A DNA stretch of 64,000 bases from a virus (IMGVR_UViG_3300027872_000004:6319-70318), one strand, 5' to 3'. Numbered from the stretch's first letter, positions 1-64,000 are shown. The notes: generated from the sequence alone by a model not told the origin. Program-made: numbers and translations.

Positions 1-369
1 CTGAATGGCATGACCGCCATTTCCGCCAGGTGCAGCACTGCCACAGCTCGATGTGCCATCACCATTATCAATACAAGTCGTTCCTGCTCCGCCTTGACCG
101 CCATGGCCAAGAACAAGACCGGCTGCCAGTATGTTCAATACAAACGTGCTGTTGGACTCGAAGCTCAAACCGAAATCCAGAGCTGTCTGAACACCTAAGC
201 TGGTAACTTCTACTCCCGCATTGATTTGAACTGTCAGTGCGGTCGCGCCAGATGGACTGCCTGCCAGGGAAAAGATATCCGGGTTCTTGACGTTCGCAGA
301 GATCACGACCAGCTTCGGCGTCAGTAACACCGTTTGCTGCTTCGCGACAAATTGCGTCGGGAAAGTCAT
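1..369 (-). CDS. Gly-rich tail fibre/adhesin-like protein, 5' part (runs off window)
   Basis: Not in the ORF track. ATG at 369 overlaps the upstream TAA and the frame is open to position 1: MTFPTQFVAKQQ...GHGGQGGAGTTC...PGGNGGHAIQ. Confidence 0.7.
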   Translation of the reverse strand, partial: MTFPTQFVAKQQTVLLTPKLVVISANVKNPDIFSLAGSPSGATALTVQINAGVEVTSLGVQTALDFGLSFESNSTFVLNILAAGLVLGHGGQGGAGTTCIDNGDGTSSCGSAAPGGNGGHAIQ

Positions 370-1184
370 TAGCTGACATTCTCCAGGGCGCTGCCTATCC
401 AGACATCATCGACGTTATCGTACTGAAGACTGATCAACCACTTCTCAGTAGCGACACCAGGGATCACCGGGATCGTTCCGGTTGTCCACACGTAACCAAC
501 ACCGAACGTGCCGCCACTGCCTCCGGCAATCTCGATGATGATATTCATCGTCTGACCTGACAATGGATTGACCGGCTTGGCAAACGTGAATCCTACCGTT
601 GGCCGAAAACTGAAGACGTTACCCAGGGCTGCATCAGGAGTCGGTGTTGGCCCGCTCGCGATCACGATCTCATTCACTGACTGACCTGCCGTGAACAGGT
701 TGTTTGCCGCCAGACGAGGATACAGCGCGGCCAGGAAGCCACCCAGGGCGAGAGAGTCGGCAACGATCGCGGGTACACCGACCGCATCGAAGACATCATT
801 AAGCACCGAATCAACGTACAGGACCGTCCTGTTTCCAGATGGAACGACAATGCCACTGCCGGCAGAGGTCTTTACGGTCACATCGAACCCAGGGCTCGTT
901 TCATTCGACACGATGTAGAGCTTCTGCGTACTCGGCACCGTGATGTTCCTGGCCACACCTGGATTGCCGGTGATCTTCAGGAACATATTCCTGGCCTGGT
1001 CGGACGCACCGTTCGCTGTCGTCAATACCAGATCGGCCGAACTCACATCCGCATCGAATACGCCAGCCAGACCTTCCTCAAGCAAATTGATGGCACTGGC
1101 ATTATTGATACCGCCCCAGACGTTGTTGTTGCCGCCAGTCTCCTGGAGGACCAACCTGAGTAATGCTGTAAAGGTGTCTGCCAT
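369..1184 (-). CDS. tail/tail-fibre-base protein
   Basis: N-terminus MADTFTALLRLVLQETGGNNNVWG resembles conserved podovirus tail proteins; beta-rich C-terminus; tail operon position. Confidence 0.65.
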   Translation of the reverse strand: MADTFTALLRLVLQETGGNNNVWGGINNASAINLLEEGLAGVFDADVSSADLVLTTANGASDQARNMFLKITGNPGVARNITVPSTQKLYIVSNETSPGFDVTVKTSAGSGIVVPSGNRTVLYVDSVLNDVFDAVGVPAIVADSLALGGFLAALYPRLAANNLFTAGQSVNEIVIASGPTPTPDAALGNVFSFRPTVGFTFAKPVNPLSGQTMNIIIEIAGGSGGTFGVGYVWTTGTIPVIPGVATEKWLISLQYDNVDDVWIGSALENVS

Positions 1185-1195
1185 GATTCTCTCAT

Positions 1196-1660
1196 TTAGC
1201 CCGACGACCGCACGATGGCGAGCGCAGGATTGGTTGGATCTGGAAATTTAATCGTCAGCGTTCCACCGTCAACGGCGACCGGAGATCCGAAGTTGATTAT
1301 CCACATGATCTTGCTTGCCTGGGCGCCGGCTGTGGTGTTATAGATGACAGCGCCCTGCGCTGCATCGTTGACGATTCCCCAAACAGCTCCTGGAATAACA
1401 ATGTCGGCCAGGTCCATCACCGGCCTGTCTGCGCCACCAGGCGTATAGATGACGGTCTGGGCAAGCAGGAATCCTCCAGCTACATAGCCCGAGCCCACCA
1501 GTTCGTTCGTCAGCGCCGACTGGAGGTTCGCTGTCTTCACATCGATGTTGGCCAAGGTCGTATACATCGCGAAGCGCAGAGCATCGATCTCGACATTGTG
1601 GATCCCGTTGAATAGCTGATCCCGAAGGAACTGGAAGTTGGTGCCGGCGATGATGCTCAT
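1196..1660 (-). CDS. conserved virion structural (tail-region) protein
   Basis: FAMYT...NELVGSGYVAGG...GAVIYN...INFGS motifs of a widespread phage structural family. Confidence 0.6.
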   Translation of the reverse strand: MSIIAGTNFQFLRDQLFNGIHNVEIDALRFAMYTTLANIDVKTANLQSALTNELVGSGYVAGGFLLAQTVIYTPGGADRPVMDLADIVIPGAVWGIVNDAAQGAVIYNTTAGAQASKIMWIINFGSPVAVDGGTLTIKFPDPTNPALAIVRSSG

Positions 1661-2331
1661 GCTTTATCTTCCATTGTCCTGGCCGCATTCTTGACCGGAC
1701 TGTAATCAGCCCGCCACTGACGCCTGAGTTCGAGCTTCCTGGCCGGCATCTTCTCAGCATAAGTGGTCTTCCAAGCCTCGACATCTATCGGATCGGCTTT
1801 CAGGAAATGCTCACTCGCGATCAAGCAGGCATACAGAAGCAGGTCGCCGGCATTCGTGCCAATCCAGGAAGTCTGATTGGCCACCGTCAATGCGGTTGGA
1901 CTTTGTATCTGACGCAACTCGAATCCATGCGCCAATGCTGGAGCTGGCACCACGAACACATCGGTCTCGGTAAACTCAGACCAATAGATCGGCTCAGCGG
2001 TGGCTGACTCATCGGGCTGGAAGTCCAGACAGTACTCGTAGCTCCTGCGTTCCAGGAAGCGCCGCAGTCCGGTCCCACCGACATCCCGTATATGCAGGGA
2101 TCTGCTGCCCTGCCAGGTTGTTGGTTTGATGGGCTGAATAAACGCACCGACTGTCAGCGGCCCGGTGACGACTCGATCGAAGATCTCGAAATTAAGATCC
2201 GTGGAAAGACGACTCTCACCAAGCGCAACGATGGTCTGCTGATTGGTAAGGAACTCCGTACTGTCGTCCTCCATCCAGTCTTGGAGAGCGGCGATCAGTT
2301 GGTTGTAGGTGAGCGATAGACTGGTACTCAT
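1657..2331 (-). CDS. head-tail adaptor / tail tubular protein-like
   Basis: TYNQLIAALQDWME...E.RL..DL and DLLLYACL.ASEHFLK pattern; position. Confidence 0.6.
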   Translation of the reverse strand: MSTSLSLTYNQLIAALQDWMEDDSTEFLTNQQTIVALGESRLSTDLNFEIFDRVVTGPLTVGAFIQPIKPTTWQGSRSLHIRDVGGTGLRRFLERRSYEYCLDFQPDESATAEPIYWSEFTETDVFVVPAPALAHGFELRQIQSPTALTVANQTSWIGTNAGDLLLYACLIASEHFLKADPIDVEAWKTTYAEKMPARKLELRRQWRADYSPVKNAARTMEDKA

Positions 2332-5300
2332 AACGGATTCACCTGTGTCATGTCATCGTAAGCGAAGTATCCCTTGGGAAGTTTATCAGCATGCAGGAAA
2401 GCACTGGCGCCAAAGTTTGCTGTCATCTGAACAGCATCGCCCGACAGCCCCATAGTGACACCCGGCCGCGTCGTGTCTGTTCCTACCGATCGATACGGGA
2501 AGCTCGGGTACGTTCCTGACTGCCCTGGATTGCCATTACCATTCAATCCAAGCTGGTCGGTCATCACACCGTTCTTCATGAAGGTCACGAACATGCCAAC
2601 CATGTCGAGCATGACACTGATAACGTCTCCGGTCGTGTACGCAGGCTGGCTGACCAAATTGATCGTGAACGCAGTCCTGGTGACGCCATCGGCGTGATAC
2701 GAAGCGGATCCAGAAGTCTCTCCGACTCGGTTCACAGATTTGATATTGGTGATCAGGCCAAGACCGACAGAGACATCGTTCAGTAGGCCAGTTCCGATAG
2801 CGTCGATGGTGATTTCCCAATACCACCTGCCACGTTTTCGACCAAAACCACTGGCCAGAGCGGGAGCCGGGCCCGAGCCAAGCAATGTATCGGTCAAGAT
2901 CAAACCGGTTGCATCAACAGTCAACGCGCTGCCATTGAGTGCGCTGCCGCTGACTGTCGGTGTTCTCTGAGAAAAACCAGATCCAGCCACAGTGCCTTCC
3001 AACCACTTGGTCGCTGGAGGTAGCGCATACGAGTCGCGGTAACTGGTGAATCCAGAAGGAATAGTGAAGGCGAAGGCTGTCTCGCCCAGGTTGATCGACA
3101 TGGCCCCTGCGGTGCCGGTAGTCTCAAACGACACATTGGGAATCCAGGCCATACCCGGATACATATTCGTCAACGAAACATCAGTTCCCTGGGAGACTCC
3201 GTTCTTGAATACTTCAAGCGTCTGACCGTCGATGTCCAGAGCCATACCCATTACATCGCCAGTCGTGAAAGTGGTCGTGATCCCGCTCAGGCCATGCAAG
3301 GCGCCGTTATTCTGAATTGCGAACGCAACCTGGTTGGCAAGACCCTGAGCGCCAATACCGACCTCCACCTGGCCAGTGAATGCAGAGGTGAAACCGATAC
3401 GAGACTCGACACCGATCGTGGTGATGGTGACTTCCCAGAAAACTTTGCCAGTGTACCGGCCAATGCCATCGACCAGTGCGTTGCTCCAGGCGCCAACCGA
3501 AGTGGGCCCCTGAGATAAAGACACCAACGATGGCCATTCGGTAAAGACAAAGTTGCTATCTCCCTGGTTGGAATCGTAGTAGATGTTCCAGCCATTCACG
3601 TTCTCATCGAAAACACCAGGCGTAAATCCTGATGGACCAACATCCCAGGGCAAGAAGCCGCCCTTGAAGATCTCGGTCCTGGCAAACACGGCCGAGAACT
3701 GAGACTCCAGAACTCTGAAGGTGATCTTGGCCGGTCTCGGCGTCTGGTTGTCCCAACTTTTGACGTAGGGCGAGAAGTAGCGATTAAGATCAGGGCCGAT
3801 GGCGACGTTGTTACCACCGCTACCTGCTCTGCCGAACATCAGGTCGCCGGCAAAGACGCCATCGATGTACAACCAGCAGTAGCCATTATCAAAATCCACC
3901 GCCATCGAGTACACGACCTCGGTTCCTGCGACTGGCTGTGAAGTAGGAAACCACGGATCAGACGGTGTGGTATTGATCGTTTGATCAGTATGCTGCCCAT
4001 CACTTCGATAGCCCCATGACTGAATTTGTGACCCTGCATCCGCGCCACCAGACCGTACATCGACACCAGTAATCCCGACTGATATCAATGGAGGTGTCAC
4101 GCCTGCCGGCGAAGGATCACCAGCAACACCACCGGCCTCGATGACAATCTCGACGAAGTGCTTGCCGAGACGCTTTGGCTGATCCAGCAACACGAAGTTC
4201 TCGTCGGTGCCTGTCTGTGCACCGTAGGCTCCTGGGAAATACGCTTCATACGGTGTCGCGAGCGGCGCTGTCATGGTCGGATTGGCCGGCGATCCGCTGG
4301 AGAACTCAGGCCGATCGGTATCGACAGCTCTATCCAGGAACCGATTGACGCCGACCTGTCGTCTCACCGCGCCAGACACTCCTTTGAACGACAGCGCAAA
4401 GGAGAAATACCCGCGCCCAGCGGCTGGAACAGATAGCAGCTCACTGAAGGTGTTCTCCAGGTCGGTCAGTTGACTGCCCACCGATGGATCCAGGGTCCTG
4501 AGCTTCGCGTCCTGGGTCAAGACCTGGTTGATCACCTGCAATGATTTGTCAGGGCTCACCACCGGTATCGGTGAGTGAGTCAGCGTTGTTCCAGAGGTGG
4601 CAGTCCTGATCTCGAAGGTGTGACTGCCGGTGACGGTCGGCGTGAACCTGCACACCAGGACGCTGGCCTGAAGGATCGCGCTGTAGGACACGTCACTGAA
4701 TCCCACACCCACTGTCGCCACTGGCCCACCGGCCACCAGGTTGGCGAAAAGAGTGAACCACTCACCGAATGCAGGATTGGTTCCATCATCAACTCGAACC
4801 AGCACCGACACTGGATTGACTCCGGTGACATCGCTGGTCCTTTTGACCGTCAGCGCGTAAACGTAGGGCACTCCGGCAGTCAGGTTCACGCTGAAGTCGA
4901 AACCATGCTCCTCGACGATGCCGCTCTCCCTGATGGCATCGGTAATCGAGCCGGTACTGTTCCAATCGTGCTGCAAGAACGATGACGCAACAGCAGTAAA
5001 GAACGCTCCTGCGCCAGTCTCGGTCAGTGTCCGGAATGACATCAGGTTGTTGACCACAGGATCAGCACCCGTTGGCTGAAACTGCACAACCACAGTGCCA
5101 AACCCGACATCGAGTATCTCTCTGCTGGCTTGCGCTGTCTGACGAGCATCAACGAAGGTCACTACGGTATCGCTCAACCAACCCATGATGACGCCGCCAT
5201 TCGGTATGCCACTGGTTGGCACTGGAGCTGGCATGAGGAAGCTGTGATCACTGCCAGCAACTCCGACCGCAGTGTAATTATCGATGAAATTGACGAACAC

Positions 5301-5957
5301 GTTCTCGACCGGATCATCGGTGTTGGCATTCCTGAAGGTCCATATCCAGGCCCTGGTCAGGCCGGCTGGGTTCGAGAAGAACCGGATCGTCTTGGTCGCG
5401 CCCAGGTCAGCAGCCGTGACCTTCTTCCACATGATCATGCCGCCCATGCTCATTGCAAGACGAGCAGCAGATTGAACATCGAGGACCCTGATGAAACCTG
5501 AACTGTTTGCCTTTGGTTGAATCGGTTGAGCGACATTCTCGGAGAAGACAAACAACACCGCCAGATCACCGGCAACTGTATCGGTGCCTGGTATATCGAC
5601 ATCAATGATGACTGGATCATCTACCGAGACAACCGGCCCTGATTCGACAAATTCCATCCCGATCTCGATCGAAAATTCCGGCATGCCCAGTTCGTAACCG
5701 GTATGCATCGCATGCTGCGTTCCCAGTCTTACGGTGGCACCGGATAGATCTCGCTCGGGTGATGGACGATACAGCGCAGTCGGATCCTTCAGTGAGGGCA
5801 GAGACTCCTGCGGATGCTTGGGCTCATACCATTCGGGATCGACGATCAGATTCGGATAGTAGCCATCCGCAATCATGTGCTTCAGCAGCATCTTCCGACC
5901 GGATCTCGCACACTCTCCGAGCGCCCACTTCCCTTTGGCATATGCTTGCTGAGCCAC
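2328..5957 (-). CDS. large tail/receptor-binding protein with three SPRY/ConA-like domains
   Basis: 1209 aa; repeats GKHFVEI/GKVFWEV/GRWYWEI and GDV.G/S..LD......F.KNG typical of SPRY domains. Confidence 0.7.
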   Translation of the reverse strand: MAQQAYAKGKWALGECARSGRKMLLKHMIADGYYPNLIVDPEWYEPKHPQESLPSLKDPTALYRPSPERDLSGATVRLGTQHAMHTGYELGMPEFSIEIGMEFVESGPVVSVDDPVIIDVDIPGTDTVAGDLAVLFVFSENVAQPIQPKANSSGFIRVLDVQSAARLAMSMGGMIMWKKVTAADLGATKTIRFFSNPAGLTRAWIWTFRNANTDDPVENVFVNFIDNYTAVGVAGSDHSFLMPAPVPTSGIPNGGVIMGWLSDTVVTFVDARQTAQASREILDVGFGTVVVQFQPTGADPVVNNLMSFRTLTETGAGAFFTAVASSFLQHDWNSTGSITDAIRESGIVEEHGFDFSVNLTAGVPYVYALTVKRTSDVTGVNPVSVLVRVDDGTNPAFGEWFTLFANLVAGGPVATVGVGFSDVSYSAILQASVLVCRFTPTVTGSHTFEIRTATSGTTLTHSPIPVVSPDKSLQVINQVLTQDAKLRTLDPSVGSQLTDLENTFSELLSVPAAGRGYFSFALSFKGVSGAVRRQVGVNRFLDRAVDTDRPEFSSGSPANPTMTAPLATPYEAYFPGAYGAQTGTDENFVLLDQPKRLGKHFVEIVIEAGGVAGDPSPAGVTPPLISVGITGVDVRSGGADAGSQIQSWGYRSDGQHTDQTINTTPSDPWFPTSQPVAGTEVVYSMAVDFDNGYCWLYIDGVFAGDLMFGRAGSGGNNVAIGPDLNRYFSPYVKSWDNQTPRPAKITFRVLESQFSAVFARTEIFKGGFLPWDVGPSGFTPGVFDENVNGWNIYYDSNQGDSNFVFTEWPSLVSLSQGPTSVGAWSNALVDGIGRYTGKVFWEVTITTIGVESRIGFTSAFTGQVEVGIGAQGLANQVAFAIQNNGALHGLSGITTTFTTGDVMGMALDIDGQTLEVFKNGVSQGTDVSLTNMYPGMAWIPNVSFETTGTAGAMSINLGETAFAFTIPSGFTSYRDSYALPPATKWLEGTVAGSGFSQRTPTVSGSALNGSALTVDATGLILTDTLLGSGPAPALASGFGRKRGRWYWEITIDAIGTGLLNDVSVGLGLITNIKSVNRVGETSGSASYHADGVTRTAFTINLVSQPAYTTGDVISVMLDMVGMFVTFMKNGVMTDQLGLNGNGNPGQSGTYPSFPYRSVGTDTTRPGVTMGLSGDAVQMTANFGASAFLHADKLPKGYFAYDDMTQVNPL

Positions 5958-5959
5958 TG

Positions 5960-6274
5960 CTATCTACCCTGCGGATACCGCGTTGGGCGCCTGGCCCTAC
6001 GCAATGTCGGAGCGGTAACAGGATTCGTACCGATGTTACCGCCAACCTGCGGCGTATTCGGTGGCAATGACAATCCACTGCTCGCTATGGCACCAGGTTG
6101 AGCCCCGGTATTCAACACCGGAGTCGGTTTGGTCATCGCGGTCAAACCGCCACTGATGCCTCCTCTGCCTGCCGGCGAGGACTTGCCTTGGGATGCGGTC
6201 ACCTTCGGTGTGAATACTCGATTCAACGTGCCAGAAGGCTTCCCGCGCTCCGATAAACTAGATCTGCTTGCCAC
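5960..6274 (-). CDS. hypothetical low-complexity protein
   Basis: Fills the gap between coupled late genes. Confidence 0.5.
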   Translation of the reverse strand: MASRSSLSERGKPSGTLNRVFTPKVTASQGKSSPAGRGGISGGLTAMTKPTPVLNTGAQPGAIASSGLSLPPNTPQVGGNIGTNPVTAPTLRRARRPTRYPQGR

Positions 6275-6972
6275 TATCGTCTCCCGTAGAACCGATCGTA
6301 GTTGACCGATATAACCATTGGTGCGCTCTCGTGGTCCTCGTCGTCGGCTTCCTTGAACAGCACTTCGGATTCTGTCACCAGATCAGAGAATCGCTCTGGC
6401 TTGTACTTCTGAGCCAGCTTCGCTGCCAGGGCAGACACGAACGCCTCCTGGAATCTGAAGGGGATGTCGAGCGTGTTTTGCGCGTTACCTGGATCCTGGA
6501 TCTGCTTGTAGACGTTGACGATGATCCGGTCAGTGGTGTTCTCACCGCTGAGCCAGTAGAACATCTGCACAGCCAGGGTATCGGCAGGAGTGTCTCGACG
6601 ACGATCGATGAAGTATCGATCCGGCCGACCGTTCAAGTTCTTGTCATGGATGATCAGGTAGTCCGACCTGGAGATCGGATACATCTCCGTGTCCACACCA
6701 TTACGACGCAGCACCACGGTCTGAACATCGATCGTGCCTACCGGTAGATTAAAGAAGTTCTCATCGATAGCAGTTGGGTGATCGACCTGTTCAAAGGTCC
6801 ACTGACGATGGCCCTTGTTGGACCACCTCGACAGGATGAAACCGACCGAACGACGAATCGAGATGAGATGCTGAGACACGATCTCTTGAAGATCGAGCCC
6901 AGACCTCTCAACTGCCTCGTCAGCATAAGCGGCCAGGTTCGGGTCCGAGATATACGTTCCCGTTGTGGCCAT
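6274..6972 (-). CDS. head-tail adaptor (P22 gp4 / tail tubular A-like)
   Basis: SRWSNKG..QW, ISRSDYL.I.DK...GRP, IPFRFQEAFVSALAAKLA motifs. Confidence 0.7.
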   Translation of the reverse strand: MATTGTYISDPNLAAYADEAVERSGLDLQEIVSQHLISIRRSVGFILSRWSNKGHRQWTFEQVDHPTAIDENFFNLPVGTIDVQTVVLRRNGVDTEMYPISRSDYLIIHDKNLNGRPDRYFIDRRRDTPADTLAVQMFYWLSGENTTDRIIVNVYKQIQDPGNAQNTLDIPFRFQEAFVSALAAKLAQKYKPERFSDLVTESEVLFKEADDEDHESAPMVISVNYDRFYGRR

Positions 6973-6974
6973 GC

Positions 6975-8120
6975 TTATCTCCCATAAATGCCCTGGAGGA
7001 CTTGCAAGCGCAGCAGCTCGCCTGCGCCTATAGCCTCCTGGGACAATGCTCTGACAGCCGTTACCGGTCTTGGCAATTGACCCTGAAGCGCCGTATCCGT
7101 TATCACGGTGGCAGCGCCCAGAACCTCGTTGGTGATGTCATCAATACTGACAATCGGATTCACGATATCGAACACAGAGCCATGGTGGCCTCCGCGAATT
7201 GGGTCTCTGTTGTTGAATCCCAATTGATCGATGGTAGATTGCAGCAACGCACCAGTCACCACCGTTCCGATAACTTGCAACCTGATCGTCGCGTTGAAGT
7301 CCGGAACGATGTAATTCAAAGGCACCCAGGGAGTAGGGACAGCATCTACCGTGCCAGCGGTGACATCACCGCCCAGGTTGTTCTCTGGCGTGATCGAGTA
7401 GATCTTCGAGAACACACCAGCACTTTCAGCGGTGGTCGCGCCACCAGTGATTGATTCGTAGATCTCGTTACCCTTGTGGCCGGCACCATGAATCACAAAC
7501 CGGTTTCCGGTAGCAGCTCCAGCAACGAATGCCTGGGTGCCTACCGGAACAGCCGTGACGGTACCAGCCTGGATCTCGGCCCGGATATAGAAAAACGGGC
7601 CCTGCCCGTTGATGGTGAGTGTCGCCCAATCCGTTGGAATGCCGAACGATACCGTGTTGGTTCCACCGGTCTTGAAGTTCGTGGTCCCATCTGCAAGTGC
7701 GCCAAGTGGGCCCCAGACACTTCCGTTCCAGTACTCCCAGATCACCGTGTAGGTACCAGTGCCTACCGTGCCGACATTGACATCGATGCTGGGAAACCGT
7801 GCATCAGAACCAAAGTTGTAACGATCGACGCCGGCTACCGGAACGGCCGGGAATAGCGTCATATCGTTGGCTGCTGCACTGTTGGCCTCAGCAGTCTCGT
7901 CAACGAAGGCACCGCCATCTTCCGCGACTGCCGCGCTGAGATTACCGGCCACGAATGTCAGGAGGACAGTTCGAGGAACATCCTGCAAAAACGGATCATT
8001 GACATCACCTGCAACGCCGACCAGGGCCAACGACTGGTTGGCTACTGCCTGTTGTGCGACCGCAATAGCGACCGCATCAGCAGCCCCGTAGGGCCCCAGC
8101 TCGTAAAGGATTGGTCTCAT
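6975..8120 (-). CDS. virion decoration-like protein with inserted beta domain
   Basis: Ala/Val/Gly/Thr-rich; motif similarity to 8149-8835. Confidence 0.55.
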   Translation of the reverse strand: MRPILYELGPYGAADAVAIAVAQQAVANQSLALVGVAGDVNDPFLQDVPRTVLLTFVAGNLSAAVAEDGGAFVDETAEANSAAANDMTLFPAVPVAGVDRYNFGSDARFPSIDVNVGTVGTGTYTVIWEYWNGSVWGPLGALADGTTNFKTGGTNTVSFGIPTDWATLTINGQGPFFYIRAEIQAGTVTAVPVGTQAFVAGAATGNRFVIHGAGHKGNEIYESITGGATTAESAGVFSKIYSITPENNLGGDVTAGTVDAVPTPWVPLNYIVPDFNATIRLQVIGTVVTGALLQSTIDQLGFNNRDPIRGGHHGSVFDIVNPIVSIDDITNEVLGAATVITDTALQGQLPRPVTAVRALSQEAIGAGELLRLQVLQGIYGR

Positions 8121-8148
8121 ATCAAACCCTCCTTCGGGTCACCTACGA

Positions 8149-8835
8149 TTAGGCTCTGGCCGAATTGCCATAAGCATCCGATGTCATGTCGCCAACGTAA
8201 ACCAGAACGATGTCTTCAACACCGTCGAGAGCGACAGCAGGATCGTAGGTTCCTCGACGATCACCAGTGGTGTTCGTTACGGGGAGAGTCTGATCGGCCA
8301 CAACCAGGGTTCCGGCATCGGCCGCACCCGTTGAACCGACAAGCAGGTGCAGTCTGTCGAAAAGATTCAGCAACCGCACGTCGAGCCCCAGCACATCGGT
8401 CGTGCCGATGGTCAAGTTGCCCGCTGTCACGATGTCGATCGTGATGGTCAAAACCGTCTTGAACGCTTTCAGGCCATTTACAGCCGTTACGCCGTTCAGT
8501 GCGATGTCTTCGGTGATCGCCTGGCCGGCAATGTCAGTACCGGTGAAGGTCACCGTCTGCGTGGTGTCGCCCGCACTTGAGCTATCGATTACCAGGCCGC
8601 GAGCAACGTCGAGAATAGCGGTGCCACCGGAAGCCAGGACACCATCCATGGCAACATCGCCAAGGGCGGCAGCAGTCGCAATGACCAAGCCGTTCGGGTC
8701 ACCGATGATCGCGTTTGCGATAATCAGCCGGTGAAGGAGTTGAACTGAAACGCCGCGCTTTGCATTGTTCAATGCGAACGCTACGCCAGCTCCAGAAAAG
8801 GTTTCATCTGCATGGGAAATTGTATGTCTGCTCAT
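8149..8835 (-). CDS. virion decoration-like protein
   Basis: Directly after major capsid gene; TFTGTD..GQ.ITE..ALNG.TAV.GLKAFKTV motif. Confidence 0.55.
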   Translation of the reverse strand: MSRHTISHADETFSGAGVAFALNNAKRGVSVQLLHRLIIANAIIGDPNGLVIATAAALGDVAMDGVLASGGTAILDVARGLVIDSSSAGDTTQTVTFTGTDIAGQAITEDIALNGVTAVNGLKAFKTVLTITIDIVTAGNLTIGTTDVLGLDVRLLNLFDRLHLLVGSTGAADAGTLVVADQTLPVTNTTGDRRGTYDPAVALDGVEDIVLVYVGDMTSDAYGNSARA

Positions 8836-8888
8836 TTAACAGCCCTCCAGGGCAGAGGCTTCCATGCCTCGTTAATTTAGCGGAAAGA

Positions 8889-8912
8889 ACTCCCCGGATA
8901 ATTCCGGGGAGT
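8889..8912 (-). terminator. hairpin after major capsid gene (probable leaky terminator)
   Basis: ACTCCCCGGA-TAAT-TCCGGGGAGT perfect 10-bp stem; short U tract on minus strand. Confidence 0.6.
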
Positions 8913-8944
8913 CCTCACGTCCTCAGTCGAGATGACGTGCTGTC

Positions 8945-9856
8945 TTACGCGCCGCCAGGTGTGCCGAAAGCACCGCGCCAGTCGGACCAGCCGAAGCTGT
9001 ACCGCTCGCGAGCTTTGTAACGAAGATTCCCGGTCTCGAAGTCGCCTTCGATACCACGAGAGATCTTCTTACGCAGCATGTGCTTCATGCCATCTGGGCA
9101 GTCAGTCTTGAGTGTCCACTGATCCGGATCAGTCAGACGATGATTCACACAGAATCCATCGCCAACCGTGCCGAGCGTGTAGATAGCGTTGATGTCGTTA
9201 TCGCCAGTGTTCGTGCGATACGGCGACATCAAGATCCGCGTTCCTACGAACTGAAGCTCCGTTGGGAGAACCAGTTTCGTGATCTGCGCTGCAATCGGGA
9301 TGCCTCGATCGTCATCGAACTCGGAGATATCAACCGCCGCCTGCTCAAGTGACGCCTCCGCGAGATCGGCAGGTGTGGCCAGTACGTTCGACTGAACACC
9401 ACCGCCAAATTGCGGATGGGCTGCTGAGAATAACGGAACACCGTCGCCGCCTTTGAACAAGGCGTCATGTCCGTTGTTGAGAATGTTCGCGCCTTTGACT
9501 TCCTTGGTGTGCTGGTGCGACCGCGCCAGAGCGCGAGCGTACTTGTTACCAAGCGAGCCGTAGAGTCCATCTTCCTCGGCTTCCTCAGTGATGGCGAACG
9601 CCAGAGCGATCGTCTCATGAGTGTACCGGGCAACGTAACTCTCTGCCCCGCTGTCGTAGGCAATGCCTTCGCCTTCCGGCTTGACTGGTGCACCATCGAA
9701 CCCAGCCAGCAACACGTCTTCCTCGAATGCTTTCATCGATCGCTCGATGTCGAAGATTTCGCGCCACTCCTCTGGATATCGCTTGTACTCCATTCCGAAT
9801 ACGGCGTTCAGCCCTTCTTGGAGCTGCTTGCGAAAGTCGGATCGATTCATAGCCAT
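8945..9856 (-). CDS. major capsid protein
   Basis: MAMNRSDFRKQLQEGLNAVFGMEY ... YKARERYSFGWSDWRG termini typical of this MCP family; follows scaffold. Confidence 0.9.
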   Translation of the reverse strand: MAMNRSDFRKQLQEGLNAVFGMEYKRYPEEWREIFDIERSMKAFEEDVLLAGFDGAPVKPEGEGIAYDSGAESYVARYTHETIALAFAITEEAEEDGLYGSLGNKYARALARSHQHTKEVKGANILNNGHDALFKGGDGVPLFSAAHPQFGGGVQSNVLATPADLAEASLEQAAVDISEFDDDRGIPIAAQITKLVLPTELQFVGTRILMSPYRTNTGDNDINAIYTLGTVGDGFCVNHRLTDPDQWTLKTDCPDGMKHMLRKKISRGIEGDFETGNLRYKARERYSFGWSDWRGAFGTPGGA

Positions 9857-9859
9857 GAT

Positions 9860-10450
9860 TCAAACTCCCGCTGAGGCTAGTTGGCCGTAGCTGTGGTTAT
9901 TGATCATGACGCGAGCCTTCGCGAACTGACCATAGCTATTATCGAGCTGCCGAGCGAGACCAAGGATACGAAGCTGCTTGGAGGCAGTCGCGAGAGTCGT
10001 TTGATCTAACTGGAAGGCCGATCGGCCTGTGAATGCGTTCCCCGCACCAGCAACAAAATTGGCCATGTTGCCAACATTCGCTACTACCAAGCCGGCTACT
10101 GCGCTGACTTGTATGACGAACTCCTGTCCTGGATCGTCATATACGAGGGCTTCAGGATCCTCACCTGTCTGGATCCCTTCTGCTACGGTGCCGCTCGGCC
10201 ACCTGGGCCTGAACTGAACTTCCCCGTTAGCATCAACGTATCGAACACCAGCGAAAACCCCGGTTATGAGGTTTGCATCGCCGGCCGTTGCGATAGTGAT
10301 ACGGCGCCCTGTGCCAATCAGGACAACCGGATCACCTGCAAAGAGATCTTGAGCGAGACCGCTCGCTATCTCATATGCACCGAATCTGTGGGGAGTTCCG
10401 CCTGCACCGTGTCGGGAGGCCAATAGGCCAGCCGGTCGGTCTACGTTCAT
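9860..10450 (-). CDS. capsid-associated (cement/decoration-like) protein
   Basis: D.P.GL N-terminus and YDDP...F.IQ motif; immediately upstream of MCP. Confidence 0.6.
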   Translation of the reverse strand: MNVDRPAGLLASRHGAGGTPHRFGAYEIASGLAQDLFAGDPVVLIGTGRRITIATAGDANLITGVFAGVRYVDANGEVQFRPRWPSGTVAEGIQTGEDPEALVYDDPGQEFVIQVSAVAGLVVANVGNMANFVAGAGNAFTGRSAFQLDQTTLATASKQLRILGLARQLDNSYGQFAKARVMINNHSYGQLASAGV

Positions 10451-10461
10451 TCGGATACCTC

Positions 10462-11085
10462 CTAATCATCATCAGCGACCTCCACTTGTCTTGGTGGTGT
10501 CGCTGAAACCTGAGTGCGCCTCGTCTGCTGTATCGGGCCGAAACCTTCAGCATCAGTACGTGACACGTTACGTAGTTGTCGCTCGATGGCTTGGTTTTGC
10601 CTCTGCTTCTTCGCGCCGTAATACTCTTTGCGTTGCAGGTGCAAATCCTCGCGCATCTCGCACAGGATTAAATCCTCTACGCCGATGACATCTCCAAACT
10701 GGTCGATATTGATGGTCGGCAGTGAACGGTCGGTCACGCTTGATGCCTTAACCGGCCTCCATCCTTCTCGAAGTTTATTTCTCAGATTGGACGTATCCCT
10801 CACGGCTCCCAGACGTATCCGAATGAACCGGTTTACATAGCCTGCCCTGGCCGGTGGCGCGTCCAAATCGCTATGTCTGCGCCACTCCGTTATTTCGTTA
10901 TCACCCTCCGTGTCGTATAAGTCATCCGTTTCCCGATCTGTGTTCTCCTGTTGAACCTTTTCATCTCCGTGCACCAACTGCTCGGGCGCGTTTTTAGCAG
11001 ATCCCTTGCCGGCTTTCTTCCCCTGGCTGCTCTCGACTCGACGCCTCTCGACGTTATCTCTGGCAGCTTGCCTGGAATCGTTCAT
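10462..11085 (-). CDS. conserved head-module protein
   Basis: PP.R.GY..R.IR...EGWRPV...IGV.DLILCEM motif; head operon. Confidence 0.6.
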   Translation of the reverse strand: MNDSRQAARDNVERRRVESSQGKKAGKGSAKNAPEQLVHGDEKVQQENTDRETDDLYDTEGDNEITEWRRHSDLDAPPARAGYVNRFIRIRLGAVRDTSNLRNKLREGWRPVKASSVTDRSLPTINIDQFGDVIGVEDLILCEMREDLHLQRKEYYGAKKQRQNQAIERQLRNVSRTDAEGFGPIQQTRRTQVSATPPRQVEVADDD

Positions 11086-12152
11086 CAGTCAATTCCTTCT
11101 ATATACGACTCAACGTGCGATGGGTCTTCAGGATCCATCCCGAAAATCCTCATGTTCGCAATCCTGGCTCTACTGAGTGTCTTGGTTTTCTTCGCCACTC
11201 GCTTCTTCCTTGATCGACCGATCCCAGATTCATCACCGACAGACACCGGACTTCTCCTGCGCCGGCCAGCTTTCTTCTTGCTCCGTGCGGCCTTTCGACG
11301 AGATCTCTTTGATGGAACATCCTCGAACTCACCTTCCTTATCCTCGTCGAGATCTTCTTCCTCCTCCTCGTCAAGATCCTCCATGGTCATCTCGACCACA
11401 CCTGGATACTTCTTCTCCACCAGGGTCTCAAGCTGCTCGTAGAACTCGTCATCAGAGGGGCGATAGCCTTTTTTCTGCAAGGCCATGTCTGCTCTCCGAA
11501 CGTATCCCCTGATATGGGCATAGTCCGGGTCGTCCCACCAATCCTGTTCGTCGATCCATTCTTGAGCCCTGGGAATCAGCGTCACAGGCTGATCATCCAG
11601 GTCATCCGGTTCTTCGTGTTGGGCTTCCAGCTCCGAACGCTTGACGCGCTTATCCGCTGTTACTTCGGCAAGCTCGGTCGTGAGTCTGATAACTTCCTTG
11701 CTATCGCCTTTCTCCATCTGCACTTCAATCGCAGCTTCCAGCTCCACGATCTTGTCAGCGAACTCACCTTCGAGTGCATCGGTCTTTCCAGACCGTTCAA
11801 GCTCATCGATGCGCTTCTCCAGCTTGGAGATAGTCGCGCCGGCTTCATCCTTTGCTTCGGCTATTGATCGAGTTGCTTTTCTCTGAACATCCAACAGGCG
11901 CTTCCGCATCGCCCTGGTCATCTTGACCGGATCGTACTCCGTGTCGTCATCGTCCAGATCTTTTCCCAGGATCTCCGTATCGTCCTGTTCATCATCGGCT
12001 TCATTGCCGCTTTTGTCGTCATGACGCTCGCTCTCGGTTAAATCCTCATCTTCGAGCCCGAGCTGACCGAGTATGTTTCCTGGTACCGGATCTTCATTCC
12101 TTCGCAGATCCTCGAAATCATATTCGATCTTATCCTGTTGCTTGTTAGCCAT
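11085..12152 (-). CDS. capsid scaffolding protein
   Basis: Acidic coiled coil with basic C-terminal tract; between portal and MCP. Confidence 0.7.
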   Translation of the reverse strand: MANKQQDKIEYDFEDLRRNEDPVPGNILGQLGLEDEDLTESERHDDKSGNEADDEQDDTEILGKDLDDDDTEYDPVKMTRAMRKRLLDVQRKATRSIAEAKDEAGATISKLEKRIDELERSGKTDALEGEFADKIVELEAAIEVQMEKGDSKEVIRLTTELAEVTADKRVKRSELEAQHEEPDDLDDQPVTLIPRAQEWIDEQDWWDDPDYAHIRGYVRRADMALQKKGYRPSDDEFYEQLETLVEKKYPGVVEMTMEDLDEEEEEDLDEDKEGEFEDVPSKRSRRKAARSKKKAGRRRRSPVSVGDESGIGRSRKKRVAKKTKTLSRARIANMRIFGMDPEDPSHVESYIEGID

Positions 12153-12191
12153 CCTTCGCTCTCCATAATCCGCAACAGATTTTCGTCGTTG

Positions 12192-12219
12192 ATTGTACTC
12201 GTTAGCCGTTCGTTGGCAA
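12192..12219 (-). promoter_or_regulatory. sigma70-like promoter for head genes
   Basis: TTGCCA-16nt-TACAAT upstream of scaffold gene. Confidence 0.6.
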
Positions 12220-12227
12220 TTCCCTCG

Positions 12228-12653
12228 TTACATCCACATGCAGTCGAACACTTCTGGATGTTTGACTACGCCGATGATTTGCGTGTCGGACAAGACCACC
12301 CAGAGAGTGTCATCCATGGTCCGAAACTTTTCACCGTCATGTTTTCCGAACTGAACCCAGTCGCCAACCTTGCACTTCTTCGCTTTCGACAAGTCAAGTC
12401 CGGATCGAGTAACCGCTTGATAACAAAGCGGTCCCATCGCTCTGACCATGCCAATGTAATTCGAGAACTCCTTGTTCTCCCTATACTCCTTCGGCATGGC
12501 AATGCCGCCCTCTGACATCTCTGGCGGCTCTGGAATCTGCACCGCAATGCGCCACAGATCCACCTCGGTCGGATACTCCTTCGCTTCAAACCCTTCCAGC
12601 AAATTCGGGATCCGTTCCTCGATTTGCGCTACTTCCTGTTCCGCGTCAGTCAT
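12228..12653 (-). CDS. GroES/Cpn10-like co-chaperonin
   Basis: SEGGIAMP...GMVRAMGP...KVGDWVQFGKH.G...LSDTQIIGVV. Confidence 0.8.
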   Translation of the reverse strand: MTDAEQEVAQIEERIPNLLEGFEAKEYPTEVDLWRIAVQIPEPPEMSEGGIAMPKEYRENKEFSNYIGMVRAMGPLCYQAVTRSGLDLSKAKKCKVGDWVQFGKHDGEKFRTMDDTLWVVLSDTQIIGVVKHPEVFDCMWM

Positions 12654-12846
12654 CTTCCGCTTCCTCTCCTTCGACTTGCTGTAAAAACTCGCGAGTCAAA
12701 TCCTGAATCCACCTCAGCTCCTGGTTCTTTCCAACCAGGCGATTGTACTGCTCAATACCAGCACCCTTGTCCATGTGGACGTGATTTTCAGTAACCCGCG
12801 CCTTTGTCCTATTCAGGATCAGTTCTGCCATCCTCAGTGCAGACAT
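12646..12846 (-). CDS. hypothetical head-module protein
   Basis: EQY.RLVG...L.W motif; coupled to GroES-like gene. Confidence 0.55.
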   Translation of the reverse strand: MSALRMAELILNRTKARVTENHVHMDKGAGIEQYNRLVGKNQELRWIQDLTREFLQQVEGEEAEDD

Positions 12847-12876
12847 TTCCTTCTCCGCTTTGCGTGGTGTTGTCGG

Positions 12877-13002
12877 TTAGCGGCCCTCGCCGGTCCCTGT
12901 CCGCTGGTGCTTACCCATTGCACCACTGGCTTTCGGGGTTACCTTGCCCATGCCCATGGTGCTTCTAGCAACACCGCCCTTTTTGTGCGGCTTCTTGGTC
13001 AT
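12877..13002 (-). CDS. small basic peptide (41 aa)
   Basis: Read by hand: MTKKPHKKGGVARSTMGMGKVTPKASGAMGKHQRTGTGEGR. Confidence 0.55.
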   Translation of the reverse strand: MTKKPHKKGGVARSTMGMGKVTPKASGAMGKHQRTGTGEGR

Positions 13003-13040
13003 GTGACGCTGGCCGGCAGGTTTTGAGCCTCCGGTATGCA

Positions 13041-13214
13041 TCAGTAGCTGCCTTTACCGCTCGCACCTTCAGAACCACTACCGGTGCTTTGGTGCTTGCC
13101 CATCGCTCCGGAAACGTGATGCTGCCCCTTCTTACCAGGGCTGCCGACCTTGCTGGCACTTCGACTAGCAGTTTTGTCGGCTTTAGGTTTCGGCGGTGCT
13201 TGGTACGTAGTCAT
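13041..13214 (-). CDS. small basic peptide (57 aa)
   Basis: MTTYQAPPKPK...SGAMGKHQSTGSG; motif shared with 12877-13002. Confidence 0.6.
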   Translation of the reverse strand: MTTYQAPPKPKADKTASRSASKVGSPGKKGQHHVSGAMGKHQSTGSGSEGASGKGSY

Positions 13215-13264
13215 GATCGATCTCCTCACACCTGCTCCAGACTTATGGCCCTGGAGCGTAGCCG

Positions 13265-13489
13265 TTACGATTTGTCAGCCTCGGCCGCGATCACTCGCAT
13301 ACGAAACTGAGATTGTGCTTGTCCGCCCAAGTATAACCGCGAGATCAATCTAAGCAAGGATCGAAATCCCATGTTCAGTTCCTTCGCTGAGTTGGCAAAC
13401 TTGCGTGGCGGAATATCACCCGCTTTGACGCCCTGGTTAAACAGGAACGCTCTCGCAGCTCGGACCTCTTTAGGACTTGCTACTGGCAC
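13265..13489 (-). CDS. hypothetical protein
   Basis: Probable GTG start overlapping portal 3' end. Confidence 0.5.
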   Translation of the reverse strand: MPVASPKEVRAARAFLFNQGVKAGDIPPRKFANSAKELNMGFRSLLRLISRLYLGGQAQSQFRMRVIAAEADKS

Positions 13490-15971
13490 GTTTCTTCTTC
13501 CGCTTCTTGCTGCTGGTGCTTGTCGGCACACTCACTGGGCCCTTGCCAAAAGTGGCCTGGGCCCTAGCCTTCCGATCCAGGCGGCGAACCTCGGCTGTTG
13601 ATTCTCGATCCTTGCGCTTGTCTTCGAGTTTCGATTCTCGATCCTTGCGCTTTTGCTCTGCCTCTGACTCCTCCTCCTCGCGCTCGATGCCGGCCGCACT
13701 CTCTGCCCGACCGCGTTCAATCTTCGCGATAACCTCAGCATCACGCTCATCGTCCTCGCGTTGCCGCTCATCCTGTTCAGCTTGTTCTTCAGGGCTCGGG
13801 GCTGGCGGTGGCGGAGGTCTGAGCTTCTTGGCCACTGCCTGGCTGATCAGTTGCTCCAGTTCTTCTGGCAGATCCTCGTTGTCCTCGGGATTGTCCAGGT
13901 CAATGTATGGGAGTTGCGTACCCAACTGGGCCTCGATCTGCTGCCGATACAAGTACGCCTTATGCTCCATCATGTGCGCCTGGATCACTGGTTCCATGGC
14001 GGAGAACATCTCGGCATTCTCGCCGGCCATCTGCTGGGCGAAGTTCATATGCACGGCGATGTGAGCTTCGTGTTCCTGGTTCGGATAGGCGACCGCACCT
14101 GCGCCAACCATGAATCCCATGTTCTCGCTCACTGGATCCAGCGGCGCATCTTTCTCATCTGGCATGAGCTGATCGATGTCGGGGATGCGCAGAGCTTCAA
14201 ACATTCGACGATGGATCTTCCTGCGCACCTTCTTCGGGTACAGCTCTGGATCGCTAGTGACCATCTCCATAACAGCCTGGTTCTGCGCGATACGCTGCAC
14301 ACTCGACCAGATGTTCGGATCCGACACCGGGATGATATCGACTCGACCATCGAAGTCCTGCTTGAGAATCTTGCGCTCCTCGCCCTGGACCTCGTAGGGA
14401 TACTCGTCCACGTCCATGAACTCGTAGTTCAGCATGGACATCATCTTGAACTCTTGCCTGGCAGCGACGTGCATGCGCTTATGGATGCCAGAGAAAACCT
14501 TCGAGCCCTGTTCGATCAAGGCCAGTGTCGTACCCACCGGGCCAGTGTTGGAGGCGTCACCGACCATGTTCTCGGTGGTGGTCGCGAAGCGCCGGCCCTC
14601 CTCTACCAAGGTCGTGACCAATGTTGCCAGGGCAGTCGATGGCTCCTTCACTGGCAGGTTGAAGAAAGCCTTCTCCAACTCGTCGGCCGACATATCGACA
14701 TCGATCCATTCACCAGGAGTAAAGCGTATCTCCCCGGCGATCTTCGCTTCTTTCGACTTGAACCCACCTTGTAAGTTTGCCACTGCTGCGCTGTCGAGTA
14801 GGGCACGGATGCCGCCACTGGCTGCTTTCGCTAGTGAGCCAATTATGTGTAGAAGTCCAAAACCGTAAAAGCCAAGGCCAGGGAGATACTTGTAATGAGT
14901 GAACCAGATGCGTTTCTGCATCGTGTCGTCATCGTGTTTCCAGTTGCGCCGTACTGCCATGACCTCGCGAGACTCTGCCTCCACCGTGACGATGTACGGA
15001 GGCGCGATGTCTGAGTCTTCATCCCAGGGCATGCGGTAATCGATGTGGTATTCCAGCATCGTGTAGATCGTGTCGTCGTAATGCTGCTGCGGACTGCGAT
15101 CGTCGGCCACGTCCTCCATGTCGTATCGGGAGAAACTGACATTCTTATCAACCAGGATCTGTGGTGTCGGCACCAGCCTGGCATCCTCAATGAAAGAGCC
15201 CGCCACCTGGGCCCGGTAGACATCATTCTCCGGCATCTCGTACTTGTGGCAGTACCGAGGAGCATTCCGCAACGTCCTGGCATGGTAAGGAACGATGAAG
15301 TCCTCGGCTGTGACGAACCTGCTGGTTGTCATACCGGTGATGGGATCGATATAGACCTTCTTGAAGGCCGAGCCAGACATCGGCAGGTAGAACAGCATCT
15401 GATCCGTGGACCAGAAATACTCCTCGTCTGCCTCAGTCATCTGGTAGTTCATGTAATCGGCTAGGCGCTCGCCTTGTTCTACCCTCTCATCGGTCGCCTC
15501 TCCCATGATGAATGCCTTCACCGGGCCCTGGGGCGGGAACATTTCTTCGATCGCCCTGGCCTGGAACTGGGTCATGGCCTCGGCAATTAGTGGGTGCTGG
15601 ACTGTACTGGCGCCAGCGAATGGTACGTCAGAAGCGGGTGTGTCTCGCAGGCCGAGTAGCTCAAGGCCATCACGGAGACGCTCGAAGTGTTCCTCACGGA
15701 CCTGCTCATCGATCTCGTAGTACTCGATCAGCTCATCCGCAATGAGAATGCGTTCTTGTGGAGTCAGTTCTTCGGCTAAGTTCTCGTTCCAACCTTCAGG
15801 AGTCGCATCCTCATGGTCGATGTCCGCGTAGCCTTCCATCTCGTCCTTGGGGATGATCGAGATGGTGCCATCTTCGTTGTGCCTGATGACGTTCTTCTCG
15901 GTAACCTGCTCGGTTTCCGTGAAGGTCGGCATCGGCTTCATCGTGGAAAGTAGATCTGCTCGAACTGCCAT
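13470..15971 (-). CDS. portal protein (P22-like, long C-terminal helical barrel)
   Basis: PFAGAS.V.HPLIAEA..QFQARA, YLP.SGSAFKKVY.D, LPGLGFYGFGL motifs; 833 aa. Confidence 0.92.
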   Translation of the reverse strand: MAVRADLLSTMKPMPTFTETEQVTEKNVIRHNEDGTISIIPKDEMEGYADIDHEDATPEGWNENLAEELTPQERILIADELIEYYEIDEQVREEHFERLRDGLELLGLRDTPASDVPFAGASTVQHPLIAEAMTQFQARAIEEMFPPQGPVKAFIMGEATDERVEQGERLADYMNYQMTEADEEYFWSTDQMLFYLPMSGSAFKKVYIDPITGMTTSRFVTAEDFIVPYHARTLRNAPRYCHKYEMPENDVYRAQVAGSFIEDARLVPTPQILVDKNVSFSRYDMEDVADDRSPQQHYDDTIYTMLEYHIDYRMPWDEDSDIAPPYIVTVEAESREVMAVRRNWKHDDDTMQKRIWFTHYKYLPGLGFYGFGLLHIIGSLAKAASGGIRALLDSAAVANLQGGFKSKEAKIAGEIRFTPGEWIDVDMSADELEKAFFNLPVKEPSTALATLVTTLVEEGRRFATTTENMVGDASNTGPVGTTLALIEQGSKVFSGIHKRMHVAARQEFKMMSMLNYEFMDVDEYPYEVQGEERKILKQDFDGRVDIIPVSDPNIWSSVQRIAQNQAVMEMVTSDPELYPKKVRRKIHRRMFEALRIPDIDQLMPDEKDAPLDPVSENMGFMVGAGAVAYPNQEHEAHIAVHMNFAQQMAGENAEMFSAMEPVIQAHMMEHKAYLYRQQIEAQLGTQLPYIDLDNPEDNEDLPEELEQLISQAVAKKLRPPPPPAPSPEEQAEQDERQREDDERDAEVIAKIERGRAESAAGIEREEEESEAEQKRKDRESKLEDKRKDRESTAEVRRLDRKARAQATFGKGPVSVPTSTSSKKRKKKRASSKS

Positions 15972-16007
15972 GATGGCCTTATCTCCGTGGGCGGCGAAGA
16001 TGCTGAG

Positions 16008-16036
16008 AGTCTAATGCGTCGTTACAGCGTTGTCAT
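16008..16036 (-). promoter_or_regulatory. sigma70-like promoter for portal
   Basis: ATGACA-17nt-TAGACT. Confidence 0.5.
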
Positions 16037-16578
16037 CACTTCATCCGAAAGACCCAACCGAGCGATGGATAGTCAAGTCCGCCGTTACTCTCGGAACTGC
16101 CTCCGGTGCTGTTGTGTTCCCACAGGATCTGATCGGGCATGAATGCCCACCACCTCTCTGGAGTGTGCACCCCGAGGTGCAACGCAAAGGTCAGGTTGCT
16201 GTCCCAAGCTGGGCCCTGGTTCTTCCAATAGGCGCCACCAAGACCGATCTCGAACCAGCTCACCTGGATCACACGCTTCACATGGATGCCGATGTTGGTC
16301 GAGCCGTTACCTCGTGGACAGTCCAACTGATCGCGGCATTGCAACTCAGTGTAGATCCCAATGCCAACATCGTACTTGCCCTGGAATCGCTCAACCAGTG
16401 ATAGGGCTGAGCCGTTGTACTTGTTACCGGCGACGAACATGGTCTCCGGCGCCAATCGCATGATGGTCTCTGATGCGCCGGCATCTTCGTGCAAGAGCGC
16501 CCAGACCCACAACGCGAGAAACGCAAGGATCACCCAGGTCGTTGTCTTCTTCAGATTAACTCCACGCCACTCTTTCAT
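16036..16578 (-). CDS. PagL-like (lipid A 3-O-deacylase / acyloxyacyl hydrolase family) outer-membrane beta-barrel
   Basis: Hydrophobic N-terminus, amphipathic strands, C-terminal WEHNSTGG...NGGLDY resembling the PagL HxS/NxG motif. Confidence 0.55.
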   Translation of the reverse strand: MKEWRGVNLKKTTTWVILAFLALWVWALLHEDAGASETIMRLAPETMFVAGNKYNGSALSLVERFQGKYDVGIGIYTELQCRDQLDCPRGNGSTNIGIHVKRVIQVSWFEIGLGGAYWKNQGPAWDSNLTFALHLGVHTPERWWAFMPDQILWEHNSTGGSSESNGGLDYPSLGWVFRMK

Positions 16579-16700
16579 TTGCGGTTCCTCTTTCTGGCCT
16601 TCCTTGAAAGTTTGTTCCGCTTGCGACTCTGCGACCGCTTTTTCACGAACCAGGGTTCGGGTAATCCGATGTCCCTGGTTCGTGATCCTTTATTGGACAT
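16575..16700 (-). CDS. small Arg/Lys-rich peptide (41 aa)
   Basis: Read by hand; TGATG and ATGA coupling on both sides. Confidence 0.5.
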   Translation of the reverse strand: MSNKGSRTRDIGLPEPWFVKKRSQSRKRNKLSRKARKRNRK

Positions 16701-16852
16701 CAGCCGCTGATTTTGTTCTTGGCCCAGGTGTATGAGCCGACCGCTCCCTTGATAATGCCTGCGCCTACTTTGCTCAGGCTCGGGAACAGATTCACCAGCA
16801 CCAGTGCTGCGCCAAATCCTACCGATAGATCGTACAGTTCAAGACCAAGCAT
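16700..16852 (-). CDS. small membrane protein (50 aa)
   Basis: Read by hand: MLGLELYDLSVGFGAALVLVNLF...; GAGGAG RBS. Confidence 0.55.
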   Translation of the reverse strand: MLGLELYDLSVGFGAALVLVNLFPSLSKVGAGIIKGAVGSYTWAKNKISG

Positions 16853-16890
16853 AATGCTCTCCTCAGAGGCGGCAGCCGAATGCTACATCA

Positions 16891-17157
16891 TCAGTCATCT
16901 CCGTGAAAGTCTCCGAAGTACCGTTTGTTGAGCCAGCTATTGAACCATCGCTGCATCCACAGGATGTCACGCTTCTCCATGTCCGACCAGGCACAGTCGA
17001 GAGTATAGCTGTCTTCTTCCTCGTCGCGATCATTGGTGATGATAATCACGTCAGTAATGTCGCCGCGCTCTGCCATCTGAAGAACGCGCCTCAATGTCCG
17101 CTCGGCGTCGTACTTGCCGGTCGGCAGATCCTTTACGTTGTCAAGGTTACGCGCCAT
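16891..17157 (-). CDS. hypothetical protein
   Basis: Overlaps terL stop. Confidence 0.55.
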   Translation of the reverse strand: MARNLDNVKDLPTGKYDAERTLRRVLQMAERGDITDVIIITNDRDEEEDSYTLDCAWSDMEKRDILWMQRWFNSWLNKRYFGDFHGDD

Positions 17158-18742
17158 AGAACTTCCTCGGTGGCAGTTTGAATAACGACAGCTCGTCATC
17201 CTTTTCGTCGTCTGGTAATTCTATCAATCCCATGCGGCGGATGTAGGCCAGCAGCATCACCACGCAGTCCACCAGGTCATCGTGATCGCCGGTCGGGAAC
17301 TTGGCGCACTGATTGATGACCTCGTAGGCCCAGTTCCTGGGGATGTACCAGAGCCGGCCATCCTTCATGATCTGCGCGACCATGTGGGCCCTGAAGATCT
17401 TGTCCTTGCTGCCTGGATCCACTGCCCTGGTCGAGATGCCGGCCCTGCGAAGCTCCTGTCTCAGTGAGTGCCCGCTGGCCTTCTTCTCGATCAAGGTCCA
17501 GTCAGGATGGTACTCGACGTTATGGCCGATCGCCTCGGTCTTCAGGTCGGGGAACTCCAGGCGCTCATTCATGCGCTCGATCAGCAGTGCATGAACCTCG
17601 GTGTCCTGCTCCCGGCCGCTGGGCGAGTACTCGAACAGGCCGGCTGTGATCCTGGCGGAGAAGTCATGTTCCTCCTCGGTCTCGAACGCGGTGTCATAGA
17701 TCGAAATGACCTCGAAGAACTCTGGGTGTGGCATCGGCTTCCCGGCCTGCGGGTGATCCTCGGGGAAACACCACTGGCGCCACCACTTCTTCTTCAGGAT
17801 CAGGCCACCACCTGATGTCGGGTCTTGGTCGAACTGGGCTGAGTAGTCCCGCTTCGCCATGGCCTTAACTTCCGCATCACGCTCATCCTTGCCGAAGCGT
17901 TGCGGGTTCAGCATCTCGCCTTTCTTCTTCCTGGGATCCTCGAATATCGGGCCCTTGTCTACCTGGTGCCCCTTGCCCTTATTGAAGAACGTGACGCAGT
18001 GCCTGGGTGGATCGTAGGACATCGGCAGCATCAGGACTTCCCACCGCTCGTCCTCGGTAGCGAGGATGTGGCCGAACAGATCTGCATCGTGAGATCGCTG
18101 TCCGATCAAGATCTTCTGCCCGGTGGTTGGGTCATTGAGGCGTGACCGCAGAGAGTTGTCCCAGGCAGATAAGGTCGAGTATCGCATCTTATCCGAATAC
18201 ACGTCCTTCATGTTGTGAGGGTCATCTATGCAGAGCTTATCGCCTCCCTCGCCTGTGGCCTTGCCCAGCATCGAGGTCGAGATCCGGTGCCCGCCATGGT
18301 TGTTTACGTAGCGGTGCTTCCTGTTGTCGGCCGGGTCCAGGTAGAAGGCATCGCCGTATCGCTCGCGGAACCAGGCTGACTCGATCAGGCGCCTGGACTT
18401 GACCGCATCACGTATCGCCAGCTCCTGGGAGTAAGAGGCGCACAGGAACTGCACCGTTGGATCCAGGAGCCACTCCCACACTGGCCACAGCACACTGCCA
18501 ACCAGGCTCTTGGTCTGCCTGGGTGGAATGTTGATCATCAGGTTGCGGATGTCACCGAACGTGACGTAGGCCAGGTGATCGCAGATGGCATCGAGGTGCC
18601 AGTTGTTCTTGAATGTCTTGGGCTCGACCAGTGGCCAGCCAGCCTTGACGAACTGCCTCAGATCTCGACGATAGAACTCAGCCTGTGCCTGGGTGAGCTG
18701 CTTCTGGACTGCTTCCTGGACTTGTAAGGCTTCCGCTGCCAC
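17147..18742 (-). CDS. terL: terminase large subunit
   Basis: NWHLDAICDHL, INIPPRQTKS Walker A, CIDDPH Walker B, C-terminal FPTGDHDDLVD nuclease motif. Confidence 0.95.
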   Translation of the reverse strand: MAAEALQVQEAVQKQLTQAQAEFYRRDLRQFVKAGWPLVEPKTFKNNWHLDAICDHLAYVTFGDIRNLMINIPPRQTKSLVGSVLWPVWEWLLDPTVQFLCASYSQELAIRDAVKSRRLIESAWFRERYGDAFYLDPADNRKHRYVNNHGGHRISTSMLGKATGEGGDKLCIDDPHNMKDVYSDKMRYSTLSAWDNSLRSRLNDPTTGQKILIGQRSHDADLFGHILATEDERWEVLMLPMSYDPPRHCVTFFNKGKGHQVDKGPIFEDPRKKKGEMLNPQRFGKDERDAEVKAMAKRDYSAQFDQDPTSGGGLILKKKWWRQWCFPEDHPQAGKPMPHPEFFEVISIYDTAFETEEEHDFSARITAGLFEYSPSGREQDTEVHALLIERMNERLEFPDLKTEAIGHNVEYHPDWTLIEKKASGHSLRQELRRAGISTRAVDPGSKDKIFRAHMVAQIMKDGRLWYIPRNWAYEVINQCAKFPTGDHDDLVDCVVMLLAYIRRMGLIELPDDEKDDELSLFKLPPRKFYGA

Positions 18743-18754
18743 GTCATTCGCTCA

Positions 18755-19117
18755 TCACAGATTGCCGGCGCTGAGCCCCTTGTGCTTTGCCAGCATAGTG
18801 TTCCAGCACCACCGCTCGTTGACCAGGACAGCTCGACCTATCTCATCACCGGCAGCGGAGTACAAAATCTCAAAGGTGCCGATCTCGACGACCTCATCAC
18901 CTCCCTTGTTGCCTGTGAAACGCAGTCGATTGATGCTCGGTGGCCATTCAGTGAAGATGACGCCCAGTGGAACCGCTCGTTTCCCAACACGCAGGTAGAC
19001 GTATGTATGCGGACGCATGATCGGCGCATGCTGGATGCATGGAGATTGGAAGATCTTCAGGATCGTCTGGCTCGCTTTGATCATGTGCAATGCTCGAAGC
19101 TGCGGGCTCTCATCCAC
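18755..19117 (-). CDS. hypothetical protein
   Basis: Coupled ORF upstream of terL. Confidence 0.45.
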   Translation of the reverse strand: MDESPQLRALHMIKASQTILKIFQSPCIQHAPIMRPHTYVYLRVGKRAVPLGVIFTEWPPSINRLRFTGNKGGDEVVEIGTFEILYSAAGDEIGRAVLVNERWCWNTMLAKHKGLSAGNL

Positions 19118-19265
19118 GTTTCTCGTCCTTTCGCCGGCTTACCTTGTGAGTGCCCTTGATGGTGCCCTTGTTCTGACTGGCGTAGAAGACAGACTCGCCC
19201 TTGTCAGAGCCGTACTGCTTCACCATGGCTCGTTTGATCTTCTCGCCCTTTGCTGTCAGTGGCAT
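19110..19265 (-). CDS. small basic protein
   Basis: MPLTAKGEKIKRAMVKQYG..KGESVFYAS.NKG.I, a widespread phage microprotein motif. Confidence 0.65.
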   Translation of the reverse strand: MPLTAKGEKIKRAMVKQYGSDKGESVFYASQNKGTIKGTHKVSRRKDEKRG

Positions 19266-19470
19266 AGATCTTGTCCCGGTAGATAGCGTCACACATCGCG
19301 ATGTATGCGTTCGCTCGTTGATCCAGACCCAGCTCCAGTCCCAGGGCCTGGTTGGCTTCAACGCACAACTGCTCGCTCGGGTAGGGGCCACGTCGCTCCA
19401 GCGGCTCGGCACAGTGTACTACTTTGTCGGTGACTGTGAACATGCAGATCACCAGGAAGTATTCAAGCAT
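19204..19470 (-). CDS. Cys-containing secreted/membrane-anchored protein
   Basis: Hydrophobic N-terminus; three Cys beyond it. Confidence 0.45.
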   Translation of the reverse strand: MLEYFLVICMFTVTDKVVHCAEPLERRGPYPSEQLCVEANQALGLELGLDQRANAYIAMCDAIYRDKIYATDSKGREDQTSHGEAVRL

Positions 19471-19636
19471 CAACCTGCTCCTCGTTAATTTCCGCCAGCA
19501 GCTCGTCCCAGGACTTGTCGCCCTTGGTGTGCGGATAGCAGTACTTCGAGTTCAGCAACAGGCAAATACGATTCATGCAACCAGGTATCGGGCACATCGG
19601 CCACTCGTGGTAAGGAATCATATCGTAATCCAGCAT
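19463..19636 (-). CDS. small Cys/His protein (57 aa)
   Basis: Read by hand: CPIPGC...C......YCYPH. Confidence 0.5.
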   Translation of the reverse strand: MLDYDMIPYHEWPMCPIPGCMNRICLLLNSKYCYPHTKGDKSWDELLAEINEEQVDA

Positions 19637-19645
19637 CTTTCACTT

Positions 19646-19864
19646 CTACCCTGTGTATGGATACGGCGGCACTCGCTCCCAGTCCTTGCCCATGGCCTGA
19701 GCATAATGACTGATAATCGGCCCACCTCCTCCGCCTTGCTCGTGAACAGTTAAGGAAACCGCTCCGACTGGCTGCCACCCGTTACCTATTGCTGCATTGA
19801 CTGCGGCGACGAACACTGCTTTATCATCGGCCGCGACCACATCGTAAGTACTCATCTTGTCCAT
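19646..19864 (-). CDS. DUF1737-like protein
   Basis: Y.VV...VN..I..GWQP.G...YAQAM. Confidence 0.7.
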   Translation of the reverse strand: MDKMSTYDVVAADDKAVFVAAVNAAIGNGWQPVGAVSLTVHEQGGGGGPIISHYAQAMGKDWERVPPYPYTG

Positions 19865-19895
19865 GTTTCTCACCCCACAGTGAAGTGCTGACAGC

Positions 19896-20195
19896 TTACT
19901 GTTCAAATCCAGGGTTCCAATAAGTAGTTCTCCTCTGACCGTCCCTGCCATCGTGAACCGCCCACTCGTCCTCATCGTAGAGCCCGTTCACAGCCACACT
20001 CAGGCCGAACTTGTTGGCCAAGTCATGCACCTCCTGAACTGGCATGTAATGGCCTGAGCTGATGACCAGCTCCATAGGCAATGTGCATAGATTCAGCTTC
20101 AGCGCCAACAGAGCCTCACATGCGTCCTCCAGGGCTGCCTCGCCCAGATCTGCTGGAGTGCTGGGCTCGATGACCTTGCCGATCGCCGGCTTCAT
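19896..20195 (-). CDS. hypothetical protein
   Basis: Coupled ORF. Confidence 0.5.
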   Translation of the reverse strand: MKPAIGKVIEPSTPADLGEAALEDACEALLALKLNLCTLPMELVISSGHYMPVQEVHDLANKFGLSVAVNGLYDEDEWAVHDGRDGQRRTTYWNPGFEQ

Positions 20196-20407
20196 TCTGC
20201 GTACCTCACCATGGCCTGAGCGTAATGCTCGAAGTCGTTCGGCAGGTTCTTGTCGTTCGGGCCCAGCTCCCGGTGAATGTTCCGTTCGTAGACCAGGCAG
20301 ATGCCGCCGATCGGTTGCCAGCCTTCAGTGATATTCTCGTACACCGCTTCAGCCAGGACTGCGGCGTTGATGGCAGTCACTACCAGGTAATCGGTGATCA
20401 TCCTCAT
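20192..20407 (-). CDS. DUF1737-like protein
   Basis: DYLVV...V...I.EGWQPIGG...YAQAMV. Confidence 0.7.
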   Translation of the reverse strand: MRMITDYLVVTAINAAVLAEAVYENITEGWQPIGGICLVYERNIHRELGPNDKNLPNDFEHYAQAMVRYAE

Positions 20408-20705
20408 TCCAATATCTCCTCCGAAGCCAGTTACTGAACAACTGAAGGCGTTCCTGAGATGCCTTCAACGCATCCTTGTCCTCCTCCACCTCGTTCTGAA
20501 GGACGCTGCTCACCTTGGCCACCGCTTCCTCGAAGGTCGGATAGTATGATTCCCAGCTCGACTTGATCTTGGTTCGACGCTCACTACCGTCACGGCACTT
20601 CAGCCAGATCGTCTTGTCAGTGTGGCGAGTGACCTCGACCGCTATCATGAAGTTATCTTCCATGCCCCAACGCACTCCACCGTCGAGTCTATACCAGGTT
20701 TCCAT
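20349..20705 (-). CDS. hypothetical protein
   Basis: Start METWYR coupled to upstream stop. Confidence 0.5.
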   Translation of the reverse strand: METWYRLDGGVRWGMEDNFMIAVEVTRHTDKTIWLKCRDGSERRTKIKSSWESYYPTFEEAVAKVSSVLQNEVEEDKDALKASQERLQLFSNWLRRRYWNEDDHRLPGSDCHQRRSPG

Positions 20706-20932
20706 TATGTCAGCTCCACCTTGATCGTCAGGCCATCCCGCATCAGCAGGCCAAGCAGATACTCGGTGGACCACTTGGCTTTCCCTTTGACGATCTCATT
20801 GATTGTGGACTGAGGCACACCCCAGGCCCGAGCAGCACTGGATTGGCTCTCGTGCAGCTCTATGCGGCGCTGTACCGCCGTTTGCAGGTGACCTCTCATC
20901 TCCTGCTTAGTATTCGCGATGAAGCTGTTCAT
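20705..20932 (-). CDS. HTH DNA-binding protein (XRE/Cro-like)
   Basis: SQSSAARAWGVPQSTINEIVKG helix-turn-helix. Confidence 0.75.
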   Translation of the reverse strand: MNSFIANTKQEMRGHLQTAVQRRIELHESQSSAARAWGVPQSTINEIVKGKAKWSTEYLLGLLMRDGLTIKVELT

Positions 20933-20935
20933 ATT

Positions 20936-21079
20936 CTAAGTTCCCTCACAGTTTTCTAAGTTCCGACCTTGGTAGGTGATCCAGATCCAGTAGAGGCTGA
21001 AGCACCTGGGGCAGTGTTTGTATGTCGCATAGTGTCCAGGGCGGTCGTACCACTGCAATCTACACTGGCAGCACTCCAT
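20936..21079 (-). CDS. small zinc-ribbon peptide (47 aa)
   Basis: Read by hand: CCQC...CPRC. Confidence 0.45.
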   Translation of the reverse strand: MECCQCRLQWYDRPGHYATYKHCPRCFSLYWIWITYQGRNLENCEGT

Positions 21080-21120
21080 CAGGCCCTTCCTCACTCCACC
21101 TTACCTCAACTTACCAAAAC

Positions 21121-21501
21121 TTACGCTTCTTTGGGGTCCTGGACGTTGCAAACACCAGCTTGTTGCTTTCGCTCTGATGCAGCATCGAAGTGCGATTGTG
21201 GTAAGTCATTAACACGAGCCCACTCCAGGCAGCTTTGCCGGTTAAGATCAACACCCAGATGCTCTGCCATTGCCTCCAGGGTAATCATCACTCCGCCCAT
21301 TTCCTTTGAGTAGTCGCCTACCGGACGACCGTAAACGTGATGCAAGATCGATACGACATCGGACGAGGTTAAGCCAATCGCCTGTACCAGCTCGATAGAC
21401 TCCTCAATGAAACGGAGGGCACGTTCGCGATCATTCAGGAACGACTCACCAAAGGTAGTGCGAACCCACTCAAGTACTTCTTTCTGTGTGTGATTACTCA
21501 T
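21121..21501 (-). CDS. MazG-like NTP pyrophosphatase-fold protein
   Basis: RFIEESIELVQA...KEMGGV.ITL acidic helix pattern. Confidence 0.6.
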   Translation of the reverse strand: MSNHTQKEVLEWVRTTFGESFLNDRERALRFIEESIELVQAIGLTSSDVVSILHHVYGRPVGDYSKEMGGVMITLEAMAEHLGVDLNRQSCLEWARVNDLPQSHFDAASERKQQAGVCNVQDPKEA

Positions 21502-21510
21502 TGGTTCCTC

Positions 21511-21720
21511 CTATCCATCTGTAACGCTCGCTCTCAGCTTCAGGTTGTCTACCAGGTGTGGCATGGGCGCCTGGCGCCAGAATCGTTTCTCGATGACCTC
21601 ACGAGCCTCAAAGGCATGATAGGACTTGGCCAGGGATCTCATCGTTGACCAGTTTGTGCCTGTCCAGTACTCGATCGCCTTGGGACCTTGCTTCCTGCGA
21701 ATAATGTATCGTTCCCTCAT
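21511..21720 (-). CDS. hypothetical protein
   Basis: Coupled ORF with RBS. Confidence 0.5.
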   Translation of the reverse strand: MRERYIIRRKQGPKAIEYWTGTNWSTMRSLAKSYHAFEAREVIEKRFWRQAPMPHLVDNLKLRASVTDG

Positions 21721-22073
21721 TGGATCAATGGATCAACAACCTGCTGGAGATGAACTTGGAGGACATCACTGATGGTGACTGCCGGCAGTTCAATCTGATG
21801 GTAATTTCTATGCCGCGCTCTGATGAGTATCGGCACATCATCCTCATCAGGTAGTTCGACAGTGACAGGACCATGGCCTGCAACCTTGCCCAAAAAAAAC
21901 ACATCCATCGTGTCTGCATTGAAAATACCGATAGAAGTGCCAATTACCAAACCATCGATTACTACTTCTCTGGTGTCGTGTTGGAGAACTGGCAACGGCT
22001 CTGTTGGGAGCAGCGGTACTGACGCGAAGGCTCCCGATACTTTCAAAAAGTGCCTTCTATTCATCTCACTCAT
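21717..22073 (-). CDS. protein with twin-arginine-like N-terminus
   Basis: MSEMNRRHFLKVSGAFASVP. Confidence 0.55.
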   Translation of the reverse strand: MSEMNRRHFLKVSGAFASVPLLPTEPLPVLQHDTREVVIDGLVIGTSIGIFNADTMDVFFLGKVAGHGPVTVELPDEDDVPILIRARHRNYHQIELPAVTISDVLQVHLQQVVDPLIQ

Positions 22074-22354
22074 CAGTCTCCCTCCAGAAAATGACCAACA
22101 TTGACATCCAGCATGCAGGATGAACAAAAGATTCTGATGTTTTCACAGACCAGTGAGGCCATATCGTCGTCTGGCCCCATCACGTTCGCTAGACCAGCGT
22201 GACCACCAAGCATCATCTCCAGGCCAGCTTGGCGTTGCACAGCGTTGCAATCAACACCGAACGTCTCGACCTTGACCCGGTAAAAGATCGGATTGCCCGC
22301 ATGCATTACCCCTTTACCGCAGTTAGCGCACGGTCGGAGATCTTTATGCTTCAT
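22073..22354 (-). CDS. zinc-finger protein
   Basis: CANC ... CSSC. Confidence 0.55.
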   Translation of the reverse strand: MKHKDLRPCANCGKGVMHAGNPIFYRVKVETFGVDCNAVQRQAGLEMMLGGHAGLANVMGPDDDMASLVCENIRIFCSSCMLDVNVGHFLEGD

Positions 22355-22578
22355 CCCTCCAGCCTCTCGATACGCGAGCGCACTTCCATCAGTATCTCGC
22401 TGAAGGCATTGTGGGAGTGGGTCCAGGCTGTGCGTTCGTCGGCTGACTTGGCTGCTGTGATGCAGTTCTGGGCCTGGTGCGCCTTGTATTTAAGGCGAAG
22501 CTCTAGTTCCCTCAGTTCTTTCAATCCGTTATCCATTTTATTGATGTTTCCCTTCTTAGATTTCCGTGTCCTCGTCAT
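22351..22578 (-). CDS. hypothetical coiled-coil protein
   Basis: Coupled ORF. Confidence 0.45.
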   Translation of the reverse strand: MTRTRKSKKGNINKMDNGLKELRELELRLKYKAHQAQNCITAAKSADERTAWTHSHNAFSEILMEVRSRIERLEG

Positions 22579-22930
22579 TGAATAACTCCCTCAGATCTCC
22601 TGGTTCATTCGCGTATTGATCGCTGAACGCTTTGTTCAAACTGTCGGCCAATATCTTTCTGAACTCAGCTCTGGTAACAATTGCATTTCCCTTGCGGGCC
22701 CCATCGTGAAACACAGGCGCTAACGGTGCATGCAAATCGTCATACAGCATCGCGTTCTTTGCGTCCGCGACCTCGATCCATGGTCCTGGTGTGAAGTCCA
22801 TCTCATCGTATGGGATCTTCGAGCCCTCGAACTTGATTGGGGCCAAGTTCGGAGTGTCGGCCACAGCGTTGCCGGCAACTACTGCGCCGGCAGCCGCGAA
22901 CATCCTGCTGATGAATCCTCGTCTATTCAC
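22556..22930 (-). CDS. protein with twin-arginine signal-like N-terminus
   Basis: MNRRGFISRMFAAAGAVVAGNAVA-D. Confidence 0.6.
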   Translation of the reverse strand: MNRRGFISRMFAAAGAVVAGNAVADTPNLAPIKFEGSKIPYDEMDFTPGPWIEVADAKNAMLYDDLHAPLAPVFHDGARKGNAIVTRAEFRKILADSLNKAFSDQYANEPGDLRELFNDEDTEI

Positions 22931-23115
22931 GCAGCTTGATCGTCCTTCGGGTTCATGAGAGTCAGCAGCTTCTCCTGGTAGGGCTCGCTGCCATGGATCT
23001 CGCCTTCATGATCCTCGTGGGCCAGCTTGTCGTCGCAGATACCACATCGCAATTCCATGCGACTGTGCGCGTTCGATACCAACACATCCCTCGGATGTGA
23101 ACATTTTTCGCTCAT
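22927..23115 (-). CDS. small Cys/His protein
   Basis: CSH...CGIC. Confidence 0.5.
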   Translation of the reverse strand: MSEKCSHPRDVLVSNAHSRMELRCGICDDKLAHEDHEGEIHGSEPYQEKLLTLMNPKDDQAA

Positions 23116-23130
23116 TACTCCAACCCCTGT

Positions 23131-23316
23131 TCATCTGCAAAAGTAGTTCGCCCAAGTCTCGTATTCTTCGTCGCTGACGACCAGGTATAAACCCCATATT
23201 TTGCCATCACTGGAACTGATCACCGCGAACGTGCGACCACCATCGCAGGTGAACAGGAACACTCGCTCGTAAGAGAGAGCCCGATCATACGTGCAGTGCC
23301 CTTCGATCGTCAGCAT
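23131..23316 (-). CDS. hypothetical protein
   Basis: ORF with RBS. Confidence 0.45.
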   Translation of the reverse strand: MLTIEGHCTYDRALSYERVFLFTCDGGRTFAVISSSDGKIWGLYLVVSDEEYETWANYFCR

Positions 23317-23325
23317 CGATTCATC

Positions 23326-23916
23326 CTAACCGTGTTGAAACAGCTCCTCTTTTGTGGTGTGGACTCTCGGCACCCAGTAGAAATCTCTCTCAATTTCCTG
23401 CATACCTGGATTATTCACATAGGCACCATCGGCCAACGAGCCATGTCCTACTACCTGGTATGCGGCCATACCCTGGCTCATCGCGATGATCGACAGGGCC
23501 TCCATTTCCTCATCGTTGTCCGGATCCACTCCGCATTCCACGAGTGTCTCGTGAGAGATGTAATCAGCGTCAGGCCAGTTCAGAGTATTGGGCCCACAGA
23601 TTTTGAATTTCGGTGGCCGACGAGCTATCTCAGTCGCACGAATAATCTTGACCAGCGACTCTGAGGCCCGTTTCCCCAGTTCTTCAGGAGTGATTTGCAT
23701 CCATGACTCAGGATCGTGGAAATCAGTCTGCTCGAAGATCTGTACGTTCCAGGGCTCGGCCTTGTCGAGACCATAGAAGTATTTCTCGGTCGCCTGCTCA
23801 TAGCGCCAGGTGCCACCTCGAAGCGAGTCAGGCAGAAACTTCGGCGCCATACGAATCGAGATGGCCACCGTGGCTACGGCAGCCGCGAGTCCCTGAAAAA
23901 ACAATCTCCTGTTCAC
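23326..23916 (-). CDS. protein with twin-arginine signal-like N-terminus
   Basis: MNRRLFFQGLAAAVATVAISI. Confidence 0.55.
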   Translation of the reverse strand: MNRRLFFQGLAAAVATVAISIRMAPKFLPDSLRGGTWRYEQATEKYFYGLDKAEPWNVQIFEQTDFHDPESWMQITPEELGKRASESLVKIIRATEIARRPPKFKICGPNTLNWPDADYISHETLVECGVDPDNDEEMEALSIIAMSQGMAAYQVVGHGSLADGAYVNNPGMQEIERDFYWVPRVHTTKEELFQHG

Positions 23917-23928
23917 GTCAGTCCTTCG

Positions 23929-24024
23929 TCACCAGTACTTACGATTACCAAGCCACGCCATATAGGCAACCCCGACTACGCAGGTCAGCACGATCAAGAC
24001 TATTACGGCCGCTTCGCTGCACAT
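23929..24024 (-). CDS. single-TM micropeptide (31 aa)
   Basis: Read by hand: MCSEAAVIVLIVLTCVVGVAYMAWLGNRKYW; GAGGA RBS. Confidence 0.5.
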   Translation of the reverse strand: MCSEAAVIVLIVLTCVVGVAYMAWLGNRKYW

Positions 24025-24034
24025 GGTCAGTCCT

Positions 24035-24247
24035 CTAAACCAGACTGCGTGGAACGTCCGGGTTTTCTACCGGCCGTATACTGTAGCTGACGCCAGGCTC
24101 ATAGTTAGTGATGCAAATTTCCTCACCAGGCAACAGTTTCATCGGCGTCTGCGACGGTGAACCTGCCAGTCGGCAACCAGGTGCCTCCAGATTCAGATGC
24201 GACACAAGCTCAAAGTTCTCGGCCCCTATGTTCTTAATCACGATCAT
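24035..24247 (-). CDS. hypothetical protein
   Basis: ORF with RBS. Confidence 0.5.
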   Translation of the reverse strand: MIVIKNIGAENFELVSHLNLEAPGCRLAGSPSQTPMKLLPGEEICITNYEPGVSYSIRPVENPDVPRSLV

Positions 24248-24250
24248 CCC

Positions 24251-24586
24251 TTACTCCTTTTCGGGTTCAACACCCTCCGCTTCATCGATCGCTTTGCCAA
24301 CGTCAGGGTCGCGAGTCTTGATCGTCTCGTAGGTCGAGCGACCAGGTTTACCGATCGTTCTGATTGGTGTCGGCTTGGGCGATCGTGTCTTGGTGTCCGC
24401 AGGCTTCTCAGCCCTGGCTGAATCTTCGAGCGCCTTGATCGCTGCCCGGCGTTCGGCCGCTGTCGGCTTCTTGGCCAACCTCTCTGCTCGCGCCTTGTCA
24501 CGAGTACTGCTTGGAGCTGGTGTACTGAGCGGTGCGCCATGGCTCACCGGCTTTCCTCGTTGCTCTCTGTTAGATCTGCTTGGCAT
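24251..24586 (-). CDS. basic low-complexity protein
   Basis: ORF with RBS. Confidence 0.5.
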   Translation of the reverse strand: MPSRSNREQRGKPVSHGAPLSTPAPSSTRDKARAERLAKKPTAAERRAAIKALEDSARAEKPADTKTRSPKPTPIRTIGKPGRSTYETIKTRDPDVGKAIDEAEGVEPEKE

Positions 24587-24600
24587 GCCTCACTCCAAAA

Positions 24601-24795
24601 TCAGATATCTTTCCGCCTCATCTGTTTGCGAACCTTCTCCGGTACTTTCTCGACGTAGGCCGGCTCTACATTCAACTCCTCACCGTAGTAACTTCTCCCG
24701 AGCCTGGACTTTTTTTGAAGCCTCTCCTGTGCCTTGCATGCAGTCGAGTCTGGATCCGCACGACACGCACCTTTCGCTGATCTGCTTCTAGGCAT
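24601..24795 (-). CDS. small basic protein
   Basis: ORF with RBS. Confidence 0.5.
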   Translation of the reverse strand: MPRSRSAKGACRADPDSTACKAQERLQKKSRLGRSYYGEELNVEPAYVEKVPEKVRKQMRRKDI

Positions 24796-24811
24796 AGCGC
24801 CACCTCTTACC

Positions 24812-24994
24812 TCAGTGAGATGGGAACTCTCTGACCTTCTGCGAGCTGGCCGGCGTCGAGCCGCTCAACCGCTTCATCTTGGTCAGGTGTTTGCCTGGAT
24901 CTTTTTCGGGAACCTCGCCCATTTCAGTGCAAGGCTCGTAAGCTGGATGCTCGGTCGTTGGCGTTTCAAAGCCTTTGCCCCTGGTATCACCCAT
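24812..24994 (-). CDS. hypothetical protein
   Basis: Start MGDTRG overlaps upstream stop. Confidence 0.45.
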   Translation of the reverse strand: MGDTRGKGFETPTTEHPAYEPCTEMGEVPEKDPGKHLTKMKRLSGSTPASSQKVREFPSH

Positions 24995-25283
24995 TGGATT
25001 TCCCCTCAGTCGGTGGCGGCGACTCATCCTCGTCAGGATGTTCGACAGTGTACGTGAAAGGACCAACGAACGGTATCTCACCCATAAGGGGCATAATCGG
25101 CCAGTCAGCTTCCTCGCTCTCCAAGACAATCTGGACTCGATGATTGGCCTGGTCCTCGTCAGTCTGAAATACCTTCACGATCTTCACGTCATTCGGACAG
25201 TCCGTGGTCACGTAATCGTTCTGACCGGCAGTCAGGATCTGTTCCAACAGTTCAGTCGATAGTTCAATTCGGCCGATCTTCAT
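24987..25283 (-). CDS. hypothetical protein
   Basis: Coupled ORF. Confidence 0.5.
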   Translation of the reverse strand: MKIGRIELSTELLEQILTAGQNDYVTTDCPNDVKIVKVFQTDEDQANHRVQIVLESEEADWPIMPLMGEIPFVGPFTYTVEHPDEDESPPPTEGKSNG

Positions 25284-25621
25284 CCTGCGCCCTCCGGTGG
25301 TAAATTATTGAGAGTCGCGTTGACAAGGTACTGAACATTTTCTGCTTCGTTTGGAGCTATTGACACCGTGACTTCACCTCTCATCAGGCCGTTTGTGTGT
25401 CTGCCTATCTTGACCATAAAAATAGACGATACCTTGTTGTTTTCAAGATCTTCAACTGCCTGTTTCAACTGACTCAAGGTGATCTTCACAATCTGTTCAG
25501 GCATAAGATTGTGGCTCACTGGCTCCTGGTCTGCCATCTCCTTCTTCAGTCGCTGGATATCGAGACTAGCGACACCGTTATCGTCAAGCAGGATTATTTT
25601 CTTGTCTTTCAAAGATCTCAT
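25280..25621 (-). CDS. hypothetical protein
   Basis: Coupled ORF. Confidence 0.5.
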   Translation of the reverse strand: MRSLKDKKIILLDDNGVASLDIQRLKKEMADQEPVSHNLMPEQIVKITLSQLKQAVEDLENNKVSSIFMVKIGRHTNGLMRGEVTVSIAPNEAENVQYLVNATLNNLPPEGAG

Positions 25622-25793
25622 CCTCCGCCGCGCTCAGCAAGTCCTTCCATTTTTCACGGACCTGTTTTTTCTGAGCATCTGTCAGGTTGTGAGTTGTCGT
25701 TGGTGGCTGGGTTCTTTCAACCAGCCACACCAAATAATCGTCAGGGACATCCTTGAGATCCTTTCCGTTATGCGCCCCGAACCAGAGTCTCAC
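25584..25793 (-). CDS. DUF3820 / ExoX C-terminal-like small protein
   Basis: FGAHNGK.LKDVPDDYL.WL motif. Confidence 0.65.
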   Translation of the reverse strand: MRLWFGAHNGKDLKDVPDDYLVWLVERTQPPTTTHNLTDAQKKQVREKWKDLLSAAEDEIFERQENNPA

Positions 25794-26152
25794 ATTTCTT
25801 CCTTGTCGTCTGGGTGCACTTCACCAATCGCAGGTGGTGGCGACGGTTGCGGCAGTCCATCCCTGACCGCTTGCTTCGCTGCTCGCCCCTCTGCTTCAGC
25901 GACTTCGGCTGCTTCCCGAGCCACTCTACGCTCAGTGAGCTTGACGCTCAATGTCTGGTCATCGTAGCCGAGCGCATAACAGATCTCAGCCATGATCTTC
26001 TTCTCGATCGCCGGCTTCAGCTCCAGAATTGTTCGGAGGCGCTCCGTGCGCCGACGCATCTCGGCTTGATCTTTCGATACCAGGTTGTAGCTGATCCCGG
26101 TCATCATGTTCAGCGATATGGTGAAATCAACACAGTCTTTTGTCATCGGCAT
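25790..26152 (-). CDS. hypothetical protein
   Basis: Coupled ORF. Confidence 0.5.
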   Translation of the reverse strand: MPMTKDCVDFTISLNMMTGISYNLVSKDQAEMRRRTERLRTILELKPAIEKKIMAEICYALGYDDQTLSVKLTERRVAREAAEVAEAEGRAAKQAVRDGLPQPSPPPAIGEVHPDDKEEM

Positions 26153-26427
26153 CGTAGTATCTCCCTCAAGTCTTTAAGCGCCTGGCACGACTGATCATGG
26201 ACGAGCCAGAATATGTTTTTGATGTGCTGCTCGCAACCAGGACAGACCGTGCAATCCTTACACGAGCCACCTGACCTCACGAATGTTTTCCCCAGGTAGC
26301 AGGCGCACACCTCTGGAAGTGTTTCCTCGATCATCTTTCTCCGCCAGGCCAGCCACCTTTCGTGGATCTCGTGCGGTGTCTGCCTGCGCTTAGGACCGGT
26401 CATAGTTCCTACCGAGGGTGGCGCCAC
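26143..26427 (-). CDS. Cys-rich hypothetical protein
   Basis: C.C...C..C..C..C. Confidence 0.45.
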   Translation of the reverse strand: MAPPSVGTMTGPKRRQTPHEIHERWLAWRRKMIEETLPEVCACYLGKTFVRSGGSCKDCTVCPGCEQHIKNIFWLVHDQSCQALKDLREILRCR

Positions 26428-26779
26428 AGTTGACGATCATTTCGTTTTTGCGCGCCTCGCTCACGAGGTACTTGGCTAGGATCTCAGCCGCAGCTCGAAC
26501 AAACGCCAGCCACCAATGATTTGTCACGACCAACAGAAACACCTGAAGCAAGATATTGATATCTCCACCCGCTTTGAGAACGTGGTTCTTCGGGCTGAGA
26601 TGGACCAGGAAGCTGTCTTTCAACGAAAACATGCTCAAGGCGACGAGCAGGAATAGATGCGCGATCCACGAAACCAGGTCAGCTTGCGCTTCGGTACCGG
26701 CCGGTGTGTTGGCCGCGTAGATCAGCCAGGTGTACCAGCTCGAAAACGCTACTGCGATCCATTGACTGAATTTACTCAT
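26390..26779 (-). CDS. multi-TM membrane protein
   Basis: Several hydrophobic segments; own promoter. Confidence 0.5.
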   Translation of the reverse strand: MSKFSQWIAVAFSSWYTWLIYAANTPAGTEAQADLVSWIAHLFLLVALSMFSLKDSFLVHLSPKNHVLKAGGDINILLQVFLLVVTNHWWLAFVRAAAEILAKYLVSEARKNEMIVNCGATLGRNYDRS

Positions 26780-26784
26780 GATGA

Positions 26785-26831
26785 CCGTACCCTCCTATCG
26801 ATAGACTACGATAATGTGACGAAGATCTCAA
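26785..26831 (-). promoter_or_regulatory. sigma70-like promoter + GGGTACGG box
   Basis: TTGAGA-17-TAGTCT-10-GGGTACGG. Confidence 0.55.
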
Positions 26832-27511
26832 TCTATTCTGTGAGATTGACCCTCGATTACCCTGGCCTTGGCTGCCTTCTCCTGAAACCCCCGAAGCGTC
26901 TCGATGACCATTTCCAGGTCGTTCTGTGGCATGGCGCTGAAATCGATCGCATCTGCCTTGTCTCGGCGCATATTGAGATCGAGCATCAGCTTCTCACTGA
27001 ACATGCCGAGGTGCTTACCCAGGTTTACCAGGGCGCCGGCTTTGTCGTGAAGCACGTATTGGTAATCGAACTCCTCGCCATCGTCGGTCTTGATCAGTTG
27101 CTTGCTCCAGGACGATACCGCCAGGGCCTGCTGGTTGGTCAGGTCACTGATCGGCTTTCCGATCTCTCGGAGCTTACCGCTGATCGTCACGATCCGAACG
27201 TAGTCCTTGATATTCTGGAGGCCGATCGCTGACATCTCGCTCAGGATACGGGTGTTGGTGACATCGTAGTGCGCCTCCGCCAGTTGGTTCTTCTTTTCCT
27301 GGAGGAAAACGAAAAACGGCCTCAGCTTCTTCGCAAGTTTGTGCGATTCCACCTTGGCCGTGTTCCTGGTGTAGCCGGCGTTCATCATCGCCCTGAATGG
27401 CGGATAACCAAACTGGACTACCTGAAGGGCGAACTCCAGTTGCTTTTTCGTTCTAGGCCAGCCCCTCGTATTGTGGGGCTCGAACGAAATTGTCTCTGCT
27501 ATTGCGCTCAA
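26828..27511 (-). CDS. terS: terminase small subunit
   Basis: RA...AGY...TA HTH start; middle LHDK.GAL..LGKHLGMF motif typical of TerS. Confidence 0.8.
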   Translation of the reverse strand: MSAIAETISFEPHNTRGWPRTKKQLEFALQVVQFGYPPFRAMMNAGYTRNTAKVESHKLAKKLRPFFVFLQEKKNQLAEAHYDVTNTRILSEMSAIGLQNIKDYVRIVTISGKLREIGKPISDLTNQQALAVSSWSKQLIKTDDGEEFDYQYVLHDKAGALVNLGKHLGMFSEKLMLDLNMRRDKADAIDFSAMPQNDLEMVIETLRGFQEKAAKARVIEGQSHRID

Positions 27512-27616
27512 CTACACGCTCCATTATTTCCCGGCAGCCGCAACCGCGCCACCGAGGGTGCGTCGGATGCGTCATATGATAACCGCAAGGGCGGAATACT
27601 TTCACGTTTCTCGTGT

Positions 27617-27826
27617 TCATCTCGCTCTCAATCGGACCTCAATCGCGTTGCCAGCCGGGACGACCTGCATCGATGCCATGTCATCAACCTTCAGACCAAT
27701 GTGCTGGTCGAGTAGTTTCCTGGCTGTCTCTAACCTCGTAATCCCGAAGTCATTGCTGGTGAACATCTCTTTCGGCACCCGAAATGACATCCACTCTGCA
27801 ATTATGATCCCTCGAATTGTTTTCAT
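27617..27826 (-). CDS. hypothetical protein
   Basis: Divergent from the early plus-strand unit. Confidence 0.45.
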   Translation of the reverse strand: MKTIRGIIIAEWMSFRVPKEMFTSNDFGITRLETARKLLDQHIGLKVDDMASMQVVPAGNAIEVRLRAR

Positions 27827-27830
27827 ATCC

Positions 27831-27874
27831 TTGCAATGCTGCTGTCAGGAATGTATTGTCTCATCTGGGTACAG
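27831..27874 (+). promoter_or_regulatory. sigma70-like promoter + GGGTACAG box
   Basis: TTGCAA-17-TATTGT-7-GGGTACAG. Confidence 0.65.
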
Positions 27875-27895
27875 TAAATCAACCAGGAGAAACCC

Positions 27896-28051
27896 ATGAA
27901 TGTACTTTGTGCCATAGCTGTGATCTACGTCACTGTCGATCTCGTCGTCTGCGCGTATGTTGTCAATAAGCGCGGCGGCATCAAGGCCACCGTCCGCGAC
28001 ATCAAGCAGAACCTCGGCCTGGAGGATAACGAGGATGTTTACGATCGCTGA
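27896..28051 (+). CDS. small membrane protein (51 aa)
   Basis: Read by hand; AGGAG RBS; N-terminal TM segment. Confidence 0.6.
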   Translation: MNVLCAIAVIYVTVDLVVCAYVVNKRGGIKATVRDIKQNLGLEDNEDVYDR

Positions 28052-28194
28052 TAAGCCGACAGAATACCCGAGCTTGATGCTCGCAATAGCCGCTGGCCGG
28101 GCCCTGTCATTCGAGATCAGAAAGAGTGTGAGAATCCTGAAAAACGGAAAATTTGTCCGACTTTTGCGCTACTAGATCTCAGAAACACCACCCC

Positions 28195-28217
28195 AGGGGC
28201 CTTCGGGCCCCTTTTTT
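28195..28217 (+). terminator. intrinsic terminator
   Basis: GGGGCC-TTCG-GGCCCC-TTTTTT. Confidence 0.85.
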
Positions 28218-28231
28218 ATTGCCCGCAATAG

Positions 28232-28276
28232 TTGCAATGCTGTGGTCATTGTGGCCTAATCGTCACTAGGGTACAG
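28232..28276 (+). promoter_or_regulatory. sigma70-like promoter + GGGTACAG box
   Basis: TTGCAA-17-CCTAAT-8-GGGTACAG. Confidence 0.55.
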
Positions 28277-28293
28277 TTAGATCGGAGTTACAC

Positions 28294-29088
28294 ATGCAAG
28301 ACCAGATCCAGAATCTCATCGACCGAGGCGCGATCTTCTACGTGTCTCACAGCGCCGGCAAAGACAGCCAGGCTATGTATCTACACCTCACTCGCCACAC
28401 CATGATTCCCGCCGACCAGATCGTCGTGGTCCACGCTGACCTGGGTGAAGTCGAGTGGAAAGGCGTCATCAGCCACATCGAAGATACGATCGAACCGCGA
28501 CATCCGTTGAATGTGGTCCGTGCTGGTAAGACGCTCCTGGAGATGGTTGAAAAACGATTCAAGAATCGTCCTGATGCTCCGTCCTGGCCTTCAGCGGCCT
28601 ATCGCCAATGCACCAGCGACCTGAAGCGCGACCCCATCCATAAGTTTATCCGCAACGATCTGAAAGCTCGTGGCAAAACCCTGGCACTCAACTGCACCGG
28701 GATCCGCGCCGAGGAGTCTTCAGCTCGCGCCAAGAAAAATCCATTCACTTTGAACAAGCTACTCTCGAAAGCTGGTCGCAAAGTATATGACTGGATGCCG
28801 ATTTTCGATTGGACCACCGAGGAGGTTTTCGATCGCATCGATAAGTCACACCAAGCGCCTCACTGGGCCTACCAGGAGAACGAGCGCCTGAGCTGCGTCT
28901 TCTGCATCATGGGATGTGCGAACGACCTCAACCACGGCGCACGACAGCGCCCTGAATTGTTTGCCAAATACGTCGAGATCGAGAAGCGTACTGGCTACAC
29001 CATGTTTCAGGGCAAGTCCCTGGAAGAAAAGGCCGGCATCACTGTCGGTGAATTGGCCGGAATCCCGGTCGTAACTCAGTCCATATAG
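28294..29088 (+). CDS. PAPS-reductase-family (PP-loop) protein
   Basis: SHSAGKDS PP-loop; CT..LK..PI; GIRAEES..R; RLSCVFC. Confidence 0.85.
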   Translation: MQDQIQNLIDRGAIFYVSHSAGKDSQAMYLHLTRHTMIPADQIVVVHADLGEVEWKGVISHIEDTIEPRHPLNVVRAGKTLLEMVEKRFKNRPDAPSWPSAAYRQCTSDLKRDPIHKFIRNDLKARGKTLALNCTGIRAEESSARAKKNPFTLNKLLSKAGRKVYDWMPIFDWTTEEVFDRIDKSHQAPHWAYQENERLSCVFCIMGCANDLNHGARQRPELFAKYVEIEKRTGYTMFQGKSLEEKAGITVGELAGIPVVTQSI

Positions 29089-29100
29089 GAGGATTGAATC

Positions 29101-30195
29101 ATGAAAACTGGAAAGTCACTGACTGAACTGGCGCAGGAGATCGAGCGACGTGCTGAGTCCAAGCGAGATTACATCGCACCTGTGAAGAAGTTGTCTGCTG
29201 TCGTTGAGACGGTCGATACGCTTCCGCAGGTTGTGATGAATCTTAAAGGACAAGATTCGTTCCCGATCACTCCTTACGCGCACGGTCAAATGGCCAGCTA
29301 CCTGGAGATCCCGAAGAAGTATTACGATCGCATGCTCGCTGATGCGCCGCATATTCTGATGGACAGCATCAACCGCTGGCTCCAGGACCACGGCAACGAG
29401 TCACGGATGATTCGAGTTCTGGACGACAAGATGCGGGCTCTGCTCTCTGATCGGTTCCGACCGATGGAGAACGAGGATCTCGCGGAAGCCGTGCTTCCTG
29501 TCTTGAACGACCTGGGTGTTATCGTCCTGTCGGCCGACATCACCGATCGCAAATTCTATCTCAAAGCGGTCGATGAGCGAATCACGCTCGACATCCCGAC
29601 CGGGAAGTTCATGGGAGATGGAGGCCACACGATCTTCGATACGGTCTCTCCCGCCATTACCATCTCGAACTCTGAGATCGGCGCCGGGACCATGCTGATC
29701 GAGACCTCGATCTGGACCAAAGCCTGCACCAACCTGGCCACTTTCGGTGCGTCCATGAGGAAGTACCATGCCGGCACACGAGCTGATGTCTCCGACGAGG
29801 TGTATGCCCTGTTGTCTGACAAGACTCGTGAGGTCTCAGATGAGGCGCTGTGGCGGCAAGCCAGGGACATCACCAAGGGTGCCTTCGAGCAGGCCCGTTT
29901 CGAGGCTATCGCCAAGAAATTGGGTGATGCGAGCGAGGACAAGATCGAAGACTCTCCGATTGAGGTCATCGAGCGAGTCCGCAAACGGTTCTCCTGGACC
30001 GATGGCGAGCGTGACTCAGTGCTGAAGCACCTGATCACTGGTGGTGACTTGACGCGCTACGGCTTGCATGCCGCTGTCACTCGTTCTTCCGAAGACCTGG
30101 ACGACTACGACCGGGCCTCTGAGTTCGAGCGCCTGGGTGGCGACATCATTGAGCTGCCGAAGGGCGATTGGAAGCGCCTGGCCGAAGCAGCTTAA
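29101..30195 (+). CDS. DUF932-like phage protein
   Basis: RA.LSDRFRP..N.D, ISNSE.G.G, CTN, H.G motifs. Confidence 0.65.
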   Translation: MKTGKSLTELAQEIERRAESKRDYIAPVKKLSAVVETVDTLPQVVMNLKGQDSFPITPYAHGQMASYLEIPKKYYDRMLADAPHILMDSINRWLQDHGNESRMIRVLDDKMRALLSDRFRPMENEDLAEAVLPVLNDLGVIVLSADITDRKFYLKAVDERITLDIPTGKFMGDGGHTIFDTVSPAITISNSEIGAGTMLIETSIWTKACTNLATFGASMRKYHAGTRADVSDEVYALLSDKTREVSDEALWRQARDITKGAFEQARFEAIAKKLGDASEDKIEDSPIEVIERVRKRFSWTDGERDSVLKHLITGGDLTRYGLHAAVTRSSEDLDDYDRASEFERLGGDIIELPKGDWKRLAEAA

Positions 30196-30216
30196 CTCCG
30201 GTGTACCCGCACCAGA

Positions 30217-30239
30217 AGGGGCCTTCGGGCCCCTTTTTT
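30217..30239 (+). terminator. intrinsic terminator (identical to 28195-28217)
   Basis: AGGGGCCTTCGGGCCCCTTTTTT. Confidence 0.85.
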
Positions 30240-30281
30240 CATTTCTGTCATTTATGCTAGATGGCAATCTTGGTGTCAAAA

Positions 30282-30306
30282 TGTTAAAATGGTCATTCGG
30301 GTGCAG
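30282..30306 (+). promoter_or_regulatory. extended -10 promoter + GGGTGCAG box
   Basis: TGtTAAAAT-8-GGGTGCAG. Confidence 0.55.
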
Positions 30307-30321
30307 CAATAGGAGTTGAAA

Positions 30322-30588
30322 ATGGAAACACAAATCGTCTTTTACTCGACGTATTCCGATGTAAAAACGTGCCTGGTCGTTCCGACTTCACGCAGACTCC
30401 ACATCGTCATGATCAAGAATCATGGCCTGGTAGAGAGATCCAAACCACTGGACGAGGAACAGTTCATGCGTCCAGCCGGCATCACATTGAAGAAAGGTCT
30501 CAGTTCGTTCGGCGGTATCGCCAGGCGGAAAGGATCCACCAAGGCAGCCAGAACCTGGTTGGCCAAAGCAAGAGAAGGCGCATCATGA
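30322..30588 (+). CDS. early hypothetical protein
   Basis: AGGAG RBS. Confidence 0.55.
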   Translation: METQIVFYSTYSDVKTCLVVPTSRRLHIVMIKNHGLVERSKPLDEEQFMRPAGITLKKGLSSFGGIARRKGSTKAARTWLAKAREGAS

Positions 30589-30764
30589 GATTTAACGTCA
30601 CGCTGATACACATCGCCACTAGCCAAACACTGAAATGGACCAGCTCCGGCCACGACAGTCGCTACGCCGCTGTCGCTGATGCCTTCCTTGATCTCGTCGG
30701 TATGGAGCAACACGATTGCCTGGATACCTGGAAGGTCTTGGAAGCAAAGGAGATTAAATCATGA
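30585..30764 (+). CDS. early hypothetical protein
   Basis: ATGA coupling. Confidence 0.5.
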   Translation: MRFNVTLIHIATSQTLKWTSSGHDSRYAAVADAFLDLVGMEQHDCLDTWKVLEAKEIKS

Positions 30765-31012
30765 GCGACCATACTTTCTGTCGTCTCCTTCTGGCAGAGA
30801 CACGAAGCACTCTAACCACCGAACAGCGCAAGCGCCTGGTCGGATCATGGTCGTATATGTACCGCTGGTCAGGTGCCGCCTTGTCCGGTGAGTGGCATGG
30901 GCCAGATGGATACTACTGGCACGGCTCGACCTGCTGCGCATATCACGCTCGGTCACAAGGCATCTCCGCCTGGCTGACTACCAACTATCCTGAACAGGAG
31001 GAACAATCATGA
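30761..31012 (+). CDS. early hypothetical protein
   Basis: ATGA coupling; aromatic-rich. Confidence 0.55.
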   Translation: MSDHTFCRLLLAETRSTLTTEQRKRLVGSWSYMYRWSGAALSGEWHGPDGYYWHGSTCCAYHARSQGISAWLTTNYPEQEEQS

Positions 31013-31893
31013 AACAACTATTCGTTCCAAAGAACTTCAAGGAAAGCTCGCTCCTGATCATCGAGGAAGCGAACGACATCATCAATGAGTACCGAGCCCA
31101 GGGTTTCATCCTGACGTTGCGGCAGCTCTACTACCAGTTCGTCGCCAGGGGCCTGATCGAGAACACCATGCGATCCTACAAGCGCATGGGCTCGATCATC
31201 AACGACGCTCGACTCGCTGGCCTGCTGAACTGGGAAGCCATCGAGGATCGCACCAGGAACCTGGAGAAGAACTTCCACTTCGACAGCCCGGCCGGCGCCA
31301 TCGAGGTCATCCGCGATCAGTACGAGATCGATATGTGGGCCAACCAGCCTGAGCGCGTCGAGGTCTGGGTAGAGAAGGAGGCCCTGGTAGGTGTCATCTC
31401 CAAGATCTGCGAGCCTCACGATGTCCCGTACTTCGCCTGTCGTGGCTACGTGTCGCAGTCGGAGCAGTGGCGATCCTATTGTCGAATACTGGATCACTGG
31501 GACAATCGCGATCAGGTGACGACCATCCTGCACCTGGGAGACCATGACCCATCTGGAATCGACATGACTCGCGACAACAAGGATCGCCTGGAGATGTTCC
31601 TGGGTGACGAAGACCCAGTTAATGTTGAGCGTATCGCCCTGAACATGGACCAGATCGAATCCCAGGAACCTCCGCCCAACCCGGCCAAGCAGACCGACAG
31701 CCGCTTCTCTGGCTACGTCGATTTGTATGGCGAGGAAAGCTGGGAGCTGGACGCACTGGACCCGACCTTCCTGACCAACCTGATCAGCGACAAGATCAAC
31801 GAACACAAGGACTCTGCCCTGTGGCACGAGAAGCGCGAACAGCAAAACGAGGAGATCGAGGAACTCAGCAAAATCATAGGAGATTTAACATGA
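31009..31893 (+). CDS. TOPRIM protein (Topo VI-A / JetD-like)
   Basis: TLRQLYYQ wHTH; VWVEKEAL; RGY.SQS; LGDHDPSG DxD motif. Confidence 0.8.
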   Translation: MKQLFVPKNFKESSLLIIEEANDIINEYRAQGFILTLRQLYYQFVARGLIENTMRSYKRMGSIINDARLAGLLNWEAIEDRTRNLEKNFHFDSPAGAIEVIRDQYEIDMWANQPERVEVWVEKEALVGVISKICEPHDVPYFACRGYVSQSEQWRSYCRILDHWDNRDQVTTILHLGDHDPSGIDMTRDNKDRLEMFLGDEDPVNVERIALNMDQIESQEPPPNPAKQTDSRFSGYVDLYGEESWELDALDPTFLTNLISDKINEHKDSALWHEKREQQNEEIEELSKIIGDLT

Positions 31894-32189
31894 AAATCAC
31901 AGCCATAGATCCACGACAAACACGCAACACCGCAGGACAGCTCAAAGGCGGCGATATATTCGTTCGCGATGCCGATCGAGTCCGACCACTGAGCAGTCGA
32001 TCCACCTATTTAGTGCTATGGAAGCACTCACGACTCGACGACCTCAAGAAGTACAGCTCGACCAGCAAAGAGGTGGTCTGCGTTCTGATGTCCAACGGAA
32101 AATTAACCAGCGTGAACGCTTCACAGCCGATCCTGGAACTCGAAGCTGGTGACCTAGAACTACCCATCAAACCAAACGACGACAGCTAA
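31890..32189 (+). CDS. hypothetical protein
   Basis: ATGA coupling. Confidence 0.5.
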   Translation: MKITAIDPRQTRNTAGQLKGGDIFVRDADRVRPLSSRSTYLVLWKHSRLDDLKKYSSTSKEVVCVLMSNGKLTSVNASQPILELEAGDLELPIKPNDDS

Positions 32190-32200
32190 CGCCGCTGGTA

Positions 32201-32231
32201 AATAAAAAGGGCCCTCGCAATGAGGGCCCTT
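32201..32231. terminator. terminator between convergent units (U tract on minus strand)
   Basis: AAGGGCCCTC-GCAAT-GAGGGCCCTT preceded by an A tract. Confidence 0.8.
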
Positions 32232-32374
32232 CGGGTATGGGCGACCGGATGACCATCGAGCGTTTTGGAGAGTTGGGTACAGTCCAGGAGCAGAATGTCC
32301 ACCGGGTCGCGCCGGGGTTTCTTACCAGAATCTCGTCATTTCTCTGCTCCGATTAGCGATGGAGGGATACACCG

Positions 32375-32752
32375 CTACTTTACCAGAGGTTCCAGCTCGA
32401 CCACAACCATTCCTTGATCGACGACATGAGTTGTTCGCCAGGCATGATGCTCAGCAATCTGGTAGTCGTCCTCGAACACTCCAGCATTCTGAAGCGCGTC
32501 CTCCAGCATCTTGAATAGATTCGACGTATCACGCTTGCGGCGATCAGGTGGATACGTCCAGACCGACAGCTTCAGTGGGCAGCTCCAATGCTTCGCGGCC
32601 CTGTCCCGCATCACAATCGACTGCACGTTGCGGTGATACTCCTTGGCCTTGCCGGTCAGGTACACCTGGACGAACTGCTTCGGCGCCGTACCGGCAACCC
32701 GATGCCCGATGTAGTGATTGGCCGATGGTGGCCAAGGCAGCTCCAGTCTCAA
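32375..32752 (-). CDS. rusA: RusA-like Holliday junction resolvase
   Basis: LPWPPSAN...PPDRRKRDTSN..K...DAL..AGV..DD.QI; TTG start overlapping upstream TGA. Confidence 0.85.
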   Translation of the reverse strand: MRLELPWPPSANHYIGHRVAGTAPKQFVQVYLTGKAKEYHRNVQSIVMRDRAAKHWSCPLKLSVWTYPPDRRKRDTSNLFKMLEDALQNAGVFEDDYQIAEHHAWRTTHVVDQGMVVVELEPLVK

Positions 32753-33168
32753 GATAGCAAGCTGGCCGCTCTGACTTCCGGTAACTTCGAGTTCTCGTTG
32801 TTCCATAGTATCGCTTGCTCCCAGATGTCGTACTCTAGTTGCCCATTGACTTCGATGAGGAAATCGACCTGTTTGCCGAAAATTTCTTCCCACGTCTCTA
32901 CTCCCATCGATCCATCGATCGCCATGCTTCCGGTGTGATACCTCAGCAACAGCGGGATCTGCAAGAACGGATTGTTCTTCTCCGCCATCCCTGGGTTCGG
33001 GAATCCCGGCCCCAGGTCGAGCATCGATCCACCATGGCAGTGATGCAAGGTGACCGGGTACTGCATGCTCACCACGCACCGCAGCTCACGCAGGTTTTTC
33101 TCGTGCCTGCTGACGCTAATCTTCCTCGGTTCCTCGCCACTCTGAGTATGGTCGTCTGATTCGCTCAT
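32749..33168 (-). CDS. Ref/DUF968-like HNH-type nuclease
   Basis: CVV...LHH...IPL..RYH.G..G...WE motif. Confidence 0.6.
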   Translation of the reverse strand: MSESDDHTQSGEEPRKISVSRHEKNLRELRCVVSMQYPVTLHHCHGGSMLDLGPGFPNPGMAEKNNPFLQIPLLLRYHTGSMAIDGSMGVETWEEIFGKQVDFLIEVNGQLEYDIWEQAILWNNENSKLPEVRAASLLS

Positions 33169-33880
33169 GAAATATCTCTCCTGCTTTTGCGTTGTTGTCC
33201 AGGTCGGCTCTCGATTCAATATCGCAGATCCACCGGATCCACCTGGCGACATGATCACCAGAGGACCACCAGGACGCTGGCCGTAGCTTACGGTCAGGTA
33301 GTGGAACCTCCTCGCTCAAGTACTGAAGGAACAGCTTGTCGTGGCTCCTGGTTGCCGCCCAGCGGCATAATGGCCCGCCCTTCCTGGCGCCGTTGGACCG
33401 CTCCAACCTGGCTCGTTTCTCCTGGTTGATCGGCTGGTCGTCGTCATCCAGCTCGACGAACATCGCCTCAAACAGATCACCTGGTTCATCGCGCCTCCTT
33501 CCGGCACAGCCGGCGAATGGATGAGAGGCTTCCTCGTCGTCCATCCAGAACCTGACCCACATCCCCTGGCCCAGTGGATTACCTCCACCAGCCAGCATCA
33601 GCTCGCCTTTGAAGTACACCACCTCCTCACCAACCCTGGTGATCGCGGCATAGAACCTGGTGCCAACTCGGTTACCTCGGCGTCGTACAAAATCGGCAAA
33701 CGGATGCAGAACAAGCGGTGTATCAGACGTGCTGATCAACCGGAACTTGACCGTCCGACCACTGTTCAGCTCCCACTTCGCGTCGAGCAGTTCGAGACCA
33801 CCCTTATGCGCGATGATCGGTAGCTTAGAAGTTGTCGAACTCGTCTCTTTTTCTGGAACTACGGCCGTGGTGTCGGTCAT
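33116..33880 (-). CDS. hypothetical protein
   Basis: In replication operon; start MTDTT. Confidence 0.55.
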   Translation of the reverse strand: MTDTTAVVPEKETSSTTSKLPIIAHKGGLELLDAKWELNSGRTVKFRLISTSDTPLVLHPFADFVRRRGNRVGTRFYAAITRVGEEVVYFKGELMLAGGGNPLGQGMWVRFWMDDEEASHPFAGCAGRRRDEPGDLFEAMFVELDDDDQPINQEKRARLERSNGARKGGPLCRWAATRSHDKLFLQYLSEEVPLPDRKLRPASWWSSGDHVARWIRWICDIESRADLDNNAKAGEIFHERIRRPYSEWRGTEED

Positions 33881-35201
33881 GCCAGAACTCCTGCTGTGAA
33901 TCGCCATCCATCTGCCCGAACATCGTGTACTCACCGAAGTAGTACATCAACACGGTGCCGGTGGGCCCGTTGCGCTGTTTGCCAACGATGATCTCGGCCA
34001 CCTTCTTGTGCTTGGTGTTCTCGTTGTAAACCACATCCCGGTAGATAAACAGGATCAGGTCAGCGTCCTGCTCGATCGATCCTGACTCCCGGAGATCCGA
34101 AAGCCTGGGATGCTTGTCGTCACGTTTATCCACGTCACGGTTGAGCTGGCTCAGCGCGATCACTGGCAGGTTCAACTCCTTGGCCAGTGCCTTCAGACCC
34201 CTGGTAATGTCAGAGATCTGCTGGGCCCGGTGGATCTTATTGTCTCCGCTCATGAGCTGGATGTAATCGATGATAATCAGCGCCAGGTCGGATCTCTGTT
34301 GTTTCACTCGCCTGGACCTGGAGCGGATCTGCGCCATCATCATGGCCGGCGACTCGTCGATCATAATGTGCTTGTGGAATACCTGATTGCATCCATCGGA
34401 GGTCTTCCCCCACTGTTCATCATCGAGGTTTCCGGAAAGCAATCTGTCCAGGGGAACCTTCGAGTGCTGCGCGACAGACCTTGAGATGATCTCCATCGAG
34501 GACATCTCCATCGAGAACACCAAGGTCGTCTTAGTTTCACCGACTGAGTTCGCGATGTTCATTGCCAGGGCTGTCTTACCCATCGATGGTCGGCCAGCAA
34601 TGACGATCAGGTTTTGCCTCTGAAGACCGTTGATCTTTTTGTCGATGTCACGGTAGCCAGTCGAGAGACCTGGGATCGACTGTTTCACGTGGAACATCGA
34701 GTCCAGGTTATCCATCCACGCAGGCACCAAATCCTTCACTGGGACCGGGCCCGACTGAAAGGCGTCGTGTCCGATATCCATCACCCTGGTCTGCGCGTCG
34801 GACAACACCTCATCGATCGGCCTGATGTCTTCAGCAAGCTCACGCATATCGTTCGAGGCTTGCACGAGGGCTCTCCTGGTCGATCGCTCTTTCACCATGC
34901 CGGCGTAAGATCGGATATTTGCGGATCCAGGTACGTTGATCACCAGGCTGCTGATGTAGTCGGAACCTCCGGCCGCGTCCAACAAGCTCATCTTCCGTAG
35001 TCGGTCGATCACGGTCACCATATCGATCGGACTGTCGAGTTCGTCGAGTTCGCAGAACACATCCCACATAACTTTGTGATCAGCCCTGGCGAAGTCTCCT
35101 CGGCCAAGGATGTCCTGCACATCCATCATCGCCTTACCACCTGACTGCATGATGCCACCGAGTACAGATTGCTCAGCGTCGATCGCTTCGAGCCGACTCA
35201 T
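33825..35201 (-). CDS. dnaB: replicative DNA helicase
   Basis: GRPSMGKT Walker A; IIIDYIQLM; SQLNR; SDLRESGSIEQDAD; KQRNGPTG. Confidence 0.97.
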   Translation of the reverse strand: MSRLEAIDAEQSVLGGIMQSGGKAMMDVQDILGRGDFARADHKVMWDVFCELDELDSPIDMVTVIDRLRKMSLLDAAGGSDYISSLVINVPGSANIRSYAGMVKERSTRRALVQASNDMRELAEDIRPIDEVLSDAQTRVMDIGHDAFQSGPVPVKDLVPAWMDNLDSMFHVKQSIPGLSTGYRDIDKKINGLQRQNLIVIAGRPSMGKTALAMNIANSVGETKTTLVFSMEMSSMEIISRSVAQHSKVPLDRLLSGNLDDEQWGKTSDGCNQVFHKHIMIDESPAMMMAQIRSRSRRVKQQRSDLALIIIDYIQLMSGDNKIHRAQQISDITRGLKALAKELNLPVIALSQLNRDVDKRDDKHPRLSDLRESGSIEQDADLILFIYRDVVYNENTKHKKVAEIIVGKQRNGPTGTVLMYYFGEYTMFGQMDGDSQQEFWHDRHHGRSSRKRDEFDNF

Positions 35202-36025
35202 GATTTCGTTCCCACGTATTTATTTTCCATGATGTTGACCATTCCAGACTCGCGGATTACGAAGTCAAAGTTGGCTACCCAGCCTCGATCGTTCTTGCCG
35301 TTCAGGAAAGGGCACTTCTCGGTGATGAATTTGAAATATCGCTCCCACTGTTCAAGCTCATTGAAGCGGATGTATTCCTTGGTTCCGGGCCTACCAAATC
35401 CTTTCCAGTACTCGAAGGTTTTCCACCTGGATCTGAGCTGAGCTTTTCGCTTGGCACTGAGGACTTTCACTCTGGGTAATTGCGGGCAGTGTTCGTGGTA
35501 GAGATCCACTATTTTCTGGAAGGGTACGTCGCCTCTGGCGACTCTCACCGCAGGTGAGGGTGTTTGTTGGTCTCTTTGTTCTTGGTTCTTTGTTCGCATA
35601 GCGAGCGCATCGCTTTTTTGATGCGGACGCATCTCCCCCGCATGGGGTTCCGCATCTTTTGTCTGTTTATTCCACCGAGTCAGAGCAGCTTGTCGTGCTT
35701 GCTCACCCTTTTTCTCGATGCGAATGCGTTCTCGATGGAGTCTGTTGTTGAATAATTTACCTGGCTCTAGCTCGGTGAATTTGACTATCAGGTAGTCCTT
35801 CCAGATCTCCCTCCATTGCTCTGCATCGAATGAGCCAGCGATCCTGGCCAGCTTCTCCTGGTTCGCCGGAAGGTAGCCTTCTCGCCACTGATGATTCATC
35901 AATCGAATCAAGGCACCGACGACATCGAGCGGCCAAGTCCTGGTATCCAGGTCGAAGTCATCGACATACAGTGGATACCACTGCATCTTCGGGCGCCCGG
36001 CGCCGGCTATTGGTCTGTCGCTCAT
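35198..36025 (-). CDS. replication initiator (YdaU/DUF1376-like)
   Basis: WYPLYVDDF...GA.IRL...QW N-terminus; ANFDFVIRE C-terminus; upstream of dnaB. Confidence 0.75.
   Translation of the reverse strand: MSDRPIAGAGRPKMQWYPLYVDDFDLDTRTWPLDVVGALIRLMNHQWREGYLPANQEKLARIAGSFDAEQWREIWKDYLIVKFTELEPGKLFNNRLHRERIRIEKKGEQARQAALTRWNKQTKDAEPHAGEMRPHQKSDALAMRTKNQEQRDQQTPSPAVRVARGDVPFQKIVDLYHEHCPQLPRVKVLSAKRKAQLRSRWKTFEYWKGFGRPGTKEYIRFNELEQWERYFKFITEKCPFLNGKNDRGWVANFDFVIRESGMVNIMENKYVGTKS
35575..35730. repeat. putative origin iterons inside initiator gene
   Basis: Eight CGCAT/ATGCG pentamers incl. GATGCG-GA-CGCATC, beside TTCTTGGTTCTT AT-rich repeats. Confidence 0.6.
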
Positions 36026-36044
36026 GCGGTCGCATCTCCTGACT

Positions 36045-36090
36045 CTGTACCCTGGATATGCATGTTATCTGGCCTATCGTATATGGTCAA
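36045..36090 (-). promoter_or_regulatory. sigma70-like promoter + GGGTACAG box (replication operon)
   Basis: TTGACC-17-TAACAT-9-GGGTACAG. Confidence 0.7.
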
Positions 36091-36096
36091 ATTTCC

Positions 36097-36141
36097 TTGC
36101 AATGATGCTGTCATTACGTCATTATCTGTTATTGGGTACGG
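36097..36141 (+). promoter_or_regulatory. sigma70-like promoter + GGGTACGG box (recombination operon)
   Basis: TTGCAA-17-CATTAT-8-GGGTACGG. Confidence 0.65.
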
Positions 36142-36158
36142 GCATAAAGGAGCCGAGT

Positions 36159-37217
36159 ATGTCGAATGAAAAGCCACGTCTGCCAGCAGTCATCCAACAG
36201 GCAGTCACATCAGCACGACGCCCCTTCGAGAAGATCTCGAACCAGGGCGGGCACCTGGTTACCTGGGAGAAGGAATCGATGTTCGCCATGCAGGCGATCG
36301 TCAGTAACAGCCTGCTCCAGAAGTGCGAGAAGCACACCATCCGAGATTCGATAATCAACATCGCCTCCATCGGACTGTCACTCAACCCGGTGCTGAAGCA
36401 CTGCGCCTTAATCCCCAGGTACAACAAGCAGCTCAAAGTCTACGAGTGCCACTGTGATCCGATGTACCAGGGCCTGATTGCTATCGCGACCGATGGCGAG
36501 AAGATCTTGAACGTCTGGGCTGAGGTTGTTCGCAAACAGGATCGCGAGGATGGCAACTTCAAATACTTCGCCGGCACCAACCCGCAAATCGTTCATACAC
36601 CAGATCCTTTCATGACTGAAACAATGAGAGGCGAGGTCATCGGTGCGTACTGTGTTGCCGAGGTCGCAGGCTCTCTCCATCCACACGTTACCTTCGTCTC
36701 GATTGAGGATCTGGAACATATCCGTGACAAGTCAGAGCTATGGAAGGCCAAAAAGTCTGGACCATGGAAGGATGACTTCCCTGAGATGGCAAAAAAATCT
36801 GCCATCAAGCGAGCGCAGAAGACCTGGCCGAAGGGCACTGGCCGGCTTGAAAAGGCAGTCCAGTTGGCGCACATCGCTGACGGTTATGCCGAGCTTGAGA
36901 AGAACAAGCCGATCGACGTTACGCCGACTGAACTGATCACAGACGAGCAGGCCAAAGAACTCCGAGCCGCTGCCCGTAAAGCCAAGCTCAGAGTGGAGCG
37001 GATCTACAAGGCATTCAACATTGACAGGATGGAGGAGTTGCCGGCCGACAAGCTGGACACCTGCCGCAAGCGGATCAACACCGCTGGCCTGATCAACATC
37101 CTGAAGACTGCCAAAAGTTCTGATGTCAAGGTCTCAGCGAAAGCCTGGGGCATGAGCTACTCAGATCTGGAAGGGCTCGGCGCCGAACACAAAACCAAAG
37201 CAAGTATCGTGAAATGA
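36159..37217 (+). CDS. recT: RecT-family ssDNA annealing protein
   Basis: GLSLNP..K...LIP, YQGLI, IGAYCVA, W..DF.EMAKKS.IKRA.K.WP. Confidence 0.8.
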   Translation: MSNEKPRLPAVIQQAVTSARRPFEKISNQGGHLVTWEKESMFAMQAIVSNSLLQKCEKHTIRDSIINIASIGLSLNPVLKHCALIPRYNKQLKVYECHCDPMYQGLIAIATDGEKILNVWAEVVRKQDREDGNFKYFAGTNPQIVHTPDPFMTETMRGEVIGAYCVAEVAGSLHPHVTFVSIEDLEHIRDKSELWKAKKSGPWKDDFPEMAKKSAIKRAQKTWPKGTGRLEKAVQLAHIADGYAELEKNKPIDVTPTELITDEQAKELRAAARKAKLRVERIYKAFNIDRMEELPADKLDTCRKRINTAGLINILKTAKSSDVKVSAKAWGMSYSDLEGLGAEHKTKASIVK

Positions 37218-37546
37218 GACGATTCGAGGAGTGGGATATTCTTGGAAGGATGGGCGAGAAGATTGTCGCCCAGGTTCAAACATACCAGGATCTGAAGTTG
37301 GCCCTGGTTCACCGGGAGATTCAGCGTATGGCTGACGACAACGACACGACCATCACATGGGATCGTGACAAGCTCGTGAAGCTGAAAGAGCAGTGGCAAC
37401 ACGCAGTCGATAACGAGCAGGAATTGTTCACCTTCGAGAACGACGAGAAGGATCACGAGATCCTGGTCACCTACGGCCGCTACCTGATCGAGTACCTGGA
37501 GTACTTGTTCCCGAAGGAAGGATCAGCGGAGGTCGGACATGGCTGA
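37214..37546 (+). CDS. hypothetical protein
   Basis: ATGA coupling. Confidence 0.55.
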   Translation: MRRFEEWDILGRMGEKIVAQVQTYQDLKLALVHREIQRMADDNDTTITWDRDKLVKLKEQWQHAVDNEQELFTFENDEKDHEILVTYGRYLIEYLEYLFPKEGSAEVGHG

Positions 37547-38231
37547 GCAACGAACATTCAAGTGGTTCTCTGACCGATGGGGCAAGATCACGATGTCCAA
37601 GCGAGTGGATATTCTACTCAACGGGCACGTCCACGATCTGAACAACCTGTTGAAGACCTTGTACTGGGAGAAGCAGGCTTCTGAGGATCAGATACGTGCA
37701 GAGTTCGAGCGTGAAACCAGGATCGGTGACAACAGCTCGGCCATGTCCTGGGGGAAGCGCCACGAGGAGGAGGCCATCACTCACTACGAGCTGACCAGGA
37801 ACATCCAGGTCATCCGCGCCGAGTTCAAGGTACATCATCTCTGGCCTGACCTGGTTGGCGACTCGACCGACTTCCTGGAGACCGACGATGGAACGCTCAA
37901 GGGAAAGATCCAGTACGCCTGCGAGGTGAAGTGTCCGTTCAACCCAGACAACCACAAGAAAACGATTCGATACGGAATGGCACTCTGGCATCACAACCAG
38001 ACCCAGGGACACATGGAGGTGCACGGTCTGAAGGAAGGTAAGTTCGTCAGCTACGATCCTCGTCACCAGATCGAGGAGCAGCAGATCTACGTCCAGCCGA
38101 TCGAGGTCGATCTTGTCTGGCAGCAACAGTTCCGCGAGAAAATGAAGATCTTCAATGATCACTTCCACGCCGGAACCAAATACGAACACCAAATGACTGG
38201 TGCCACCGATGGCATCCCATCCATGTTCTAG
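37539..38231 (+). CDS. YqaJ/lambda-exonuclease-family nuclease
   Basis: AMSWG..HE..A, S.D, EVKCP, QTQG.M. Confidence 0.8.
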   Translation: MAEQRTFKWFSDRWGKITMSKRVDILLNGHVHDLNNLLKTLYWEKQASEDQIRAEFERETRIGDNSSAMSWGKRHEEEAITHYELTRNIQVIRAEFKVHHLWPDLVGDSTDFLETDDGTLKGKIQYACEVKCPFNPDNHKKTIRYGMALWHHNQTQGHMEVHGLKEGKFVSYDPRHQIEEQQIYVQPIEVDLVWQQQFREKMKIFNDHFHAGTKYEHQMTGATDGIPSMF

Positions 38232-38240
38232 GAGAAAACA

Positions 38241-38969
38241 ATGCGAGCGCAAATTCAAACACCAGCCACACTGCTGACCCACTCACAGCCGCTGATCGAT
38301 AACGCCAACAACCTGACAGAACAAGCCGACAGAGCCCTTGTCACCTGCGCAGAGGAGTTCGCCAGTGCCACCGACTTCGTAAGGATATGTCAGGGCCAGT
38401 ACAACTCTGCCGAGGATGCCAGGAAGGCTGTCGTCCAACCGCTGAACGATCATGTAAAGTGGATCAATGATCAATTCCGACCGATCACCTCATCGCTTAT
38501 GGCGGCAAAGAAAAAGGTTTCAGACAAGGCCGCTGCCTGGAGAATCGATGAAGACAGGCGGATCCGCGAGGAGGCCGAGGAGGAACAAAGGAAAGCTGAC
38601 GAACAGGCCCTGGCAGACGCTGAGGCAGCCACTGAGGCCGGCGACGAGGAACGGGCTGAGGCTATCCTGGATGTGGCAGCAGAGACACCACCAGCCCCCA
38701 CAAGAGCCGCACCCATACGTGGCGGTATAACCGGTGCCACAGGGTCCACTCGCACCACCTGGAAGGGCGAGGTGCAGTACGAGGACATTAAAGCGGTGTG
38801 CCAGGGCATCATCGACGACCATCTGCCGACCAACATCATCAAAGACTGGAACAAGACCGTGATGAACGCGGTCGCGAAGCGTATCGGGGAAGGCTGGCCG
38901 GAAGACCAGGCCACCGGAAAGCACCACGGTCTGACGGTCAATAAGGATGTCGGGATGGTGGTCAGGTGA
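38241..38969 (+). CDS. coiled-coil hypothetical protein
   Basis: Strong RBS; helical. Confidence 0.6.
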   Translation: MRAQIQTPATLLTHSQPLIDNANNLTEQADRALVTCAEEFASATDFVRICQGQYNSAEDARKAVVQPLNDHVKWINDQFRPITSSLMAAKKKVSDKAAAWRIDEDRRIREEAEEEQRKADEQALADAEAATEAGDEERAEAILDVAAETPPAPTRAAPIRGGITGATGSTRTTWKGEVQYEDIKAVCQGIIDDHLPTNIIKDWNKTVMNAVAKRIGEGWPEDQATGKHHGLTVNKDVGMVVR

Positions 38970-39208
38970 TCAAGTTCACTGCCAAAACCGCAGACGGAGG
39001 AAAGCTGGTCGGGATAGGTCTCAGCCACGAAAACCTGAAACGGCTGAAGGATAACTCGCCAATACGATTCAAGGGTGAAGCGATTGGTTTACCGGACCTG
39101 GACTTCCTGATCTTCTCTGGCAAGAGCGAAGAAGCGATGGCCAAGTGGCTGGCGCCAGGAATCACTGCGGAGACAATCGTGCATGACACGAGTGATCAAG
39201 GGCAATGA
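38966..39208 (+). CDS. hypothetical protein
   Basis: GTGA coupling. Confidence 0.55.
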   Translation: MIKFTAKTADGGKLVGIGLSHENLKRLKDNSPIRFKGEAIGLPDLDFLIFSGKSEEAMAKWLAPGITAETIVHDTSDQGQ

Positions 39209-39426
39209 AGATTGAGTTCGACAACAGCACTGGTGTCATTACAGAAGGTTCGTACTTGCGCATTGCCGGTGGTAGCTGGTGGAAAACACAACTGCTGGTC
39301 ACGGATGCAAACGCGAATACGCTAACAGTCCAATGGTCCTGGTGGGCTGAGCTGTGGTTCCAGTATCCGATCATCGGATTCATATGGGGCGCGGCAATTC
39401 AGTTACTGTGGAGATTAGGGCAATGA
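39205..39426 (+). CDS. hypothetical membrane protein
   Basis: C-terminal hydrophobic segment. Confidence 0.5.
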   Translation: MKIEFDNSTGVITEGSYLRIAGGSWWKTQLLVTDANANTLTVQWSWWAELWFQYPIIGFIWGAAIQLLWRLGQ

Positions 39427-39899
39427 ACAAAGCAATGCTAATCGGCAACCTGGGCGCTGACCCAGACACGAGATATCTGGACAACGGCGATGCCGTAACC
39501 ACGATCTCGATTGCCACCAACAAACGCTGGAAGGACAAGACGACCGGCGAGCAGAAGGAACATACCGAGTGGCACCGCTGCACAGCGTTCGGCAAACGGG
39601 CCGAGACCATGACCCAGTACTTGCGGAAGGGCTCGAAGGTCTTCATTGAAGGAGAATTACGAACCAGGAAGTGGACCGACAAGGACACGATCGAACGGTA
39701 CAGCACTGAGATCCGGGTAGACAACTTCGAGTTCCTGGACAAGAAGGAAGCTGGTCCTCCGCATCCGGCCGACTCTCCGAGTTACAACACCGGAGAAGGC
39801 AAGAAGCCGGATACTGACCAGGACGGTCTGCCACCGCAGTCACGGCAAGATGCCGAAGACTCTCATCCGGATGATTTCGATGACGATATCCCTTTTTAA
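39423..39899 (+). CDS. ssb: single-stranded DNA-binding protein
   Basis: MNKAMLIGNLGADP...TEWHR...DDDIPF. Confidence 0.95.
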   Translation: MNKAMLIGNLGADPDTRYLDNGDAVTTISIATNKRWKDKTTGEQKEHTEWHRCTAFGKRAETMTQYLRKGSKVFIEGELRTRKWTDKDTIERYSTEIRVDNFEFLDKKEAGPPHPADSPSYNTGEGKKPDTDQDGLPPQSRQDAEDSHPDDFDDDIPF

Positions 39900-40063
39900 T
39901 AGGCAGGGACCATATCGGAAGGTGTTAAGCGTCCGATTCTGTCAGTCGAAGTACTCTCCACCTGGATCCGGAAGTGCAGAGATCTACCTTGACTGTGGCC
40001 ATACTGAATACAGGAAATGGTCGCAAGCTCCGATGGTCAGGGCTCGATGTTGGGAGTGCAAGG

Positions 40064-40390
40064 ATGGGTAGCGACTACAGAATCCCACACGCAAAATTCG
40101 ATGGCGATGACTATGTTCCGCCTCGCGATGACCCCAGGTTAAGAACGCAGATCCAAAGAATCTTCTCGCTCATGATGGACAGTAAATGGAGAACGCTGCC
40201 AGAGATAGAAGTTGCAACCGGGGATCCTGCTGCATCAATATCCGCTCAGCTCAGACATCTTCGCAAAGACAGATTTGGGTCACATACTCTGAATAAGCGA
40301 CATCGAGGCGAGAAGTCCAGGGGGTATTACGAGTACCAAGTCATCGTGAACGAACCACGTAGAGTCCCAGAACAGGGAAGATTATTATGA
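40064..40390 (+). CDS. winged-helix DNA-binding protein
   Basis: WRTLPEI...TGDP.ASISAQLRHLRK. Confidence 0.65.
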   Translation: MGSDYRIPHAKFDGDDYVPPRDDPRLRTQIQRIFSLMMDSKWRTLPEIEVATGDPAASISAQLRHLRKDRFGSHTLNKRHRGEKSRGYYEYQVIVNEPRRVPEQGRLL

Positions 40391-40596
40391 AAAAATTGAT
40401 GTCGATCGAGCAGGTAGCGGGAACCTTCAGTGATGATTTGCCAGACTGGCAGTACCAAATAAACCTGGCTTGGTTGAGAAGCCTGCATAGCCTGATGGCG
40501 AACGGCGGCGTATGGGCCTCGCCTGCTCTTGGCACGATATACCGTAAGCGGGGCGATGGATTCATACGTGAACTGGATGATGACTCAGCCACTTAA
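40387..40596 (+). CDS. hypothetical protein
   Basis: ATGA coupling. Confidence 0.5.
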   Translation: MKKLMSIEQVAGTFSDDLPDWQYQINLAWLRSLHSLMANGGVWASPALGTIYRKRGDGFIRELDDDSAT

Positions 40597-41542
40597 CTAC
40601 TGCACCCAGGCCGCTGAGAATATGCGGATCATCAACGAGGATCTGTTCAAGCGAGAAGCGGACCAGAGAACCAACCTGGCAATCGCGACATCCGCCAGAG
40701 AGGCGATCATCCTGATGCACCTGGCCGAGAAGTTCATCCTGCCGGAGTGGGGCAAGATCTTCGAGAAACATGAGATAGATCTGATCTCTGATGTGCAGAT
40801 CCCAACCCGGTTGCCGTACCCGATCGTCGCACTCGAATATCACTGCGACTACAGAGATCCCAGGTGCGAACCGATGATGCCGCAGGAACTCGAAAGCTCG
40901 AAACGCATCGCCTTGTGCGTCGAGACCGAGGCGCTTCACGAACACACCACTCTGTTCGCTCACGTTCACGACAATCACATCGGATCGACGCCTGGGTACT
41001 ACGTCTTCCCGGTCTGCTACTCAGATGGAATGAAGTGCTGGACACCACCACCTGCCACGATGTTTTTTCCTCGTGGTGGAAACGAGCAGATGCAAGCGAT
41101 GAAAGACCTTGGCCTGTGTGCGGTGCTGCCTCTCGGATACGTCTGCTACAAGCATTATCCAGAAAGCGAGAGATCTACCAGGGCAGCAAGAGATGTCGCA
41201 GACGAGGTGTTCGCCATGATCCACCTGCTGACTGCCTTGGCAATCGACAAGGGTAAGCACACGCTCCTGCCGGCACCAGTGAAGCTGAATAAGAAGCGGG
41301 CCAAGAAGGGCCGCATCCCGATGTACGAATACAAGATCCTGGACATCGTTGCCGATGTTCTGCAAGCGCCTCAGTCGGCTTCTAAGCCGCACCAGGGAGG
41401 CACCCATGCCAGCCCCAGGATGCACAAGCGTCGTGGCCACGTTCGACGACTCCGCTCCGGTAGGACCACCTGGGTACGCAACGCGATCATAGGTAAGCCA
41501 GGTCATGGCTCAGTCGAGAAGGAGTACAGCGTTCATGAGTGA
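40577..41542 (+). CDS. conserved phage protein with C-terminal HxRRGHxR motif
   Basis: HASPRMHKRRGHVRRL.SG...WV. Confidence 0.6.
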   Translation: MMTQPLNYCTQAAENMRIINEDLFKREADQRTNLAIATSAREAIILMHLAEKFILPEWGKIFEKHEIDLISDVQIPTRLPYPIVALEYHCDYRDPRCEPMMPQELESSKRIALCVETEALHEHTTLFAHVHDNHIGSTPGYYVFPVCYSDGMKCWTPPPATMFFPRGGNEQMQAMKDLGLCAVLPLGYVCYKHYPESERSTRAARDVADEVFAMIHLLTALAIDKGKHTLLPAPVKLNKKRAKKGRIPMYEYKILDIVADVLQAPQSASKPHQGGTHASPRMHKRRGHVRRLRSGRTTWVRNAIIGKPGHGSVEKEYSVHE

Positions 41543-41849
41543 TTTGATTGATCGATTGCGAAAAGACTTTCCTATGGATCCACGAATAGCTGGTTCTCCT
41601 GAGATGGAGTTAAGGTGGAAAGCCGCTAACGAACTCGAACACCAGTCAACATCGATAGATATGCTTCAGGCTGAAATTGCAGGCTACGAGGAACGCCAAC
41701 AAGAACTGACCAAGGCCCTTGAAGACCTTGTGACGCTCAAAGATTACAAATGTTGGCATGGCAAGACGCCAGACTACCTTGAAAAACTACCGATCGTGTG
41801 GCAGCAGGCTCGTGATGCGCTGGGGCTCGACAAGCAACCAAGGATATGA
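41535..41849 (+). CDS. hypothetical protein
   Basis: Coupled ORF. Confidence 0.5.
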   Translation: MSDLIDRLRKDFPMDPRIAGSPEMELRWKAANELEHQSTSIDMLQAEIAGYEERQQELTKALEDLVTLKDYKCWHGKTPDYLEKLPIVWQQARDALGLDKQPRI

Positions 41850-41852
41850 ACG

Positions 41853-42098
41853 ATGAGTGACCTCAGTGGAATGGGTATGTTTGACCAGTCTCCTTTGGAC
41901 GATCCAAGCTGGCAGGTAATGAAGGTTCCTGGAGGACATATTTTTACGTTGTGGAAAACCCTCGGGAATGACATCTGGGAGCCAGCAACCAGTACATTTG
42001 TTCCTGATCACGTCACCATACGACAGGAAACCCCAGAAGATCGAGCTGTTAAAGCGTTCCATTGGCCAATCTTCAGGCTAAAAAAAGGGAAAAGATGA
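41853..42098 (+). CDS. hypothetical protein
   Basis: Coupled ORF. Confidence 0.45.
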   Translation: MSDLSGMGMFDQSPLDDPSWQVMKVPGGHIFTLWKTLGNDIWEPATSTFVPDHVTIRQETPEDRAVKAFHWPIFRLKKGKR

Positions 42099-42463
42099 AC
42101 ATCGACAAGCTACCAAAGTGGGCCAGAGTTCACATTGCGAATCTACAACGCGAACGAGACACTGCCGTTAAATACCTGTCGGAATACTGTGACACCCAAA
42201 CGACATCACCGTTCTTTACGGAGGATCATGTCTCCGATGGAGAAAAAAACCTCGGGCCAACCCGGCGTCGTCATTACATCCAAACTCACTCGATAACTGT
42301 CGAATGGCAGGACGTTCAACTCAGGGTTCTTCTGAGAAAGGATCACATCGAGATGTCCTGGGACCGCATTGATCAGTGGCTGGAGGATATCGTCTTCCAA
42401 CCTGCAACATTCCAGACCGCAAGACTTTTTGTACCGAAGTTAAAGGGAGATACCGATGGGTGA
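42095..42463 (+). CDS. hypothetical protein
   Basis: MN.DKLPKWAR..I..L.RE motif. Confidence 0.55.
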   Translation: MNIDKLPKWARVHIANLQRERDTAVKYLSEYCDTQTTSPFFTEDHVSDGEKNLGPTRRRHYIQTHSITVEWQDVQLRVLLRKDHIEMSWDRIDQWLEDIVFQPATFQTARLFVPKLKGDTDG

Positions 42464-42731
42464 CATCGCAGAGATGATGCTGGATGGAACCATGTGCGAA
42501 GGATGCGGCGAGTTCATGGACATTGGCGGAGAGCCACCAGGCTATCCGGTTCGATGCGCTGCTTGTGGTGAGGAGCCAGACGACAGTCAGCCGGTAAACT
42601 ACAAGTCACCACGCATGATCAACTGCCCGGAATATCCGAAATGTTTCCGACGCTTCCGCACCCGGCAAGCTGCCGGTCAACACTGGGTAGACAAGCACGG
42701 TCAGCACCTGAAAGAAGGAATAAAAAAATGA
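42456..42731 (+). CDS. zinc-finger protein
   Basis: MGDIAEMMLDG..CEGCGE; C2H2-like C-terminus. Confidence 0.6.
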   Translation: MGDIAEMMLDGTMCEGCGEFMDIGGEPPGYPVRCAACGEEPDDSQPVNYKSPRMINCPEYPKCFRRFRTRQAAGQHWVDKHGQHLKEGIKK

Positions 42732-43096
42732 TCAGCGGCACATACGTACCAGGACACACGACGAACGCAAAGGATAGATCGATGGATGATTTCCCTGACG
42801 ACCTGTTCCCCAAAGCCAGAATCCCACTGAAGGCTCAGATCGAATGTGTCGAGCGCGAGATCAAATTTCGCAGGCGCGTCTATGCCAGGCGCGTCTTCAA
42901 AGGAACGATGAGTCAGGACTTCTCAAACCAGCAGATCAAGCTGATGGAATCAGTACTACGAACCTTGCAACAGTTGAAAGCGCATGGAGGTGAGGATTCG
43001 GGAGTAGCGCCCCGGAGTACAAATGCCTGTGATCATCCAGTGCACAAAAATCCAGGGCTGATCGTGCCGTGCCCAGAATGTGGAGAAGACCCTTGA
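42728..43096 (+). CDS. hypothetical protein
   Basis: QIECVEREI..R.RVY.R.V motif. Confidence 0.55.
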   Translation: MISGTYVPGHTTNAKDRSMDDFPDDLFPKARIPLKAQIECVEREIKFRRRVYARRVFKGTMSQDFSNQQIKLMESVLRTLQQLKAHGGEDSGVAPRSTNACDHPVHKNPGLIVPCPECGEDP

Positions 43097-43281
43097 ACAC
43101 TTATGATGTATCGATGCGATCGAAACCTGGGATGTACGAGCAGTACAATGGCATCGTGACCGTCCAGGCAGAGAACGATGAGCAGGCCATCGAGGCCGCA
43201 CTACTCAAACTCAAAAACGGAGTCTTCCCTGACCGCAATCGTGAGATGTGGAAGGTCGAATCTGTCACCAGGAGAATGTAA
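43093..43281 (+). CDS. hypothetical protein
   Basis: TTG start overlapping upstream stop. Confidence 0.45.
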   Translation: MNTYDVSMRSKPGMYEQYNGIVTVQAENDEQAIEAALLKLKNGVFPDRNREMWKVESVTRRM

Positions 43282-43871
43282 TGCTGATTTATGACTGCGA
43301 GATCGAAAAGCTGATCCCGAACAAGACCTCTCCAAACGAGGAAGGTTTCGAGTACTGCGAAGGCTGGGGCGACAAGAAGGGCATGGGCATCTCCGTGATC
43401 TCCGTGTTCGATTACGACGCCGGCTTCCCCAGGATCTTCATGAAGGACAATATCGAGGAACTGTGGAAGCTAATGGACAAGACCGACATTATCGCCGGCT
43501 TCAACAGCGCCCACTTCGACAACCAACTGATCGCCGCTCACGGCTACCAGGTCCCGAAAGAGAAGACCTACGATCTGTTCCTGGAAATCAAGGAAGCGGC
43601 CGGCGCCGGCAAGTACGCCAAAGGCTACAACCTGGAGAACTGCTGCCAGGTAAACCTCGGGTATGGCAAGTCCGGAGATGGTGAACTCGCGCCAAAACTG
43701 TGGCAACAAGGTTATTTTGGCGCGGTCGCTGATTACGCTCTACGTGACATAATGATCTCGAAGGCCCTTCTGGATCTCTGCATCGCTCAGCCAATACTGG
43801 ACCCAGGCAACCCAGGGACTAGGATATTCGTTAAGAATCCGCTAGATACCTTGCAATCAGTGCAATCTTGA
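43281..43871 (+). CDS. DEDD/RNase H-like 3'-5' exonuclease
   Basis: IYDCE (ExoI), GFNS.HFD (ExoII), Y..RD (ExoIII). Confidence 0.75.
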   Translation: MLIYDCEIEKLIPNKTSPNEEGFEYCEGWGDKKGMGISVISVFDYDAGFPRIFMKDNIEELWKLMDKTDIIAGFNSAHFDNQLIAAHGYQVPKEKTYDLFLEIKEAAGAGKYAKGYNLENCCQVNLGYGKSGDGELAPKLWQQGYFGAVADYALRDIMISKALLDLCIAQPILDPGNPGTRIFVKNPLDTLQSVQS

Positions 43872-43913
43872 GGTCTAATAACAAGACGGTATTTAGCGTA
43901 TAAGGGTACAGTT

Positions 43914-44396
43914 ATGAAGCATCTTATTTCCTGTTTTTTGTTGGCCTTGATCGTCCTGACAGCTCTTGCCCAGGAACGTGGAGTCCAGGCAATCGATATG
44001 TCTGGCTTCAGTGGTTACGGCTGGGGCACCAGCTACGAGTTCATCTCCAACGACATGAACGAAGAAGGCTACTCCCTGATATCGAGCGGCGATCGTGACC
44101 TTTGGTATAGCGGGAAGCTCCTGGACGAAAGCATCAAGGTTGTCTATCTATTTAAGGATGATGTGCTGACAAGCGGCATGTGGTCCATCGAAGATGTCGA
44201 TCAGGAATCGTACTGGATCATCAACGGCTTCCTCAGAAAAGAGTACAACGTCAAGGTTAAGCTGAGAGTCAAAGGTGACACGCTCATCGAAACCACGATG
44301 AGGCCACCCGATACTGACGCCGTGATCGTACATAAGCTGGATGTAGCAAATAAGACCCATGTGGTCAGCTACTACTACCAACCAGGAGAGGATTGA
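43914..44396 (+). CDS. secreted/periplasmic protein (moron-like)
   Basis: Sec signal MKHLISCFLLALIVLTALA-Q; preceded by GGGTACAG. Confidence 0.65.
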   Translation: MKHLISCFLLALIVLTALAQERGVQAIDMSGFSGYGWGTSYEFISNDMNEEGYSLISSGDRDLWYSGKLLDESIKVVYLFKDDVLTSGMWSIEDVDQESYWIINGFLRKEYNVKVKLRVKGDTLIETTMRPPDTDAVIVHKLDVANKTHVVSYYYQPGED

Positions 44397-44397
44397 T

Positions 44398-44652
44398 ATG
44401 GAAATTAGGATCGAGTCAGGCATCCCGATCCCAAAAGAGCGTCCGCAATTCAAATCTCACATCGAGAAGATGGAGATCGGAGATTCATTTCGGGTGCATG
44501 TCGAACACTGGACTTCGCTTCGGAACGCAGCAAGCAACATGAACAAACGTACCGCGAAAAAGTTCGTTGTTCAGAAAGTGAAGGAGCCAATCAATCCTGA
44601 CAGGAAGACCGGCGAGAAAATTGAGTTCGTCAGGATCTGGCGTAAATTTTAA
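44398..44652 (+). CDS. small DNA-binding-like protein
   Basis: IESGIPIP...MEIGDSF motif. Confidence 0.6.
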   Translation: MEIRIESGIPIPKERPQFKSHIEKMEIGDSFRVHVEHWTSLRNAASNMNKRTAKKFVVQKVKEPINPDRKTGEKIEFVRIWRKF

Positions 44653-44656
44653 TTAT

Positions 44657-44836
44657 GGAGCGGTGACGTAGCGGCAACCGTGCTGGTAGGGAGATTAGAA
44701 ATCTGGACGTTTTTTTCGTTTTCTTCCAGGTTAGGGGCAGCCCCCCATTACTCCCATCGACCAGTGGACCTCTCGGGCGATGACGCATTGCCGGATACGA
44801 AGTCCACGCCCAGGTTCAACTCCTGGGACGCTCCCA
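44657..44836 (+). ncRNA. tRNA-like structured RNA with expanded anticodon and variable arms
   Basis: Acceptor GGAGCG/CGCTCC; D-arm ACG-TAGCGGCAAC-CGT; stem CTGGT/ACCAG enclosing 72 nt; 42-nt variable arm; T arm CCAGG-TTCAACT-CCTGG. Confidence 0.7.
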
Positions 44837-44970
44837 CAGAATTGTCATAAACAACCGCATGGGCCCTGAAGGTCGCGAACAAGTAGGGGATGTGTCATGT
44901 GGAGTGAGGAGGTGGCTCCCAAGGTTGCGAAACTGAACGCCTCCAGATTCACCCACCAGGAGAAGCCACA

Positions 44971-45492
44971 ATGAAGTTTGATCTGACCCGTACTACCGCC
45001 AAGTTCGGCGTATTCAACCCGCGAGAGGAGAAGAACAAGGGCAACGCATTCGATCTACCGTTCTCGGTGACGCTGGGATCTTCGATCCTGGCAATGCTCG
45101 CACCGACCACCAATGTCGATGGAGATGACCAGGCCCTGGCTGAGCAGTTGTTCTCTGAGGAAGGCCACGTCTGTCGGCCATCGATCAACCCGATTCACGT
45201 CAACAGGAAACCCGAGGGCGCGATCGTCACAATCTGGGACCAGGAAGATTTCGGAGATCCGCTTGAGCTGAAACCCTGCAACCTGACTACGCTGAAGGCC
45301 GAGCTGCAAACACCCAACCAGGTTGTGCTGACCGGAAAGGTTCAATACTCTCAGTACTCAGATGCTGAGCTGGTCCGCATCAATGCGCTCATGAACAAAT
45401 CGTTCGACCTGCAAATCACCATCGAGCAACCGGATCTATTCGAGCACCCAGAGGGAGAAACCGAGGATAAGGACGAGGATCCCCAAGAGTAA
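44971..45492 (+). CDS. hypothetical protein
   Basis: AGGAG RBS; acidic C-terminus. Confidence 0.6.
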   Translation: MKFDLTRTTAKFGVFNPREEKNKGNAFDLPFSVTLGSSILAMLAPTTNVDGDDQALAEQLFSEEGHVCRPSINPIHVNRKPEGAIVTIWDQEDFGDPLELKPCNLTTLKAELQTPNQVVLTGKVQYSQYSDAELVRINALMNKSFDLQITIEQPDLFEHPEGETEDKDEDPQE

Positions 45493-45514
45493 CTCGACCA
45501 AGACCCGTTCAATC

Positions 45515-45829
45515 ATGTCAGTATTTCATCCAGCCGCTAGGGCACAAGATCTCATCGATCGGCTAAAGTCTTTGACCAAGCCGATCGGTGAGGCTGAGAT
45601 GAAAGATCTGCCGGCAGCATGGGCCGAGCTGGAAGATCTTTTGATCATGATCGCCACGTCACGAAAACCAAGACTGGAACTCCAGCGAAAAGCTGATACC
45701 CTTGACTGCGTTATCGTCGCCATCGATAAACTACGGGACACGGAGAAAAGGGATGCTGATTCTGACCAGAACGCAAGGCGAATCAATACAGATCGGGGAA
45801 GCAGTGACGGTGACAGTGCTGGGAGTTAG
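45515..45829 (+). CDS. hypothetical protein
   Basis: ORF; overlaps csrA. Confidence 0.5.
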
Positions 45830-45950
45830 AGGTGGGCAGGTGCGAGTAGGCATTGATGCTCCAAAGCAGATCAAGGTTCTCCGAACGGAACTGCTGGATC
45901 GCGCACGTTCAACTCCGAGCAGCGAGTCGTCTGAGTCCGATACCGGCTAA
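45753..45950 (+). CDS. csrA: carbon storage regulator CsrA/RsmA homologue
   Basis: [37 protein letters not shown]. Confidence 0.9.
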
Positions 45951-46164
45951 CAATCGTCACCAGGGCATCCGCCCAGGTGGTGTACTCCTCGAACGACAAC
46001 GAGCCCTCAGCAGGCATGACGACCTGTGGCGACACCGAATGCTGTGCAAAGCAATCATTGGGCAACGGAGTCCTGACCGTGACAGGCACATCCCGAAGTT
46101 CCACGTCAGTTAATACTGTTGGCCCGCTCGCGCATGCTTGAAGCAAGACGAGGGCAAATAGCAT
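45871..46164 (-). CDS. o-spanin (Rz1-like lipoprotein)
   Basis: Lipobox LQAC; Pro-rich; overlaps i-spanin 3' end. Confidence 0.7.
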
Positions 46165-46510
46165 TGATGTCCAACTCACCAAGTTCCTTACACGATGGTT
46201 CACGAAAGATCTCCTCTCTTTGGATCCTGACCTCAATATCTCGATTCTCCAGGCCCAGAATGTCCGCTTTCAACGCCGACACGACTGCTTCTCCGGCAGT
46301 GATATCGACCTCTCGATCTCTGACGCACTTCTCCAGACGATCTCCGAGATCAGCAATGGTCGTCAGGTTGTTCGTGTTCGTCTGCTTGGCCTGCAAAACA
46401 GCAGCTTCAGCCAAGCCGACAGTCTCGTGCAGCTTTCCGTTCTGATTCCACAACAGTCCGATGATGATCACACAAACAGCGATCCCTCCACCCAACGCTT
46501 TACTCAACAT
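46106..46510 (-). CDS. i-spanin (Rz-like)
   Basis: N-terminal TM + coiled coil + C-terminal Cys. Confidence 0.7.
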   Translation of the reverse strand: MLSKALGGGIAVCVIIIGLLWNQNGKLHETVGLAEAAVLQAKQTNTNNLTTIADLGDRLEKCVRDREVDITAGEAVVSALKADILGLENRDIEVRIQREEIFREPSCKELGELDINAICPRLASSMRERANSIN

Positions 46511-46913
46511 CGCATAGCTCCTTGTTGGTAATCGACTCATTCAATAAGCATTTCTTTTTATCTTCCAGCGCATACTGTCTTTCCATAAGATCAGACAATC
46601 GACTGGTGGCGATCTCGTTGTTTCCGTTAGCTGCGATCCATAATTGAGTTGCAGTGATCTGATCACCAATCTCCCTGATTTCCGCGTTGATCTCCTTGAT
46701 TTCCTGCTTCGAGATGTAGCTGGTGAGGGTCACGTTCAACGTAGTGATCTGCTTCACCATTTCAGTTCCCTCTGCCTCGCTGATGAAAAATTCATCGAGT
46801 CCTTCGATAGTAAAATCCTTTGCTGACCATCCAGCGTAAAGCAGAAACACCAGCAAGATCGCCGGCACCGTCACCTTCTGCTGACCAAGTTTTGCAAAAC
46901 TCAATGCTGACAT
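46500..46913 (-). CDS. TM + coiled-coil lysis-cassette protein
   Basis: Single N-terminal TM, periplasmic helices. Confidence 0.5.
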   Translation of the reverse strand: MSALSFAKLGQQKVTVPAILLVFLLYAGWSAKDFTIEGLDEFFISEAEGTEMVKQITTLNVTLTSYISKQEIKEINAEIREIGDQITATQLWIAANGNNEIATSRLSDLMERQYALEDKKKCLLNESITNKELCDVE

Positions 46914-46914
46914 A

Positions 46915-47103
46915 TCAGCCTCCGTTCTTAGCTTTCTGCCAATCAGTAGCGGACTGGCCCGCAAGGTATGCACCATACAGGGCGCCGAGCGTCGTCGAGT
47001 ACGCTCCAAACATATTCTCGTTGCCGGCAAAATATCCAGCCATCAATGCAACAACCACAACCAGGAGACTCACGAATCGCTTGCCATGATATCGACCATT
47101 CAT
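46915..47103 (-). CDS. putative holin
   Basis: 62 aa, two TM segments, charged C-terminus, after endolysin. Confidence 0.6.
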   Translation of the reverse strand: MNGRYHGKRFVSLLVVVVALMAGYFAGNENMFGAYSTTLGALYGAYLAGQSATDWQKAKNGG

Positions 47104-47573
47104 GCGTAATCCTCGATCGTGATCCACACTTCGCCGTTCTCCACCTCGTCGATGATCTCCTGGTACAACCGCGTATAGGCAGACACTGAACTCATCACCA
47201 TGCCATCATCGAGGACGTTCGACTGCGCACCGTCACCGGTCAGAATGCAACCGTCAGTGTCCTTCTCGTAGTTCCCGTAGTGAATATAGACAAACGTGAA
47301 GTTGGGTACGTCCTGCAACCAGAGCATGCCGCGATGCCAGTCGAACTTATCGCTGTAGCGACCATGCATGCCGCCCTCAGTGCGCAACTTGATCCGGTAG
47401 CGCCCGGCCGGAATGCGCGTTTCACCTGGCACCTTCGGCTCGTTCGGCTGGTCCTCCATAGTGAAGTTGCGGAAGCTACGTTCATCCCCAACCTCGGCAT
47501 CCCGGTCGATAACGTACATTGCACCGATCGTGCTTTCGTCGCCGGTCGCGATTCGTTTCACCAAAAGTTCCAT
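47100..47573 (-). CDS. DUF5675-family putative endolysin
   Basis: STIG..., T.IPAGRY, L.DVPNF...YIH.GN...DT.GCIL.G. Confidence 0.75.
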   Translation of the reverse strand: MELLVKRIATGDESTIGAMYVIDRDAEVGDERSFRNFTMEDQPNEPKVPGETRIPAGRYRIKLRTEGGMHGRYSDKFDWHRGMLWLQDVPNFTFVYIHYGNYEKDTDGCILTGDGAQSNVLDDGMVMSSVSAYTRLYQEIIDEVENGEVWITIEDYA

Positions 47574-50500
47574 TACGATTGCCCCTCCAACGTCTTAACG
47601 AATCCCGCCCGAGGATTCTTTGGTAGCGAGCTGAGCAGCTCGGCCGTGTGATCCAGGCGCTGCTTGGCCAGGTAGTCAGTTCTTTGTTGTGGCGGCATAT
47701 CGATCAGTGTTTCCTGAAGCGCCTCGATCTGTATCTCGGCCGCACCTGGTCGCTCCATCCAAGCGTCTTTCGCGTTCTCCAGTTTTTCACGGTACAGGTC
47801 GTTCAACTCACGACTTTTCTGCTCCGGAGTCATATCCTCGTCTTCCCACAGATCGGTCGTGTCCTTACGCAACTTCTTGATCTCATTGTAACTGGACTCC
47901 ATTGCCTTGGATGCGTCCAGCACTTCCTGGTTGGTGTAGTTCGGATCGTACTTCGAGCCTTCCTCCATGAACTCATCGATCTCGTCGTCCATCTCCAGAC
48001 GTTCCATCTGGTTCACGGCCCGCTCGATCTGCCTGGCGTTGTTCCGCACATCGTACATGATTTCCTCGAAGCTGCTCCTGGCTGGAACTTCTTCACCACG
48101 GTAAAAGCGTCCGACCAGTGGAATCTTACTCCAACGAAGTTCTGGCCTGGCTGGGTAATCGAACTGCTTCCGTACCAGGTCGTCGGACAGCATCATCACG
48201 TAGCCACCCAGGGTCGCCAGGTAACCACGCATCAGGTGTTCCATAAGCAACGGATTGCGCATGATGTCTGGAGAGAAGTTCGGCATCACTTTGGCCAGCT
48301 CCCGCATGCTCGGGCTGGTGCTTGATCGAAACACTAGTTCAGGCTTCACCTCTGCAATGTCCTGCATGTACTCCGGAACGATCGGTGCCTGGAAGAAAGC
48401 GTTCCAGTTGGTGGTCGCCTCAAACAGCGGTGCAATGAACTGAGGTAAAGGAACGATCGTCTGCGGATTGAAGAAGTTGAACACCTCACCCAGCACGAAC
48501 CACAGTCTATCGATCGCGACTCTGCCGGCGTCGTCCTCATTGGAGTAGTAGTACTCGAACATTCGCTCGACGCCTACACCAAAAACCATTCCCACCTCGA
48601 ACGATTTCGGCAATCGCCAGTGTTTACCGTTCACCTTGAAGTGGACATACATATCCTTTTCTTCTGGTGGCAGAGCTTTGTACCACTCCTCGTCCTTGTT
48701 CTTCAGCCACACGGCCAAGACCGCCATGGCATACAGCATCGACTTGGTAAAGGTAATGCCTGGCGCCTCCTGGAATCTCTGCCCGTAGCGAACCAGGCCC
48801 TGGATCCTGGCGTTAAGGAACATCACGCTCTGCGCGAAGAACTGCATAATCGCATGATCGCCGTGCTTGGCGAAATTCATGATGTCCTTCGACTCCCAGA
48901 CAGCCTCAGCCTTACCGGCACCAGCCTTGATCGCCGGGATGTAGGCACTACCAATACGATTCGCGTTCTCCGATGCAGCGGCGATGTCGTTGTAGAAGTG
49001 GAAGATCTTCCATGGCGCATCGAGGACTCTGTTCTTGAATCCTGTCTGTCGCAAGGCTCGCTTCATTGCCTTCACGGTCGAGATAGGATCGTTGGCGTTG
49101 ATATAGCCAGAATAGAAAGCGCCACCGGCAGCCATCATGGAAATCATCTCATCGGACTTGGTGAAAGCCTTCCATGCTCCAGTCGCTGCCGACCAGGGCC
49201 TGGGCAACTTCGCATGCCGCGAGTTGACGAATGCCATGAAGATGTCCCGGAACCAGTTCGCCGCCATGAATCCTGGTGTCAGGGTGATCATTGACGTGCC
49301 GAGGCGCTTAAACTTACGTGGAAGCCACATGCCCATGCGGCCCATAAGACTTGCAAATTTCTTCTCGTTGATCGCAGTCAGCGATCGAAGCAATGTTTCT
49401 TCGTGAACCTCGAACCACTTCTTCTTGCCGTTGTAGAGGACCGACATAAAATTATCACCCTGCGGTCTCTGAAGGGTCCACATCTTCTGCATGCCGGCCA
49501 GTGCTTCGGGAGACATCGCCTCCCAATCAACAGCAGCCTTCCGCAATTTTCGTTTCAGCTCATCCATCGGGATGAACTCCTGCTTCATGAAATCCTGACC
49601 CTTGGCTGGCGTAATCAAACCAGTCTCTTTCAGGTTCTCTACAGCCAGTTGAGAGGCTTTGTTCTTCATCGTGGCTGTCGCGATATGCTGGAAATTGATG
49701 ATGATGTTTTCCAGAATGTCACCTAGCGGATGCTTGGATCCGAGCAGTCGCTTGATCGGCTGTGCCACGTTCGCGATACCTGGTCCGCCCATGCCGGCCC
49801 GCTTCGCAAAAGAGCCACCCATCTCGTCGGACTTGATACGATAGAACGGAACGTAGTCAGCCTGATCCCATAGCGGCCTGGTGTCCGAATTGAGAACACC
49901 AGCCTCCTCGGCCCAGTCCAGGAATTGCGTCTTCCAGTCATTGAAGGCATCGGATACTGTCTGAAATTCCGGGAACCGCTCACCCAGTTTCAGAAGCTCA
50001 TCGATTCGCTCCCTGGTAAATAAAGCCTCACGTCCTTCACGTAACAAACGATCAGCACGAACAGCGGCCTTCCAGTAGCCCCAGTAGGTGATTTTATCAG
50101 CGACAGGTTCCAGCACCTCCAGCAAACCTTTGCTGCCAGGCTTGATCCCAGTGATCGTTCCGGCGCCGACCTTCTCCCAGTACGGAACACCGTGCGTCAG
50201 GAACACGAACATCTGTGAGTCCATGCTGGTGGTGAAGTGAGCTTGCTTGTAGGCATTGATCTCGGCCGGCAACTCATGACCATGCGTCTGTTTGATGGCC
50301 CACTTCAGGCCGGAAAACTGATCGACCATGGCCTGTTCAATCTTGACCTGCTTTTCTTCGATCGCGATGACTTCGTTGATGCGCTGTTGCAACCGTTCGA
50401 GTGATCGAGGTCCTTGTGGTCCGATGTTTTTTTCGGCCCAGTTCAGTGCATCGTCGAGACCAGGATCCCCTGTTTTTTTCTTGCCGCGCTTATGGAATAA

Positions 50501-53500
50501 CGGAAAACCTGAGCGAGCTGTTTCCTTGAGTTTATCGGTGAACTCGATCTCCCATGCCTCGTACCCCCAGGCCCGCTCTGAAGCACTCTTTAATGCCTCA
50601 TCCAAAGCATTCTGAGCATCCTGTCTGTTCTGGTGATAGCCGCCCTGCAATCTGAATACATTCGGATCTTCTTCTGCTGGAACCTCCGAGCCCCAAATAC
50701 CACGATCCTCTGGTGCTATTACCGTATTTCCCCAGGCTTCCTCATACATTTCAGAGTTCACGCCACCACTGATATGTTTGATCACTTCATCGGTGGTCAA
50801 TCGTCTGACTCGTGCCTGCTTCCATCTCTCCCAATGCTTTCCAGGTTTGGTTCTTACCGCGAGCCCTTGTCTTTCAACTTGCTCACGGACACTTATCGAA
50901 CCTTCAGATCCTGGGATCCAGGTATCGACAACCTTGGCCTTGAATTTCTTCAGGAACTTGTTGAGCATCTGTGGCGTGATGACGTTATAGATCACCCTGG
51001 ATCCGGTCAACCGCTTGCCACCACCGGAGGTCGGTATGAGAAGTGATTTCAGTCCAACATCTTCACCAGATACAAGTCCAGAATCATCTTCATGCTCAAG
51101 GATAAACCTGGCTGCTCGATCACCAACGATAGTACGTAGATCCCTGCTGTTGGTTTCAATGACTCGACCACCAGCAGGATTCACGAGAATAATTCTGAAG
51201 GACCCTCGTTTGATTTCCTTTGGTTTGCCGGTGAACATATCAATGGTCTTGTCGTCCGCCATGAAACCTTCTTTATTGAATCGAAGCTCATCTACCGTTT
51301 CAGCCCCAGACCAGCGAACACCGTGCACCTCTCCCTTCGAGAGATAAATCCGGTCATGGCCGTTCCGAACGGCATCAGCGATCAGGCCCTTCATCACCAG
51401 AAGTTGCCAGTCCTTCTCGAATGGCGCGAAGGTCATGCCGCTTTTGAATCGTTCGTATCTCTCCTTTGACTCGTGAAATTCAAGGACCCTTGCACCCATA
51501 TCTGTATACATCGTCTTATCGATAGAAAATGTAAACGGCTTGACCTCAGCCCTTTCAAAATCCTCTTTATTTACTACGTGTTCACCTGCCCTCGATTGAG
51601 TGGACAGTTTATCCATAACTTCAGACAATCGAATCCACAGCTCAGGAATCCTGCCAGCATAAGCTCCACCCCAGGAACGATCTTGAGTTTCTTCGTGAAT
51701 GAGAGCCTTATCCCATAGATCTTTGTTCAGCGTTTTGCTGGTTACTTCACGATATCTTTTTGCTCGCGCTTCCTCGTTGGTTGGATCTAACAGTTTCTTG
51801 GAAGCAGCACTAAGAACCTCCATCTCTATTTCATTGAAGGTTGTCCCAGTCCAATCAGGCAGGTCTCGTGGTTTCCTTTTAGCGTTCCTGTACTTCCCGA
51901 CCTTATTGGCGAAATTATCTTCGTATAGATCTTGCATCCATCCGGCTGGATCATCACCTGTCGCGTTAAATTGCTTAACTGACACTCCGTTATCCCAAAC
52001 GAACTCCTTCATCTTCTCGTTGAACTCATCGACACTGATCAACTTCGCATCCAATTGTTGACCTGCCTCGCTCTTGCGCGCTTTTCGGTAGGCGGCAAAA
52101 GATAAATTCTCAATCTCTGTCAGGTCAGCATAAAATCCGTGGCTCTCGTAGATCTCATCTTGAATCTCAACCTGTTGATGTCCCAGTATCTCCCCACGTT
52201 TTGTTCTCGCGCCCGCGATATTCGAGCTGTACGTGCGAAGCATGCTTTGAGCAACACCAGTGTAAGCTCCGGTCACCAACCGATCGACGAGCGTTGCCAA
52301 CGGATCGGACATATAGTATCCCCAAGACCTGATGTCGCTCATCATTTTTTCACGATGATTTCGGAGTTCCTTGTAATCAGCCTCAGCCTTCTTCTTCCAT
52401 CGATCTTGTTCAGTAGGATTACTGATCGCCTGATCCCTGGCTTCAATCAACATATCCGCTGGAGATGTTTCGTCCCAGGCATCGCCACCACCGATCGTCC
52501 CATCAGGATTGACGTAATCTGGATCGTACTCATGCTCAGCATGAACCTCCTCCAGTTTGCTTTTTATGGCATCGCGAATCTCCTGGTGCCAGTCAGACTG
52601 AATCTCGTCAACGTAGTACGCATCTTCTCCGTTTAGATCCTTTCGAGTATCCAACCTGGCATGAGCAACCATGTCTTCCTCCTCGCCCCAATGCCCGGAA
52701 CTGCCGTATCCACCTCCTCTTGGATTGGTCCACTTGAACAGCAGTTCCTGATAGTCCTCGCCGGTCGGTTCCAGCATGTACTCTTTCCAGCGACCACTTG
52801 CGCCTTCCTGATTGGCTTCATCTGCCGCTTGAACAGCATCATCAAAATTACTGTAGTAACCGTGGTCGGCACCTTCCTCCATATGGGTAACAACGAAGTC
52901 GCCATCAGAATCAGTCTGGATGGAGTAATTGCCTGAGTACCAGCTTTTCTGGGTGTTCTTTTCAACCCACTCGTCACGTTCCTCCGTATAATAATCTTGC
53001 TCAATGTCCTCCCTGGTGCGATCTTCGGCCTCCTCCTTCATGGTTTCTTCAGTGGTTCCATCCCAATTGTCAGTTTCGTAATTCAGTTCCTCAAGATCCA
53101 TATCTGCTTCTTTAGCAATATCTGGATCCGCTTCGAGATCAGGATCCCATCCATGCTCGGAGTGAACCTCGATCAGCATATCCGGGTAAACACTCCCCCA
53201 ATGAAACTGCTCGATGGGTTCCCAATGTTCGTACCAGTCATCTTCATCTGGCGCGGTCTGTTCATCCGGACTGTCTTCGTCAAAATATAGATCTTCTGCT
53301 TCGCCACCTGGCTGGTACATCTCGATGCCCACACCATTGCGAGTAATGAACGACAAGATAGTATCCTTCGGAATTTTCTTCGGACTGGTCCGACCGAACG
53401 CTTCCAGCTCACCGTTCATTGATTCGTATATTTCTTCATCAACGGCAAGGTCACGCTGCTCATTGACCGGAAGGAACTGGAGATAGTCGTTATCTTTTAT

Positions 53501-56500
53501 CCATTCATCTTTGATCCTTTTGGCTTTAGCATTGTATTTAGCAGCCAACTCCGCTGTCTCACGATATTCTTGATTGAATGCTTCAAGTTGAAGTTTTCTC
53601 GCTTTTTCCCTAATAGCACCATTCTGTTCACCAAGCCTGCGATGCTGCACAAGCAGGTCGTATTTATCCCTGGGGAAGACATCCTTCAAAGCAGAAAATG
53701 TTTCGTCATGATGGCCAAAACCACCAGCAGCAGCATAGAAAACATCGTCCCAGGTGATATCTTCCATGAACTCTTTCAGGCCCATCCAGTCCAGCTCGGA
53801 CTGTTTCATTTTGCCCTTGTTGATCTGGCCCTTGACGAACTGCATCCAGCCATCGGCTGATGCTGCTTTGGTGTCAGAATCGTTGAAGGCAGTCCACGCT
53901 TGGGAGAAATAATACGGCGACGACATATGACGTAGCCGACCGCGCTGTACCGATCGTTTGTAACCGCTTGCGGACTGCACGAAGTTGCTCGACTCAGCGA
54001 TCATCGACATGATCTGCCCATCCGTGAACATCGTCGCCTTGCCTGTCATATAGCGAATGAAGTTCTTCAGGGCCTTGACGATCTCATCGAGCAGCTTCCT
54101 GGCCTGGCTCTTAACCTTGCGTCCCGCCAGAACTCGCTGAGCGGTATGAGCGATGAACTCCTCGGCGGCTACCCGACGCTCATTGATGTTGTTCCAGTCG
54201 TGTCCGTACAGTTTTGCTATCTCGCGCACTTCTTTCGGGAATGATTCGGCCACCTTGTCCATGACCGCATCGAACTCCCAAGGCTTGATCGTTTGCCTGA
54301 GCCCGAAGTGACCGATGACCTCGTGCAACATCGTCTCGATTGCCTCAGCCGTATCGGTGACATTGTTCGCGATGATGTAGATGTCATCCATGAACGCGCC
54401 CTGGTCATAGATCCCGGTGGTATTGCGACGATCCTCCTCGGTCTCCAAGGTTAATCGGAGATGTCTCGGAAGATCCTCGATCGATTGGACAACTCTGACC
54501 GGTGGCACAGTACGGAACATGCTGTAGATCGGACGAAGGACAGCCTGAATTTCATCGACCGTCTTTCCTCTGCCGGCGTTCGTTCCTCGGAATCGACTCA
54601 ACTTGTCTGGCCGGCGATGGAAGTAGGTAGTGTTACGATCATGGAAACCAGGCATGCCGGAAAACGCTTGGTCTCTATTCGGCCCGAGTACAGCATCCAG
54701 GGCCCTGATATCTGTGTTGTCACCAAAAGTCAGCGCGTTCTTGGCAGCCTCCTGATCATTGGCAACGACAATCATGGCAGATGCATTAGATTTTGAGACC
54801 GCCGCTAAAATTCTCCCGGCACCAGAAGTTGAATCTTCAGTACGTAAAAGTTTCCAGTCATCAACAGGAACGATCGCAACAACCTGGTGTTTTGTATTCA
54901 GCAAAATCGCATGCTCACCAGGAGAGGTTGCCCTGGCAGCAGCTACAGTATCCTTGGGAGATTCGATTCTCCTGCCAGGTTTGCCAAAGTTCCTGAATCG
55001 TCTCTCGACAACGCTGATGTCTTCCGTTCTCGCCAATGGTTGAATGCTGATACTCCGACTTGAAGCAGAATGAGGAGCGAGATATGAAGCCTTGCCGCCA
55101 GGAGCAACCACGACCGATCCCTTAAAATCTATTCCTGTTTTATCTAATTGCCTGCGAAATTTTGCCGCTAACCTCTCGTCTGCAAGGCTCTGACTCCCCT
55201 CTCCGCTAGGATGGTTGTGCACCATCCACACATTTTTGGCGCCATCAATCGCAAAGACAGATCCCAGGTAGATCGGTATCTGCGCTGAAGCTGCATCAGT
55301 TGCACCAATTGAATGACGAATAACGGACAGCACGTTTTGCTGTTCATCGGTGACCACAGCCATCAGGCTTTCCTGGGCCTCACGCCTCAACGGCGCGACC
55401 AGGTGAGCAACCTGCGAAGCATCGGTAACCTTCTTCAGCCCAGACCTGAAGATTCCAGTTTCAATCAGCTTGACGTTCGGACTGGCAAAATCATTCGGAT
55501 CTGCTGCCAGGTTTACCGTGTAGACCTGTTGCTCAACCTGATTCGTTCCAGGAACATTCGCCCCCAACTGAGACCTGTGAATCTCATAACGAACATCGCC
55601 TTCCTCAACGGATTGTGGATGAAGCTCGTCCCTGCTTTCTGGTTTGGCGGTCTCAGATGCCAGGGTCTCAGTGATCTGCACCTCGTCGATCGAACTGACG
55701 TTGCCATCGGTAACCGCCATTCGTTTGGTGTTCGCCGCATCCAGCCACTCGCGAAGTTCCTTGGTGGTCATGGCGACAGCGGACCCGAGAAGCGCACCAC
55801 CGTCATCGTAGTTGCGGCGATACCCTTCCATGGCTTCCTCGGTGGTCCGGTAGCCAAGCATCACCTTATGCTCGTCAAAGTTGTTCGAGCCGATCGGCCT
55901 ATCAGGATCCTTCTTCTGGTTGACGATCAGTGCACGGCCGCTGTCCGGGTACTCACCGACAAATACATCCACCTGGTCAAAGCCGCCTTTGCCATCTCGC
56001 TCTTTGCTCTCGGTGCCCTTGATGTAACCGTAGTCATCCTGCATGGTGATGGACCACGGCTTCCCACTTTTATCCACTCCAGAGCGTTCCATTCCCTTGG
56101 CGGTCTCAATCGTGACCGGCAGTGAATCGATCCGCATGTGGGCCTTACGGTAGGTGCCAGCTTCCTTAATGGCCTCGGACTTCGGCTCCTCTACCCGACG
56201 AGTAGCTGCTTTTTGACGAGCCCGAATCGATCGACGTGGCTCATCCTTGTCAGAGCGAAAGGTCTCGGTTGGGCTGATCTCATCTTCCTCGGCCGTAATC
56301 GCGACTCCTTCGCGCACCATGTCGTACTTCTTAATCAGCGCATCGATGGCCGCAAACATCGCATTGGTGACCTGAATGCCTTGTGTTTTCCTCCTGGCCT
56401 GGATGTTCTGGAACATCGCGCCTATTCCTTCACCCTCCAGAAATGCATTCTCGATCGCCATATTGGTGATCAATGGATAGACGCTCTTAACTCGATCGAT

Positions 56501-58657
56501 GAAATTTTTTGCCCATTCCGCATCGACCATATTTCTGGCTGTAGGCTTTTTCCCTGGAGTTGGTTTCGCTCGCGCATGTCGTTGCAATGGAGGCATCGAA
56601 CCAGCCAAATCAGCAATCGACTCAGGGATCTCTAGTTCTGTTTTTGATGAATCGTTTTTCGAGATCTGATCACCGGCATACAGGCGCACACTCTGCCTTT
56701 GCAGTCCTGGCTCTCTCCGCTTGTATGTTTCCTCCTCCCTGCCAGAAGGTGAGACACGCTGATACCTGATAGCATCATCATCAGGCTCTCCCTGGGCCGC
56801 TTGTTGTGCCAGCTCCAGGATCACTTTGAGTTGATCTTCCAGAGACGAGACCTGCTTGTGACCTGCCGGTAATGCTTCGATTTGATCAGTGATCTCGATA
56901 ATCTGGTTGTACTGTTCTTCACTGAGGCCAGCCCATCTCTTTGCCAGGCTGTCCTGGATAGCTGGATTCAACTTGGAAAAGCCAGTTATCTGTTCGACTG
57001 GCGGTTTCATGAACTCAGGACGCAAAACCCTGTCGCCTTCCAAGATAATTTCCTCGACCTCCTCATCGACCTCGATGCCAGTTTCAGCCTGGCGAAGCTG
57101 CTCAATCAGTCGCTTACCTTTGGGCAAGATCATGACCCGTTCTTCCTCACCGATGAACCGGCCGTATTTCTCGTTGGTCAGGGTGAACTGCTCATCGATC
57201 GTCAGTGGATCTCCCCTGCCGGCCCGCTCCAGCAGATCCAGATCCACGTCCAATTTATTCAGACCCATAGCCTTGGCTTCAGCCTCGGAGATCTCGCCGG
57301 CCTCCTCAGAGGGCAGGACTGTCTTTCCGCGCTTCGCCTTCTTCGGATCGAGCTTCAGGTCTGCCTGGGTGGTGTCGCGATACAGCGGGTGCGTGAGTGA
57401 TGCCAGGGAGCCGCCAACACCGAACCCGATGATGGCCGAACGCTTCAGCATCTGGAGACCTTCCTTGGTGGTGGTCATCTCCAGCAGGGCCTCACCGAAG
57501 CTCATCTCCTTATCGATGATGCCCTTGGTGTACGCTTCCTGAATAAGCTGCGTAAGCGGCTCCTGGAGAGCCTCAGCGCCGCCTGCCTTGAGAACCCGCG
57601 CCAAGAACCTACCGCCCTCCTTGGTCAGTATGCCCAGTGGTACACGTTCTGAGACGATCTCAGCAGCAGCATTGACTATCCCATCCATGACCGATTCGCT
57701 GTGCGAACGCCCCTTCTCGATCGACTCAGCATACTGGTCAGCAAATACCTGCCCGCCCATGAAGGCAGCGCCCACTGATGGACTCCTGGTTACAGCAGCC
57801 GCGATCAATGCCGGCGCCATATTGATCGATCCCTCGATGATCGCTCCGGCGTAGTACTTGGCGCTGTCCTCCCTGACGTTCGGCTGGTAATTCTCCAGGT
57901 ACTGCTTTGCCTCCTGGGTCATGCGGAGACCTTCTTGCAGGTCCGCGCTCTCTCCGGTCTGCTTGAGCAGTTCCATGTAGTAGTCGGATGGTTCCTTACC
58001 CTGGGTGAAAGCCTCGACTTCCAGGGCGAAGCTGTCTTCCGGAGCAACACCCTGGTCTGCGGCCGACTCCAGGATGTAGGCAAGATCTCGTGGCGCGTTC
58101 AGAAACATTTTGGCGCCGCCGTACTGGCGTTTGAACATGGCCGGCACGTTGGTTATCGTGTCCCAGATCACCAGGCCCCAGGGATCCTCTCCTTTGGTCT
58201 TCTCGAACGAGGGAGTTTTACCGCCCATCATTTCGACCTTGACCGGTTCACTCACCTGGTCAGGATCTCCACGCAGGTAATCAGTCAGCGCGATCTCTGC
58301 TTCTTCCTCGGGTAGCTCTGCCTGGCCGGCGCGTACCAGGGCTGAGTGAGAGGGTGGCTTGCTCCTACCAGGCATGGTGCCAGGCACGTTGCCACTACCG
58401 AAGATGTCACGGTTCAGCTTGATGTTCTGCTTGGTGATCTCCCGCGCTTCGTCGCGAGTGAACTTGCGCTCAGGCTTCAGGTTCTCGCGCCAGTCCTGGA
58501 ACGCATCGAAAGCACCAGAGAAAAATCCAGGCTCCTCCGGATCCGGAATAGAGACACGAGATGGCAGCGTGGTATCACGCTCCTCATCGACGATCGAAAC
58601 AGGTTGAGCTTCCTCGACCTCTTGTTCGTCTTCTTCGGCTACGATCGATACAGGCAT
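47573..58657 (-). CDS. giant polyvalent internal virion (ejection) protein, 3694 aa
   Basis: N-terminal Gly/Ala helices; PPase-like (DQVDVFVG, FDEHKVMLG); JAB (HNHPSG..S..D); zincin HEVIGH; acidic tract; EIQSDWHQ; C-terminal LPD38-like. Confidence 0.85.
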   Translation of the reverse strand: MPVSIVAEEDEQEVEEAQPVSIVDEERDTTLPSRVSIPDPEEPGFFSGAFDAFQDWRENLKPERKFTRDEAREITKQNIKLNRDIFGSGNVPGTMPGRSKPPSHSALVRAGQAELPEEEAEIALTDYLRGDPDQVSEPVKVEMMGGKTPSFEKTKGEDPWGLVIWDTITNVPAMFKRQYGGAKMFLNAPRDLAYILESAADQGVAPEDSFALEVEAFTQGKEPSDYYMELLKQTGESADLQEGLRMTQEAKQYLENYQPNVREDSAKYYAGAIIEGSINMAPALIAAAVTRSPSVGAAFMGGQVFADQYAESIEKGRSHSESVMDGIVNAAAEIVSERVPLGILTKEGGRFLARVLKAGGAEALQEPLTQLIQEAYTKGIIDKEMSFGEALLEMTTTKEGLQMLKRSAIIGFGVGGSLASLTHPLYRDTTQADLKLDPKKAKRGKTVLPSEEAGEISEAEAKAMGLNKLDVDLDLLERAGRGDPLTIDEQFTLTNEKYGRFIGEEERVMILPKGKRLIEQLRQAETGIEVDEEVEEIILEGDRVLRPEFMKPPVEQITGFSKLNPAIQDSLAKRWAGLSEEQYNQIIEITDQIEALPAGHKQVSSLEDQLKVILELAQQAAQGEPDDDAIRYQRVSPSGREEETYKRREPGLQRQSVRLYAGDQISKNDSSKTELEIPESIADLAGSMPPLQRHARAKPTPGKKPTARNMVDAEWAKNFIDRVKSVYPLITNMAIENAFLEGEGIGAMFQNIQARRKTQGIQVTNAMFAAIDALIKKYDMVREGVAITAEEDEISPTETFRSDKDEPRRSIRARQKAATRRVEEPKSEAIKEAGTYRKAHMRIDSLPVTIETAKGMERSGVDKSGKPWSITMQDDYGYIKGTESKERDGKGGFDQVDVFVGEYPDSGRALIVNQKKDPDRPIGSNNFDEHKVMLGYRTTEEAMEGYRRNYDDGGALLGSAVAMTTKELREWLDAANTKRMAVTDGNVSSIDEVQITETLASETAKPESRDELHPQSVEEGDVRYEIHRSQLGANVPGTNQVEQQVYTVNLAADPNDFASPNVKLIETGIFRSGLKKVTDASQVAHLVAPLRREAQESLMAVVTDEQQNVLSVIRHSIGATDAASAQIPIYLGSVFAIDGAKNVWMVHNHPSGEGSQSLADERLAAKFRRQLDKTGIDFKGSVVVAPGGKASYLAPHSASSRSISIQPLARTEDISVVERRFRNFGKPGRRIESPKDTVAAARATSPGEHAILLNTKHQVVAIVPVDDWKLLRTEDSTSGAGRILAAVSKSNASAMIVVANDQEAAKNALTFGDNTDIRALDAVLGPNRDQAFSGMPGFHDRNTTYFHRRPDKLSRFRGTNAGRGKTVDEIQAVLRPIYSMFRTVPPVRVVQSIEDLPRHLRLTLETEEDRRNTTGIYDQGAFMDDIYIIANNVTDTAEAIETMLHEVIGHFGLRQTIKPWEFDAVMDKVAESFPKEVREIAKLYGHDWNNINERRVAAEEFIAHTAQRVLAGRKVKSQARKLLDEIVKALKNFIRYMTGKATMFTDGQIMSMIAESSNFVQSASGYKRSVQRGRLRHMSSPYYFSQAWTAFNDSDTKAASADGWMQFVKGQINKGKMKQSELDWMGLKEFMEDITWDDVFYAAAGGFGHHDETFSALKDVFPRDKYDLLVQHRRLGEQNGAIREKARKLQLEAFNQEYRETAELAAKYNAKAKRIKDEWIKDNDYLQFLPVNEQRDLAVDEEIYESMNGELEAFGRTSPKKIPKDTILSFITRNGVGIEMYQPGGEAEDLYFDEDSPDEQTAPDEDDWYEHWEPIEQFHWGSVYPDMLIEVHSEHGWDPDLEADPDIAKEADMDLEELNYETDNWDGTTEETMKEEAEDRTREDIEQDYYTEERDEWVEKNTQKSWYSGNYSIQTDSDGDFVVTHMEEGADHGYYSNFDDAVQAADEANQEGASGRWKEYMLEPTGEDYQELLFKWTNPRGGGYGSSGHWGEEEDMVAHARLDTRKDLNGEDAYYVDEIQSDWHQEIRDAIKSKLEEVHAEHEYDPDYVNPDGTIGGGDAWDETSPADMLIEARDQAISNPTEQDRWKKKAEADYKELRNHREKMMSDIRSWGYYMSDPLATLVDRLVTGAYTGVAQSMLRTYSSNIAGARTKRGEILGHQQVEIQDEIYESHGFYADLTEIENLSFAAYRKARKSEAGQQLDAKLISVDEFNEKMKEFVWDNGVSVKQFNATGDDPAGWMQDLYEDNFANKVGKYRNAKRKPRDLPDWTGTTFNEIEMEVLSAASKKLLDPTNEEARAKRYREVTSKTLNKDLWDKALIHEETQDRSWGGAYAGRIPELWIRLSEVMDKLSTQSRAGEHVVNKEDFERAEVKPFTFSIDKTMYTDMGARVLEFHESKERYERFKSGMTFAPFEKDWQLLVMKGLIADAVRNGHDRIYLSKGEVHGVRWSGAETVDELRFNKEGFMADDKTIDMFTGKPKEIKRGSFRIILVNPAGGRVIETNSRDLRTIVGDRAARFILEHEDDSGLVSGEDVGLKSLLIPTSGGGKRLTGSRVIYNVITPQMLNKFLKKFKAKVVDTWIPGSEGSISVREQVERQGLAVRTKPGKHWERWKQARVRRLTTDEVIKHISGGVNSEMYEEAWGNTVIAPEDRGIWGSEVPAEEDPNVFRLQGGYHQNRQDAQNALDEALKSASERAWGYEAWEIEFTDKLKETARSGFPLFHKRGKKKTGDPGLDDALNWAEKNIGPQGPRSLERLQQRINEVIAIEEKQVKIEQAMVDQFSGLKWAIKQTHGHELPAEINAYKQAHFTTSMDSQMFVFLTHGVPYWEKVGAGTITGIKPGSKGLLEVLEPVADKITYWGYWKAAVRADRLLREGREALFTRERIDELLKLGERFPEFQTVSDAFNDWKTQFLDWAEEAGVLNSDTRPLWDQADYVPFYRIKSDEMGGSFAKRAGMGGPGIANVAQPIKRLLGSKHPLGDILENIIINFQHIATATMKNKASQLAVENLKETGLITPAKGQDFMKQEFIPMDELKRKLRKAAVDWEAMSPEALAGMQKMWTLQRPQGDNFMSVLYNGKKKWFEVHEETLLRSLTAINEKKFASLMGRMGMWLPRKFKRLGTSMITLTPGFMAANWFRDIFMAFVNSRHAKLPRPWSAATGAWKAFTKSDEMISMMAAGGAFYSGYINANDPISTVKAMKRALRQTGFKNRVLDAPWKIFHFYNDIAAASENANRIGSAYIPAIKAGAGKAEAVWESKDIMNFAKHGDHAIMQFFAQSVMFLNARIQGLVRYGQRFQEAPGITFTKSMLYAMAVLAVWLKNKDEEWYKALPPEEKDMYVHFKVNGKHWRLPKSFEVGMVFGVGVERMFEYYYSNEDDAGRVAIDRLWFVLGEVFNFFNPQTIVPLPQFIAPLFEATTNWNAFFQAPIVPEYMQDIAEVKPELVFRSSTSPSMRELAKVMPNFSPDIMRNPLLMEHLMRGYLATLGGYVMMLSDDLVRKQFDYPARPELRWSKIPLVGRFYRGEEVPARSSFEEIMYDVRNNARQIERAVNQMERLEMDDEIDEFMEEGSKYDPNYTNQEVLDASKAMESSYNEIKKLRKDTTDLWEDEDMTPEQKSRELNDLYREKLENAKDAWMERPGAAEIQIEALQETLIDMPPQQRTDYLAKQRLDHTAELLSSLPKNPRAGFVKTLEGQS

Positions 58658-59892
58658 TACTTCACTTCTTCAAGTTTTCCATCTCGCTTGCGAACTTTCT
58701 TACCGTCCGACAGGGTGTAAATCTTCCCTGGCTTCATCGTGTCGATCTCCGATTGCGGCAATCCAAACGTCTGCACTTTTTCCGATTTCTTCCTGTTGCT
58801 CGTGACGTTGCCTGAGTTGATCACTGCGATACGACGATCGACCAGGTTGCTGGCAACCTCGGTCTGCTGATCTGGATTCATGTTCTTCCAGCGTGTCGGC
58901 ACACCATTGATCATGTACTTCGCACTGGCGTTGTCCGGATCCTCCAGCCACTTCATGACGCGATCAGTCTGGTCAGCACGAAGCACCTGCGGGAACGCCA
59001 CCTCTCGCACACCCTTCGCATATGCGAGCGCACGTTTTCTGCATGCACTTGCCGCATTACCACTGAGGCCCTCACAGAACTCGCCCTCGTAGGCCAGACG
59101 ATCGACCTGGGTAGCGAACATCTCGGTCTGGTCTCCCTTGACCGGCTCGCCATCCATCAAGACCGGTGTGGCTTGCTGGGTGTCCTTGTTGATCACCATC
59201 AGATTGCCATCGGCATCGGTCTTCACCACCGTCTGCGCGGCCTCCGATCGCTTAATCTGAGCCTCCTTGCGGCGACGTTCGAGTGCATCGATCTGTGCCT
59301 GGCGCTTACGCTCAACATCCAGCGTCTCGCGACCGACATGACCCTTCAGGGCTGCTGTACCAGCCAGTCCGATATCGCCGCCCAGGGTGCCCTCACCAGT
59401 ACCAGACTGAGCCATAAGGTTCAGTCCGAACTCCAGCAAGATCAGGCCCTTTTCCTTACGACTCATGCCCTTTTCCGGTGGCGATCCGGTGGCTTTCTGG
59501 TACGCATCGTCGAGCTTGACCCCTTGCCCCTCGACTGCATCGATGGCCGCATTTATGTCCGTTTCGTCGTGTTTTTTAGCCAACTCGGAGAAGCTGTTCT
59601 CACCACCCATATCGGGTGGTTTCTGCTCTGGCGGGAAAGCCTGCACCTCTGGCGGTTGGCCAGACGTATCAAAGCTCGGTGCCGGCGCCGGGCCGGGCTG
59701 TGGCTGAGGACCGAACGCTGCTTCTGGCGAACCTGTTGGCTGTCCACCTGGGCCGACCGGTGTGATCGGACTCAGTGGTTCGCGCTCGCCACCAGGAAAA
59801 GTTCCGGCTCCTCGTTTCTGTGGCTGCCCGAGAACGATGTTCTCCAGGGCCGGGACGTTGGATTCAATATACTTCTGAAGTAGCTGTCCCAT
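58657..59892 (-). CDS. DNA ejection protein
   Basis: Pro-rich N-terminus, FGLNLMA amphipathic helix; position. Confidence 0.6.
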   Translation of the reverse strand: MGQLLQKYIESNVPALENIVLGQPQKRGAGTFPGGEREPLSPITPVGPGGQPTGSPEAAFGPQPQPGPAPAPSFDTSGQPPEVQAFPPEQKPPDMGGENSFSELAKKHDETDINAAIDAVEGQGVKLDDAYQKATGSPPEKGMSRKEKGLILLEFGLNLMAQSGTGEGTLGGDIGLAGTAALKGHVGRETLDVERKRQAQIDALERRRKEAQIKRSEAAQTVVKTDADGNLMVINKDTQQATPVLMDGEPVKGDQTEMFATQVDRLAYEGEFCEGLSGNAASACRKRALAYAKGVREVAFPQVLRADQTDRVMKWLEDPDNASAKYMINGVPTRWKNMNPDQQTEVASNLVDRRIAVINSGNVTSNRKKSEKVQTFGLPQSEIDTMKPGKIYTLSDGKKVRKRDGKLEEVK

Positions 59893-60800
59893 TACGATAC
59901 TCCCGCATCAGTAGCTTCTATGGCTGATGGATCAAGTGCACTCCCGGCTGCCTGCCCAAAGAGCGACATGCCACCAGTGAAGTAGGCAGCGGTGACCGTG
60001 GCAGCAGCGCCGAGGATTGCCTGAAACTCACCGCCCTTGGTCTGGGTTTCGGTGGTTGCTGTCTCGCCGTGCGGAACTGTTCCGAGCGCCGCCAGCAGTG
60101 GTTGCAGATTGGTGATGTCCCAGTCTCTGGCCTCGATGAACTGTTGGTAGTCGAAGTCCAGATTGGATTGTTCCAGGCTACGCTTCAAACCACCGGTCAC
60201 GAGCAGTGTCTGAGCCTCCTGGGTAAGCTGCCGTTGGCCCTGGGCACCGATCGCCCGGAACTGGTCTGAGGCAGCACGAGCCGCTACGCGATCCTGGTCG
60301 AAGCGGGTAGCCGCCGACTCGAAAGCAGATTTGTATCCCTCGGCATACAGGTCCGACAACGCTTCGCGACCTCGTGTTGCGGTCTCCGTTCTCAGCAACG
60401 TCGCTCTGGATCCACCGAACGCTTCAGCCTGGCCGGCACCCTGTTCAGCGAGATTCTGCTGACGAAGGTTCTCCTCGCGAACTTCGCGAGCTGCTGGATC
60501 CAGGGCGCTCTTGATGAACGGATTCATGTACGCCTCGATATCCGCATCAAGGAAGGACTGAGCCCCTTGCTCTGCGAATGTTCGAGACGTTTCTAAATCT
60601 TCGCGGTACTGCCCTCCCTGTTGAGCAAGGTCGTAAGCCTGCTGCTCATTGGGATCGAAGGTTGCAACACGCTGCTCCTCATACGGAGTGTATGGGCGAG
60701 AAGCAATCTTCTGACCCAGGCTGACAGCCTGTTTACTGCCCGCTTCCAGCCACGCTGGAATCTCCCGCTTCTGTGTCGTCGTCTTGGATTTCTTGGACAT
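59892..60800 (-). CDS. DNA pilot/ejection protein
   Basis: Gln/Ala coiled coil; YMNPFI; AFGGSR; Gly-rich hydrophobic tail. Confidence 0.7.
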   Translation of the reverse strand: MSKKSKTTTQKREIPAWLEAGSKQAVSLGQKIASRPYTPYEEQRVATFDPNEQQAYDLAQQGGQYREDLETSRTFAEQGAQSFLDADIEAYMNPFIKSALDPAAREVREENLRQQNLAEQGAGQAEAFGGSRATLLRTETATRGREALSDLYAEGYKSAFESAATRFDQDRVAARAASDQFRAIGAQGQRQLTQEAQTLLVTGGLKRSLEQSNLDFDYQQFIEARDWDITNLQPLLAALGTVPHGETATTETQTKGGEFQAILGAAATVTAAYFTGGMSLFGQAAGSALDPSAIEATDAGVS

Positions 60801-61311
60801 CGCTAGGTGCCCTCACAAAATTCCCGCCACCGTACTGGTAGCCTTTTCGCTTCATCAACTTGTCTTTCAAGTCGGTGTCGCGCCCGGTCATCATTCCGAT
60901 AATGATGGGCAACCCTTTCCCTGTTGCCGGATCTCCGTGTTCGTCCGCGAATATCTCTGCTGCTGTGATCAGTTGATCGGCAACGTCTGTATCTCTCCAG
61001 CTTGGCAGTACATACGTCCACTCGTTCTGCATCACCCAATCGTCGCTCCAGTCATCTCTGGCCAGTCCCATTCCCATGGCGGCGACGATTTGTGTTCGTT
61101 CCTCCTGATTGACCGTGTAGTGCCTTTCGGCAATGACCACGTATCCAATATCGATCAGCGTCAGTACGTGAGAGATCTGCTTCATCTCGTTAATGCTGAT
61201 CGTCGAGTACCAAATATCTTTCTTCTGTTCTCCTGCTGCCCGCTTCAACAAGTGAGTAATGTCAATTACATCCCAGGGTGTTGCCCTGCGAATCTTTACC
61301 TTCTTGGCCAT
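60733..61311 (-). CDS. GNAT-fold acetyltransferase-like virion-module protein
   Basis: IRRATPWD; YVLPSWR..DVA.QLI..A motif A-like; GYQ..G. Confidence 0.6.
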   Translation of the reverse strand: MAKKVKIRRATPWDVIDITHLLKRAAGEQKKDIWYSTISINEMKQISHVLTLIDIGYVVIAERHYTVNQEERTQIVAAMGMGLARDDWSDDWVMQNEWTYVLPSWRDTDVADQLITAAEIFADEHGDPATGKGLPIIIGMMTGRDTDLKDKLMKRKGYQYGGGNFVRAPSDVQEIQDDDTEAGDSSVAGSGQ

Positions 61312-61336
61312 GGCGGCTCTCCTTTATCCAACTCCG

Positions 61337-62107
61337 TTATTTACCAGGCCCACCTCTCAGGGCAAGCCATCTTCCGAACGTCAGCAAGTTTAACGCAACC
61401 TGCTGACCAAACGTATCTGGAACCACATGGTCGGCCAGTAACGCATCCCAGAACGATCCGACATCCGCATTGGTCAAGGTCGCAGAGGCGCTCCTTGCCC
61501 GAACGATCTGGGTAAAAGCAGTCGGAAAAACGGGTGACTGCTCAGCATCTAATTCATCCAATCCAACCAGGTTCCCTCCTGAGATCTCGCACTGAATGAT
61601 GTTCCAGATCTTGTAGACATCACCAATCGTGTACTGATTGAGCGTCCCAGCTCGGAGAACGCGAGTGATAGCCTGGCCCTCTCCAACAATCCGCAATACC
61701 TCAGTGATCGATTCATCCGTGAAGTTGATCACGACCGCTCCGCGACGAACCAGGTCAGTCACCAGGGATCCTGCTGCGTCAATCAATGACGCGCCCCCGG
61801 CATCTCCTGTCGTGATCGTCCCTGAACTCGTTACCGTAAGCCGAGACTCGAACGCTACCTGGGAGTCCAGCATGGTCGCCGTGATTCCTACCTCCTCTCC
61901 AAGTCCGATGTTTTCCTTACCCGATGAATCAATCAACGGAAGATCGTCCAGGTTTTCGAGCGAGTCATCATTCTCGCTCGCCTGCAAGGTGTTCGACTTC
62001 AGACTGTCATGTAAATCCTGAATGATGATTCCAACACTCGGGGAGGCGATCTCGACAATACGAGGATCCTCCTCCCAAAATGTCGTCAGGTCGGTACGCT
62101 CAGTCAT
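61337..62107 (-). CDS. tail-associated hypothetical protein
   Basis: Beta-rich; tail operon. Confidence 0.5.
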   Translation of the reverse strand: MTERTDLTTFWEEDPRIVEIASPSVGIIIQDLHDSLKSNTLQASENDDSLENLDDLPLIDSSGKENIGLGEEVGITATMLDSQVAFESRLTVTSSGTITTGDAGGASLIDAAGSLVTDLVRRGAVVINFTDESITEVLRIVGEGQAITRVLRAGTLNQYTIGDVYKIWNIIQCEISGGNLVGLDELDAEQSPVFPTAFTQIVRARSASATLTNADVGSFWDALLADHVVPDTFGQQVALNLLTFGRWLALRGGPGK

Positions 62108-63999
62108 TACGGCAGATCTACGATCGTGTCAGGAGACTGAACCACACCGCCAGTGAAGCCGTTGAGCGAGAACTGACCGGTCGATACGAACGGCTTGAAT
62201 CCCTTCAGCCTGGCCTTGAAGACCAGCTCGATGTTGGCCACGAACTGAATCGTGTTCGTCACCGAAGCGGCAGCCGCGATCTCTCGGATGAACGCAACGT
62301 GCACGTTATCGTCGAGCGTCAGATTCACACTACCTGTCACCGCTCCAATCGTTCCTGAAGTCAAAGTGAAGATATTGGTGGTTCGGTTCACCGCGTTGTA
62401 TGGGAACTGCAAGAAGTTGCCGGTGTCATTCGGATCCAGAACATACAAAACCCCGGTATCCGGAACATCTGCCGGCAACGGACTCACCGTCCTTGAGTTG
62501 GCGCCAACCAGGATGGTCGAATCTGCCGCCTGGTTGTTGCCACCACCGACTACTCCGACATCGAACTCGTTTCTTAGAATTACAAAGAGACCAGCACCGG
62601 TCGAACGGAAAGCCGCAACGCGCCATCCTGAATCAACACCAGCAATAGTAAGCGACTGGAGATTCGGCGGATTGCGCAGTACGCCGTTGTCATCGACAAC
62701 CGAGAACGATCTGATATCCGCAGCAGACAGGAATCCGGTATCGAGGAACCAGCCTTGACCTAACGCCATGGATCCGGTGAACGTACCAAACGGTGCACCA
62801 GGTTTGACTTCGGTGTAAGCGTCCTTGAGCCTGCGGAACAAATTACCGATAGTGGCAGGAGCATCTCCTCCTGCCGTGCCCGGCCCACCAATTAAAGTTG
62901 TTTCCTGCTCTGCGGCAGATAGAAACTTGGAATACTGGTAGACGTTCTGAATTGTCTCAGCGCCAGCGGCTACGATGTTCGCACCGACCGTGCCGGCGTA
63001 TGGCTGTGCGCCTTCGCCGTTGTTCAGATCAGCACTGAAGGTGAGAGTTGAGACATACGTTGCCGATACTGTTGGGGTCCAGGTTGCGGCAGAAGAACCA
63101 CCAGTAATGACGTTCAGCCCTGAAAATGCGGCAGAACCTGCATCGACTTCGATATACAAAATATCCGTGGTTACATTCGCGAACACCGCTCGGCCGGTTG
63201 CACCAGTCACCGCTTGAGAAACGGCCTCACCAGGAGTGAAGGTTCCTGCAATCGTTGAGCTAGTCGAATCCGCAGCAATGTCCACAACGGCAAATGCAAT
63301 GTCCGTCGCAAAACCTGCTACCACATCGTTGGTCGCATCGAAACCACCGGTCTCATCGACATCGAAAGTCTTGTTCGACACCTTGGCCGTAACGGATTCG
63401 TTATCAGCAAACTGCGCTCCTGATTTGAGAACGTATTCCACTGTTCCAGCCGCGCCTGCATCGCCTGTCTGAGCAACGACGATACCAACCTTCTGGTTGT
63501 TACCGGCAACGGTGAAGAACTCCTCACCAACCAGCAAGGTCGCCGCCGATCCTAAATCCCACGCAAAGGTATGCGTTCCTTGTGGATTACGATCAGCAGC
63601 CGTGTCATCGGATGTGCCAAGGGCCACCGAGTTGACAACACCACCACTTCCATCGACTTCCGTTGTATCAAAGGTTGAAGTGTAGAACTCGTGATTGAAC
63701 ACAGCGTAGAAGCCACCTTGCTGCGGGTCTCCACCAGGAATCAACTGACCCAGAGCCGGTGTAGCCGGCACCACGAATCTCGTGTCTTCCCTGGTACGCA
63801 CCTTCAGCAAGATATCGATGTTGCCCTCCAGATACCACGGAACAACCTTCAAGCCATTCTGCTCCATGTAGATCTGAGGCTGGCGAAATGTATTCGTGGC
63901 ATCGATCAGGAAGCCAAGCGCACCGATCTTGTTTTGCGCTCCCTGCGTCTGCGGATTGGCCCAGACCTCGGCACCGGTCGTATCGGCCAGGGCACCTTT
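62107..63999 (-). CDS. tail structural/fibre protein, 5'-truncated
   Basis: Frame open to the window edge (KGALADTTG...YMEQNG); Gly/Ala/Thr/Val beta-rich. Confidence 0.65.
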   Translation of the reverse strand, partial: KGALADTTGAEVWANPQTQGAQNKIGALGFLIDATNTFRQPQIYMEQNGLKVVPWYLEGNIDILLKVRTREDTRFVVPATPALGQLIPGGDPQQGGFYAVFNHEFYTSTFDTTEVDGSGGVVNSVALGTSDDTAADRNPQGTHTFAWDLGSAATLLVGEEFFTVAGNNQKVGIVVAQTGDAGAAGTVEYVLKSGAQFADNESVTAKVSNKTFDVDETGGFDATNDVVAGFATDIAFAVVDIAADSTSSTIAGTFTPGEAVSQAVTGATGRAVFANVTTDILYIEVDAGSAAFSGLNVITGGSSAATWTPTVSATYVSTLTFSADLNNGEGAQPYAGTVGANIVAAGAETIQNVYQYSKFLSAAEQETTLIGGPGTAGGDAPATIGNLFRRLKDAYTEVKPGAPFGTFTGSMALGQGWFLDTGFLSAADIRSFSVVDDNGVLRNPPNLQSLTIAGVDSGWRVAAFRSTGAGLFVILRNEFDVGVVGGGNNQAADSTILVGANSRTVSPLPADVPDTGVLYVLDPNDTGNFLQFPYNAVNRTTNIFTLTSGTIGAVTGSVNLTLDDNVHVAFIREIAAAASVTNTIQFVANIELVFKARLKGFKPFVSTGQFSLNGFTGGVVQSPDTIVDLP

Positions 64000-64000
64000 T

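What the first reader, a model, noticed from the sequence alone, without database searches (positions are those of the whole stretch)
44657..44836. 180-nt tRNA-mimic RNA: selC-like 13-bp acceptor/T stack, anticodon loop replaced by a 72-nt structured insert
Seen directly: acceptor 44657-64/44827-34; U8/A14/G18G19-like D arm; stem CTGGT/ACCAG; perfect T arm. The 42-nt variable arm has TGGAC/GTCCA plus a 10-bp inner helix. The insert has GGGAG/CTCCC, an 8-bp hairpin with a 17-nt U-rich loop, and a GGGG/CCCC hairpin. There is no 7-nt anticodon loop, no tmRNA G3:U70 pair and no in-register CCA. The layout resembles tRNA-Sec/allo-tRNA scaffolds but is not a decoding tRNA. It could be a decoy for anticodon nucleases or tRNA-sensing defences, a mini tmRNA-like RNA, or a tRNA-protected guide scaffold. 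This is the best candidate for an undescribed element.
Basis: partly seen in the sequence, partly recalled or inferred. Interest (0 to 1): 0.78.

Follow-up and report, generated by a model that had tools for sequence, protein, structure and literature searches.

The report
Phage tRNA-shaped RNA lacking an anticodon
A marine phage carries a conserved gene for an RNA built like a serine-type tRNA, but its anticodon loop is replaced by a folded 72-base insert, so it almost certainly does not read codons; its role is unknown and no catalogue lists it.

Summary
Window 44657-44836 (+) folds as a class II cloverleaf. It has an acceptor stem, a D arm with A14 and GG, a CUGGU/ACCAG anticodon stem, a 44-nt variable arm and a canonical T arm. 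A 72-nt three-way junction sits where the anticodon loop should be.

ARAGORN and Rfam find nothing. I recovered 16 variants (91-186 nt) at the same slot in related marine phage contigs, plus one in an unrelated contig. On 13 of them aligned to a model, 97.8% of pair cells pair and 20 of 31 pairs show compensatory changes (0 of 500 shuffles).

The family shares a 7-bp acceptor stem, usually with a G.A at 7:66, and a covarying 6-bp T stem. The tRNA body is 88-95% identical between phages whose flanking genes are 62-79% identical, while the insert and variable arm are 46-62% identical. Compact relatives (about 90 nt) carry only a 6-7-nt loop. ARAGORN calls one of them tRNA-Ser(AGA), but Rfam's tRNA model does not match it.

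It is not tmRNA, selC, a Y RNA or a convincing CsrA sponge. Best reading: a non-decoding tRNA-Ser-derived RNA acting through its tRNA body. The mechanism is untested. Earlier notes in this scan report similar tRNA-shaped RNAs in other phages; none overlaps this family.

The parts
44657..44663 (+). Acceptor stem, 5' strand (GGAGCGG)
   Evidence: It pairs with 44828-44834. Pairs 1:72 to 6:67 are Watson-Crick and 7:66 is G.A. Pairs 2:71 to 6:67 show compensatory changes in relatives and 1:72 varies on one side only.
44664..44682 (+). U8 G9 connector, D arm (3-bp stem ACG/CGT, loop with A14, G15 and GG) and G26
   Evidence: In relative L033 the second G of the GG becomes A together with T-loop C56 to U, which is covariation of a tertiary pair.
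44683..44687 (+). Anticodon stem, 5' strand (CTGGT)
   Evidence: It pairs with 44760-44764 (ACCAG). It covaries in relatives: CUAGU/ACUAG, GGUGA/UCAUC, AACGA/UCGUU.
44688..44759 (+). 72-nt insert replacing the anticodon loop. It is a three-way junction with base stem GGGAG (44689-93) / CTCCC (44751-55), hairpin 1 at 44700-44732 (8 bp, 17-nt U-rich loop) and hairpin 2 at 44734-44746 (GGGG/CCCC)
   Evidence: The same junction occurs with compensatory changes in L024, L006, L028 and L034. Base-stem pairs covary (helix 4).
44712..44730 (+). Segment of the hairpin-1 loop identical at 18 of 19 nt to 27298-27316 on the minus strand, inside the terS ORF and in the same sense as its mRNA
   Evidence: (0 of 300 shuffles). 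It is absent from all relatives.
44760..44764 (+). Anticodon stem, 3' strand (ACCAG)
44765..44808 (+). Oversized variable arm (44 nt): outer stem TGGAC/GTCCA with an inner interrupted helix
   Evidence: The outer stem covaries across variants (G:C/A:T, A:T/G:C, C:G/A:T) (helix 5).
44809..44827 (+). T arm: 6-bp stem CCCAGG/CCTGGG and loop TTCAACT (T54 T55 C56 R57 A58)
   Evidence: Five of the six pairs, including the outermost, show changes on both sides in relatives (helix 6).
44828..44836 (+). Acceptor stem 3' strand (ACGCTCC) plus conserved tail CA
44398..44652 (+). 84-aa ORF whose stop lies 4 nt before the RNA. A homologue directly precedes the RNA in every clade locus where the upstream flank is held, and in the unrelated contig L053
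   Evidence: There is no promoter-like site between the ORF and the RNA, which fits co-transcription.
44971..45492 (+). 173-aa ORF downstream of the RNA (context only; unknown function, acidic C-terminal tail)
   Evidence: The fold gave no significant match.
45753..45950 (+). Phage csrA homologue on the same strand, about 0.9 kb downstream (context only)
   Evidence: Pfam CsrA E = 6e-22. It is present wherever the locus reaches that far.

Best explanation
This is a gene for a stable, non-decoding RNA derived from a class II (serine-type) tRNA.

Shown:
- It keeps a complete tRNA body: acceptor, D arm, 5-bp anticodon stem, long variable arm, T arm and the elbow nucleotides.
- The body has one extra stacked pair (7-bp acceptor plus 6-bp T stem).
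- The anticodon loop is replaced by a lineage-specific folded module.
- The body is the part under the strongest selection.
- The gene sits inside a same-strand operon, directly after a small ORF, with no promoter-like site of its own.

Inferred:
- The RNA is cut out of the operon transcript by host RNase P and 3' tRNA maturation, with CCA completion.
- It accumulates like a tRNA but cannot decode, because it has no anticodon.
- The 13-layer stack probably also disfavours EF-Tu, as it does in tRNA-Sec.
- It works through its tRNA body, as a mimic, competitor or dedicated substrate for a host or phage protein that recognises class II tRNA shape without reading the anticodon. Candidates include seryl-tRNA synthetase or a tRNA-acceptor-end-modifying defence toxin.
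- The expanded arms are accessory, subclade-specific additions.
For: - Structure and conservation. 16 variants were found. On the 13 aligned to model R1, pairing is 97.8%, 20 of 31 pairs are compensatory, and 0 of 500 shuffles match.
- tRNA nature of the body. With the insert replaced in silico by a 7-nt loop and the variable arm trimmed, ARAGORN calls a tRNA in all 8 variants tested. For L027, replacing the insert alone is enough.
- Elbow pairing. G19:C56 changes to A19:U56 in L033, and both elbow motifs are lost together in L030.
- Serine-type ancestry. ARAGORN calls the syntenic compact homologue L033 tRNA-Ser(AGA). It aligns with T4 tRNA-Ser apart from one extra T-stem pair.
- The body is the constrained part. 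Body identity is 88-95%, against 62-79% for flanking genes and 46-62% for the insert plus variable arm.
- The insert is not required for retention. Compact members (L033, L036) are kept at the same slot.
- Non-decoding. There is no 7-nt loop in the window or in most variants. L036 has a 6-nt loop. Even L033 gets no match from Rfam's general tRNA model, and the best match is tRNA-Sec at 15.6 of 47 bits.
- Operon context. The RNA starts 4 nt after the stop codon in the window (6 nt in L003), and there is no promoter-like site.
Against: - No expression, processing or charging data exist.
- The discriminator-like base is C, not the G73 of bacterial tRNA-Ser.
- Pairs 2:71 and 3:70, which are SerRS identity elements in E. 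coli by established knowledge, vary among lineages.
- Within one subclade the three-way-junction insert is itself conserved with covariation and shares motifs: GGGAGAUUAGA at the base and GAUCAUC-like sequence in the hairpin-1 loop. So the insert may be functional rather than accessory.
- No partner protein was identified.
Confidence: 0.4

Rival explanations
1. Natural tRNA scaffold for cargo. The tRNA body only provides RNase P/3' processing and stability. The active part is the module in the anticodon arm and/or the variable arm, which binds a protein or nucleic acid that differs between phages.
For: - The three-way junction is kept with compensatory changes in win, L024, L006, L028 and L034, with a conserved GGGAGAUUAGA base and a GAUCAUC-like hairpin-1 loop.
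- Variable-arm stems covary.
- Earlier scan notes describe similar cargo-bearing tRNA-shaped RNAs in other phages (unverified).
Against: - Compact homologues with no cargo are kept at the same slot (L033, L036).
- The cargo differs completely between close relatives: L002, L019 and the L003 type against the window type.
- The body is conserved at the sequence level, beyond what processing alone needs.
Confidence: 0.25
2. Operon punctuation element, like the t-elements of plant mitochondria. The tRNA-like fold exists to direct RNase P and RNase Z/E cleavage between the small upstream ORF and the downstream genes. This sets mRNA ends and stabilities, and the excised RNA has no role of its own.
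For: - It is embedded in a same-strand operon right after a stop codon, with no promoter-like site.
- The parts RNase P needs (acceptor/T stack, elbow) are the conserved ones, and the arms it ignores are free to vary.
- t-elements are described in PMC1920247 (listed; title and abstract only).
Against: - The D arm and anticodon stem are also conserved in sequence.
- The non-canonical 13-layer stack and the G.A at 7:66 are maintained across lineages.
- The inserted arms are under structural selection.
- Any ordinary tRNA would serve this purpose.
Confidence: 0.12
3. A true decoding tRNA-Ser whose insert is an intron removed after transcription.
For: ARAGORN calls the compact homologue L033 tRNA-Ser(AGA).
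Against: - ARAGORN's intron mode finds no sensible tRNA.
- No combination of the bases flanking the insert gives a loop with U33 and a purine at position 37.
- The flanks differ between variants: AG...NCG, CU...UGC, CG...UGC.
- L036 has a 6-nt loop.
- The variable arm is also expanded.
- Bacteria have no known protein-dependent tRNA-splicing endonuclease for such introns (established knowledge).
- Rfam's tRNA model does not match even L033.
Confidence: 0.05
4. A CsrA-binding RNA (CsrB/RsmZ-like sponge or partner) for the phage CsrA encoded 0.9 kb downstream.
For: - csrA is present in every clade locus that reaches far enough.
- Several variable hairpins carry NGGAN at the stem-loop boundary.
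Against: - GGA is not significantly enriched in the variable parts: 20 observed against 15.3 expected, P = 0.07.
- Compact members have at most one GGA outside the acceptor stem.
- Known sponges carry 5-20 exposed GGA motifs (established knowledge).
Confidence: 0.04
5. A guide or mimic RNA aimed at the terS/packaging region through the 18/19-nt match in the hairpin-1 loop.
For: The match is real and unlikely by chance.
Against: - It has the same sense as the terS mRNA.
- The segment is absent from all relatives, whose hairpin-1 loops are 4-9 nt.
- No other variant's middle part matches the portions of its own contig that I held.
- It looks more like a one-off templated insertion.
Confidence: 0.03

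Closest known systems
Bacterial and phage class II tRNA-Ser (for example T4 tRNA-Ser)
   Same: G1 G2 A3 acceptor start, U8 G9, 3-bp D stem with C11:G24, an AGCGG-type D loop, a CYGGU/ACCRG-like anticodon stem, a long variable arm and a T54 T55 C56 R57 A58 loop. The compact homologue aligns along its whole length, and ARAGORN names it tRNA-Ser(AGA).
   Different: There is no anticodon loop. The T stem has one extra pair (6 bp) and 7:66 is G.A. C follows the stem instead of G73. The variable arm reaches 46 nt. Rfam's tRNA model does not match even the compact form.
tRNA-Sec (selC, Rfam RF01852)
   Same: 13 stacked pairs in the acceptor/T helix and a long variable arm. It is the best, though sub-threshold, Rfam match to the compact relative.
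   Different: The split is 7/6 rather than 8/5. The D stem is 3 bp rather than 6. There is no UCA anticodon. The score is 15.6 bits against a 47-bit cut-off.
Bacteriophage T4 species 1 and species 2 RNAs (rnaC, rnaD)
   Same: Small stable phage RNAs of 119-139 nt that have no assigned function (my own knowledge). They are encoded with tRNA genes. rnaC has a canonical T arm and large extra hairpins.
   Different: There is no detectable sequence or model similarity beyond the T arm (R1 E = 0.16). rnaC lacks the clear D arm and anticodon stem seen here. The T4 RNAs lie in a tRNA cluster, whereas this RNA stands alone in a protein-coding operon.
Engineered tRNA scaffold for recombinant RNA (Ponchon and Dardel; PMC3753655, PMC3401473)
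   Same: An RNA module is inserted in the anticodon arm of a tRNA body, which supplies processing and stability.
   Different: That scaffold is an artificial design. Here the body, not the insert, is the most conserved part, and versions without an insert exist.
Bacterial Y RNAs of the YrlA type, with Ro60/Rsr
   Same: Non-coding RNAs with a tRNA-like module.
   Different: YrlA has its 5' and 3' ends in a Ro-binding stem rather than in the acceptor stem (my own knowledge of Chen et al. 2014). No TROVE/Ro60 gene is present in this genome, and Rfam gives no hit.

Membership tests
Canonical decoding tRNA (Rfam RF00005) | 7-nt anticodon loop with U33 and a purine at position 37 | tested here: not met
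   A 72-nt insert lies between CTGGT and ACCAG. No 7-nt loop can be recovered from the flanking bases.
Canonical decoding tRNA (Rfam RF00005) | Cloverleaf with acceptor, D and T arms and the elbow nucleotides (G18 G19, T54 T55 C56) | tested here: met
Canonical decoding tRNA (Rfam RF00005) | 12-bp acceptor/T stack (7 + 5) | tested here: not met
   The stack is 7 + 6. The sixth T pair covaries.
Canonical decoding tRNA (Rfam RF00005) | Recognised by tRNA finders or models | tested here: not met
   ARAGORN finds 0 genes with default settings and no sensible tRNA with introns allowed. Rfam gives no tRNA match at E up to 10 on the region.
tRNA-Sec (selC) | 13-bp acceptor/T helix split 8/5 in bacteria | tested here: not met
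   There are 13 layers, but split 7/6. U8 cannot pair in 4 lineages.
tRNA-Sec (selC) | 6-bp D stem with a 4-nt loop, and a UCA anticodon | tested here: not met
   The D stem is 3 bp with a loop of about 10 nt, and there is no anticodon.
tmRNA | G3:U70 alanine identity pair | tested here: not met
   The pair is A3:U70 in the window, and G:C, U:A, C:G or A:U in relatives.
tmRNA | tRNA-like domain without D and anticodon stems, plus pseudoknots and a tag reading frame | tested here: not met
   Full D and anticodon stems are present. The inserts are not conserved in length or frame. ARAGORN's tmRNA mode finds nothing.
CsrB/RsmZ-type CsrA sponge RNAs | Many exposed GGA motifs in hairpin loops | tested here: inconclusive
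   There are 1-3 GGA per variant in the variable parts, which is not enriched (P = 0.07). Compact members have at most one.
YrlA-type Y RNA | Encoded with a Ro60/TROVE protein, with RNA ends in a Ro-binding stem | tested here: not met
   There is no TROVE match in the complete 72.8-kb record. The RNA ends form the acceptor stem.
Substrate of seryl-tRNA synthetase (functional class, not a sequence family) | Long variable arm, G2:C71, A3:U70, C11:G24 and G73 (E. coli rules, established knowledge) | tested here: inconclusive
   The long variable arm and C11:G24 are kept in all variants. G2:C71 and A3:U70 hold in the window but vary in relatives. The base after the stem is C. Charging cannot be tested with these tools.
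RNase P substrate | Acceptor/T coaxial helix with a T/D-loop elbow and a 5' leader | not testable with these tools
   The structure is compatible and the RNA is embedded in an operon transcript, but cleavage has not been assayed.

The most novel reading that the evidence does not exclude
Phages have evolved dedicated 'blind' class II tRNAs. These are tRNA-Ser-derived bodies kept off the ribosome by a 13-layer acceptor/T stack and a sealed or expanded anticodon arm. They would act as decoys or dedicated substrates for enzymes that read tRNA shape and the acceptor end but not the anticodon. Examples are seryl-tRNA synthetase and nucleotidyltransferase-type abortive-infection toxins that target tRNA-Ser. 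That would make this a new class of RNA-based counter-defence or non-ribosomal aminoacyl carrier.
Probability: 0.15. Interest if true: 0.85.

Novelty: new variant of a known kind. Interest (0 to 1): 0.6.

Why it matters
Phage tRNA genes are being re-read as counter-measures against tRNA-targeting host defences. The oldest known tRNA-like phage RNAs, T4 species 1 and 2, still have no assigned function as far as I know. This family shows what evolution keeps and what it discards. It keeps the whole tRNA body, with a conserved non-canonical extra stacked pair, and drops the anticodon. This points to a job done off the ribosome. The family is small and well defined, and it has natural versions with no insert, a hairpin insert and a three-way-junction insert. 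That makes it a good test case for the wider set of cargo-bearing tRNA-shaped phage RNAs that this scan keeps finding and that standard tRNA finders and Rfam miss.

Tried and rejected
- Standard finders. ARAGORN (default, intron, tmRNA and relaxed modes) on the window, the whole genome and the related loci gave nothing sensible for the window RNA.
- Rfam. Gathering and E-value modes on the window, and E-value mode on ten related loci, gave no real family.
- Cultured phages. blastn of the region and tblastn of the small upstream ORF (two versions) gave no match.
- GTDB genome contigs. The exact-pattern scan for the T arm/acceptor gave 0 hits, so there is no identical host tRNA or attP-type relation.
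- Expression. No RNA holder was listed by either run search.
- CsrA sponge. GGA is not enriched.
- Ro60 partner. There is no TROVE domain in the genome.
- Cargo-as-guide. Apart from the single terS match in the window phage, no variant's middle part matched the portions of its own contig that I held.
- Neighbouring proteins.
  - The 173-aa ORF had no Pfam or PHROG hit, its Atlas hits were all 'hypothetical', and its fold (pLDDT 76) gave no significant PDB match (Foldseek E of 0.018 or worse, VIA Z of 6.8 or less).
  - The 84-aa ORF matched only PHROG 10287 (unknown function), and its fold (pLDDT 82) gave no significant match.
- Gene-RNA coupling. The small ORF precedes the RNA in the clade and in L053. 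Two sampled distant homologues have no RNA after them. Two further homologues were not found in IMG/VR.
- D-arm pattern scan of IMG/VR. It gave one true new member (L053). About a dozen other hits lack a T arm and fit chance or coding sequence.
- First impression. I initially read the 3694-aa ORF as an N4-like virion RNA polymerase and dropped this. Relatives' versions carry InPase and LPD38 domains.

Full report
**1. Observation**

Window 44657-44836 (+) lies in a 318-nt gap between two same-strand ORFs (44398-44652 and 44971-45492).
- GGAGCGG / ACGCTCC acceptor strands, then U8 G9
- a D arm with A14 G15 and GG
- CTGGT/ACCAG where an anticodon stem belongs
- a 44-nt variable arm (TGGAC/GTCCA outer stem)
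- a T arm CCCAGG-TTCAACT-CCTGGG
- between CTGGT and ACCAG, a 72-nt insert with a GGGAG/CTCCC base, an 8-bp hairpin with a 17-nt U-rich loop, and a GGGG/CCCC hairpin

The minimum-free-energy fold reproduces this layout (-72.3 kcal/mol, z = -2.87). ARAGORN finds no tRNA or tmRNA in the window or in the complete 72.8-kb virus record, even with introns allowed. Rfam gives nothing at gathering thresholds and only noise at E up to 10.

**2. Context**

The record is a marine tailed phage with terS, terL, portal, a DnaB-type helicase and RecT. The RNA lies in a same-strand block:
- exonuclease-like ORF
- 160-aa ORF
- 84-aa ORF
- the RNA
- 173-aa ORF
- 104-aa ORF
- csrA (Pfam E = 6e-22)

This block is followed by converging genes that end with a 3694-aa ORF. 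No sigma-70-like promoter is seen near the RNA. The RNA starts 4 nt after the stop codon of the 84-aa ORF. It is therefore most simply part of the operon transcript.

**3. Homologues**

I located related loci in three ways: the downstream protein, exact patterns from the T arm/acceptor, and a D-arm pattern. This gave 16 distinct variants.

- *Eight close variants* (125-178 nt to the end of the acceptor strand). They share a body that is identical except for single substitutions in L022, L027 and the window, but their middles are unrelated in sequence and length.
- *More distant clade members* at the same slot:
  - L028 and L035 (155 nt), with acceptor GGGGCAG/ATGCCCT
  - L034 (185 nt), with GGAGTGG/ACACTCC
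  - L037 (101 nt), with a 22-nt hairpin insert
  - L032 (93 nt), with a GCG-GUAA-CGC hairpin in the loop
  - L030 (121 nt)
  - two compact forms: L033 (90 nt) with a 7-nt loop, and L036 (91 nt) with a 6-nt loop
- *One member in an unrelated, GC-rich contig*: L053 (134 nt). Its anticodon arm is sealed into one long hairpin and its variable arm is 51 nt.

All fold on their own into the same four-arm cloverleaf.

**4. Covariation**

A covariance model built from the eight close variants recovers the others, with E from 1e-35 to 1e-3. On the resulting 13-sequence alignment:
- 97.8% of pair cells form standard pairs
- 20 of 31 pairs have changes on both sides
- none of 500 column shuffles reaches any observed measure
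- sliding the 3' partners by 1-3 columns drops pairing to 37.5-47.5%

The alignment is fitted to the model, so these numbers lean towards the structure. A hand-made register table over all 16 variants shows the same result without any model. The D stem is the exception. The model used an alternative register for it, and that helix (helix 2) shows no both-side changes. In the hand table the canonical D stem is ACG/CGT or CCG/CGG.

The elbow is also supported. In L033 the second G of the D-loop GG is A and T-loop C56 is U, a compensatory change in a tertiary pair. In L030 both elbow motifs are lost together.

**5. What kind of tRNA body**

I replaced the insert in silico with a 7-nt loop and trimmed the variable arm. 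ARAGORN then calls a tRNA in all eight variants tested. For L027, replacing the insert alone is enough. The 'Ser' label there comes from the loop I supplied and says nothing about identity.

Independent evidence for serine-type ancestry comes from two results. ARAGORN with default settings calls the natural compact homologue L033 tRNA-Ser(AGA). L033 and L036 align with T4 tRNA-Ser along their whole length.

The family differs from tRNA-Ser by exactly one extra nucleotide between the T stem and the acceptor 3' strand. Covariation assigns that nucleotide to a sixth T-stem pair (C:G, U:A, G:C, A:U). The alternative partner, U8, cannot pair in four lineages.

Pair 7:66 is a G.A mismatch in six lineages and G:C in three. 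The result is a 13-layer stack split 7/6.

Rfam's general tRNA model does not match even L033. The best hit is tRNA-Sec at 15.6 bits against a 47-bit cut-off, and L036 gets no tRNA hit. So the family as a whole is non-canonical, not only its long members.

The 3' tail is conserved as C(C)A directly after the stem. CCA abuts the 13-layer stack in 7 of the 16 variants, and the window has CA. Counted from the elbow, 13 pairs plus CCA spans as many nucleotides as 12 pairs plus a discriminator plus CCA. This is the geometry of tRNA-His with its paired G-1:C73 (established knowledge). I note it as a lead, not a finding.

**6. What is constrained**

| Part compared (window vs six relatives) | DNA identity |
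|---|---|
| tRNA body | 88-95% |
| Flanking genes | 62-79% |
| Insert plus variable arm | 46-62% |

Compact members with no insert are kept at the same slot. The body is therefore the common, selected unit.

The inserts are not junk, however. The three-way junction of the window recurs with compensatory changes in L024, L006, L028 and L034. These share a conserved base (GGGAGAUUAGA ... CUCCC) and a GAUCAUC-like hairpin-1 loop. The variable-arm stems covary as well.

**7. Readings tested and set aside**

- *tmRNA.* There is no G3:U70, full D and anticodon stems are present, and there is no conserved frame.
- *selC.* The split is wrong, the D stem is 3 bp, and there is no UCA anticodon.
- *Spliced tRNA.* The bases flanking the inserts cannot make a loop with U33 and a purine at 37, and they differ between variants.
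- *Y RNA.* There is no TROVE gene in the genome.
- *CsrA sponge.* csrA is in every clade locus that reaches far enough. But GGA is not enriched in the variable parts (20 against 15.3 expected, P = 0.07), and compact members have at most one GGA outside the acceptor stem.
- *Guide to terS.* The 18/19-nt identity with 27298-27316 is real and unlikely by chance. However, it has the same sense as the terS mRNA. The segment is missing from all relatives, and no other variant matched the parts of its own contig that I held. It looks like a one-off templated insertion.
- *Partner proteins.* The 84-aa ORF directly precedes the RNA in every clade locus where the upstream flank is held. A remote homologue (BLASTP E = 1e-6) precedes it in the unrelated contig L053. 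The protein family is large (475 cluster representatives), and two sampled distant homologues have no RNA after them. Coupling is therefore suggestive at best. Folds of the 84-aa and 173-aa proteins gave no significant match.

**8. Most likely mechanism**

Shown:
- a conserved tRNA-Ser-derived body with a 13-layer stack
- no anticodon
- an operon-embedded position

Inferred:
- excision by RNase P and 3' maturation
- accumulation as a stable tRNA-shaped RNA that cannot decode
- probable poor binding to EF-Tu
- action through its body on a protein that reads class II tRNA shape and the acceptor end

I put this at about 0.4. The main rivals are a scaffold whose cargo is the active part (0.25) and a pure processing signal (0.12).

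**9. Novelty**

I found no Rfam family and no paper describing this family.

The closest known things are class II tRNA-Ser (ancestry), tRNA-Sec (stack length only), T4 species 1/2 RNAs (phage tRNA-like RNAs with no assigned function; only T-arm-level similarity) and the engineered tRNA scaffold.

Earlier notes of this scan report comparable tRNA-shaped RNAs with replaced anticodon arms in other phages. None overlaps this family by sequence, and I did not check them.

I class it as a new variant of a known kind.

Noticed in passing
window 44712-44730 and 27298-27316 (-): The U-rich loop of hairpin 1 matches 18 of 19 nt (about 24 of 25 with a 2-nt gap) of a stretch inside the terS ORF, in the same sense as its mRNA. 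No relative of the RNA has this segment. It may be a templated insertion.
   Followed up: yes
window 45753-45950 (+): The phage encodes a CsrA homologue (Pfam E = 6e-22). It overlaps the upstream 104-aa ORF and is present in every relative whose locus reaches that far. Its targets are unknown.
   Followed up: partly
L039:10-168: A relative carries a second, unrelated tRNA-shaped element. It has a 7-bp acceptor followed by ACCA and a class I-like D arm. A GGGG-GAUA-CCCC hairpin sits in the anticodon loop, and about 70 nt of structured sequence occupies the variable-arm position. ARAGORN does not call it.
   Followed up: partly
L033:1070-1500: Directly after the compact tRNA-Ser(AGA)-like gene there is an ORF that by eye carries HNH-endonuclease-like motifs. 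It may be a homing endonuclease inserted next to the RNA gene. I did not check it with a profile search.
   Followed up: no
L036:1080-1260: A long tandem array of GAGCGGGAGCTGGAGC-like units lies between the RNA slot and the 213-aa ORF.
   Followed up: no
L030:1816-1936: This family member keeps the cloverleaf, the 7-bp acceptor and the 6-bp T stem. It has lost both elbow motifs together: the D loop has no GG and the T loop is TGAATGT.
   Followed up: partly
L041-L050 (for example L047:2250-2404): A conserved element of about 130-150 nt in one group of IMG/VR contigs shares a 20-nt string with the D arm of this RNA but has no T arm. The shared string is probably chance, and the stretch may be coding.
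   Followed up: no
window 47573-58657 (-): The 3694-aa ORF has relatives that carry InPase and LPD38 domains, so it looks like a polyvalent virion or ejection protein rather than an N4-type RNA polymerase.
   Followed up: no
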